Below, in pieces: positions 1 through 42,295 of a DNA stretch of 42,295 nucleotides. The stretch's first letter is position 1. Every line of letters begins with the position of its first letter. The stretch lies in assembly GCA_030765555.1 (NCBI GenBank), contig JAVCCI010000027.1, positions 1-42,295 of the forward strand, read 5' to 3'. Both the position numbers and the translations under genes were made by a program. A model generated the notes under the pieces. It was not told the DNA's origin. It was given only the letters and a program-made list of their open reading frames with translations, and made no database searches. Source of the stretch: Candidatus Kappaea frigidicola. GTDB lineage: Bacteria > Omnitrophota > Gorgyraeia > JAGLLT01.

Positions 1-219
1 TCCCTAACGGTGTTATCAACTAAAGCCAAAGTACTTATTTGTCCGGCTATGCATGAAAATATGTATAAAAATAAAGTAGTAACTGAAAATATCAGCACCC
101 TAAAAAAAAGAGGTTACAAATTTTCTGGTCCCATAAAGGGTAAGCTTTTGAATAATAAATTAGCCATGGGGCATCTGCAGGAAATTAATCTGATTTTTAA
201 AAGTCTCAAACAGCTATAA
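1..219 (+). CDS. coaC: Phosphopantothenoylcysteine decarboxylase (CoaC flavoprotein domain), 5'-truncated by window edge
   Basis: Frame open from base 1; PAMHENMY matches the PAMNxxM motif of CoaC/HFCD proteins; immediately upstream of a CoaB domain. Confidence 0.85.
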   Translation, partial: SLTVLSTKAKVLICPAMHENMYKNKVVTENISTLKKRGYKFSGPIKGKLLNNKLAMGHLQEINLIFKSLKQL

Positions 220-220
220 T

Positions 221-865
221 ATGACACGGAAAAAAAGCCTCAATTTTTTGATTTCTGCTGGACCCACCAGAGAACCCATAGATCCCATAAGGTTTATTTC
301 TAATTATTCTACTGGATATTTAGGTTATGAAATGGCTAAAGCAGTAAAAAAACGGGGACATAAAGTTATTTTAGTGAGCGGGCCGGTAGCTCTAAAGAAA
401 CCCGCAGGTGTTAAGCGTATTGAGGTTACTACTGCCAAAGAGATGCTTAAATCCTTAAAAGATAATATAAGATGGGCTAATTGTCTGATAATGGCTGCGG
501 CAGTATCTGATTTTCGTGTAAAAAAAATTAATCAACAGAAAATCAAAAAGAATACTTTTGAACCATCTCTTCAACTAATAAAAAACCCAGATATACTAAA
601 ATGTCTTAAACCGTATAAAAAGGGCAAAATTTTTGTGGGCTTTGCTTTGGAGACTGAAAATCTATATGAGAATGCTAAAGCGAAACTTAAAAGCAAGGGT
701 TTAGATTTAATAGTGGCTAATCAGAAAAGCGGTAAATCAGCATGTTTTGGTGAAACGATTAACACCTACTATGTAATAGATAAGTCGTTTAATTGCAGTG
801 TGTTGAAAGATAAATCTAAAAGCTATATATCAAGGCATATAATTGACAAATCTTTTAACCTATGA
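221..865 (+). CDS. coaB: Phosphopantothenate--cysteine ligase (CoaB domain as separate gene)
   Basis: SAGPTREPIDPIRFISNYSTG, AAAVSDF, NPDIL and VGFALET motifs. Confidence 0.93.
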   Translation: MTRKKSLNFLISAGPTREPIDPIRFISNYSTGYLGYEMAKAVKKRGHKVILVSGPVALKKPAGVKRIEVTTAKEMLKSLKDNIRWANCLIMAAAVSDFRVKKINQQKIKKNTFEPSLQLIKNPDILKCLKPYKKGKIFVGFALETENLYENAKAKLKSKGLDLIVANQKSGKSACFGETINTYYVIDKSFNCSVLKDKSKSYISRHIIDKSFNL

Positions 866-871
866 TATAAT
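843..871 (+). promoter_or_regulatory. Consensus sigma70 promoter for the prepilin cluster, inside the coaB 3' end
   Basis: TTGACA (843-848), 17-bp spacer, TATAAT (866-871) preceded by TGn. Confidence 0.8.
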
Positions 872-920
872 TTAAATAACAAAGAAAAGGTATGATAAAT
901 TGGTTAAAATGAGGGTGTTG

Positions 921-1322
921 ATGGAGCGCCCGATAAATAGAAGTTATACATTAATTGAATTATTAATGTCGCTCTCTGTTATATTTATAATTTTAGGGCT
1001 TATGTTACCCAGTGTCTTCGGTGTTAACAGGCAAGCAGTAAAGACACAATGTGCTAATAATTTACGTCAGGCTTCACAAGTTTTAAATGCTTGGGCAATG
1101 AGCCATGATAATTTCCCCCAAGACTATAATGAGTTGGTTACCGAAGGGTACATAAGTAACCTTAGTGTTTTTAAATGCCCTTGCACTAACTCAATTAGTG
1201 ATTACGAGTTTCTAGTCAAGGGCAAATCAGTAAATAGTGTTGGGGCCAGTGAGGTTTTAATTCGTTGTAATCATTGTAGTATGTCTGTTTATATGGATAC
1301 TCACGTTGAACAAGATAAATAG
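921..1322 (+). CDS. Prepilin-type N-terminal cleavage/methylation protein (type IV pilin/pseudopilin-like)
   Basis: RS|YTLIELL plus hydrophobic helix, CANNLRQ, FKCP, C-terminal YMDTHV; ATG 921 follows GAGGG (ORF track starts at 900). Confidence 0.85.
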   Translation: MERPINRSYTLIELLMSLSVIFIILGLMLPSVFGVNRQAVKTQCANNLRQASQVLNAWAMSHDNFPQDYNELVTEGYISNLSVFKCPCTNSISDYEFLVKGKSVNSVGASEVLIRCNHCSMSVYMDTHVEQDK

Positions 1323-1352
1323 AAAATTTCATTAAAGAAGGAGGTGGACAAG

Positions 1353-1760
1353 ATGAAAAGTAAAAAAGGTTTTACACTCGTCGAGTTGATGATTGTTATG
1401 GTTATTATAGGTATTTTGTTAAGCCTGTTACTTCCGGGTGTATTTACAGCTCGTCAGGAAGCCTTAAAGACTCAGGTAGCCAGTAACATGCGCCAGATAG
1501 GTATTGCTCTATATGCTCATGCTAAGAATAATTCTGGAGAGTTACCTGCTACTTTAGCTGCTTTGGATCCCGAATATATTGAAGGCATGTCTGACATTAA
1601 TACTAATATTGATGGCAATGCATTCACTTACGAGTATGAAGATGCTAGCGGCAATCTTTATAGTTTGAAAGCAAGCGATGTATTAGTTACTGATGATGAC
1701 GGTGATAATGCGACTGATTATGAACTTCGAGCTGATGGTGCTGTTGATACATCTCCATAG
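1353..1760 (+). CDS. Prepilin-type N-terminal cleavage/methylation protein
   Basis: KKG|FTLVELMIV, SNMRQIGIAL; AAGGAGGT SD before ATG 1353. Confidence 0.9.
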   Translation: MKSKKGFTLVELMIVMVIIGILLSLLLPGVFTARQEALKTQVASNMRQIGIALYAHAKNNSGELPATLAALDPEYIEGMSDINTNIDGNAFTYEYEDASGNLYSLKASDVLVTDDDGDNATDYELRADGAVDTSP

Positions 1761-1788
1761 TTAATGGTCACTAGCAGTTGTTAAGAAT

Positions 1789-1827
1789 GTAAAAAGCACT
1801 TAAGGAGTAGCTTTAAGTGCTTTTTAC
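1789..1827 (+). terminator. Intrinsic (possibly bidirectional) terminator
   Basis: GTAAAAAGCACTTAAGG-agtag-CTTTAAGTGCTTTTTAC inverted repeat with T tract. Confidence 0.75.
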
Positions 1828-1861
1828 CTAATATTAGCCGATCGGCTGATATGTTAATTTT

Positions 1862-2296
1862 ATGCCCGGAGATGGAATTTTGAAGAGGAAGCTAAAAAGT
1901 TTTACTTTAGTTGAACTTATGATAGTTGTAGTTATTATAAGTATCTTGATTAGCCTTAGTTTAACAGGTATATTCATTGGCCAGCAACAGGCTCTTGAAA
2001 CAAGAACAATGAGTAATTTAAGGCAATGCTCTATAGCTATTTATAGTTATGCTAAAAATAATGGGGGTGACTGCCCTAATAACTGGTCAGACTTAACTGC
2101 GGGGTCAAATCCTTACCTTGATAGCCTTGAGGTTACTAAAAACGGCAAAGGCATTACCTTTAATCTTGATTGTGCTGGACTTAATATGTATCAGATGTCT
2201 TTGGGTGAAGCCTTAGCTAGTGATTCTCTAGGTGAAGATCCCTCAAATCAGGCTGTTTATGGCGATGGACACGTTGCTATAATGGGTGGAACCTAA
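1862..2296 (+). CDS. Prepilin-type N-terminal cleavage/methylation protein
   Basis: KS|FTLVELMIV, SNLRQ, C-terminal YGDGHV; true start may be TTG 1880 after GGAG. Confidence 0.88.
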   Translation: MPGDGILKRKLKSFTLVELMIVVVIISILISLSLTGIFIGQQQALETRTMSNLRQCSIAIYSYAKNNGGDCPNNWSDLTAGSNPYLDSLEVTKNGKGITFNLDCAGLNMYQMSLGEALASDSLGEDPSNQAVYGDGHVAIMGGT

Positions 2297-2339
2297 TTAA
2301 TAACCATATTTATGGAAGTTTATATTAGATTACCAATAC

Positions 2340-2372
2340 AGCACTTAGGTTAATATTCCTAAGTGCTTTTTT
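2340..2372 (+). terminator. Intrinsic terminator
   Basis: AGCACTTAGG-ttaatatt-CCTAAGTGCT followed by T run. Confidence 0.8.
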
Positions 2373-2375
2373 CAC

Positions 2376-2403
2376 TTGACTTTTCGCTTTTAAGTGATAA
2401 ATT
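2376..2403 (+). promoter_or_regulatory. Putative sigma70 promoter for the LAGLIDADG-tRNA transcript
   Basis: TTGACT, 16 bp, TAAATT with upstream TGn, directly after the terminator. Confidence 0.5.
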
Positions 2404-2465
2404 GGTATCAAGTTTATATTTAGAGACTATATAGTATTACTGGCACGCAGTTAAAGGAGTAAAAT

Positions 2466-3140
2466 GTGGGAATAAAATATAAGGTTAATAGAGATATCTT
2501 TAAAACATGGTCCCGAACAATGGCATACGTTTTGGGGCTTTGGTTTGCTGATGGTAGCCTTGAAGACGCATGGTATATTAGAGGTAAATATATTAGGTTT
2601 GTAAGTACAGATTATAGTTTGACATTATCAGTTAAGCACATTTTAGCAGCACAGCATCCAATAAAAATACTACCTCCTACTACAAAAAATGGCAAGAGGA
2701 AATATTTCATAAGGATAGGTGATCACGAGATTTATACTGATCTTGAAAAATTAGGGGTTCATCCGAACAAATCACTTACCATGAAATTTCCTCAAGTTCC
2801 TATTGATTTTCTTTCTGATTTTGTGCGCGGATATTTAGATGGTGACGGATGTGTACATATAGAAAAAGCTAAAAGAAGAATTAAGGTTATTTTTACGTCT
2901 GGGAGTAAGAATTTTTTGCAAGCTCTTTCTTTAACTCTTTCAAAATCATGCAAATTGATACATAATAAAGTATTTGATAGCCATAGAAGCTATCAGTTGC
3001 GCTATGCATCTGCGGAAGCATTAAAATTATTAAACTATCTCTATGATGACCTTAAAAAAGACATTCCATATTTAAATAGAAAATATCAAATATTTCAGAG
3101 ATATTTGTTAGAACGAAAGGCGGTATGCCCAAGCGGTTAA
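2466..3140 (+). CDS. Free-standing two-motif LAGLIDADG homing endonuclease family protein
   Basis: AYVLGLWFADGS and DFVRGYLDGDGC helices, LGVHPNKSL linker, YLNRKY tail; AAAGGAG SD before GTG. Confidence 0.9.
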   Translation: MGIKYKVNRDIFKTWSRTMAYVLGLWFADGSLEDAWYIRGKYIRFVSTDYSLTLSVKHILAAQHPIKILPPTTKNGKRKYFIRIGDHEIYTDLEKLGVHPNKSLTMKFPQVPIDFLSDFVRGYLDGDGCVHIEKAKRRIKVIFTSGSKNFLQALSLTLSKSCKLIHNKVFDSHRSYQLRYASAEALKLLNYLYDDLKKDIPYLNRKYQIFQRYLLERKAVCPSG

Positions 3141-3194
3141 GGGGACGGTCTGCAAAACCGTTATTCATCGGTTCGAATCCGATTGCCGCCTCCA
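3119..3194 (+). tRNA. tRNA-Cys (GCA)
   Basis: GGCGGTA/TGCCGCC acceptor stem, ACGGT-ctGCAaa-ACCGT anticodon arm, GGTTCGAATCC T arm, U73 and encoded CCA. Confidence 0.97.
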
Positions 3195-3215
3195 GTAAAT
3201 ATTAATTTTTTATAA

Positions 3216-3302
3216 GGGCGAGTGGTGGAATGGCAGACACGTGGGACTTAAAATCCCATGGATGAATAATCCGTGTGGGTTCGACTCCCACCTCGCCCAC
3301 CA
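3216..3302 (+). tRNA. tRNA-Leu (TAA)
   Basis: GGGCGAG/CTCGCCC acceptor stem, TGGGA-ctTAAaa-TCCCA anticodon arm, long variable arm, GGTTCGACTCC, CCA. Confidence 0.97.
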
Positions 3303-3611
3303 TTCTACTTCGCCAAGCAACTTTCGTCCTTGGCTTCGTAGGAATGCGAAAATGTAAGCCCGAGTGCATGGCAAATGGCTAAGGGCATATAAAAAACAAT
3401 AACCAAGACAAAACAGGATTAATCCCGCCAGAGGCGGACAGGGATTAAGACGCTCATTATTGACAAATTGTTGGTGAGCTCTAAGGATTAAGTAAAAAGC
3501 AAAAAAACATAGAAAAAAACAAAAAGATAATTATTCGCTTGTGACTTATGACTGGTGTCTTGTGACTTGTGTTTTGTAACTTGTGACTTAAATATTAGAA
3601 TGAGCGAAGGT
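3303..3611 (+). repeat. Heptamer-arm intergenic element, copy A, with tRNA-trailer hairpin
   Basis: GGATTAAGACGCTCA...GTGAGCTCTAAGGATTAAG module, A-rich core, seven CTTGTGA-type units at 3538-3586, GAATGAGCGAA end. Confidence 0.85.
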
Positions 3612-3612
3612 G

Positions 3613-3689
3613 GGGCGCATGGCGCAGTTGGTTAGCGTGCTTGCATGACATGCAAGAGGTCATAGGTTCGAATCCTATTGTGCCCACCA
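3613..3689 (+). tRNA. tRNA-Val (GAC)
   Basis: GGGCGCA/TGTGCCC acceptor stem, CTTGC-atGACat-GCAAG anticodon arm, GGTTCGAATCC, CCA. Confidence 0.97.
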
Positions 3690-3940
3690 TTCTACTTCGC
3701 CAAGCAACTTTCGTCCTTGGCTTCGTAGGAATGCGGAAATGTAAGAGCGGGTGCATGGCAAATAGCTAATAGCTAATAGCGAAGGGCTAAGGGCAAATAG
3801 CGTAGAGCGGATAAAAAAACAATAACCAAGACAAAACAGGATTAAGAATTAAGGATTAAGTTAGAAGCAGGATTTGAGTACAGAATTAAGTAAAAAAACT
3901 TAATTCTTAGAGCGAATAAAATGAGCGTCTTAATCCTAAT
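3690..3940 (+). repeat. Heptamer-arm intergenic element, copy B (empty cassette)
   Basis: Eight GCTAATA-type units at 3758-3813, GGATTAA units, right arm 3899-3934 matches 7025-7060 at 35/36. Confidence 0.85.
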
Positions 3941-3954
3941 CGAGGAAATACGTT

Positions 3955-5661
3955 ATGAAGTTAGATACTCTAAGGCATTCAGCCTCGCACGTTATGGCTC
4001 AGGCCGTAAAAAGCATGTATAAAAATGTAAAGCTGGGGATAGGTCCGTCAATCGAGAATGGGTTTTATTATGATTTTGATCTTGATCAACCCATAAAAGA
4101 AGAGGATTTGCCTCGCATTGAAAAGAAAATGCGTGAAATTATAAAGAAGAACTATAAATTTGAAAAAGAGACTATTTCTAAAGATGAAGCCAAAAGACTC
4201 TTTAAAGATTTAAATGAGACGTATAAATTAGAATTGATTGATGAGCTTGAGGATGGAGAAATCTCTATATATAAAGATGGTGATTTTATTGATCTCTGTA
4301 AAGGGCCTCACCTTAATTCGACTGCTGAGATAGGGCATTTCAAGCTTTTAAATGTAGCCGGAGCTTATTGGAGGGGAAGCGAAAAGAATCCGCAGCTTAC
4401 TCGAATATACGCTACAGCTTTTGAAACAAAAAAAGAATTAGACGATTATTTGAATAGGCTTGAAGAAGCTAAAAAGAGAGATCACCGAAAAGGATTTGCT
4501 CTAGGATATTTTAGTATGCATCAGGAAGTTGGGCCAGGCTTGGTGGTATATCATCCTAAGGGAGCCTTATTGAGAAGTCTCATCGTGGATTATTTAAAAA
4601 ATGAGCACCTCAGACGTGGTTATCAGATGGTTTTAGGGCCCCACATAATGAAGTCGGATATCTGGAAGACTTCCGGGCATGCTGATTTTTACAAGGAAAA
4701 TATGTATTTCTTTGATATAGAAGGGCAAGAGTATGTGGTTAAGCCCATGAATTGTCCTGCGCATATTTTAGTTTACGCATCAAAGATTAGAAGTTATAAT
4801 GATTTACCTATAAGGTTCTTTGAGTTGGGTACTGTTTACAGGCATGAGAAGTCAGGAGTTTTACACGGACTGCTTAGGGTTAGAGGCTTTACACAGGATG
4901 ATGCACATATTTTTTGCATGCGAAATCAGCTGCAAGAAGAGATAGTGGGGGTAATCAAATTTGTTAAAGCTGTCATGGCTAACTTTGGGTTTACTGATTA
5001 CGAATACGAAGTTAGTACTCGTCCTGAAAAATATATCGGCTTAGAGCATGATTGGGATAATGCCGAAAAGATACTTATTCAATCATTAGAAGCTGAGGGT
5101 GAAAAATTTGACATCAATGAAAAAGATGGAGCTTTTTACGGTCCCAAGATAGATATTAAGATTAAAGATGCCTTGGGAAGACCATGGCAGTGCGCAACTA
5201 TTCAATGTGATTTTGCTCTGCCGGAACGCTTCGATTTATCATACATAGATAATCAAGGTAAGAAGCAGCGTCCCGTTATGCTACATAGAGTAATCGTAGG
5301 CAGTATAGAGCGCTTTATGGGTGTGCTGCTGGAACATTATGATTTTGATTTACCTTTATGGTTGGCGCCGGTTCAGATAAGGATGCTTCCGGTTACATCA
5401 AGAGCTCAAGAGTTCGCGTTGGAAGTTAGTGAGAAATTGAATACTACCTATAGAGTTGAAGTTGATTTAAATAATGAAACCCTAGGTAATAAAATTAGAA
5501 AAGCACAACAGGAAAAAATTCCTTATATGGTTATTTTGGGTGACCGAGAAATAAAGAATAATACTCTTTCGATTAGATCGCTAAAAAAAGGTGATTTAGG
5601 TAATATTAATTTAGATGAATTTGTAAAAGTATTGGCCGAGGATTTATTGAACAGGAGGTGA
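3955..5661 (+). CDS. thrS: Threonine--tRNA ligase (no N-terminal TGS domain)
   Basis: RHSASH, DLCKGPH, RDHRK, KPMNCP, FTQDDAH, GAFYGPKID motifs. Confidence 0.98.
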   Translation: MKLDTLRHSASHVMAQAVKSMYKNVKLGIGPSIENGFYYDFDLDQPIKEEDLPRIEKKMREIIKKNYKFEKETISKDEAKRLFKDLNETYKLELIDELEDGEISIYKDGDFIDLCKGPHLNSTAEIGHFKLLNVAGAYWRGSEKNPQLTRIYATAFETKKELDDYLNRLEEAKKRDHRKGFALGYFSMHQEVGPGLVVYHPKGALLRSLIVDYLKNEHLRRGYQMVLGPHIMKSDIWKTSGHADFYKENMYFFDIEGQEYVVKPMNCPAHILVYASKIRSYNDLPIRFFELGTVYRHEKSGVLHGLLRVRGFTQDDAHIFCMRNQLQEEIVGVIKFVKAVMANFGFTDYEYEVSTRPEKYIGLEHDWDNAEKILIQSLEAEGEKFDINEKDGAFYGPKIDIKIKDALGRPWQCATIQCDFALPERFDLSYIDNQGKKQRPVMLHRVIVGSIERFMGVLLEHYDFDLPLWLAPVQIRMLPVTSRAQEFALEVSEKLNTTYRVEVDLNNETLGNKIRKAQQEKIPYMVILGDREIKNNTLSIRSLKKGDLGNINLDEFVKVLAEDLLNRR

Positions 5662-5668
5662 GAGTTCC

Positions 5669-6181
5669 ATTTCTAGCGAAGCAAGAATAAATAGATTTAT
5701 TAGGGCTAGCAAAGTAAGAGTTGTAGGTAAAGAAGGAGAACAAATTGGTATTCTCTCTATTGAAGATGCCCTTAAGAAGGCGCAGGATGTAGAGCTTGAT
5801 TTAGTTGAGGTTGCCCCTTCAGCTGATCCACCAGTTTGTCGTATAATGGATTATTCTAAATATAAGTATGAACAATCCAAGAGGGCTAAAGAAGCAAAGA
5901 AAAACCAAAAAATAATTGACTTAAAAGAAATTAAGTTTAAGCCAAAAATCGAAGAGCATGATTATCAAGTTAAATTAGCCAAAGCTATTAATTTTTTAAA
6001 AAAAGATGAAAGAGTAAAAGTGAGTTTGCGCTACCGTGGTAGAGAAGTAACTCATCCTGAAATTGGCAAACGACTTTTAGATAGATTTGTTAGTGATGTT
6101 AGCCAGTATGGCGAACTAGCAAAAGAGCCCAATCAAATGGGTAAAACCATTATGATGTTTATTGATCCAAAAAAAAAGTAG
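5669..6181 (+). CDS. infC: Translation initiation factor IF-3, ATT start codon
   Basis: AGGAGGTG SD (5653-5660) then ATT 5669 in frame; extension reads SSEARINRFIRASKVRVV...DLVEVAPSADPPVCRIMDY (IF3 N-domain) ahead of the annotated 5846 ATG. Confidence 0.95.
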   Translation: MSSEARINRFIRASKVRVVGKEGEQIGILSIEDALKKAQDVELDLVEVAPSADPPVCRIMDYSKYKYEQSKRAKEAKKNQKIIDLKEIKFKPKIEEHDYQVKLAKAINFLKKDERVKVSLRYRGREVTHPEIGKRLLDRFVSDVSQYGELAKEPNQMGKTIMMFIDPKKK

Positions 6182-6211
6182 CTTATTTAGAGTAAAGGAA
6201 GGATAACTTGA

Positions 6212-6409
6212 ATGCCAAAACTTAAAACAAATAAAGGGACGGCTAAGCGTTTCAAAGTAACCAAAAACGGTAAAATTAAACGCAATAAAGCTGGTAGTAG
6301 TCACATTTTAAGTAAAAAAACTAGAAAAAGAAAAAGAAGCTTAAGGCGGGGTGCAATGGTCGATCAGAAAGATGAAAAACGATTAAAGCAGTTATTACCC
6401 TATAGTTAA
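6212..6409 (+). CDS. rpmI: 50S ribosomal protein L35
   Basis: [17 protein letters not shown]; infC-rpmI-rplT order. Confidence 0.98.
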
Positions 6410-6437
6410 TAAAAATTTTTTAAGGAGGAATTGAATT

Positions 6438-6806
6438 ATGCCTAAAGTAAAACATGCGCCTGCATCAAAGAAAAGAAAAAAGCGGGTGCTAAAGGCGGTA
6501 AAGGGTGCTAGAGGCGGGCGTAGTAAGCTTATCATAAGCGCCAAAGAAACTCTTAATAGAGCGCTTGCCTATGCATATAGGGATCGTAAGGTTAAGAAGA
6601 GGGAATATAGAACTCTCTGGATAACTAGAATTACAGCAGCTTGCAAGTTGCATGCTATAGGTTATTCAAAATTTATTAATGGATTAACTAAGGTCAAGAT
6701 TGTTTTGAATAGGAAAATGTTGGCTGAAGTTGCTGCAACTGATGACAACGCTTTTTCAAAACTAGTAAAATTAGTTAAAGAATCAGGATTAAAAAAGCAG
6801 GATTAA
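6438..6806 (+). CDS. rplT: 50S ribosomal protein L20
   Basis: AYAYRDRKVKKREYRTLWITRI, LNRKMLAEVA. Confidence 0.98.
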   Translation: MPKVKHAPASKKRKKRVLKAVKGARGGRSKLIISAKETLNRALAYAYRDRKVKKREYRTLWITRITAACKLHAIGYSKFINGLTKVKIVLNRKMLAEVAATDDNAFSKLVKLVKESGLKKQD

Positions 6807-7090
6807 GGATTAAGACGCTCACGATTGACGAATTGTTAGTGAGCTTAAAGGATTAAGTAAAAAGCAAAATCAAGTGAAATATAGGATTAAGAAAATAAAT
6901 GAAAACTTTTAAGGATCTTATTATATTAAGTAATGATTTAAATTATCTGGATGAAGCTGCAAGTGATAAAGTAAATAGCATGTGTGAGGAAATAGGAAAA
7001 ATGCTTTATGGTTTACAGAATAAGCTTAATCCTTAGAGCGAATAAAATGAGCGTCTTAATTCTTAGAGTGAGCGAATGCGAACGTCTTGA
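6800..7090 (+). mobile_element. Heptamer-arm element, copy C: inverted-repeat cassette enclosing a four-helix-bundle remnant
   Basis: TAAGGATTAAGACGCTCA (6804-6821) is inverted at 7048-7065 (17/18); ends AGAGTGAGCGAATGCGAACGTCTTGA; mobility is inferred. Confidence 0.65.
6899..7036 (+). pseudogene. Internally deleted four helix bundle protein (23S rRNA IVP / TIGR02436-like) remnant, 45 aa
   Basis: MKTFKDLI-ILSNDLNYLDEAASDKVNSMCEEIGKMLYGLQNKLNP*: family-like N-terminus (FxDLxVW) joined to the last helices (DLxYL...EEIGKML) with the middle missing; recognised by eye. Confidence 0.75.
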
Positions 7091-7142
7091 TAGTTAATTA
7101 TTTAAAGTATCTAATAGGTATAATATATAAGGAGGTAGAACT

Positions 7143-7451
7143 ATGAATAAAGCTATAATAATGGCAAAAATCAAAAGACAGCAAGCAGAATTAGGTGAAA
7201 TCATAGCTGAAATCAGCAAAGATAGAAGGTTGAATAATATTTTGCGTGTGTTAGAGGTAAGGTATAGGGAAACAGAGCAGCTTTTAGATGCTATGGGTGA
7301 TAAGAGTTATATTCCAAAAGGTATTGAGGACTTAGATGCTCTTGATGAAATTAAAATAACAGAAAAGAAAATCGGTAAGATTAAAACCAGCATTAAGAAA
7401 ATGAAGCAACTGGACAAAGAAAAGAAGAAAATAGAAAAGAAGCTGAAATAA
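7143..7451 (+). CDS. Hypothetical Lys-rich coiled-coil protein
   Basis: AAGGAGGT SD, 102-aa ORF ending 4 bp before pheS; no family recognised. Confidence 0.75.
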   Translation: MNKAIIMAKIKRQQAELGEIIAEISKDRRLNNILRVLEVRYRETEQLLDAMGDKSYIPKGIEDLDALDEIKITEKKIGKIKTSIKKMKQLDKEKKKIEKKLK

Positions 7452-7455
7452 TTTT

Positions 7456-8460
7456 ATGCTTAAGGAGATAAAAGAATTACAGAAAGCTGCTTTTTCTGAG
7501 CTTGATAAAGCTCAATGCTTAAAAGATATAGAAAAAATAAGAATAAAATATTTAGGAAGAAAGAGTAAGCTTAGTCAAATTTTAAAAGGCCTCAAAGACT
7601 TAACGGCTGAACAAAAAGCAGACGTTGGTAAAGCTGCTAATGTTTTAAAGCAGAAGATTAATAAGGAAATTGAGGCCAATATAAGTGCATCTAATGAATC
7701 TAGCTTAGGAGCTAATATTGATGTTACAACCCCAGGCATTAAAAATGCATGTGGTCATCTGCACCCAATTACGAAAACTATATATGAAATATGTGATGTT
7801 TTTGTGTCCTTAGGCTTCAATGTGGTAGAGGGGCCCGAAGCAGAGAAAGAGCGTTATAATTTTGAAGCGCTGAATATTCCTCTTGATCATCCAGCTAGAG
7901 ATGCTTTTGATACATTTTATATTAAAGATGATCTTCTCTTGCGTTCGCATACTTCCCCTGTTCAAGCTAGAGTAATGGAAAAAGAGTCACCTCCTCTTGC
8001 TATCATTGTACCCGGCAAGGTCTACAGGCCGGATGCTGTAGATGCCACCCATTCGTTTATGTTCCATCAAGTAGAAGGCCTCTTAGTGGATAAGAATATA
8101 ACTTTTTCAGATTTAAAAGGAACTCTTTCTGTTTTTGCTAGAAAGATGTTTGGTAAGGATGTTAAAGTAAGATTTCGACCTCATTTCTTTCCATTTACAG
8201 AACCAAGTGCCGATTTAGATGTTTCCTGTTTTGTATGTAATCAGAAAGGTTGCCGTGTTTGTTCTAATACCGGGTGGCTTGAAATAGGTGGTGCTGGTAT
8301 GGTTGATCCAGAGGTTTTTAAAGTTGTAAAGTATGATTATAATGAGTTTAGTGGATTTGCTTTTGGTATGGGTGTGGAAAGAATAGCTATGTTGAAATAT
8401 GGTGTAAATGATATTAGATTATTTTTTGAAAATGATTACAGATTTTTAAAACAATTTTAA
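7456..8460 (+). CDS. pheS: Phenylalanine--tRNA ligase alpha subunit
   Basis: GHLHPI, HPARD, LRSHTSPVQ, FHQVEG, FPFTEPS, GFAFGMGVER. Confidence 0.98.
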   Translation: MLKEIKELQKAAFSELDKAQCLKDIEKIRIKYLGRKSKLSQILKGLKDLTAEQKADVGKAANVLKQKINKEIEANISASNESSLGANIDVTTPGIKNACGHLHPITKTIYEICDVFVSLGFNVVEGPEAEKERYNFEALNIPLDHPARDAFDTFYIKDDLLLRSHTSPVQARVMEKESPPLAIIVPGKVYRPDAVDATHSFMFHQVEGLLVDKNITFSDLKGTLSVFARKMFGKDVKVRFRPHFFPFTEPSADLDVSCFVCNQKGCRVCSNTGWLEIGGAGMVDPEVFKVVKYDYNEFSGFAFGMGVERIAMLKYGVNDIRLFFENDYRFLKQF

Positions 8461-8639
8461 ATGAAGACGCAATTTATGGAATGTAATAAACATAAACTGC
8501 TTGTCTGAATTTACCTCGCATTCAGAAATTGGGTGTAGTGGCAAATGAAGACGCAATTTATGGAATGTAATAAACATAAATTGTATATCTGAATTTATCC
8601 CGAAAAGTGTGCTTCTTTGAGGGAATCTATAATCGGGAT
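8459..8639 (+). repeat. Tandem duplication (84-bp period) of a palindromic repeat unit, family 2
   Basis: 38 identical bp at 8459-8496 and 8543-8580, similarity continues about 17 bp; ATCCCGA...TCGGGAT hairpin 8597-8639. Confidence 0.85.
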
Positions 8640-8702
8640 GTATGTTTTTTTGTATAGTTTTATAATTATTTATTAAGTTATTCACTTAATAAGGAACTCA
8701 AA

Positions 8703-10772
8703 ATGCTAATAAGTTATAATTGGTTAAAAGATTTTACGAATATTAAGGATAGTCCTGAAAGACTTGCCCATATGCTTACTATGGCTGGAATAGAAGTGAG
8801 TTCACTTGAAAAAATAAATGACGATTTCATTTTTGATGCAGAAATTACGCCAAACAGACCAGATTTATTATGCACAAAAGGAATTGCCAGAGAAGCCGCT
8901 TGTTTAATGCATAGTGAGTTTAATGATCCTTTTAGTTTTAGCGTAGAAGACAGGCCTTCTGGCAGTAGTATTGATCTTGAAATTAGACAAAAAGAAGTTT
9001 GCTCTAGGTATAGTGCAACTCTTATTAAAGATATTCAGGTTAAGGTATCGGATGAAAAAATTACAAGACGTCTTTCGGCGCTAGGTTTGAGGCCAGTCAA
9101 CAGCATTGTTGATATAACTAATTACTTTCTTTTGGGCTGGGGTCAGCCTATGCACGCCTTTGATTATGATAAAATAGAGGGTCATAAAATCATTGTTCGT
9201 TATGCTAGGAAAGGCGAAAAGCTTTTAGCTTTAGATGGAAAAGAGTATGAATTAGATGAAACTATATTAATTATTGCCGACGCAAAAAAACCCATTGCAA
9301 TTGCTGGGGTAATAGGGGGCGTCAATACAGAAATTGGTTTGGAAACAAAAAATGTGTTATTGGAATGTGCTAGCTTTGACTCTATTCAAATAAGAAAGGC
9401 CGCGCGAAAATTAGGAATTTCAACTGATTCATCATATAGATTTGAAAGAGGTGTTCCCATTGCCTCTGTGGGTGAAATATCTCTGGCGGCTGCATCTTTC
9501 ATTCAGCAAAAAGCTGGTGGTAAAATCACCGATAATATAGACATATCTAGTCTTGAGTCAGAAAAAATTACCTGCACTTTAAGGCTTTCTGAGATTGAAA
9601 GAATTTTGGGAATTGTCATTTTGCAGGATGATGTTAAGAGAATTTTAGTTTCACTTGGCTTTGCCATAGAAAATGAGACTCAAGGTTCTATGGATGTTAC
9701 CTCACCCTATTTTAGGGAAGATGCTAAGCGAGAGATAGATTTAATAGAAGAAATTGCACGTATATATGGATACGATAAAATGCCATCAACAATTGCTAAG
9801 GTGAGCAGCAGAGAGATTAGCAAATATAAATCATTATCAGGGATAATTGATGAAACAACAAGATTTACAATTAAGAAAAAAATTTGCCAGGCATTATGTG
9901 CTTGTGGCTTAAATGAAGTAATTACTTATAGCATGATTAGTGATAAGGAATCAGCTGTTTTTAGTTATAAATCTGATGAAATTGTTAAGCTTCAAAAGGC
10001 TCTAAGTAGCCAGCAGGAAGTAATGCGACCAACTCTTTTAAGTGGCCTTATGCAGGCGTTAAGCTGGAATATTAATAGGCAAATGGATGATATTGGTGTT
10101 TTTGAATTAGGGGATGTATTTGTAAATCAAAATCATAAATTTTCTGAAAAATTAAATGTAGCTTTTGGTTTATGTGGTAAGAAATATATAAGTGATTGGA
10201 AGCACAAACCCAAAGAAGTTGATTTTTATGATTTAAAAGGTATTCTTGAAAATTTATTTGAAACCTTAGGTATTGAGGAAGTTAAATTTTTAGAATGCAA
10301 AGATTCATATTTTTTAAAAGGTGAGAGGGCTAAAGTTAGTTATAAAAATAAAATTATTGCTAAATTTGGCAAACTTACCAAGGAAGTTGTTTCTATATAT
10401 GATGTTGATAAAGATGTTTATGTAGCTGAAGTATATTTAGAAGATATACTTGGCGATGTATGTTTAGAAAAGAAATTTGAACCTATAGCAAAATTTCCAG
10501 CTGTCATTAGAGACTTAGCCGTAATTGTAAAAACTGGTTTGTCGACGAAAGAAATTATTGATGAGATTAAGAAGACGGGCAAGCATCTCATTAAAGAGGT
10601 TAGTTTATTTGATGTTTATGAAGGCAAGCAGATACCTGCTGGGTATTTAAGCTTGGCTTTTTCTATTAAATATCAGGCTGAAGACAGAACTTTAGTTGAT
10701 GAAGAAGTTGACGAAATTCAAACTCAGATTCAAAAAGTTTTAGTTGAAAATCTTAAGGCTCAAATTAGGTAG
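8703..10772 (+). CDS. pheT: Phenylalanine--tRNA ligase beta subunit (short form lacking the B2 OB-fold)
   Basis: MLISYNWL, ITPNRPD at about residue 50, GQPMHAFD, SYRFERG, DLIEEIAR, C-terminal FDX-ACB domain. Confidence 0.97.
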   Translation: MLISYNWLKDFTNIKDSPERLAHMLTMAGIEVSSLEKINDDFIFDAEITPNRPDLLCTKGIAREAACLMHSEFNDPFSFSVEDRPSGSSIDLEIRQKEVCSRYSATLIKDIQVKVSDEKITRRLSALGLRPVNSIVDITNYFLLGWGQPMHAFDYDKIEGHKIIVRYARKGEKLLALDGKEYELDETILIIADAKKPIAIAGVIGGVNTEIGLETKNVLLECASFDSIQIRKAARKLGISTDSSYRFERGVPIASVGEISLAAASFIQQKAGGKITDNIDISSLESEKITCTLRLSEIERILGIVILQDDVKRILVSLGFAIENETQGSMDVTSPYFREDAKREIDLIEEIARIYGYDKMPSTIAKVSSREISKYKSLSGIIDETTRFTIKKKICQALCACGLNEVITYSMISDKESAVFSYKSDEIVKLQKALSSQQEVMRPTLLSGLMQALSWNINRQMDDIGVFELGDVFVNQNHKFSEKLNVAFGLCGKKYISDWKHKPKEVDFYDLKGILENLFETLGIEEVKFLECKDSYFLKGERAKVSYKNKIIAKFGKLTKEVVSIYDVDKDVYVAEVYLEDILGDVCLEKKFEPIAKFPAVIRDLAVIVKTGLSTKEIIDEIKKTGKHLIKEVSLFDVYEGKQIPAGYLSLAFSIKYQAEDRTLVDEEVDEIQTQIQKVLVENLKAQIR

Positions 10773-10782
10773 AGCGCCCATC

Positions 10783-10811
10783 TTGATTTTGAACATTCGA
10801 TATGATATCAT
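10783..10811 (+). promoter_or_regulatory. Sigma70-type promoter of the 6S RNA
   Basis: TTGATT, 17 bp, TATCAT with TGn extension. Confidence 0.65.
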
Positions 10812-10818
10812 TTAAGCA

Positions 10819-10982
10819 GGAAAACAATTCCCTGCCTTGTGCGTGAAGGGCGCATAGGTTTGAGCCAACACCATTTTAAGGGGAACCTAACTTCATGATG
10901 CCTGAGGGCAGAATGAGAGGGTGCCCACTTAGTAGATTGGGTTCAAAACTATCACTTTCTCACGGCTATGGCGGGGATTTTT
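10819..10982 (+). ncRNA. ssrS: 6S RNA
   Basis: GC-rich rod: TTCCCTGCCTTGTGCGTGA pairs with TCACGGCTATGGCGGGGAT, TTTGAGCC pairs with GGTTCAAA, central bubble; own promoter; typical position after pheT; ends approximate. Confidence 0.8.
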
Positions 10983-10989
10983 TTATATT

Positions 10990-12384
10990 ATGGACCTTTT
11001 TAAACAAACTACAATAAATAATAATTCCTCTGATCCACACATTCCTTTGGCAAACAGGATGAAACCTACTTGCCTGAAAGATTTTGTTAATCAAAAGCAT
11101 ATTCTAGCAGAAGGCAAACCACTTTTCAGAGCTATTAAGGCTGATAGATTGTCATCACTCATTTTTTATGGTCCTCCAGGGGTTGGCAAAACCGCTCTAG
11201 CTTATATTATCAATCATGAAACTAAAGCTTATTTTCATCGCTTAAATGCTGCTATCTCATCTGTAAAAGAGTTAAAAGAAGTTATCATGGTGGCTAGAAA
11301 GAGAAAAAGAAATGATGGCCAGCGAACTACTGTATTTATTGATGAAATTCACCGTTTTAATAAAGCTCAACAAGATGTTCTATTGCCCGATATTGAGGAG
11401 GGCAACATAGTTCTTATTGGTGCTACTACTTATAACCCCTTTTTTAGCATAATACCTCCTTTATTATCAAGGTCAGAAATTTATGAGCTAAAACCCTTGA
11501 AAGAAAATGACATAGAATTAATAATAGAAAGAGCCATAGAAAATAAAGAAAGAGGTTTGGGTAATTTAAAAGTAAATCTTGATTCTGAAGCTAAAAGAAT
11601 TATTATGAAAGTCTCCGATGGAGACGCTAGAAGGGCTTTAAATATACTTGAAGTGGCAGCGTTAACTACTCCGGCTGATAAGAAAGGTGTTATTAATATT
11701 ACTCGTAGAGTTGCTGAAGAGTGTATAGGTAAAAAGATTGTGCTTTATGATAAAAAAGGCGATTCTCATTATGATACAATTTCTGCATTTATTAAAAGTA
11801 TGCGTGGTTCTGATCCCGATGCCGTTGTTTACTGGTTAGCAAAAATGATTTATGCCGGGGAAGATATCAGATTTATAGCTCGCCGGATAGTAATTTGTGC
11901 TGCTGAAGATGTAGGCAATGCTGACCCCCAAGCATTAATTTTAGCTCAAGCAGCTATGCAGGCAGCGATGAATATAGGGCTTCCGGAAGCGCGAATTATT
12001 TTATCGCAAGCAGCTATATATGTAGCTTGTGCAGCTAAAAGTAATGCTAGTTATTTGGCTATAGATAAAGCTATTGAAGATGTATCTAATAATAAACTTC
12101 TACAAATACCAAACCACTTAAAGGGAACTGGATATAAGGGTGCTAAAAGTTTAAAAAGAGGAGAGGGCTATGTTTATCCTCATAGCGAACCTCAGGCGGG
12201 AGTTGATCAAGAGTACTTACCTTGTAAGAATAGATACTATTTTCCTAAAAATAGCGGCTTTGAGAAGATTTTTGTTAAAATATTAGAAGAAAAGGAACGA
12301 ATAATTAAACATCTATCTAAAAATGATCAAGGTGTGAATTATGAAGTTCGTAAAGAAAATAAGGAGCTAAAAGATAAACTGTAA
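10990..12384 (+). CDS. rarA: Replication-associated recombination protein A (MgsA/RarA AAA+ ATPase)
   Basis: GPPGVGKT, FIDEIHRFNKAQQD, HYDTISAFIKSMRGSDPDA. Confidence 0.96.
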   Translation: MDLFKQTTINNNSSDPHIPLANRMKPTCLKDFVNQKHILAEGKPLFRAIKADRLSSLIFYGPPGVGKTALAYIINHETKAYFHRLNAAISSVKELKEVIMVARKRKRNDGQRTTVFIDEIHRFNKAQQDVLLPDIEEGNIVLIGATTYNPFFSIIPPLLSRSEIYELKPLKENDIELIIERAIENKERGLGNLKVNLDSEAKRIIMKVSDGDARRALNILEVAALTTPADKKGVINITRRVAEECIGKKIVLYDKKGDSHYDTISAFIKSMRGSDPDAVVYWLAKMIYAGEDIRFIARRIVICAAEDVGNADPQALILAQAAMQAAMNIGLPEARIILSQAAIYVACAAKSNASYLAIDKAIEDVSNNKLLQIPNHLKGTGYKGAKSLKRGEGYVYPHSEPQAGVDQEYLPCKNRYYFPKNSGFEKIFVKILEEKERIIKHLSKNDQGVNYEVRKENKELKDKL

Positions 12385-12441
12385 AGCTATAAAGTATTTT
12401 TTCTCTAAATACTTTATATAATTTAAAAAATATAAATACTA

Positions 12442-12470
12442 TTGATATATTAACAACCTTAAGTTATAAT
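12442..12470 (+). promoter_or_regulatory. Sigma70 promoter for the lpxK/LPS operon
   Basis: TTGATA, 17 bp, TATAAT. Confidence 0.65.
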
Positions 12471-12503
12471 TATATAGACAAGTAATAAATAAAATAATTA
12501 GAT

Positions 12504-12530
12504 AAAAGCCGGCAAAAAACCGGCATTTTT
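12504..12530 (+). terminator. Short terminator-like hairpin
   Basis: AAAA-GCCGG-caaaaaa-CCGGC-ATTTTT. Confidence 0.45.
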
Positions 12531-12550
12531 GTCAATTACGAGATTGAACA

Positions 12551-13594
12551 ATGAAACTAAAAGAATATTTATATCAAGTAACTATAAATGGCAAAAGGGG
12601 TCCTTTTGCTTTTTTAGTAAGATTATTTTTACTATTATTGTCTTGTATATATTTTGTTTTAGTTAAGGCGCTCGTTTTTATATATACTAGTGGGTTAACT
12701 TCGAGAGTCACTTGCAAAAAGAAGATAATTAGCATAGGCAATATAACAGCTGGTGGCACAGGCAAAACACCTTTTGAGATGTTTCTTGTTAATAACTTTC
12801 TTGCTCAAAAGAAAGTTGTTATAATTTCCCGTGGATACAATAATGACGAGCTTGATCTATTGCAGTATAATTTACCTAAGGTAAAGATACTTTCCGGGAG
12901 AAATAGAATACAGCTTATAGAAAAGGCTCAAAAAATATTTGATCCTGACATTATAATCTTAGACGATGGTTTTCAGCAGTGGCGTATAAAAAAAGATATT
13001 GAAATTGTACTTATAGATTCATCGAATCCTTTTTCTAATAATAAGTTATTGCCTGCTGGATTATTAAGAGAGCCTTTGAGTAGTCTTAGTAGGGCTGATA
13101 TTTTCGTTTTAACTAAGGCTGATGAATGCCCTGAAGGTTTAACTTCAATTAGGAAATTAATACAAAATATTAACCATGAAGCTTTGGTGCTTGAATGTAA
13201 CCATAAAGCTTCTGAGATATATGAGCCGATTAGTAAAAATAATTTAAATATAGAACTGCTTAAAAATAAAAAGGTGTTCACATTTTGCGCTATTGGATCT
13301 GCTGAATCTTTTAGAAGAACGCTTAAAAATTTAGAAGTAAATATAGTCGGCTATAAAGATTATCTTGATCACCATCAGTATACTAATAATGATATTGATA
13401 TTATCATCCGTGCTGCCGCTGCTTCTAAGACAGAAGTAATTATTACAACAGAAAAAGATTGGATGAGATTAGATGCTAATATGATATGGCAATTATCGAA
13501 TGGCCACAAATTTTATTTGCTTAAAATTGATATAGAGCTTATAGGTAAAAAAGAAATACTAAATGAAAAACTATCTCAGTTATTTAATCATTAA
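12551..13594 (+). CDS. lpxK: Tetraacyldisaccharide 4'-kinase
   Basis: SIGNITAGGTGKTP, SRGY, LDDGFQ, LLPAGLLRE, TTEKD. Confidence 0.95.
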   Translation: MKLKEYLYQVTINGKRGPFAFLVRLFLLLLSCIYFVLVKALVFIYTSGLTSRVTCKKKIISIGNITAGGTGKTPFEMFLVNNFLAQKKVVIISRGYNNDELDLLQYNLPKVKILSGRNRIQLIEKAQKIFDPDIIILDDGFQQWRIKKDIEIVLIDSSNPFSNNKLLPAGLLREPLSSLSRADIFVLTKADECPEGLTSIRKLIQNINHEALVLECNHKASEIYEPISKNNLNIELLKNKKVFTFCAIGSAESFRRTLKNLEVNIVGYKDYLDHHQYTNNDIDIIIRAAAASKTEVIITTEKDWMRLDANMIWQLSNGHKFYLLKIDIELIGKKEILNEKLSQLFNH

Positions 13595-15506
13595 ATGTTG
13601 CTTAGTAATTTTACGCATCCTTCCCATGAAAATGTCTCAAATTTTGGGAAGAATTCTGGGTTATTTGGCCTGGTCTTTATCTGGTAAGCAAAAAAGAATT
13701 TCCTATAAAAATCTAAGGGCTGCTTTTTATAAGAAGAAGGATGTTGGTGTGCTGAAGAATGTTGTTTGGTCTATGTATCAACATCTAGGGTTATCTTTTG
13801 TGGAAATAGCGCGCTTCGCTGAATTAGACAAAACCTATCTTAATAAGCATATTAATATATCAGGCCTTGAATATGTAGAGCAAGAAAAGGATAAAGAAAA
13901 AGGTATAATATTTCTTACTGCTCATTTTGGAAATTGGGAGCTTTCCTCTCAAATCGTTAGTATCTTAGGATATCCTACTAAAGTTTTAGCCCGTCAGCAA
14001 AAAACAACTCTAATAGATGAAATATTAAACAAGTATAGAAGTCTTCATGGCTGCACAGTTGTAACTAAGGGTGCTAATCTAAAAAATGCCTTAAGAACGT
14101 TGCGCGATAAAGAGGATTTAGGTATGTTGGCAGATGAAGATGTGAAGAAGGACGGGCTTAATGTTAATTTTTTTGGTAGGACTGTTTCGGCTCCTCAGGG
14201 CCCCATGTCAATAGCTTACAGAACAAAAAGTCCTATTATCTTTAGTTTCTTAAAACGAATTAGTGGATTTAATCATGAGCTCATAATGCAACAAGCGTTT
14301 TACATTAAAGACGAAGATGATGTACAGAAGGGACTACAACTTTATTGTGATAGACTTGCTAGTTTGATTGAAGATTGCCCGGAGCAATGGCTTTGGCTGC
14401 AAAAGAGATGGCGTTCAAGCAGAGAACGTAATATTGTTGTTCTTAGTGATAATAAGGCTGGTCATTTGAATCAGAGCAAAGCTGTCGCTTTTTGGCTGAA
14501 AGAAGAGCTTAACAAAAAAGGATTAAAGGTTTCTTTGCCTTATCAGAGCGAAGAAGAGATAAAAATAGTAAAACCAAACTATCGATATAAATGGTGTCCA
14601 GTATTTTTGAATATAGTTTTGCTATCTAAGCTTTATAAGTTTTTTCCTGAAAAATTACTTAGTTATTGCCTTACAAAGAAAAGCTTTCAGGAGCTTAGTC
14701 AACTACCTGTTGATTATTTAATTTCTTGCGGGAATAGTCTTAGTGCTCTGAATGTAATTATTAAGTATATAAATCTATCTAAAAATATTATCATCATGAA
14801 GCCAACATTGCCCATTAGTAATTTTGATTTAGCTATCATTCCGGAGCATGATGAAACATCAAATGCAAATAATGTGGTTATTACACAAGCAACACCAAAT
14901 ATTATAGATCGTCAACTTAAAGTTGAGGGTGATAATAAGATAAAGAACAAACTTGATAAGCACAAGAAGACGTTGTCTTTATTTTTTGGTGGAGATGCTC
15001 AGTTTTTCAAATACCAAGATAATTATTTGCAGAATTTAATTTCGATACTAAAACAAACATGTAATGATGAAGATCTTAATCTTTTAATCACTACTTCGCG
15101 CAGGACTTCAAAGTCGAATGAGTTAATTTTCAAGCAAGAACTAGCTAATTATAATAAATGTAGATATCTTGTTATCGCAAACAAGGATAATCCAGTAGGT
15201 TCAGTAGTCTCAATGCTGGCTGCCAGCGATATCGCTTTAGTGACTTTTGATAGTGTTTCTATGATTAGTGAAGCTGCAAGCTCAAATAGTCATGTAGTTG
15301 TGGTTTTGCCCGATGCTTTGGATAAATTAAAAGGATTTACAAAGCATAAAAAATTAATTAATAATTTTGCTAATAAAGGATTTGTAAGCATAGCCGCAAT
15401 GGATGAAATAAAAAGAGTTATAAGAGATAAGCTTTATCAAAAAGAAAAAGCTAAGGTTTTAAATGAGGAGCTTCAAGTTAAAGAGGCCATGGGCAAGATA
15501 GTATGA
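13563..15506 (+). CDS. Lipid A acyltransferase (LpxL/HtrB family) fused to an ELM1/GtrOC1-family domain
   Basis: N-half TAHFGNWE and PEQWLWLQKRW; C-half SDNKAGHLNQS, IIPEHD, TTSRRT, VTFDSVSMISEA. Confidence 0.88.
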   Translation: MKNYLSYLIIKCCLVILRILPMKMSQILGRILGYLAWSLSGKQKRISYKNLRAAFYKKKDVGVLKNVVWSMYQHLGLSFVEIARFAELDKTYLNKHINISGLEYVEQEKDKEKGIIFLTAHFGNWELSSQIVSILGYPTKVLARQQKTTLIDEILNKYRSLHGCTVVTKGANLKNALRTLRDKEDLGMLADEDVKKDGLNVNFFGRTVSAPQGPMSIAYRTKSPIIFSFLKRISGFNHELIMQQAFYIKDEDDVQKGLQLYCDRLASLIEDCPEQWLWLQKRWRSSRERNIVVLSDNKAGHLNQSKAVAFWLKEELNKKGLKVSLPYQSEEEIKIVKPNYRYKWCPVFLNIVLLSKLYKFFPEKLLSYCLTKKSFQELSQLPVDYLISCGNSLSALNVIIKYINLSKNIIIMKPTLPISNFDLAIIPEHDETSNANNVVITQATPNIIDRQLKVEGDNKIKNKLDKHKKTLSLFFGGDAQFFKYQDNYLQNLISILKQTCNDEDLNLLITTSRRTSKSNELIFKQELANYNKCRYLVIANKDNPVGSVVSMLAASDIALVTFDSVSMISEAASSNSHVVVVLPDALDKLKGFTKHKKLINNFANKGFVSIAAMDEIKRVIRDKLYQKEKAKVLNEELQVKEAMGKIV

Positions 15507-17614
15507 ACATATTGCAAATATTACCAAATTTAAATACTGGTGGAGTTGAGACTGGAACAGTTGATTTAGCAAAGAAACTGATTTTGGCTAAACATAAGGC
15601 GGTAGTTGTTTCGGCTGGAGGTAAATTAGTTGATGAACTAATTTCTTCGGGTATTAGGCATTATACGTTAGCAGTGGATAGAAAATCTCCAATCAACATT
15701 ATTAAGATGTCCAGGCGTTTAGCTGAAATAATAAAAGTGGAAAAAATTGACATTGTTCATGCTAGAAGCCGAGTGCCAGCCTGGATAGCATACATTGCTT
15801 GCTATAAAACAGGATGCAAGTTTGTAACGACATGCCATGGATATTATAGTAATCATTTTTTTAGTCGTGTTATGGGTTGGGGTAGGGAAGTGATTGTGGC
15901 TAGTCATGTTATAGGTAGGCATATGATAGATGATTTTAATGTGTCCGATGAAAAGATAAAGTATATTCCGCGAGGTGTTGATTTAAATTTATTTACTTTT
16001 AATCCTAGTTATTTAAGGCAGAGAAGCCATTTTACAATTGCGATTATAGGGCGCTTGACTCCCATAAAAGGACATGCATATTTTTTAAAAGCAATTTCCA
16101 GGATTATTAGATCAATCCCGAAAGTTAAGGTTCTTATTGTTGGTGATCCTTCTCCTGGAAAGCAGGGCTATAAGTCGCAGTTACAACTTTTAATAAGACA
16201 ATTAGGTATTTCTAATTATGTAGAATTTCTTGGTCGGTGTAGTGATATTCCAGATTTGTTGGCTAATGTAGATGTAGTAGTGTTGCCCAGTATAGTTCCG
16301 GAAGCATTTGGCAGAGTAATTATTGAGGCTCAGGCGGTTGGTGTGCCGGTTATTGCTTCAAATATTGGCGGGATTTCAGAAGTTATAGATGATAAAGAAA
16401 CAGGTTTTTTGGTTCCGGCAAAAGATGTGGATGCGCTTTCTGAGGCAATGCTTAAATTGAGACAAGATAAGCAGCAAATTATTAGTGTTGTTCAAAAAGC
16501 TAGGGAAAAAATTGAAAAAGTCTATAGTTTAAAGCAAATGGCTGAAAAAACTATTGAAGTTTACGAGAAAACTCTAAAATCACTTAGAATTCTTGTTATA
16601 AAGTATAGTGCCCTAGGAGATATAATTTTAGCGATTCCCTCATTGAGAAGTTTGAAAAATAAATATCCTGATTCAAAGATATCTGTATTGGTTGATCTGC
16701 AATTTCAAGATATTCTAAAAAATTCTCCTTATGTGAATAATATTCTAGCTTACCATCTCAAGGAAGTATCAATTGTTTCTAAGGATTTCTGGCGCATAGC
16801 ATCTCACTTAAGAGATGAATCGTTTGATCTTGTAGTGGATTTGCAAAATAATTCAAAAAGTCATCTTCTTGGTTTTCTGAGTCTGTCTTCCAAGCGATAT
16901 GGGTATAAAAATAAAAAAATGGGCTTTTTAATAAATAATGGGATAAATGATAATAAAGCTAAAATTGACCCTGTAAGTCATCAGGCAAAAGTTCTTCATC
17001 TTTTAGGAGTGGATATCCTTGATAAAACACTTGAGCTTTCACCGGGAAAAGAAGAAAAAGAAAGTATAGATAAATTTCTAAATAAAGAGTGGGTGGCGGG
17101 CAGACAGTTGCTTTTCGGATTTAATATAAGTGCTAGTCATAGGTGGCAGACAAAAAGATGGCCCATAGAGAAATATGCTAAATTAGGTGATATAATATGT
17201 AAGAGACATAATGCTCGCATTTTGATTACAGGCACTAAAGATGATCTTGAGTTATCTAATAAGTTTAAGAAGTTATCAAAGACGAAACCAATTGTAGCCT
17301 GTGGGAAAACTCAACTTTTGGAATTAGCTGCTTTAATAGGTCGGTGCAAGGTTTTAGTGACGTCTGATTCGGCCCCCATGCATATTGCGGCGGCCATGCA
17401 TGTTCCTTTTGTTGCAATATTTGGCCCTACGGATCCTAAGCGCCACATGCCTGCTAACGATAATTGTGCTGTTATCTACAAAAAATTGTCTTGTAGCCCA
17501 TGCTATAAGCCTGTATGTAGTTCTAATAGGTGTCTTAAAACTGTTACAGTAGAAGAAGTAGCTAAAGCTATAGAGGAATTAATTAAAAAAAATGAAAGTA
17601 TTAATTGTAACTAG
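15503..17614 (+). CDS. GT4 glycosyltransferase fused to a GT9 heptosyltransferase-like domain
   Basis: GGVETGT, HARSRVPAW, PEAFGRVIIEA; then KYSALGDI, KRWP, DSAPMH, FGPT, CSPC. Confidence 0.9.
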   Translation: MNILQILPNLNTGGVETGTVDLAKKLILAKHKAVVVSAGGKLVDELISSGIRHYTLAVDRKSPINIIKMSRRLAEIIKVEKIDIVHARSRVPAWIAYIACYKTGCKFVTTCHGYYSNHFFSRVMGWGREVIVASHVIGRHMIDDFNVSDEKIKYIPRGVDLNLFTFNPSYLRQRSHFTIAIIGRLTPIKGHAYFLKAISRIIRSIPKVKVLIVGDPSPGKQGYKSQLQLLIRQLGISNYVEFLGRCSDIPDLLANVDVVVLPSIVPEAFGRVIIEAQAVGVPVIASNIGGISEVIDDKETGFLVPAKDVDALSEAMLKLRQDKQQIISVVQKAREKIEKVYSLKQMAEKTIEVYEKTLKSLRILVIKYSALGDIILAIPSLRSLKNKYPDSKISVLVDLQFQDILKNSPYVNNILAYHLKEVSIVSKDFWRIASHLRDESFDLVVDLQNNSKSHLLGFLSLSSKRYGYKNKKMGFLINNGINDNKAKIDPVSHQAKVLHLLGVDILDKTLELSPGKEEKESIDKFLNKEWVAGRQLLFGFNISASHRWQTKRWPIEKYAKLGDIICKRHNARILITGTKDDLELSNKFKKLSKTKPIVACGKTQLLELAALIGRCKVLVTSDSAPMHIAAAMHVPFVAIFGPTDPKRHMPANDNCAVIYKKLSCSPCYKPVCSSNRCLKTVTVEEVAKAIEELIKKNESINCN

Positions 17615-18692
17615 CCATTTAAATTTTGGAGGAATAAGTTCTTACAGTGTTTCTTTAGCCAGAAAACTTAAGGAAAAAGGGCACGATGTTTTCATTGCTT
17701 CTTCAGGAGGAGACATGGTAAAAGAGCTTGAAGGAGATAAAATAAAACATATAAGAGTAGCTCTTAATACAAAATCTGAACTTAATCCTAAAATTATTTT
17801 ATGTAGCATTAAGATTGCTCTTTTTTTGAAATCAAAAAAAATTGATATAATGCACGCTCAAACCAGGGTGGCGCAAGTAAGTTGTTGTTTAGCTTCTTTG
17901 TTTACGCAAATACCGTATATAACAACATGTCACGGTTTTTTTAAGCCAAAATTTACAAGGAAACTTTTCAAATTTTGGGGAGCTAAAGTTATCGCAATTA
18001 GTGAAGCCGTTAGAGCACACATGGTTACTGATTTAAAAGTTTCCAAAAGTAAAATAGTTATGATTCATAATGGCGTTGATATAGCTAATTTTAAAAGAAA
18101 TTACAATAATAGTGAAAAAGAGAGCATTAGAAAAGAATTTAAAGTTTCAAATGCTCCAGTTGTAGGCATTATAGCTCGCTTGTCTTCGGTGAAGGGTCAT
18201 ACGTATTTGATAGAGGCTGCTAAATTAATATTGAACAAAAAGAAGGATATACAATTTTTGATTATAGGTGATGGTCCAGAGGAAGAAAGACTAAAAAAAC
18301 TTGCAAAAACACTCAAGATAGAAAAAAACATTATTTTTCATAAATCAGTTTTAGATACTGCTCGACCCCTTGCAATTATGGATATATTTGTTATGCCTTC
18401 AATTTCTGAGGGATTGGGTCTGGCTATATTAGAAGCTATGGCTAGTGGGCTTGCGATTGTGGCAAGTAATGTTGGAGGTATATATAGTTTGATTTCAGAG
18501 GGCAACAATGGTTATCTAGTAACTCCAAAAAATCCAGAGGCTTTAGATGAAGCAATATTAAAAGTAATCATGAATAATAAGCTATCTGAAAGCATGGGTC
18601 AACTAAGTCAAAAAATATGTGAGAATAATTTTTCACTAAGTGTTTTTGCAGACCAGGTTGAGAATGTGTATGGTCAGGTGCTTGAAAGCTAA
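17592..18692 (+). CDS. Glycosyltransferase family 4
   Basis: TTCHG, EGLGLAILEAMASG, ASNVGG. Confidence 0.92.
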   Translation: MKVLIVTSHLNFGGISSYSVSLARKLKEKGHDVFIASSGGDMVKELEGDKIKHIRVALNTKSELNPKIILCSIKIALFLKSKKIDIMHAQTRVAQVSCCLASLFTQIPYITTCHGFFKPKFTRKLFKFWGAKVIAISEAVRAHMVTDLKVSKSKIVMIHNGVDIANFKRNYNNSEKESIRKEFKVSNAPVVGIIARLSSVKGHTYLIEAAKLILNKKKDIQFLIIGDGPEEERLKKLAKTLKIEKNIIFHKSVLDTARPLAIMDIFVMPSISEGLGLAILEAMASGLAIVASNVGGIYSLISEGNNGYLVTPKNPEALDEAILKVIMNNKLSESMGQLSQKICENNFSLSVFADQVENVYGQVLES

Positions 18693-18729
18693 AGTAACAA
18701 AATGCTGGCAGGTAGTCTCATTATAAAAT

Positions 18730-19773
18730 ATGAAGAAGATGAATAATTTTAAAAGAATATTAATAGTTGAAGTTAATTGGCTGGGGGATGTTTTATTTTC
18801 AACAGTAGCCATTAAAGCTATCAAGGAAAAACATCCGGATTGTTTTTTGGCATGTATGGTTGTCAAGCGTTGTGCTCAAGTATTAGAAAATAATCCTTCG
18901 GTAGATGAAGTAATAGTATTTGATGAAAAAAGTTCACATAAGTCTTCATTTTCTAAGATAAAATTTATGTTTTCTTTAAGAGAGAGAAAATTTGATGCAG
19001 TTTTTTTATTTCACCGGTCATTTACAAGAGCTCTAATTTGTTATCTGGCTGGTATAAAAAGGCGCATTGGTTATTATAGGAAGAAAACTGCTTTTTTACT
19101 GACTGATAAAATTGAAATGCCTGATAATGGTTTGCATCGAGCTGAATATTACATTAGCCTAATAGATAAGGTTGGCATAGAAGCTAAAGATAAAAATTAT
19201 GAGTTTTTTACTACTTCACAAGCTGAACAAGAAGTTGTTAAGTTATTAGCCAAGGATCATATTACAAAGGAAGATAATTATATCGTAATTAATCCGGGAG
19301 GAAACTGGGATCCTAAAAGGTGGCCTGCCGAAAATTATGCCCGGCTAGCTGATAAAATGATGCAGGAATTAAAGTATAAGATAGTTATTTCTGGAGCTAA
19401 AAAGGATATTGTTTTATCTCAAGAAATCAGTTCAGAAATTAAAAATGAAGTGGTAGTTTTAGCCGGAAAAACAGACCTAAATGAATTAGGGGCTCTTTTG
19501 AAGAGGGCAAGTGTTGTGATTTCAGCTGATTCAGGCCCTATGCATTTGGCATCTGCACTAGGAACACCGGTTGTAGCTATTTTCGGTCCAACTAGTCCCC
19601 AAGTTACAGGTCCTTATAATAAAAAGGCGCAGCATATTATTCTTCGAAAAGACGTCGGGTGTTTAGTTCCTTGTTATGAAGTTGATTGTCCGGATAATAA
19701 ATGTATGAAAGCTGTGACTGTAGATGAGGTTTTTGATGCAGTTAAAAAAACATTAAATTATGATAAAAAATAA
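18730..19773 (+). CDS. waaF: LPS heptosyltransferase, GT9 (WaaF-like)
   Basis: NWLGD, INPGGNWDPKRWP, DSGPMHLA, FGPT; specific orthologue assignment uncertain. Confidence 0.8.
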   Translation: MKKMNNFKRILIVEVNWLGDVLFSTVAIKAIKEKHPDCFLACMVVKRCAQVLENNPSVDEVIVFDEKSSHKSSFSKIKFMFSLRERKFDAVFLFHRSFTRALICYLAGIKRRIGYYRKKTAFLLTDKIEMPDNGLHRAEYYISLIDKVGIEAKDKNYEFFTTSQAEQEVVKLLAKDHITKEDNYIVINPGGNWDPKRWPAENYARLADKMMQELKYKIVISGAKKDIVLSQEISSEIKNEVVVLAGKTDLNELGALLKRASVVISADSGPMHLASALGTPVVAIFGPTSPQVTGPYNKKAQHIILRKDVGCLVPCYEVDCPDNKCMKAVTVDEVFDAVKKTLNYDKK

Positions 19774-20737
19774 AGATAAAATTAATTCTGCGCTTTTAAT
19801 TTCTCTAAGTAATATTGGGGATGCTATTTTGACGACTCCTGTTTTAGGAATTATGCTAAAGCAATTACCAATGGCCAAAATTGATGTTTTGGCTTCTCCC
19901 AGAACTGTTGAGTTGTTTAATAATAATACTCATCTGAGAGAAGTAATCGTTTATAATAAGCATGATTCAATAAGAGGAAAGATAGCATTTATTAAAAAAC
20001 TAAGACTTAAGCATTATGATTTAGTGATTGATTTAAAGAATAGTGCTTTTCCATTCCTGATAGGAGCTTATTACAGAACGCCACTTTTTTTTAAAACTAA
20101 AGAAAATATTTCTATGAAGGAAAAACATCTTCAAAAAATTAAAACTTTGGGTTTTGAAACTCAAGGAGCTGATTTTTTAATAAAAATAGATAAGGAAAGC
20201 GAAATATTTGTTGAAAAAGTATTTTCTGAGGCAAAAGCTAAAAAGAGAATAGTGGCAATTTCAGTTGGTGCTCGTAGTCATATAAAAAGATGGCCCCTAA
20301 ATAACTTTATTGAAGTTTGCAAAAAATTACAGGATAAATATGAAGCCTGCATAGTTTTTTTAGGGGATGACGCTGATGTGAGCTTGGTTGAAGAAGTAAC
20401 TGCTGAAATAGGCGATAGTTATCTTAATCTAGCTGGGAAAACTAATCTTATTCAATTAGCTGCTATTTTAAAACATTGTAATATCTTAATCTGTAATGAT
20501 AGCGCTATAATGCACATGGCGAGCGCTGTAAATAAACCAGTAATAGCTCTTTTTGGTCCCACTGATAGTAAGAAATACGGCCCTGAAAGTGAAAATAGTA
20601 TCGTAATTTATAAAAAGATTAAATGCTCTCCTTGTCAGAAAGCTCAATGTATTTTTAATCATGAATGTTTAAAACTAATTACACCGCAAGAAGTTTTAAG
20701 TAAAATAGAAATATTAATTGATAAATTGAATATTTAG
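19760..20737 (+). CDS. Glycosyltransferase family 9
   Basis: SNIGDAILTTP, KRWP, NDSAIMH, FGPT, CSPC. Confidence 0.92.
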   Translation: MIKNKDKINSALLISLSNIGDAILTTPVLGIMLKQLPMAKIDVLASPRTVELFNNNTHLREVIVYNKHDSIRGKIAFIKKLRLKHYDLVIDLKNSAFPFLIGAYYRTPLFFKTKENISMKEKHLQKIKTLGFETQGADFLIKIDKESEIFVEKVFSEAKAKKRIVAISVGARSHIKRWPLNNFIEVCKKLQDKYEACIVFLGDDADVSLVEEVTAEIGDSYLNLAGKTNLIQLAAILKHCNILICNDSAIMHMASAVNKPVIALFGPTDSKKYGPESENSIVIYKKIKCSPCQKAQCIFNHECLKLITPQEVLSKIEILIDKLNI

Positions 20738-20755
20738 AATAGCAAGGAGAATAAT

Positions 20756-20836
20756 ATGCCTCTCTGGTTTATATTATTAGGTTTAACTATAATATTTTGC
20801 AGAACAAGCAAGAGACAAAACAGGATTAAGGATTAA
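20756..20836 (+). CDS. Possible 26-aa hydrophobic peptide or truncated membrane-protein gene
   Basis: AAGGAG SD then MPLWFILLGLTIIFCRTSKRQNRIKD*; stop supplied by the GGATTAA repeat. Confidence 0.35.
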   Translation: MPLWFILLGLTIIFCRTSKRQNRIKD

Positions 20837-21126
20837 GAATTAAGGATTAAGTTAGAAGCAAGAAATAGCAAAGAGCTAATAGCAAATAGCGTATAGCGTA
20901 TAAAAAACAATAACCAAGACACAAGAGACAAGAAACAAATAATAACCAATGACCAAATTCAAATAACCAAACAAAAAGCAAAAGCAAAAAAAAGAACAAA
21001 AAACAAAAAGATAAGAGTTGCGGTTTGATTATTGGATATTGGAACTTAAATATTGTTTGTAACTTGTAACTTGTATCTTGTATCTTGTTTCTTAATTTTT
21101 AGAGTGAGCGAACGCGAATGTCTTGA
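20812..21126 (+). repeat. Heptamer-arm intergenic element, copy D
   Basis: GGATTAA, GCTAATA, ACAAGAN and AACCAAT units on the left; TTGGATA and CTTGTAW units on the right; ends AGAGTGAGCGAACGCGAATGTCTTGA. Confidence 0.88.
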
Positions 21127-21132
21127 GATTAT

Positions 21133-22176
21133 ATGGAAAAATATAAAAAAATATTAATTGTAAGGACAGATAGAATTGGAGATGTGGTTTTATCCACTCC
21201 TGTCATAGAATCTATAAGAGCGGCATATCCACAGGCTTGGTTGGCTTTTATGATTAGGCCTTACGCTGCTGATATCCTTGCAGATAACCCTTGTTTGAAT
21301 GAAGTTATTATATACGATAAGCACCATAAGCATAAAAGTTGGTATGCCAGTTTCAAATTTGCCCAAGAACTAAAGTGTATGCATTTCGATGTGGCTATTA
21401 TTCTTCATCCGAGCAATAGAGTTCATATAATAACCTATCTTGCTGGAATTCCTCAAAGAATTGGGTATGACAAAAATTTTGGTTTTCTTCTGACGGAAAA
21501 AATAAAAGATGAAAAATTTAGAGGTTTAAAGCATGAAGTTGAATACAATTTTGATTTATTAAAAATTTTAGGTATTAATAGTGAATCTAAAAAAACACAT
21601 ATAGAAGTATCAAAACGAGATACTGATGTGGTTAAGAATCTTCTTTTGAATAAAGGCATTGAAGAAAATGATAAGTTTATTGTAATGCATCCGGCGGCCA
21701 GCTGTTCTTCGAAGATATGGCTAAAGGAAAATTTTATAAAGGTAGCCAAACAATTGTTAAAGGATATAAAAACCAAAATAGTGCTTATCTGTTCGGATGA
21801 GCACCTAAACATTTGTCAGGAAATTTACAAAGAACTTCCTTCCCAAGCGGTGATTATTATTAATGATTTGGAACTTAAGCAACTTGCTGCTTTATTTAAA
21901 AAAGCGGAATTGCTGATCTCAAACGACTCAGGTCCAGTGCATATAGCCGTTGCTGTTGGTTGTCCTGTGGTTGATATTTTTGGCAGAAGCCAGCCAGGTT
22001 TAAGCCCTAAACGCTGGGGGCCCCTTGATGAGAAGAGTATTGTTTTGCATAAACCAGAAAATTGTCACCCCTGTTTAGCTCATAATTGTAAGCGCAATTA
22101 TAAATGTCTTAAAAATATAGAAGTAAAGGACGTAGTAAATGCGGCAGAAAAATTATTCAAAAATATTAGTAATTAA
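21133..22176 (+). CDS. Glycosyltransferase family 9
   Basis: RTDRIGDVVLSTP, NDSGPVH, CHPC. Confidence 0.92.
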   Translation: MEKYKKILIVRTDRIGDVVLSTPVIESIRAAYPQAWLAFMIRPYAADILADNPCLNEVIIYDKHHKHKSWYASFKFAQELKCMHFDVAIILHPSNRVHIITYLAGIPQRIGYDKNFGFLLTEKIKDEKFRGLKHEVEYNFDLLKILGINSESKKTHIEVSKRDTDVVKNLLLNKGIEENDKFIVMHPAASCSSKIWLKENFIKVAKQLLKDIKTKIVLICSDEHLNICQEIYKELPSQAVIIINDLELKQLAALFKKAELLISNDSGPVHIAVAVGCPVVDIFGRSQPGLSPKRWGPLDEKSIVLHKPENCHPCLAHNCKRNYKCLKNIEVKDVVNAAEKLFKNISN

Positions 22177-23230
22177 TCCTTATGGAATAGGAGATGTTCT
22201 TTTTACAACTCCGCTAATAAGTAATCTTAGAGAATTTTATCCAAAGAGCAAAATAGATGTTGTTTTAGGTTCTAGAACGAAGCAAATCTTAGAATTCAAT
22301 TCAGATATTAGTAAGATTCATGTATTTGATAAGGGGTTTTTTGATAAACTAAGTTTTTTAAGGCGTTGGCAATACTTAATGGAGTTTTGTCGATGTATTA
22401 GAGAAGAAAAGTATGAATTGCTTATTGATTTATCTAATTCTTCTCAGTATGGATTTATTGAAAAGTTTTTCTTAAGGATTCCGGAAAGAATTGGTTTTAA
22501 TTATAAGGGTAGGGGTAGACATTTAACTCACCATATAGATCTAACTAGTTTTAGTAGTAAGCATGTTGTTGATTATTATCTTTCTTTGTTAACATTACTT
22601 AATATGGTTCCTGCGAACAAGCCTTTAAGGTTTCCTTTGAGGCAAAATAGCATTGATAAGGTTGGAAAATATTTAATAAGTAAGGGAATTGAAGAGGAAA
22701 ATTTGCTGATAACTTTGGTGCCGGCAGGAGGATTAAGTTGGTCAGATAAGGCGTCCTATAAACAATGGCCTCAAGAAAAGTATGCGCAATTGGCAGATGA
22801 GCTTATATTAAAGCTGAACGCGAAAGTTATAATTACTGGAGGGGAATGTGACCGGGATATTTGCCGAAATGTAATGAATTTAATGAAGTCTAAGGATGTT
22901 GAAGTGATATGTAATTTTAGTATTCTGGAATTTGCTGCTCTATGTAATCTTTCTAATCTGGTAATCTGTAATGATGGAGGTCCTTTGCATGTGGCTGTAA
23001 GTCAAAAAACGCCTACAATTTCATTTTTTGGACCTGTAGATGAAAAAGTTTATGGGCCATATCCGCCCCAAGAAATTCATGCAGTAATTACCAGTGAGAT
23101 TGAATGTCGGCCATGTTATAAGAGCTTTAAATTTACTGAGTGTGGCACAAAAAATTGCCTGAATTCAATAGAAGTTGATAAGGCTTTTTGCAAGGCAAGA
23201 CAAATGCTTCAAATAACATATAATATATAG
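22139..23230 (+). CDS. Glycosyltransferase family 9
   Basis: GIGDVLFTTP, KQWP, NDGGPLH, FGPV, CRPC. Confidence 0.92.
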   Translation: MRQKNYSKILVINPYGIGDVLFTTPLISNLREFYPKSKIDVVLGSRTKQILEFNSDISKIHVFDKGFFDKLSFLRRWQYLMEFCRCIREEKYELLIDLSNSSQYGFIEKFFLRIPERIGFNYKGRGRHLTHHIDLTSFSSKHVVDYYLSLLTLLNMVPANKPLRFPLRQNSIDKVGKYLISKGIEEENLLITLVPAGGLSWSDKASYKQWPQEKYAQLADELILKLNAKVIITGGECDRDICRNVMNLMKSKDVEVICNFSILEFAALCNLSNLVICNDGGPLHVAVSQKTPTISFFGPVDEKVYGPYPPQEIHAVITSEIECRPCYKSFKFTECGTKNCLNSIEVDKAFCKARQMLQITYNI

Positions 23231-23243
23231 GCTTTATATACAT

Positions 23244-23272
23244 TTGACACCTTTTTTAGCATGTGATAGAAT
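23244..23272 (+). promoter_or_regulatory. Sigma70 promoter for the rfaE1-kdsB-pyrG-kdsA operon
   Basis: TTGACA, 17 bp, TAGAAT with TGn extension. Confidence 0.75.
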
Positions 23273-23279
23273 AAAGGAC

Positions 23280-24271
23280 ATGAATAAATTGCTTAAGATC
23301 CTACCCAAATTTAAAAAAATCAGGATTTTAGTTGTGGGTGATTTAATCCTGGATGAATTTATATGGGGCAGCGTGGAAAGGATTTCCCCGGAAGCTCCAG
23401 TTCCTGTAGTGCGCGTAAAATCCCAATCTTTTATGCCTGGAGGAGCTAGTAATGTTGCTAATAACATAAAGGCTTTAGGAGCAACTGTTTTTATGGTTGG
23501 AGTTGCCGGTGCAGATAGTTATGGTGATATTTTAAAACACCAACTTCAGGATAGAGGCATAAACACAGATGGCCTTATTACTGATGGTTGTCGTCAGACT
23601 ACCTTAAAAACAAGAGTAATTGCTCATAATCAACAGGTTGTGAGGATAGATAAAGAAGACAGTCATCATATAAATAGCCGTATTTTAAAAAAGATATCCA
23701 GTTATATTCTTAAAAAAATACCAAAAGTTGATGCTGTTATAATCGAGGATTATGGCAAAGGTGTCATTACTCCTCAGCTGTTAAGTTCTATTCTAAAAGA
23801 AGCTAAAAAGCAGAATAAGATAGTAACTATTGATCCCAAAGAGCAGCATCTATCATATTATAAGAAAGCTACTTGTATTACACCCAATAAGTATGAATTA
23901 GAGAAAGTAACGCATGTAAAAATTGAAGACGCAACGAGCCTTAAAAAAGCAGCTAATATAATATTGAAGAAACTCGAACTTGATTCTATATTGGTTACCC
24001 TAGGTGAGGATGGAATGTGTTTATTTGAAAAAGGGGGAAAAGCTACCAAGATACCGACTATGGCTCAAGAGGTTTATGATGTGTCAGGTGCTGGTGATAC
24101 TGTAATTTCTGCTTTTACCTTAGCTTTAGCTAGTAAAGCCAATATGAAGCAAGCAGCGTTAATGTCTAATTGTGCTGCCGGAGTTGTGGTTGGGAAAGTT
24201 GGAGTTGCTGTCTGCTTAGTAGATGAATTACGGAAGAAAATTATTGCACAGAATAAAAAAGAGGTGAAAAA

Positions 24272-24275
<4 letters not shown>
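23280..24275 (+). CDS. rfaE1: D-glycero-beta-D-manno-heptose-7-phosphate kinase (HldE kinase domain)
   Basis: VGDLILDE, RISPEAPVPV, DYGKG, DVSGAGDTV; ATG 23280 preferred over TTG 23244. Confidence 0.95.
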
Positions 24276-26606
<2,331 letters not shown>

Positions 26607-26611
26607 ATGTT

Positions 26612-27433
26612 ATGAGAGAAATTAAGATAGCTGATTATAAAATTGGAGCTAAAAATCCCCTGTTTATTATTGCAGGACCCTGTGTTATTGAAAATGAAAA
26701 AGACACCATTAGGATGGCTCATCAACTGAAAGAAATATCAATTACCAGCGGTGTTAATTTGATTTTTAAATCTAGTTATGATAAAGCTAATAGAAGTTCG
26801 CTATCTTCTTATCGTGGTCCCGGAATTAGGAAAGGCTTGGATATACTTAAAAAAGTCAAGAAAGAAACGGGGCTAGCTATAATTAGCGATGTTCATAGTG
26901 TTAATGAAATAAAACAAGCTGCTGCGGTTTTAGATGTAATTCAAATACCAGCTCTTTTATCTAGGCAGACAGATTTAATTATAGCTGCAGCCAAAACTAA
27001 AAAAATTATCAATATTAAAAAAGGACAATTTTTGTCCCCTTATGAAGTATTGAATATAATCGAAAAAATAACCAGTTGTAAAAATGAAAATATTATATTG
27101 ACTGAAAGAGGTTTCGTGTTTGGATATAATAATTTAGTTAGCGATATGCGTTCAATTGTGATAATGAGAAAGTATGGTTTTCCAGTGGTTTTCGATGCAT
27201 CGCATAGTGTTCAATTGCCGGGAGGGGCAGGTAATAAATCTTCTGGTGAGAAAGAATTTATTCCTTATTTAGCTAAAGCTGCCGCTGCTGTGGGAGTGGA
27301 CGGTATTTTTCTGGAAGTTCATAATCAGCCCAATAAGGCTAAGTGTGATGGTCCTAATATGTTAAAAATAAGTCAACTTAAAAATTTAATTATTCAGTTA
27401 AAAGAAATTTCCATTATTGTAGGAGATAGATAG
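26612..27433 (+). CDS. kdsA: KDO-8-phosphate synthase
   Basis: AGPCVIE, YDKANRSS, KKGQFL, FDASHSVQ, CDGPN. Confidence 0.97.
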   Translation: MREIKIADYKIGAKNPLFIIAGPCVIENEKDTIRMAHQLKEISITSGVNLIFKSSYDKANRSSLSSYRGPGIRKGLDILKKVKKETGLAIISDVHSVNEIKQAAAVLDVIQIPALLSRQTDLIIAAAKTKKIINIKKGQFLSPYEVLNIIEKITSCKNENIILTERGFVFGYNNLVSDMRSIVIMRKYGFPVVFDASHSVQLPGGAGNKSSGEKEFIPYLAKAAAAVGVDGIFLEVHNQPNKAKCDGPNMLKISQLKNLIIQLKEISIIVGDR

Positions 27434-27435
27434 GG

Positions 27436-28395
27436 ATGCCTAGTAAGAGAGCTCAGGATGTTCTAAAAATAGAGGCAAAGGCAATAAGTGATCTTGTGCC
27501 TCGCATTGGAAAAAATTTTCAAGAAGCTATCACAATTTTATTTAAAACTAAAGGACTTATTATAGTTACTGGTATGGGCAAGCCTGGATTTATTGCTCAA
27601 AAGATTTCTGCTACTTTAGCTTCTCTGGGAATTTCCAGTATTTTCTTACATCCAGCAGAAGCCATACATGGAGATTTAGGAAGAGTTGCCAAAGAGGATG
27701 TCATCATTGCCTTGTCTAACAGTGGCCAAACAGAAGAAATAATAAGATTATTAGCTACTATAAAAAAAATTGGGGCAAAACTGATTGCCCTCACCGGTAA
27801 TATTAAATCAGATTTAGCTAAAAATAGCGATGTAGTTTTAGATGTAAGTGTTAAAAAAGAAGCCTGTTCTTTAGGTTTGGCTCCGACATCTTCTACAACA
27901 GCTATGCTCGCTATGGGAGATGCTCTGGCTATGGTTTTAGCTGATAAAAAAGGTCTTAAGGAAGAAGACTTTGCTCTTTATCATCCTGGTGGAACCCTGG
28001 GAAAGAGATTGCTTCTGAAGGTTGAAGATATTATGAGAAAAGGGGCTGGTAATCCTATTGTAGATGAGGAAATGCTGATTAAAAGTGTTCTTTTGAAGAT
28101 TACCAAAGCTAAAGCTGGAAGCGCAACAGTGATTAATAAAAAAGGTAAACTAATTGGTATATTTACTGATGGTGACCTAAGGAGACACTTGGAAGCAGAT
28201 ATGGATCTCAGGGTAAAAAAAGTTAAGGATGTAATGACGAAAAATCCAGTGTCTATTGAAAGAGGAAAATTAGCTTACGAGGCTCTTAAGATATTGCAAC
28301 AAAAACGAATCGACGAAATCCCAGTTGTTGATAAAAATAATAAGCCTGTAGGCCTGGTAGATGTTCAGGATTTACTTAAGGCTGGATTGGTTTAA
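27436..28395 (+). CDS. kdsD: Arabinose-5-phosphate isomerase, KpsF/GutQ family (SIS plus CBS)
   Basis: TGMGK, HPAEAIHGDLG, APTSST, HPGGTLG, TDGDLRR. Confidence 0.95.
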   Translation: MPSKRAQDVLKIEAKAISDLVPRIGKNFQEAITILFKTKGLIIVTGMGKPGFIAQKISATLASLGISSIFLHPAEAIHGDLGRVAKEDVIIALSNSGQTEEIIRLLATIKKIGAKLIALTGNIKSDLAKNSDVVLDVSVKKEACSLGLAPTSSTTAMLAMGDALAMVLADKKGLKEEDFALYHPGGTLGKRLLLKVEDIMRKGAGNPIVDEEMLIKSVLLKITKAKAGSATVINKKGKLIGIFTDGDLRRHLEADMDLRVKKVKDVMTKNPVSIERGKLAYEALKILQQKRIDEIPVVDKNNKPVGLVDVQDLLKAGLV

Positions 28396-28928
28396 TGCAA
28401 TTAGATAGTAATCTTAAGGATAAAATACAGAAAATTAAACTTCTTATTTTAGATGTTGATGGTGTTTTGACTGATGGAAAAATTATTTATTCTTCCTTTG
28501 GTCATGATATTAAAGAGTTTGATGTAAAAGATGGTTTTGGGATCACCCTCTTGTATAGGGCAGGCATTCGTTCGGTTATTCTTTCTGCACGTTCATCTAG
28601 AACAATCAGGAAAAGAGCTAAAGATATGCACATCGATGCAATTTATGAAAATGCATATATAAAATTAGATGCGTATAATAAAATACTACAAAAATATAAA
28701 TTGACTTGCGAACAAACAGCTTTTATTGGAGATGATTTGGTTGATTTGCCAGTTTTAACAAGAGTAGGTTTTTCAGCTTGTACTGCTTGTGCTGTTAGGC
28801 ATTTAAAAGAAAAAGTTGATTATGTAACTGAACACAGGGGAGGCTCTGGTGCAGTCAGAGAAGTAGCTGAAATGATATTAGATGTTCAGGGTTTATGGCA
28901 GAGTGTTACCAGTAGGTATTACAAATAA
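28395..28928 (+). CDS. kdsC: KDO-8-phosphate phosphatase (HAD)
   Basis: LDVDGVLTDG, FDVKDG, IGDDLVD, GGSGAVRE. Confidence 0.95.
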   Translation: MQLDSNLKDKIQKIKLLILDVDGVLTDGKIIYSSFGHDIKEFDVKDGFGITLLYRAGIRSVILSARSSRTIRKRAKDMHIDAIYENAYIKLDAYNKILQKYKLTCEQTAFIGDDLVDLPVLTRVGFSACTACAVRHLKEKVDYVTEHRGGSGAVREVAEMILDVQGLWQSVTSRYYK

Positions 28929-29777
28929 ATGAAAAAATTTAAGTTTGGATTTATATTTATATGTTTAATGATATTGCTTGCAGGCTGCGCTCCTAAATCT
29001 AGCACTCAAGAGAGTGATAGTATGGATGATATTGGTTCTGAAGAAGGAGCACAACAAAAATTGCTTACTTTTTCTCTTTCTGGCACAGAAGAGGGTAAAA
29101 AGAAATGGGATCTTGAAGGAGAATCAGCAGACATCTTGAGCTCTGAACTAATTGAGCTTTCTAATATTAAAGGCAAAACATATAATAAAGATAACGTTAT
29201 TACGCTTACTGCAGATAGTGGAACGTTCGATAGGAATAGTAATGACGTTAAGTTAAAATCCAATGTAGTAGCTGTTACTGACGATGGAGCAAGGCTTACT
29301 ACAGATAAATTGAATTGGAATGCCCAGAAGGAAGAAGTTTGGACTGAAGATATTGTTAATGTTGACAGGGATAATGTAAAAGTGAAAGGTACCGGAATAA
29401 CTGGTCATCCAAGTTTAGAGCAAGTAAAGTTTGAGCAGGATGTGACAATTGATATTGCTCCCAGTACTATAATCACCTGTGACGGTGCTTTAGAAATAGA
29501 TTATAAAGAAAGCGTTGCTTATTTAAATGACAACGTAGAAGTTATTGATGAAAGAGGTAAGTTGAAAGCTGATAAAGCGTGCGTTTATTTTGATAAAGAG
29601 AGAAAAGAGATAAAAAAAGTTATAGCTGAAGGAAATGTAAGTATTCAAAGAGGCGAAAATATTACTTACAGTGAAAAGGCTATATACTACGCCAAAGAAG
29701 CAAAAGTTATTTTACAGGGAAGGCCTAAATTTATAATTTATTCTAGCATACAAGAGGATAATGATGGACTTAATTAA
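28929..29777 (+). CDS. lptC: LptC-LptA/OstA-like fused LPS transport protein with lipoprotein signal
   Basis: LAGC lipobox; LptC-like WDLEGESA...LTTDKLNW; LptA-like AEGNVSI...LQGRP; sole gene between kdsC and lptB. Confidence 0.8.
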
Positions 29778-30486
29778 AACTGAAAAGTTGATTAAATCTT
29801 ACTCTGGCCGCAAGGTTGTTAATCAGGTCAGTATTGAGATAAGAAGAGGTGAAATAGTTGGTCTCTTGGGACCTAATGGTGCTGGCAAGACGACAACATT
29901 TTATATGTTAGTTGGTTTAATTAATCCTGAAGGCGGAGGCGTATATTTTGGTAATCGTAATATTACTCGACTTCCAATGTATAGAAGGGCTCGTTTTGGC
30001 ATAAGTTATTTATCTCAGGAAACGTCAACTTTTAGAAAGTTAACTGTTGCGGAAAATATTATGGCTATTTTGGAGACAATGCGAATACCCTATTCAGAAA
30101 GAAAACGAAGATTGCAAGCTTTGTTGGAGGATTTAAATATTGCACATTTAGCCAAGAGCAAGGCTTACACTCTTTCTGGAGGAGAAAGAAGGCGCCTCGA
30201 AATAACTAGAGCGTTAGTTTCTGATCCAGCATTTATTTTGTTGGATGAACCTTTTTCAGGGGTTGATCCTATTGCTGTTTTTGAGGTTCAGCAGATTATC
30301 ACTCATCTTCGGAATCGGGGCTTAGGAATTCTTCTTACAGATCATAGTGTTAGAGAAACGCTGGCGATTACTGATAGGTCTTATATTATGGCAGAAGGAA
30401 AAATTTTAATTTCTGGCACCAGCGAGGAATTAATTAATGATCCTAAAGCAAGGCAAATATACTTGGGCGAAAAATTTACTATGTGA
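29761..30486 (+). CDS. lptB: LPS export ABC transporter ATPase
   Basis: [36 protein letters not shown]. Confidence 0.97.
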
Positions 30487-30487
30487 G

Positions 30488-30712
30488 TGAGACCCCGACT
30501 TATGGAGCGAAGTGAAGATAAGTCATTTGGTCGAACTTATCCCGAAGATAGTGCTTCTATGAGGAAACTTCATTCGGGATTAATTCGCACATATCCCCTG
30601 TACATTCTTTCTTGATGAAAGAATGGGGATTCCCTGAAAATCACAGGGACTAAAAAGAGTAATTCGCACATATAATTTATGTCATCTTTTGACTGTCATA
30701 AATTATATGTGC
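30488..30712. repeat. Cluster of five hairpins including a family-2 repeat copy
   Basis: Inverted repeats at 30497-30524, 30539-30580, 30603-30625, 30631-30649 and a perfect 16-bp pair 30666-30681/30697-30712; 14-bp direct repeat at 30581 and 30660. Confidence 0.85.
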
Positions 30713-30733
30713 TCATTAAAAGGAGAACGTTTG

Positions 30734-31249
30734 ATGCGGCTTATAATTACTGGAAGACATTTTGATGTTACCGAGGGAATAAAGAATCACATAGAAGATA
30801 AAATAGAGAAGTTCGAAAAATATCTTAAGAAAATAATGGAGATACATGTCATCTTAAGCATTGAACATGAAAGACAGATGGCCGAAATTATTTTAAGTGG
30901 TTCTGAAATTAAATTACTTGGGAAAGAAGAATCTGGAGATATGTATTCTTCAATTGATGCTGCAGCAAATAAGATTGAACATCAGTTGAGAGATCGCAAA
31001 GAAAGGCTAAAGCATCACAAAAGAAAACCTTTCAAAGAAGACGAGAAGTTATTCGAAGATGAAGAGCAAATTCCGCTAATTATTGAAGATAAAAGAATTC
31101 TTGATAAACCCATGAGTCCGCAAGAAGCTATGCTTGAGCTTGACGTTCAGGGGTTGGAATTCATGGTTTTTAAAGATAGCAATGATAACACTAGGAAAAT
31201 AATTTATAAAAGACGTGATAACAATTATGGGCTAATTATTACCGAATAA
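30734..31249 (+). CDS. hpf: Ribosome hibernation factor (long HPF/RaiA)
   Basis: MRLIITGRH, DMYSSID, KPMSPQEA, IYKRRDNNYGLI; AGGAG SD at 30721. Confidence 0.95.
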   Translation: MRLIITGRHFDVTEGIKNHIEDKIEKFEKYLKKIMEIHVILSIEHERQMAEIILSGSEIKLLGKEESGDMYSSIDAAANKIEHQLRDRKERLKHHKRKPFKEDEKLFEDEEQIPLIIEDKRILDKPMSPQEAMLELDVQGLEFMVFKDSNDNTRKIIYKRRDNNYGLIITE

Positions 31250-31267
31250 GTTCAAGGAGGAGTTTTA

Positions 31268-31732
31268 ATGAAAATTTTTGATTTTTTAGATCAAAAGGCA
31301 GTGAGTGCGAATTTGAAATCAACAGACAAAGGAACCGTCATAGATGAGCTTGTAAATCTGTTAGTTGCCAGTGGCAAGGTGAAAAATGCTGATGGAATGG
31401 TTAAGATACTTTTGGAAAGGGAGTCTCTGGGATCTACTGGTATCGGTCAGGGTATTGCTATTCCGCACGGCAAATCATCAAAGATTTCACAGATGATAGG
31501 AGCCATAGGTATTTCAAAAAATGGTGTAGATTTTGAAGCTCTGGATGGTGAATCAGTTTATATATTCGTTTTACTTTTAGCTCCCGCTGATTCAGCAGGA
31601 CCTCATTTAAAAGCATTGGCAAGAATATCACGATTGCTGAAAGATAAATATTTTAGAGATTCTTTGAAAAATGCGACGAGTGAAGAGAACCTTCTTGAGA
31701 TAATCAAGCGTGAAGATGAAGTTAAGGAATAA
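31268..31732 (+). CDS. ptsN: PTS IIA component (fructose/nitrogen-regulatory type)
   Basis: RESLGSTGIGQGIAIPHG, HLKALARISR. Confidence 0.9.
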   Translation: MKIFDFLDQKAVSANLKSTDKGTVIDELVNLLVASGKVKNADGMVKILLERESLGSTGIGQGIAIPHGKSSKISQMIGAIGISKNGVDFEALDGESVYIFVLLLAPADSAGPHLKALARISRLLKDKYFRDSLKNATSEENLLEIIKREDEVKE

Positions 31733-31750
31733 TTACTGGACTAAACTATT

Positions 31751-33001
31751 ATGAATAAACTTAAATGGTTGCTTCCTGGTATGGGTATTAAGCGTTGGAT
31801 AATGCTATGCGTTGCAGGCATTAGTTTATTGGCTTTGGGCGCGTTTCTTTTAGGTAGCTTCGAGATGGGAACCGGAAATTTATTTTTTCCTGTTTTAGGA
31901 GTTGTCATACTATTAGGTGGTGTTTATTTTTTAATTGTCGGTGTTAAAGAATTAATTAGATTTATTTTAAGTATTCTCTTGCCTCAAAGGGAATCAGAAC
32001 TTGTTGATATTGTTTATACTAAACAGCATTTGTCTAAAGGCCCTAATATAGTAGCTATTGGTGGAGGAACGGGCCTATCAGTATTGCTGCACGGACTTAA
32101 AAATTATACGAGTAATATAAGCGCTATAGTAACCGTTGCTGATGATGGAGGATCTTCTGGAAGACTTCGTAAGGAATTTGATATGCTGCCACCTGGAGAT
32201 ATAAGGGATTGTTTGGTAGCACTGGCTGATACAGAACCGTTAATGCGTGATTTATTTCAATTTCGTTTTGAAGAAGGGTCTCCTTTGAGTGGTCACAATT
32301 TTGGTAATCTTTTGATCACTGCAATGACAAAATTGACGGGAGATTTTGAAAAAGCTATTAAAGCTTCAAGTAAAGTTTTAGCTATTAGAGGACAGGTGAT
32401 ACCTTCTACCTTGCAAAAGGTTACTCTTGTAGCCAAACATAAGAATGGTAAAACAACCAGAGGTGAAACTAATATAACCGAGACTGATCAAAAGATAGAC
32501 AAAGTTTATTTAGAGCCAGAAAATTGTGAAGCAACGAAGGATGCAATAGATGCTATCTTAAAAGCTGACGCAGTTATACTTGGACCCGGGAGCCTTTATA
32601 CAAGCATATTGCCTAATCTTTTAATTGGAGATATTAAGAAGGCTGTGCGTGAGTCTAAGGCAACTAAAATTTATGCTTGCAATGTTATGACCCAGTCGCA
32701 TGAGACAGATGCATGTTCAGCCAGTGAGCATGTAAAGGCAATTACAAGCCACGCGGGAGATGACATAATTGATTATGTAATTGTGAATAAGCAAAAGATA
32801 CCTGGTGAATTTCTTGAAAAGTATAAAAAGGAAAATGCCTACCCTGTTAATAATGATAGTGATGTTATAAGAGGTTTAGGCTATACAGTAATTGAAGAAA
32901 ATGTAATTAACACCGTTGATCACGTAAGGCATAATTCTGAGAAATTAACAGAAATTGTAATTAATCTTATAAGTGATATAAAGATATTTAAGGATATTTA
33001 G
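31751..33001 (+). CDS. yvcK: YvcK/GlmR family protein with N-terminal transmembrane helices
   Basis: IGGGTG, VADDGGSSGRLR, PPGDIR, GHNFGNL, GPGSLYTS. Confidence 0.93.
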   Translation: MNKLKWLLPGMGIKRWIMLCVAGISLLALGAFLLGSFEMGTGNLFFPVLGVVILLGGVYFLIVGVKELIRFILSILLPQRESELVDIVYTKQHLSKGPNIVAIGGGTGLSVLLHGLKNYTSNISAIVTVADDGGSSGRLRKEFDMLPPGDIRDCLVALADTEPLMRDLFQFRFEEGSPLSGHNFGNLLITAMTKLTGDFEKAIKASSKVLAIRGQVIPSTLQKVTLVAKHKNGKTTRGETNITETDQKIDKVYLEPENCEATKDAIDAILKADAVILGPGSLYTSILPNLLIGDIKKAVRESKATKIYACNVMTQSHETDACSASEHVKAITSHAGDDIIDYVIVNKQKIPGEFLEKYKKENAYPVNNDSDVIRGLGYTVIEENVINTVDHVRHNSEKLTEIVINLISDIKIFKDI

Positions 33002-33002
33002 G

Positions 33003-33263
33003 ATGCATCTACAAAAAAAAATTAAAATAAATAATGCAAGTGGATTACATGCGAGACCGGCTGCTTTGTTTGTGCAAATAGCAAATAAATATGATAGTGA
33101 AGTCATTATAAAAAAAGGTATTCAAGAAGTAAATGGTAAATCCATAATGGGAATAATGATGCTTGCTGCTGAGTGCGGAAGTCAAATAATTTTGCAAGTT
33201 GAAGGAGATGACGCCCAGGAAGCCATAGAAGAACTTGAAGATTTTTTAAACAAGGAAACTTAA
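33003..33263 (+). CDS. ptsH: Phosphocarrier protein HPr
   Basis: GLHARPAA and GKSIMG motifs. Confidence 0.97.
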   Translation: MHLQKKIKINNASGLHARPAALFVQIANKYDSEVIIKKGIQEVNGKSIMGIMMLAAECGSQIILQVEGDDAQEAIEELEDFLNKET

Positions 33264-33285
33264 TAAATATTTCAGAGGTTAAAAT

Positions 33286-35037
33286 ATGATTTTAAAAGGT
33301 ATAGCAGCTTCACCTGGTTTAGTAATTGGCAAGGCCTATTTAGTAGGTGACGAGAATGTAGCTGTTCCTAAAAGGAAAGTTCCTAAGGAAGAGTTGCCAC
33401 TTGAAATAGCTAGATTTGAAGAAGCTCTTATAAAAACACGTTCAGAAATAATTGAAATAAAGAATAAGATAATAGAAGAGCTCGGCCATGAGCACGGTGA
33501 AATTTTTGATGCTCATTTATTAGTTTTAGAAGACAGGGCTTTAATTGAGGAGGTTATTTCATATTTAAAGAAAGATCGATATTCAGTGGAATATGCATTT
33601 TCGCAAGTTTTAGAAAGATATATAAGTGCATTTATTAAAATTGATGATGAATATTTAAGAGAACGCCTAAGTGATATTCAAGATGTGGGTCGTAGAATTC
33701 TTCATAATTTATTAGGAGGCCATCAGGCTTTACTCAAGGATTTAAGGGATGAAGTGGTGCTTGTAGCTTATGATTTATCTCCTAGTGATACTGCTTCAAT
33801 GCCTAGAGATAAAATATTAGCCTTTGTAACTGATATTGGAGGTAGAACTTCACACACGGCTATTATGGCACGCTCTTTAGAAATTCCGGCTGTTATAGGT
33901 ATTGAGACAGCCACAAAGGATATTAGAAATGGCGATATTATAATTGTTGATGGTAGCGACGGATTGGTTTATGTTAATCCGGATAAAGATATCATGCAGA
34001 GATATAAGAAAAGCCAAAAAAAGCGGACGGCTTTAACAAGAGAATTAGTTAAAATAAAAGATTTGCCAGCTGAGACAAAAGATGGGTACAGGATTCAGCT
34101 TTCGGCTAACATTGAATTTCCAGAAGAAATAGCTTCGGTACAGGCTCATGGTGCCCATGGAATTGGACTCTATAGAACAGAGTATTTCTATATGAATCGA
34201 GCTGGTCTACCCACTGAGGACGAGCATTTCGAAGCTTACAAAAAAGTAGCCGAGAGAATGAAGCCAGAAATGGTTATAATTAGAACCATGGATTTAGGGG
34301 GAGATAAGTTTATTTCGCAGTTAGAAATTCCCAGAGAAATGAATCCTTTTTTAGGTTGGAGAGCTATAAGATTTTGTTTAGCTCGGCCCGAGTTATTTAA
34401 AATTCAGTTACGAGCTATACTAAGAGCCAGTGTTTTTGGTAATTTAATGTTGATGTATCCCATGATATCTGGAGTTGAGGAAATCAAGGAAGCTAACAAA
34501 ATTCTAAAAAGTTGCAAAAGAGAGCTTGAAAAAGAGAATGTAAATTTTAATAAAGACTTAAAAGTAGGAGCTATGATTGAGATTCCTTCAGCTGCTTTAA
34601 CTGCTGATGTATTAGCTGAGGAAGTAGATTTCTTTTCAATTGGAACCAATGATCTTATTCAATATTCCATGGCGGTTGATAGGTCGAATGAAAAAATAGC
34701 TTATTTGTATAATCCAGCTCATCCAGCAGTATTAAGGCTTATTCGGAATGTTATTAATGCTGGGCATCAAAAAGGTATCTGGGTGGGAATGTGCGGTGAA
34801 ATGGCCGCTGATCCTGCGATGGCTTTACTTTTGGTTGGTATGGGGCTGGACGAGTTTAGTGTTTCTTCTATTAGCGTGCCTACTGTAAAGAAAATAATTC
34901 GTTCCATTAGCCTTAAAGAAGCTCAGGATATAGCAAAGCAAGCTTTAAAGCTAACATCAGGTGATAAGATAAGAACTTTTCTCAATGATAAGGCGAAAGA
35001 AATAATTCCGGAATTATTATCTCTAAAGGATAAATAA
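33286..35037 (+). CDS. ptsI: PEP-protein phosphotransferase (Enzyme I)
   Basis: GGRTSHTAIMARS, GLYRTE, NPFLGWRAIR, SIGTNDL, CGE. Confidence 0.98.
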   Translation: MILKGIAASPGLVIGKAYLVGDENVAVPKRKVPKEELPLEIARFEEALIKTRSEIIEIKNKIIEELGHEHGEIFDAHLLVLEDRALIEEVISYLKKDRYSVEYAFSQVLERYISAFIKIDDEYLRERLSDIQDVGRRILHNLLGGHQALLKDLRDEVVLVAYDLSPSDTASMPRDKILAFVTDIGGRTSHTAIMARSLEIPAVIGIETATKDIRNGDIIIVDGSDGLVYVNPDKDIMQRYKKSQKKRTALTRELVKIKDLPAETKDGYRIQLSANIEFPEEIASVQAHGAHGIGLYRTEYFYMNRAGLPTEDEHFEAYKKVAERMKPEMVIIRTMDLGGDKFISQLEIPREMNPFLGWRAIRFCLARPELFKIQLRAILRASVFGNLMLMYPMISGVEEIKEANKILKSCKRELEKENVNFNKDLKVGAMIEIPSAALTADVLAEEVDFFSIGTNDLIQYSMAVDRSNEKIAYLYNPAHPAVLRLIRNVINAGHQKGIWVGMCGEMAADPAMALLLVGMGLDEFSVSSISVPTVKKIIRSISLKEAQDIAKQALKLTSGDKIRTFLNDKAKEIIPELLSLKDK

Positions 35038-36110
35038 TGAGTAAAGATCTCGATAAATTAAAAAATATTAAAAAATATGATCAAAATGATATGGCTTCGA
35101 TTTTAGAAGCTTTCGCTTTGCAGTGTCAGGAAGCTTTAGCTATTGCAGATAAAGTAATTATGCCAATTGCTTATCAAAAGAAAAAATTTGAAAATATCGT
35201 ATTTTGTGGTATGGGGGGCTCAGCCATTGGAGCTGCTTTAATAAAGGATATTTTAAGACATGAATTAAATATACCTATGTTTGTGTGTCAGCAGTATACC
35301 CTGCAAGCTTTTGTGAATAAAGCATCTTTGATTGTTATCTCAAGTTATTCAGGTAATACTGAGGAGACGGTGTCGTGTTTTAATGATGCGCTGAAAAGAA
35401 AAGCACCTATGATTGTGATTTCTTCGGGAGGCAAATTAGAAGGCTTAGCAAAGAAACACAGGATGCCTTTTTTAAAAATTCACGGTGATTATCCGCCTAG
35501 ATGTGCTTTGGGTTTTTCTTTTTTCTGCGGGCTCAAAATTTTAAGTAAGTTAAAACTTATAGGAAATATGTCTAAGGATATTTCTGAAACTGTTAAAATA
35601 CTTGATGATTTAGGAGTATTAATGGTACCAGCAGTTAAAATAGGACATAATGAGCCTAAAAAAATTGCTCAGATGCTAATGAATAGGTTCATTGTTATTT
35701 ATTCTTCATCAGAGTTCAGCGAAGCTGTTTCTGTACGTTTTAAAGGACAATTAGCTGAAAACAGTAAAACTTTTTCATCTGTTAATTTTATACCTGAATT
35801 AAATCATAATGAAATTGAAGGATGGAATAAACCAGCAGCAATGTTAAAAAATACGGCTGTAATTTTTTTAGAAGACCGTAATGAATTAAAAAAAATAAGA
35901 TGTAGATTCAGAGCGACGAAAAAAACCATTAAACCTACGGGATGCAAAATTATTACATTGGTGGCTACTGGAAAAAGTAAAATGGCCAAAATTTTTAGCT
36001 TAATTTATTTTTGTGATTGGGTAAGTTATTATTTAGCTATTATAAATAATGTTGATCCGTATCCAGTAAAAAGGATTGAGAAGCTTAAAAAAGATCTTAC
36101 AAGGAGCTAA
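35037..36110 (+). CDS. Bifunctional phosphoglucose/phosphomannose isomerase (SIS family)
   Basis: GMGGSAIG, SSYSGNTEET, ENSK, PELNHNE. Confidence 0.92.
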   Translation: MSKDLDKLKNIKKYDQNDMASILEAFALQCQEALAIADKVIMPIAYQKKKFENIVFCGMGGSAIGAALIKDILRHELNIPMFVCQQYTLQAFVNKASLIVISSYSGNTEETVSCFNDALKRKAPMIVISSGGKLEGLAKKHRMPFLKIHGDYPPRCALGFSFFCGLKILSKLKLIGNMSKDISETVKILDDLGVLMVPAVKIGHNEPKKIAQMLMNRFIVIYSSSEFSEAVSVRFKGQLAENSKTFSSVNFIPELNHNEIEGWNKPAAMLKNTAVIFLEDRNELKKIRCRFRATKKTIKPTGCKIITLVATGKSKMAKIFSLIYFCDWVSYYLAIINNVDPYPVKRIEKLKKDLTRS

Positions 36111-36113
36111 TTT

Positions 36114-36854
36114 ATGAAGGGAATTATTCTTGCCGCGGGCTACGCTACAAGGTTGTATCCATTAACAAAAGATAAGTCTAAACCACTTTTGCCTGTACAG
36201 GAGAAACCTATAATAGATTATATACTGAAAAAAATGGAAGGCCTGACAGACTTAGATAAAGTTTATGTTGTTACGAATAATAAGTTTTATAATGGTTATG
36301 TGGAGTGGTCAACTAATAGCCCCTTTTCCAAAGAGATAGTTATTGTTAATGATAACACATTGGAAGATGAAACAAAATTAGGTGCTATTGGGGATATAGA
36401 TTATGTTATGAAATCACAAGGCATTGATGATGATGTCCTGATTATTGCCGGTGATAATCTTTTTAATTTTAATATTGAGTCTTTCATTAAAAAAGGTTAC
36501 AATGTAAAACCGTCTGCTTCTATGGGAGTTTACGATATTAAGGATATTAAGGCAGCACATCTTTATGGAATTGTGGCTTTGGATGAGAACGGCTTAATAA
36601 TAGAATTTCAAGAGAAGCCAGATGAGCCAAAAAGCACATTGGCAGCCGTAGGTATTTATTTTTTACCAAAAGATATAGCCCGGCTGATAACTGATTACTT
36701 ATCTGAAGGTAATAGTTCAGATCAACCGGGTCACTTCATGACTTGGTTATCTAAGCAAGGTAAGTTGTATGGATTTGAGTTAGTTGGCGATTGGTATGAT
36801 ATTGGTAGTATAGAATCTTATAATAAAGCGAATGAATCTTACAAGGAGGGTTAA
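36114..36854 (+). CDS. Sugar-phosphate nucleotidyltransferase family protein
   Basis: [28 protein letters not shown]. Confidence 0.9.
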
Positions 36855-36856
36855 TC

Positions 36857-38023
36857 GTGCTTAAAAAGGATCCACATTTTTTCACATCAGAATCAGTTAC
36901 GGAAGGACATCCAGATAAGGTAGCTGATCAGATATCAGACGGAGTTCTTGATGCCATTTTTACAGAAGACCCGGATGGTAGAGTTGCCTGTGAAACCTTG
37001 GTAACTACTGGAATAGCTTTTGTGGCTGGTGAAATAACAACAAATTGCTATGTAGATGTTCCTACTGTAGTAAGGCAAACTTTAAAGGAAATAGGTTATA
37101 CCGAACCAGAGTATGGATATGATTACAAGACCATTGGTGTTATTACTGCTATTCAAGCACAGTCAAAAGATATAGCTATGGGAGTTGATACTGGTGGTGC
37201 TGGTGATCAGGGTATGATGTTTGGCTATGCTACAAATGAGACCAAAGAATTGATGCCAATGCCTATTTTGCTTGCCCACAAGCTAACTAGGGAGTTAAGC
37301 AGAGTTAGAAAAGAAAAAAAGGTAAATTATCTTAGGCCTGATGGTAAGTCTCAGGTTACTATAGAATATGATAATGCGAAACCTAAAAGAGTTGAGGCTG
37401 TTGTTTTGAGTGCTCACCATTCTCCAAAAGCAGATATAGAAATGATTAGGAAAGATCTTAAAAAAATAGTAATTGATAAGATAATTCCTGAAAACTTAAT
37501 AGATGCCAAGACAAAAATATATATTAATCCTACTGGTAGATTTGCAGTTGGAGGCCCTGTGGCCGACACTGGTTTAACTGGTAGAAAGATTATTGTTGAT
37601 ACTTATGGTGGTGTTGGAAGCCATGGTGGAGGCGCGTTTTCAGGTAAAGACCCAACGAAGGTTGATAGGTCGGCTTCATACTATGCCAGATATATAGCAA
37701 AGAATGTAGTAGCTGCTAAGTTGGCTGATAGGTGTGAAATCCAATTAGCTTATGCTATTGGTGTAGCTGAGCCAGTTTCTGTTATGATTAATACTTTTGG
37801 TACAGGCAAAATATCTGATGTTACTATAGGCAAGCTTGTACGTGAAAATTTTAATATGACACCAAGAGGCATTATCGAAGAATTACATCTAAGAAGACCC
37901 ATCTATAAGAAGACGGCAGCCTATGGACATTTCGGAAGAGAATGTGAAGACGGCTTTAATTGGGAAATAACTGATAAAGCAGATATTCTAAAAAAAAGTG
38001 CTAAACAATCATCAAAAGAATAG
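36857..38023 (+). CDS. metK: S-adenosylmethionine synthetase
   Basis: [35 protein letters not shown]. Confidence 0.98.
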
Positions 38024-38199
38024 GTTTAAGGATTAAGACGCTCACCAGTAATAAATTGATAACGAGCTTTAAGGATTAAGTTACAAGTAAAAGTTATACC
38101 CTTTTACCCTTTCGGGCACAAGCAAGACACAAGTCACAAACAAAAAGCAAAAGAACAAAAAAGTAAAAAAATAGAGTGAGAGAACGCGAATATTTTGAT
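38024..38199 (+). repeat. Heptamer-arm intergenic element, copy E (no T-rich right arm)
   Basis: GGATTAAGACGCTCAC...GAGCTTTAAGGATTAAG, ACAAG units, A-rich core, AGAGTGAGAGAACGCGAATATTTTGA end. Confidence 0.85.
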
Positions 38200-38245
38200 A
38201 TAAGAAGTGAAACAATGGGCATACTATATAACGAAGGGAATAGAT

Positions 38246-39502
38246 ATGAAGTATGATATCAAAGATATTAAACTTGCTAAAAAGGGGAAATTAAGGATTG
38301 AGTGGGCAGAAGAGCGCATGCCTGTATTGAAGTTAATTAGAAATAGATTTAAGAAAGAAAAGCCTCTTAAAGGCACAACGATTGCTTGTTGTCTGCATGT
38401 TACTACAGAAACAGCTAATTTAGCCATTACTTTAAAAGAGGGTGGTGCTAATGTATATGTTTGTGCTTCTAATCCTTTAAGTACTCAGGATGATGTAACG
38501 GCATCTTTGGTTAAGGATTATAAAATACCAACTTTTGCCATAACGGGAGAGGATAATAAGACATATTATTCACACATTAATGCTGTTTTAGATGTGAAAC
38601 CAAATATTACTATGGATGATGGTGCAGACCTTGTATCAACCATTCATAAAAAAAGACAGAATTTAGTTAAACATATTTTAGCTGGCACAGAAGAGACCAC
38701 AACAGGTGTTATTAGATTAAGAAGTTTGCAAGACACAGGTCTTTTAATGTTTCCTGTATTTGCTATTAATGATGCCCAAACAAAGCATTTTTTTGATAAT
38801 CGCTATGGAACTGGACAATCAACCATTGATGGCATTTTAAGAGCAACTAATGTTCTTTTATCAGGAACAAAATTTGTTGTTGGTGGATATGGTTGGTGTG
38901 GTAGGGGTGTTGCTATGCGAGCCGAAGGTATGGGCGCTAATGTTATTGTCTGTGAAGTAGACCCTCTAAAGGCTCTTGAAGCCTTAATGGACGGATATGA
39001 TGTTATGCCGATGGAGAAAGCAGCTCAAGTTGGAGATATTTTTCTCTCAACTACTGGAGATATGCATGTAATTGATGTGAAGCATTTTAAGAAAATGAAA
39101 GATGGTGCTATTGTTGCTAACTCAGGGCATTTTGATGTTGAAATTAATATACCTGGCTTGAAGAAAATAAGTAAAGCAAAAAGACGCATTAAAGAGTTTG
39201 TAGATGAATATACTCTTAGAAGTGGCAAGAGGATAAATATACTCGGAGAAGGTAGATTAATAAATCTAGCTGCAGCTGAAGGTCATCCGGCTAGTGTTAT
39301 GGATATGAGTTTTGCTAATCAGGCTCTAACTTCTGAGTTTATTAAAAAGAATTATAAAAAACTCAATAAGGAAGTTTATCGAGTACCAGTTAGAATCGAT
39401 GAAAATGTAGCCAAATTGAAGTTAAAAGCTATAGGTATTAAAATAGATACTCTTACTAAAGAACAAAGAGAATATTTGGCTTCATGGCACATAGGAACAT
39501 AA
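38246..39502 (+). CDS. ahcY: Adenosylhomocysteinase
   Basis: [45 protein letters not shown]; ATG 38246 preferred. Confidence 0.98.
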
Positions 39503-39801
39503 AAAACAGGATTAAGGATTAAGGCGCTCACCATCGACAAGCTGACGGTGAGCTCTAAGGATTAAGTTAAAAACAAGAAATAAGATACAAGTTACAAGAA
39601 ACAAGATATACCCTAACGGGCACAGGCAAACAATTTCCAATAATCAATAATCAATCATCAAACAGTTTCTCTTGTTTGATTTTAACTTGGTTATTCGAAT
39701 TTGGTCATTGGTTATTATTTGGTTATTGTTTCTTGTCCCTTGGTTATTTTTTTATCCGCTAAACGCTAAAAAAATAGATTGAGCGAATGCGAACGTCTTA
39801 A
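39503..39801 (+). repeat. Heptamer-arm intergenic element, copy F (long imperfect hairpin, minimal loop)
   Basis: GGATTAA module, ACAAGAT and CAATAAT units, central ATCAAACA/TGTTTGAT, TTGGTYA units, GAGCGAATGCGAACGTCTTAA end. Confidence 0.88.
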
Positions 39802-39825
39802 TTTTTACTAAGGTATGGTGAAGCA

Positions 39826-40797
39826 ATGAGAAAAATAAAGAGGATAGGTGTTATTACAAGTGGCGGAGATTGCTCAGGGATGAATGCTGCTTTGCGCAGT
39901 GTTGTTCGTTGTGCTATTTATAATAATATTGAGGTTGTTGGTTTTTATAATGCTTATGCTGGTTTGATTAGGAATGAATGTATAAAAATGACACGTCGTT
40001 CAGTTAGTAATATAGTTGGTCGAGGAGGTACTATATTAAAAACTGAGAGATTTGAAAAATTCAGAGAAAAAAAGTGGCAAAAAAAAGCCGTTACTGTTCT
40101 TAAAAAGAATAAAATTGATGCCTTAGTTGTTATTGGAGGTAATGGTTCTTTTGCTGCTGCCCACACATTAAGTAAAGATTGGGGCATAAAAACCATAGGG
40201 ATACCAGCGACGATTGATAATGATGTGAATGGCTCAGATTATGCTGTGGGTACCTTTACAGCTGTAAATGTAGCCTTAGAAGCGATTGATAAAATTAGAG
40301 ATACGGCTACAAGTATGGAACGGATTTTTGTGGTAGAAATTATGGGGCGCAAAGAAGGTTATATTGCTTCTTTGGTGGGTTTGGCTGGGGGAGCTGAAGA
40401 CATTCTTTTACCAGAAATGCCTGTTCATTTAGATGAGATGTGTCAGGATATTAAGGATGGTCGCAAGAGAGGCAAAAAAAGTTGGATAATCGTTGTTGCT
40501 GAAGGAGCTGGTAAAGCTCATGATGTGGCTGATGCAATTTCTTTAAAAACTAATTTTGAGACTAGAGTAGTAGTGTTGGGTCATGTACAACGTGGTGGAG
40601 TCCCGAGTGCTTTTGATAGATCTTTGGCTTCTCGCTTTGGAGCTAAAGCTATAGAACTTCTTCTTGCAGGAAAAACAGACAAAACTACTGCAATTCAAGC
40701 CAACGAAATCATTTCAGTATCTCTGACAACCGCAATCAAACCAATCAAAAAAAATAATACAGAAATATATAAATTAACTCGTATTTTAGCTACCTAA
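39826..40797 (+). CDS. pfkA: ATP-dependent 6-phosphofructokinase
   Basis: TSGGD, GGNGS, PATIDND, EIMGR, LGHVQRGG. Confidence 0.95.
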   Translation: MRKIKRIGVITSGGDCSGMNAALRSVVRCAIYNNIEVVGFYNAYAGLIRNECIKMTRRSVSNIVGRGGTILKTERFEKFREKKWQKKAVTVLKKNKIDALVVIGGNGSFAAAHTLSKDWGIKTIGIPATIDNDVNGSDYAVGTFTAVNVALEAIDKIRDTATSMERIFVVEIMGRKEGYIASLVGLAGGAEDILLPEMPVHLDEMCQDIKDGRKRGKKSWIIVVAEGAGKAHDVADAISLKTNFETRVVVLGHVQRGGVPSAFDRSLASRFGAKAIELLLAGKTDKTTAIQANEIISVSLTTAIKPIKKNNTEIYKLTRILAT

Positions 40798-40823
40798 ATT
40801 TTTTAATAAAAAGGAGTTCTAAA

Positions 40824-42212
40824 ATGTTATTTTCCAGGGTTGGTGAAGTGTTATCATCCATAGAAGGCGTACTTTTGGTTGCTGAAAATGAAGTAAAAGT
40901 TTTAGATGAGATGAAATTAAAGGATGAGCTTATTGAGAGTTTGGTCTATAACGCAGCTCTTTGCGAGAATGAGGATATAAAAGAGCTTTCTTGTTGGTTA
41001 ATTCGAAGTGCGGCTGAAGAATTAGGCATTGTTTGTTCTTCAATTCAAGGGTTGTATGAAGCTCGAGGTAGAGAAGAGTATAAGGATATGAGTGTTCCAG
41101 CAGTTAATTTAAGGGGTTTGACTTTTGATTTATCGCGGGCTCTTTTCAGATGCGGTCTTAAAAATAATTCACTGAGCTTTATTTTTGAAATAGCTAAATC
41201 AGAAATAGCTTATACTATGCAAGCTCCCTCTGAATATAGTGCAGTTATATTAGCTGCTGCTATAAAAGAAGGTTATAGGGGGCCGGTTTTTATTCAGGCA
41301 GACCACGTTCAAGTTAAAAGTAAAAATTTTATTGAAGATAGAGCTAAAGAAATAAACCTTTTAAAAGGTGTAATAAAAGAAGAATTAGATGCTGGATTTT
41401 ATAATATCGATATAGATTCTTCAACTTTAGTTGATCTTGATAAGCCAACTATAGATGAGCAACAAACTCATAACTATGAAGTTGCAGCAGAGCTTACCGA
41501 TTATATAAGAAATAATCAGCCGGCTGGAATTGAAGTATCAATTGGGGGAGAAATAGGTGAGGTTGGTTCTAAAAATTCTACTCCTGAAGAATTGAAGGCC
41601 TTTATGAATGGCTATAATAAAAAGCTTAAAGAAATCAATGCAAATGGCAAGGGTATAAGTAAGATAAGTGTTCAGACAGGCACTTCTCATGGAGGTGTCG
41701 TTTTAGCTGATGGCAGTGTGGCTGAGGTTAAAGTAGATTTTGATACCTTAGAGACGCTTTCAAGAATGGCTCGAGAAGATTATGGTTTGGGGGGAGCAGT
41801 TCAACATGGAGCTTCTACTTTGCCAAAGGAAGCGTTTAACAAGTTTGCCAAAACTGAAACTTTAGAAGTTCACTTAGCTACTGGTTTTCAAAATACAGTT
41901 TATGAAAGTAAAAATTTGCCTGATGGGCTTAAAAAAGATATTTACGATTATTTAAAGGCTGAATTAGCTTCCCAGAGAAAAGAGGGACAAACGGATGAGC
42001 AGTTTATATATAGCCTCAGAAAAAAGGGATTTGGGCCTTTCAAGAAAGCGTTTATGGATTTAGCTCAGAATATTAAAGATGATATTAGTGCGGAAGTAGA
42101 GGCGGAATTTGATTTTATTTTTAAACAAATGAATGCTATTAATAATAAGGAACTTGTTTTAAAGAATGTAGAGTTAATTAAGAGTAAAACTACTTGCCCG
42201 GTATCAATTTAG
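40824..42212 (+). CDS. Class II fructose-bisphosphate aldolase-like protein with N-terminal extension
   Basis: IQADH, EIGEVG, QTGTSHGG, VQHGAS; follows pfkA. Confidence 0.82.
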   Translation: MLFSRVGEVLSSIEGVLLVAENEVKVLDEMKLKDELIESLVYNAALCENEDIKELSCWLIRSAAEELGIVCSSIQGLYEARGREEYKDMSVPAVNLRGLTFDLSRALFRCGLKNNSLSFIFEIAKSEIAYTMQAPSEYSAVILAAAIKEGYRGPVFIQADHVQVKSKNFIEDRAKEINLLKGVIKEELDAGFYNIDIDSSTLVDLDKPTIDEQQTHNYEVAAELTDYIRNNQPAGIEVSIGGEIGEVGSKNSTPEELKAFMNGYNKKLKEINANGKGISKISVQTGTSHGGVVLADGSVAEVKVDFDTLETLSRMAREDYGLGGAVQHGASTLPKEAFNKFAKTETLEVHLATGFQNTVYESKNLPDGLKKDIYDYLKAELASQRKEGQTDEQFIYSLRKKGFGPFKKAFMDLAQNIKDDISAEVEAEFDFIFKQMNAINNKELVLKNVELIKSKTTCPVSI

Positions 42213-42295
42213 TATAAAATATTTATTTATCTTTATTTTGATGTTTTTGAAAGCATGATGAGACCAGCAATTGAAAATATTATATTTGCCAGCCA

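Follow-up and report, generated by a model that had tools for sequence, protein, structure and literature searches.

A 45-codon reading frame in Candidatus Kappaea frigidicola is probably a gutted PF05635 four-helix-bundle gene within a hairpin cassette that resembles an rRNA IVS but lies outside rRNA

Introduction

The window, by which we mean the whole 42,295-nt stretch of DNA that was analyzed, contains downstream of rplT an open reading frame of only 45 codons, set between inverted arms that are built from the heptamer GGATTAA. The question raised by this locus is what so short a frame is, and what it has to do with the repeats around it. A preliminary description, made from the sequence alone, had read it as the two ends of a four-helix-bundle gene (PF05635/TIGR02436, related to the DGR accessory protein Avd) whose middle had been lost in frame, much as MITEs arise from autonomous elements, and had proposed it as the direct link between the protein family and the repeats. 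The family is a very large one with solved structures and, to our knowledge, with no known function. It is called functionally uncharacterized in the accessible text of a 2024 paper on rRNA insertions (PMC11270868).

The remnant and its intact parent

The frame runs from ATG to TAG at 6899 to 7036 on the forward strand, and its translation is identical to the one quoted in the preliminary description. PF05635 matches the 45-residue peptide with E = 1.5 × 10−4 (22.4 bits, cutoff 33.8), placing residues 6 to 38 on positions 74 to 106 of a 106-position profile, and TIGR02436 matches it with E = 1 × 10−4 (22.5 bits, cutoff 24) on profile positions 70 to 108 of 109. This is the C-terminal partial match that had been expected, with the profiles covering the C-terminal helix only and both scores below the curated thresholds, which the 45-residue frame fails when taken alone. 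The family motifs quoted for the 2 termini are visible in a protein alignment of the family (A2); where a length of roughly 120 residues had been claimed for it, the nearest members have 117.

The assembly of this genome has 916 kb in 91 contigs and is 89% complete. A six-frame PF05635 search of it, with E values admitted up to 1, finds 2 places, this frame and a gene on contig C2 (ORF 226-579 of locus L001) that encodes 117 residues and scores 146.8 bits; in the control set of this search, Bacteroides thetaiotaomicron gives a PF05635 match over the cutoff. A full-length parent is thus found in the same genome, where the preliminary description had suggested looking for one, and it sits between the same GGATTAA arms, the left arm with its leader being 98% identical to the window over 100 nt and the right arm 100% identical over 47 nt. 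In the pairwise DNA alignment (A1), the 2 copies are collinear save for one clean gap of 216 columns after position 6918, so that the deletion joint, at which the window copy is short of 216 nt (72 codons), is at 6918 to 6919 (+). Codons 8 to 79 are missing from the window copy and codons 1 to 7 and 80 to 117 are kept, which is the in-frame loss of the middle with both ends retained that had been postulated. Descent of the 45-codon frame from a PF05635 member follows from this alignment to an intact 117-residue gene. A MAFFT protein alignment placed the 7 N-terminal residues on helix 3 instead, a placement overruled by the DNA alignment, in which they are the true N terminus.

The structure model of the parent has a pLDDT of 94.5 and helices at residues 8 to 24, 35 to 54, 59 to 85, and 91 to 115, and the parent matches the solved Xanthomonas S23p homolog 2GSC with E = 3.9 × 10−19. 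Mapped on the predicted structure, the deletion takes out the first 2 helices and the greater part of the third, and the remnant amounts to helix 4 with the tail of helix 3, preceded by the 7 N-terminal residues. A complete four-helix bundle has about 110 to 125 residues, and the 45-residue frame, with residues 8 to 79 gone, is not one.

Outside the assembly, the runs that cover window positions 6300 to 7600 are all DNA runs from salt-lake metagenomes (24 of 24). Two 81-nt metagenome contigs (6868 to 6948) span the deletion joint, with 29 nt on one side, which falls short of the 31-nt threshold for bridging, and metagenome contigs from 4 DNA runs end at the arms.

We hold with good confidence that the 45-codon frame, at 6899 to 7036 (+), is a gutted copy of a gene of the PF05635 ("23S rRNA IVS protein" or Avd-like) family, located in the loop of a hairpin cassette of the rRNA-IVS type that lies outside rRNA. 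The interpretation given in the preliminary description is, in these respects, supported.

Architecture of the cassette

The whole cassette extends from 6785 to 7112 (+), with ends uncertain by about 20 nt either way, and appears as about 320 extra columns in an alignment (A3) with 2 genomes of the same genus. It opens with 3 GGATTAA heptamers at 6786 to 6813 (+), starting at 6786, 6800, and 6807; with those starting at 6850 and 6884, there are 5 upstream of the frame, and their complements are found downstream at 7026 and, as a variant, at 7056. The outer left arm, at 6804 to 6821 (+), pairs as an inverted repeat with the outer right arm, at 7048 to 7065 (+), over 18 nt with 94% complementarity, and this is the closing stem in the RNA fold. 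The inner left arm, at 6843 to 6857 (+), pairs with the inner right arm, at 7025 to 7039 (+), over 15 nt with 87% complementarity, and this pairing is also in the fold. The frame is accordingly bracketed by 2 arm pairs, as the preliminary description had placed it, and terminal inverted repeats close a stem around it (fold z = −3.99), as they do in an IVS. Its last codons had been said to be the right arm itself, and indeed the inner right arm holds the last 4 codons with the stop, the final 12 bases of the ORF (7025 to 7036) falling inside it.

Within the left arm there is a local hairpin, GCTCAC...GTGAGC, at 6817 to 6844 (+), in which the loop and the inner stem vary among copies; other copies retain GCTCACC...GGTGAGC with different loops. 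The leader at 6858 to 6898 (+) contains the fifth GGATTAA (6884 to 6890), is nearly identical to the leader of the parent, and has an AGGA, Shine-Dalgarno-like, 11 nt upstream of the ATG. On the other side, a third right-hand unit at 7055 to 7091 (+) ends in ...CGTCTTGA, the common right terminus of the arm family, beyond which the copies diverge. The right arm has matches on 12 contigs of the genome.

The upstream neighbor is rplT (6438 to 6806), whose frame continues into the cassette's opening heptamers and is closed by the TAA (6804 to 6806) in the second of them, giving it a tail that is not in the relatives; since the second heptamer supplies the stop, the last rplT codons are cassette sequence. 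All 3 frames are closed by stops within 6780 to 6898. Downstream there is a conserved 102-residue ORF, followed by pheS. That ORF (7143 to 7451, +) is lysine-rich and probably a coiled coil, is found in the same place in relatives G001, G003, and G004, and has no Pfam match at E < 0.01 and no NCBIfam match. The cassette thus lies between protein-coding genes and not inside a 23S rRNA gene, and Rfam finds no rRNA in the window. The assembly of this genome has no 23S rRNA in which the same cassette might be sought.

A private promoter or terminator for the cassette was considered and set aside, with 7 promoter-like sites against 3.1 expected, none of them convincing, and with 0 terminators; an outward promoter at the right end was likewise rejected, the hexamer spacing being wrong in most copies. 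Elsewhere in the window, a 6S RNA (RF00013, 79.2 bits) is recognized at 10826 to 10981 (+), after a gene that ends at 10772.

Dispersed copies in the same genome

The window has 19 occurrences of the 9-mer AGGATTAAG, with 0.72 expected, and 0 of 100 shuffles reach 19. BLAST with the 2 arms against the whole genome finds 18 loci on 12 contigs, comprising 1 with the intact gene, 1 with the remnant, and 16 with no gene. Many of the gene-less copies are short, with about 50 nt from the left heptamers to the right arm; those on C67 and C81 keep the leader that precedes the ATG in the parent, and some gene-less copies stand directly before gene starts.

Gene-less copies are also present in the window itself. 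A left-arm copy lies between tRNA genes at 3442 to 3504 (+; 90% over 63 nt), and a short cassette lies just upstream of thrS at 3838 to 3937 (+), with its right arm at 3899 to 3934 (97%). The cassette at 20821 to 21126 (+) is compound, having GGATTAA-type outer arms around nested arrays of other heptamers. Arm BLAST places 2 more of the same arm family at 38026 to 38200 (+) and, again compound, at 39507 to 39799 (+). RNA folding gives arm-to-arm closing stems with z = −3.99 for the cassette with the remnant, −4.71 and −3.19 for the compound gene-less cassettes at 20821 and 39507, respectively, and −2.12 for the intact one. In the tRNA cluster at 3119 to 3686, 2 different tRNA genes share a trailer of about 60 nt (3296 to 3357 and 3682 to 3743, +), with heptamer arrays and an arm copy coming after it in both cases.

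Genome-wide, there are 20 tandem arrays of period 7, and 20 of 20 are outside ORFs; the other periods from 4 to 12 have 0 to 9 arrays each in this genome, mostly within ORFs. Direct sequence descent shows the gene and the dispersed repeats to be parts of a single element. The proposed link between repeats and protein family is borne out by the gene-less copies of the same arms at 16 of the 18 loci, and by the empty rplT site in 3 relatives described below.

Survey of PF05635 loci

To place this cassette within its family, one genome per species was surveyed, 489 relatives were confirmed, and the best 80 of the 489 loci were kept, of which 76 were scored and 4 had no 200-nt flanks. The labels in this set include Omnitrophota, Planctomycetota, Elusimicrobiota, Auribacterota, Nitrospirota, Clostridia, archaea, and others. 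The loci in this and in the second sample below are the best-scoring and not random (80 of 489, and 30 of several hundred), relatives are non-independent, the ORF calls of the script are crude, and the binning of short metagenome contigs may be wrong.

Among the scored loci from the best 80 of 489, the inverted-repeat score of the flanks has a median of 37, against 17 for 429 displaced-window controls, and 67 of 76 exceed the 95th percentile of the controls (Mann-Whitney p = 9 × 10−42). Under a stricter control, a score of at least 30 is reached by 58 of these 76 and by the flanks of 11 of 182 complete neighbor genes. The best tandem period is 7 or 14 in 69 of 152 flanks of the same best 80 of 489, versus 24 of 858 control windows; in most of the loci the left array ends 0 to 70 nt 5′ of the start, and the right array often overlaps the stop. 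Both neighbor ORFs are on the strand of the gene in 64 of the 76 and both are opposite in 2. None of the best 80 of 489 has rRNA (0/80), and 4 have tRNAs nearby.

Strand asymmetry was examined in the left arms of the 67 of 76 loci with a score over 22. Stops in all 3 frames are present in 50 of 67 on the sense strand versus 6 of 67 on the antisense strand; there are 282 sense stop triplets versus 95 antisense, 50 Shine-Dalgarno-like tetramers versus 0, and a purine content of 67%.

Protein identity correlates with the sharing of arm 7-mers (Spearman 0.345, a value reached by 0 of 999 permutations). Two pairs of loci labeled as belonging to different phyla share both protein and arms, L107/L125 with 94% and L099/L100 with 80% protein identity, either by horizontal transfer of the whole unit or as mis-binned contigs (L125 is a 2-kb contig). 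We also note that homologs such as P0040 and P0097 in alignment A2 end in repeated TTYDL-like tails, which are the right-hand heptamer array read in frame, and therefore the position of the stop within the array varies between copies.

A second sample was drawn from a class of small genomes (0.6 to 1.6 Mb; G041 to G245) reached through one of the loci. PF05635 is present in 145 of 201 genomes of this class, with up to 14 matches per genome of about 1 Mb. The 30 best loci from several hundred matches gave 29 that could be scored, of which 27 are over the control threshold; the 2 that fail have mis-called long ORFs. Five other genomes gave 13 of 15 loci over threshold, with 5 of the 15 repeating loci of the first sample. 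Family genes between inverted arrays of units of about 7 nt, co-oriented with their neighbors, are the general layout across phyla.

Turnover in close relatives

The cassette, at about 320 nt, is missing from the rplT spacer in G003 and G001 of the same genus and in G004 of a sister genus, where rplT is separated from the next gene by about 30 nt. Many copies of the arm DNA are present in each of 4 of 5 other genomes of the same family, G003 having none, and in G004 the same arms enclose an intact gene with 90% DNA identity. The 5 relatives' genomes have 2 to 7 PF05635 places each. Most of these paralogs are flanked by inverted arms, with a different heptamer for each paralog, and the heptamers include types that are seen gene-less in the compound cassettes of the window.

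Individual sites show the same kind of variation. The site preceding the gene at 21133 shows the same right end in G002, a cassette of other heptamers in G001, and no cassette in G003 or G004. At the site preceding the gene at 39826 to 40797, where the window has the compound GGATTAA cassette, G001 has a short GGATTAA cassette (L189) and G004 has one of a different heptamer type (L190); this site looks like a turnover hot spot.

These comparisons bear on the strongest rival to a selfish element, which is that the arms are RNA or DNA elements serving the host, such as mRNA-stabilizing or insulating hairpins or regulator sites, with the protein as a trans-acting factor, so that we would be looking at a domesticated regulon, and at a remnant site that needs only its hairpin. 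Between the window copy and the parent, the leader and left arm (6798 to 6898) have 3 differences in 101 nt and the ORF body (6899 to 7024) is 91% identical with 11 differences in 126 nt; arms and leader together have 3 differing bases of 145 against 11 of 126 in the ORF body, with Fisher p = 0.024 for the comparison of these 2 copies. Arms that are better conserved than the ORF body could serve the host. The strict co-orientation of cassettes with operons, the gene-less copies directly before gene starts, and the one intergenic site that is occupied in different genera would fit as well, and the accessible text of a Geobacter paper proposed heptanucleotide arrays as sites of global regulators (PMC2700814). 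On the other hand, orthologous sites differ in occupancy and in heptamer type within a genus, the rplT site being empty in 3 relatives and another in 2; genes and arms are common to different phyla at 80 to 94% protein identity; and broken or truncated copies are common in relatives. Differing occupancy, sharing across phyla, and broken copies fit turnover better than they fit conserved regulation, and we regard the domesticated regulon as a serious but rather doubtful contender.

Turnover could also have run toward loss, with the cassette ancestral at rplT and precisely removed in the relatives. DNA flanked by hairpins is prone to deletion, and the window copy is itself internally deleted. 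That 3 genomes, one of them from another genus, are without the cassette and have a similar spacer of about 30 nt makes this unlikely to our minds, 3 independent clean losses being less parsimonious than one gain. A gain or a loss at the rplT site, in either direction, implies a mobile or unstable unit.

Fate of the remnant peptide

The remnant retains its start codon, its Shine-Dalgarno-like word, its frame, and its stop, and therefore may be translated, as far as the sequence tells. The point of interest is whether a functional mini-protein might result, such as a helix-4 peptide able to enter, or to poison, the ring of the intact paralog, and the in-frame deletion that leaves the ATG, AGGA word, and stop in place would suit such a role. 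The 10 codons that differ from the parent comprise 4 synonymous and 6 non-synonymous differences, and they can be argued in both directions: 3 of the 4 synonymous ones are in the 7 N-terminal codons, where no amino acid is changed, while 6 of 10 non-synonymous codons speak against a maintained product. An in-frame outcome is moreover a 1-in-3 chance, about one of 4 helices is left, and a search of 5.8 billion proteins gave no lookalike of 24 to 79 residues outside the peptide's own cluster. A mini-protein appears to us quite improbable, and the 45-residue peptide is most likely inert.

That the frame arose by chance in AT-rich repeat DNA with no relation to the family, as profile scores below the curated cutoffs might allow, is refuted by the DNA alignment, where the ORF body matches the two ends of this genome's intact family gene at 91% identity.

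Comparison with known systems

ORF-bearing 23S rRNA IVSs are found in Leptospira and others. The case of Coxiella burnetii, as given in the accessible text of PMC4990558, has an IVS in helix 45 of 23S rRNA closed by a terminal stem of 28 bp, with heptameric repeats ahead of the start of S23p and an ORF in decay, and IVSs in rRNA are there described as excised by RNase III. The window cassette resembles it in having a PF05635 ("S23p") gene in the stem loop of terminal inverted repeats and tandem heptamers just 5′ of the start, and in that the RNA element outlasts its decaying ORF (PMC4990558, same text). Unlike it, the window cassette is between genes of the rplT and pheS operon rather than in rRNA, it has many gene-less copies, and no RNase III was found in its host genome or in 7 further genomes of the order.

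For RNase III, 2 Pfam models (PF14622 and PF00636) gave no match in this genome and none across 5 genomes, and TIGR02191 matched 0 of 8 genomes of the order, including this one at 89% completeness, and 4 of 26 genomes of the class. Since the order thus yielded no RNase III, excision by that enzyme cannot simply be assumed here. The absence in this order is unusual for bacteria, if not a problem of sensitivity. As a gauge of RNA-level against DNA-level pairing of the arms, G·U-compatible mismatches were counted, and they number 88 in the sense and 74 in the antisense orientation (p = 0.31).

The Correia elements of Neisseria are MITEs that form transcribed hairpins. Like such hairpin MITEs, the cassettes are short, multi-copy, and intergenic, have inverted ends, are probably co-transcribed with their neighbors, and are present or absent at a site between relatives, and the short form is related to a longer gene-carrying form by internal deletion. 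Inverted ends, many copies, and presence/absence between relatives are thus all found; a transposase in the parent is not, its element having as its only ORF the PF05635 protein, which belongs to no known transposase family. No direct repeat indicating a target-site duplication is evident at the ends of the examined copies, where ends are uncertain by about 20 nt, and the arms are 7-nt arrays and not unique terminal repeats. The MITE-like derivation in the preliminary description therefore stands as to internal deletion from a gene-carrying form, and is otherwise an analogy only. No mobilizing enzyme is evident for the cassette, whose sole gene is for a 117-residue helical bundle.

RAYT is a catalytic HUH/Y1 transposase. 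The REPIN-RAYT system has one or a few small genes flanked by inverted repeats that are also dispersed gene-less in intergenic regions, as in the genome at hand; unlike RAYT, PF05635 has no known catalytic activity, and the build of the arms differs.

PF05635 is described as Avd-like in the accessible text of PMC10053308, and it shares with Avd, the DGR accessory protein, a homologous four-helix-bundle fold. Matches to PF22296 (bAvd) and to the NCBIfam Avd model are weak, the latter scoring 12.4 bits against a cutoff of 80. Avd is encoded beside a reverse transcriptase and template/variable repeats; the reverse transcriptase model RVT_1 has matches in 0 of 5 genomes (this one and 4 relatives), and the cassette gene is therefore not a DGR component.

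Cyanobacterial STRR repeats are another repeat class to be mentioned in this context. Intergenic heptamers are on record for Xanthomonas (GGGAATC) and Nostoc (GGGGAYT) in PMC4692102 and for Geobacter as heptanucleotide elements in PMC2700814. According to the accessible text of the former, there are 70 to 75 convergent heptamer pairs capable of forming stem-loops in 2 xanthomonads, and detailed literature on heptameric repeats is unavailable. As far as the accessible text of these papers goes, their heptamers are like those here in being tandem 7-nt units restricted to intergenic DNA, often in convergent pairs, and "S23" and "four helix" have 0 occurrences in either. Unlike the published repeats, those of the window are shown to be the arms of the cassette of a PF05635 gene. 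No general description of PF05635 genes outside rRNA as heptamer-armed cassettes was found in the openly searchable literature.

Proposed explanation and significance

Most simply, the cassette can be read as a selfish passenger of operons that would be transcribed by read-through. Its left array would halt incoming translation in any frame, here that of rplT, and would offer a ribosome-binding word to the cassette gene. Since 7 = 1 mod 3, one stop per 7-nt unit gives a stop in each frame every 21 nt, and such rotation of the stop through the frames would explain the length of the unit. The 2 arrays would then close into a long stem. Internal deletion would make copies decay to gene-less hairpins, which would accumulate and nest, with the 45-codon frame as an intermediate. 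The PF05635 protein probably acts on its own arms, and by homology it may be a pentameric ring like the nucleic-acid-binding Avd.

A wider proposition, which we offer tentatively and would not yet bet on, is that PF05635 proteins and inverted heptamer arrays form a partnership across phyla comparable to that of RAYTs with REPINs. The ring would recognize its own arms and promote their copying or retention, the IVSs of rRNA would be a special case, the excess of heptamers between genes would be debris, and the unit of 7 would have been selected for the rotation of stops through 3 frames.

What this genome contributes is an intact parent together with its in-frame deleted sibling, a count of the gene-less copies, arms that are better conserved than the gene, and a host lineage with no detectable RNase III or reverse transcriptase. 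For annotation, the arms matter because they extend or truncate neighboring genes, as in the tail of rplT here, and break metagenome assemblies. In the class of small genomes PF05635 is a large share of gene content. The questions of whether the protein binds the arms, what agent copies the cassette, and whether the arrays serve as three-frame translational stops in operons are made testable. The window copy is the sibling of an intact cassette, caught midway to a gene-less hairpin, and through it a protein family of no known function is now tied to the repeats that fill the intergenic gaps of this bacterium.
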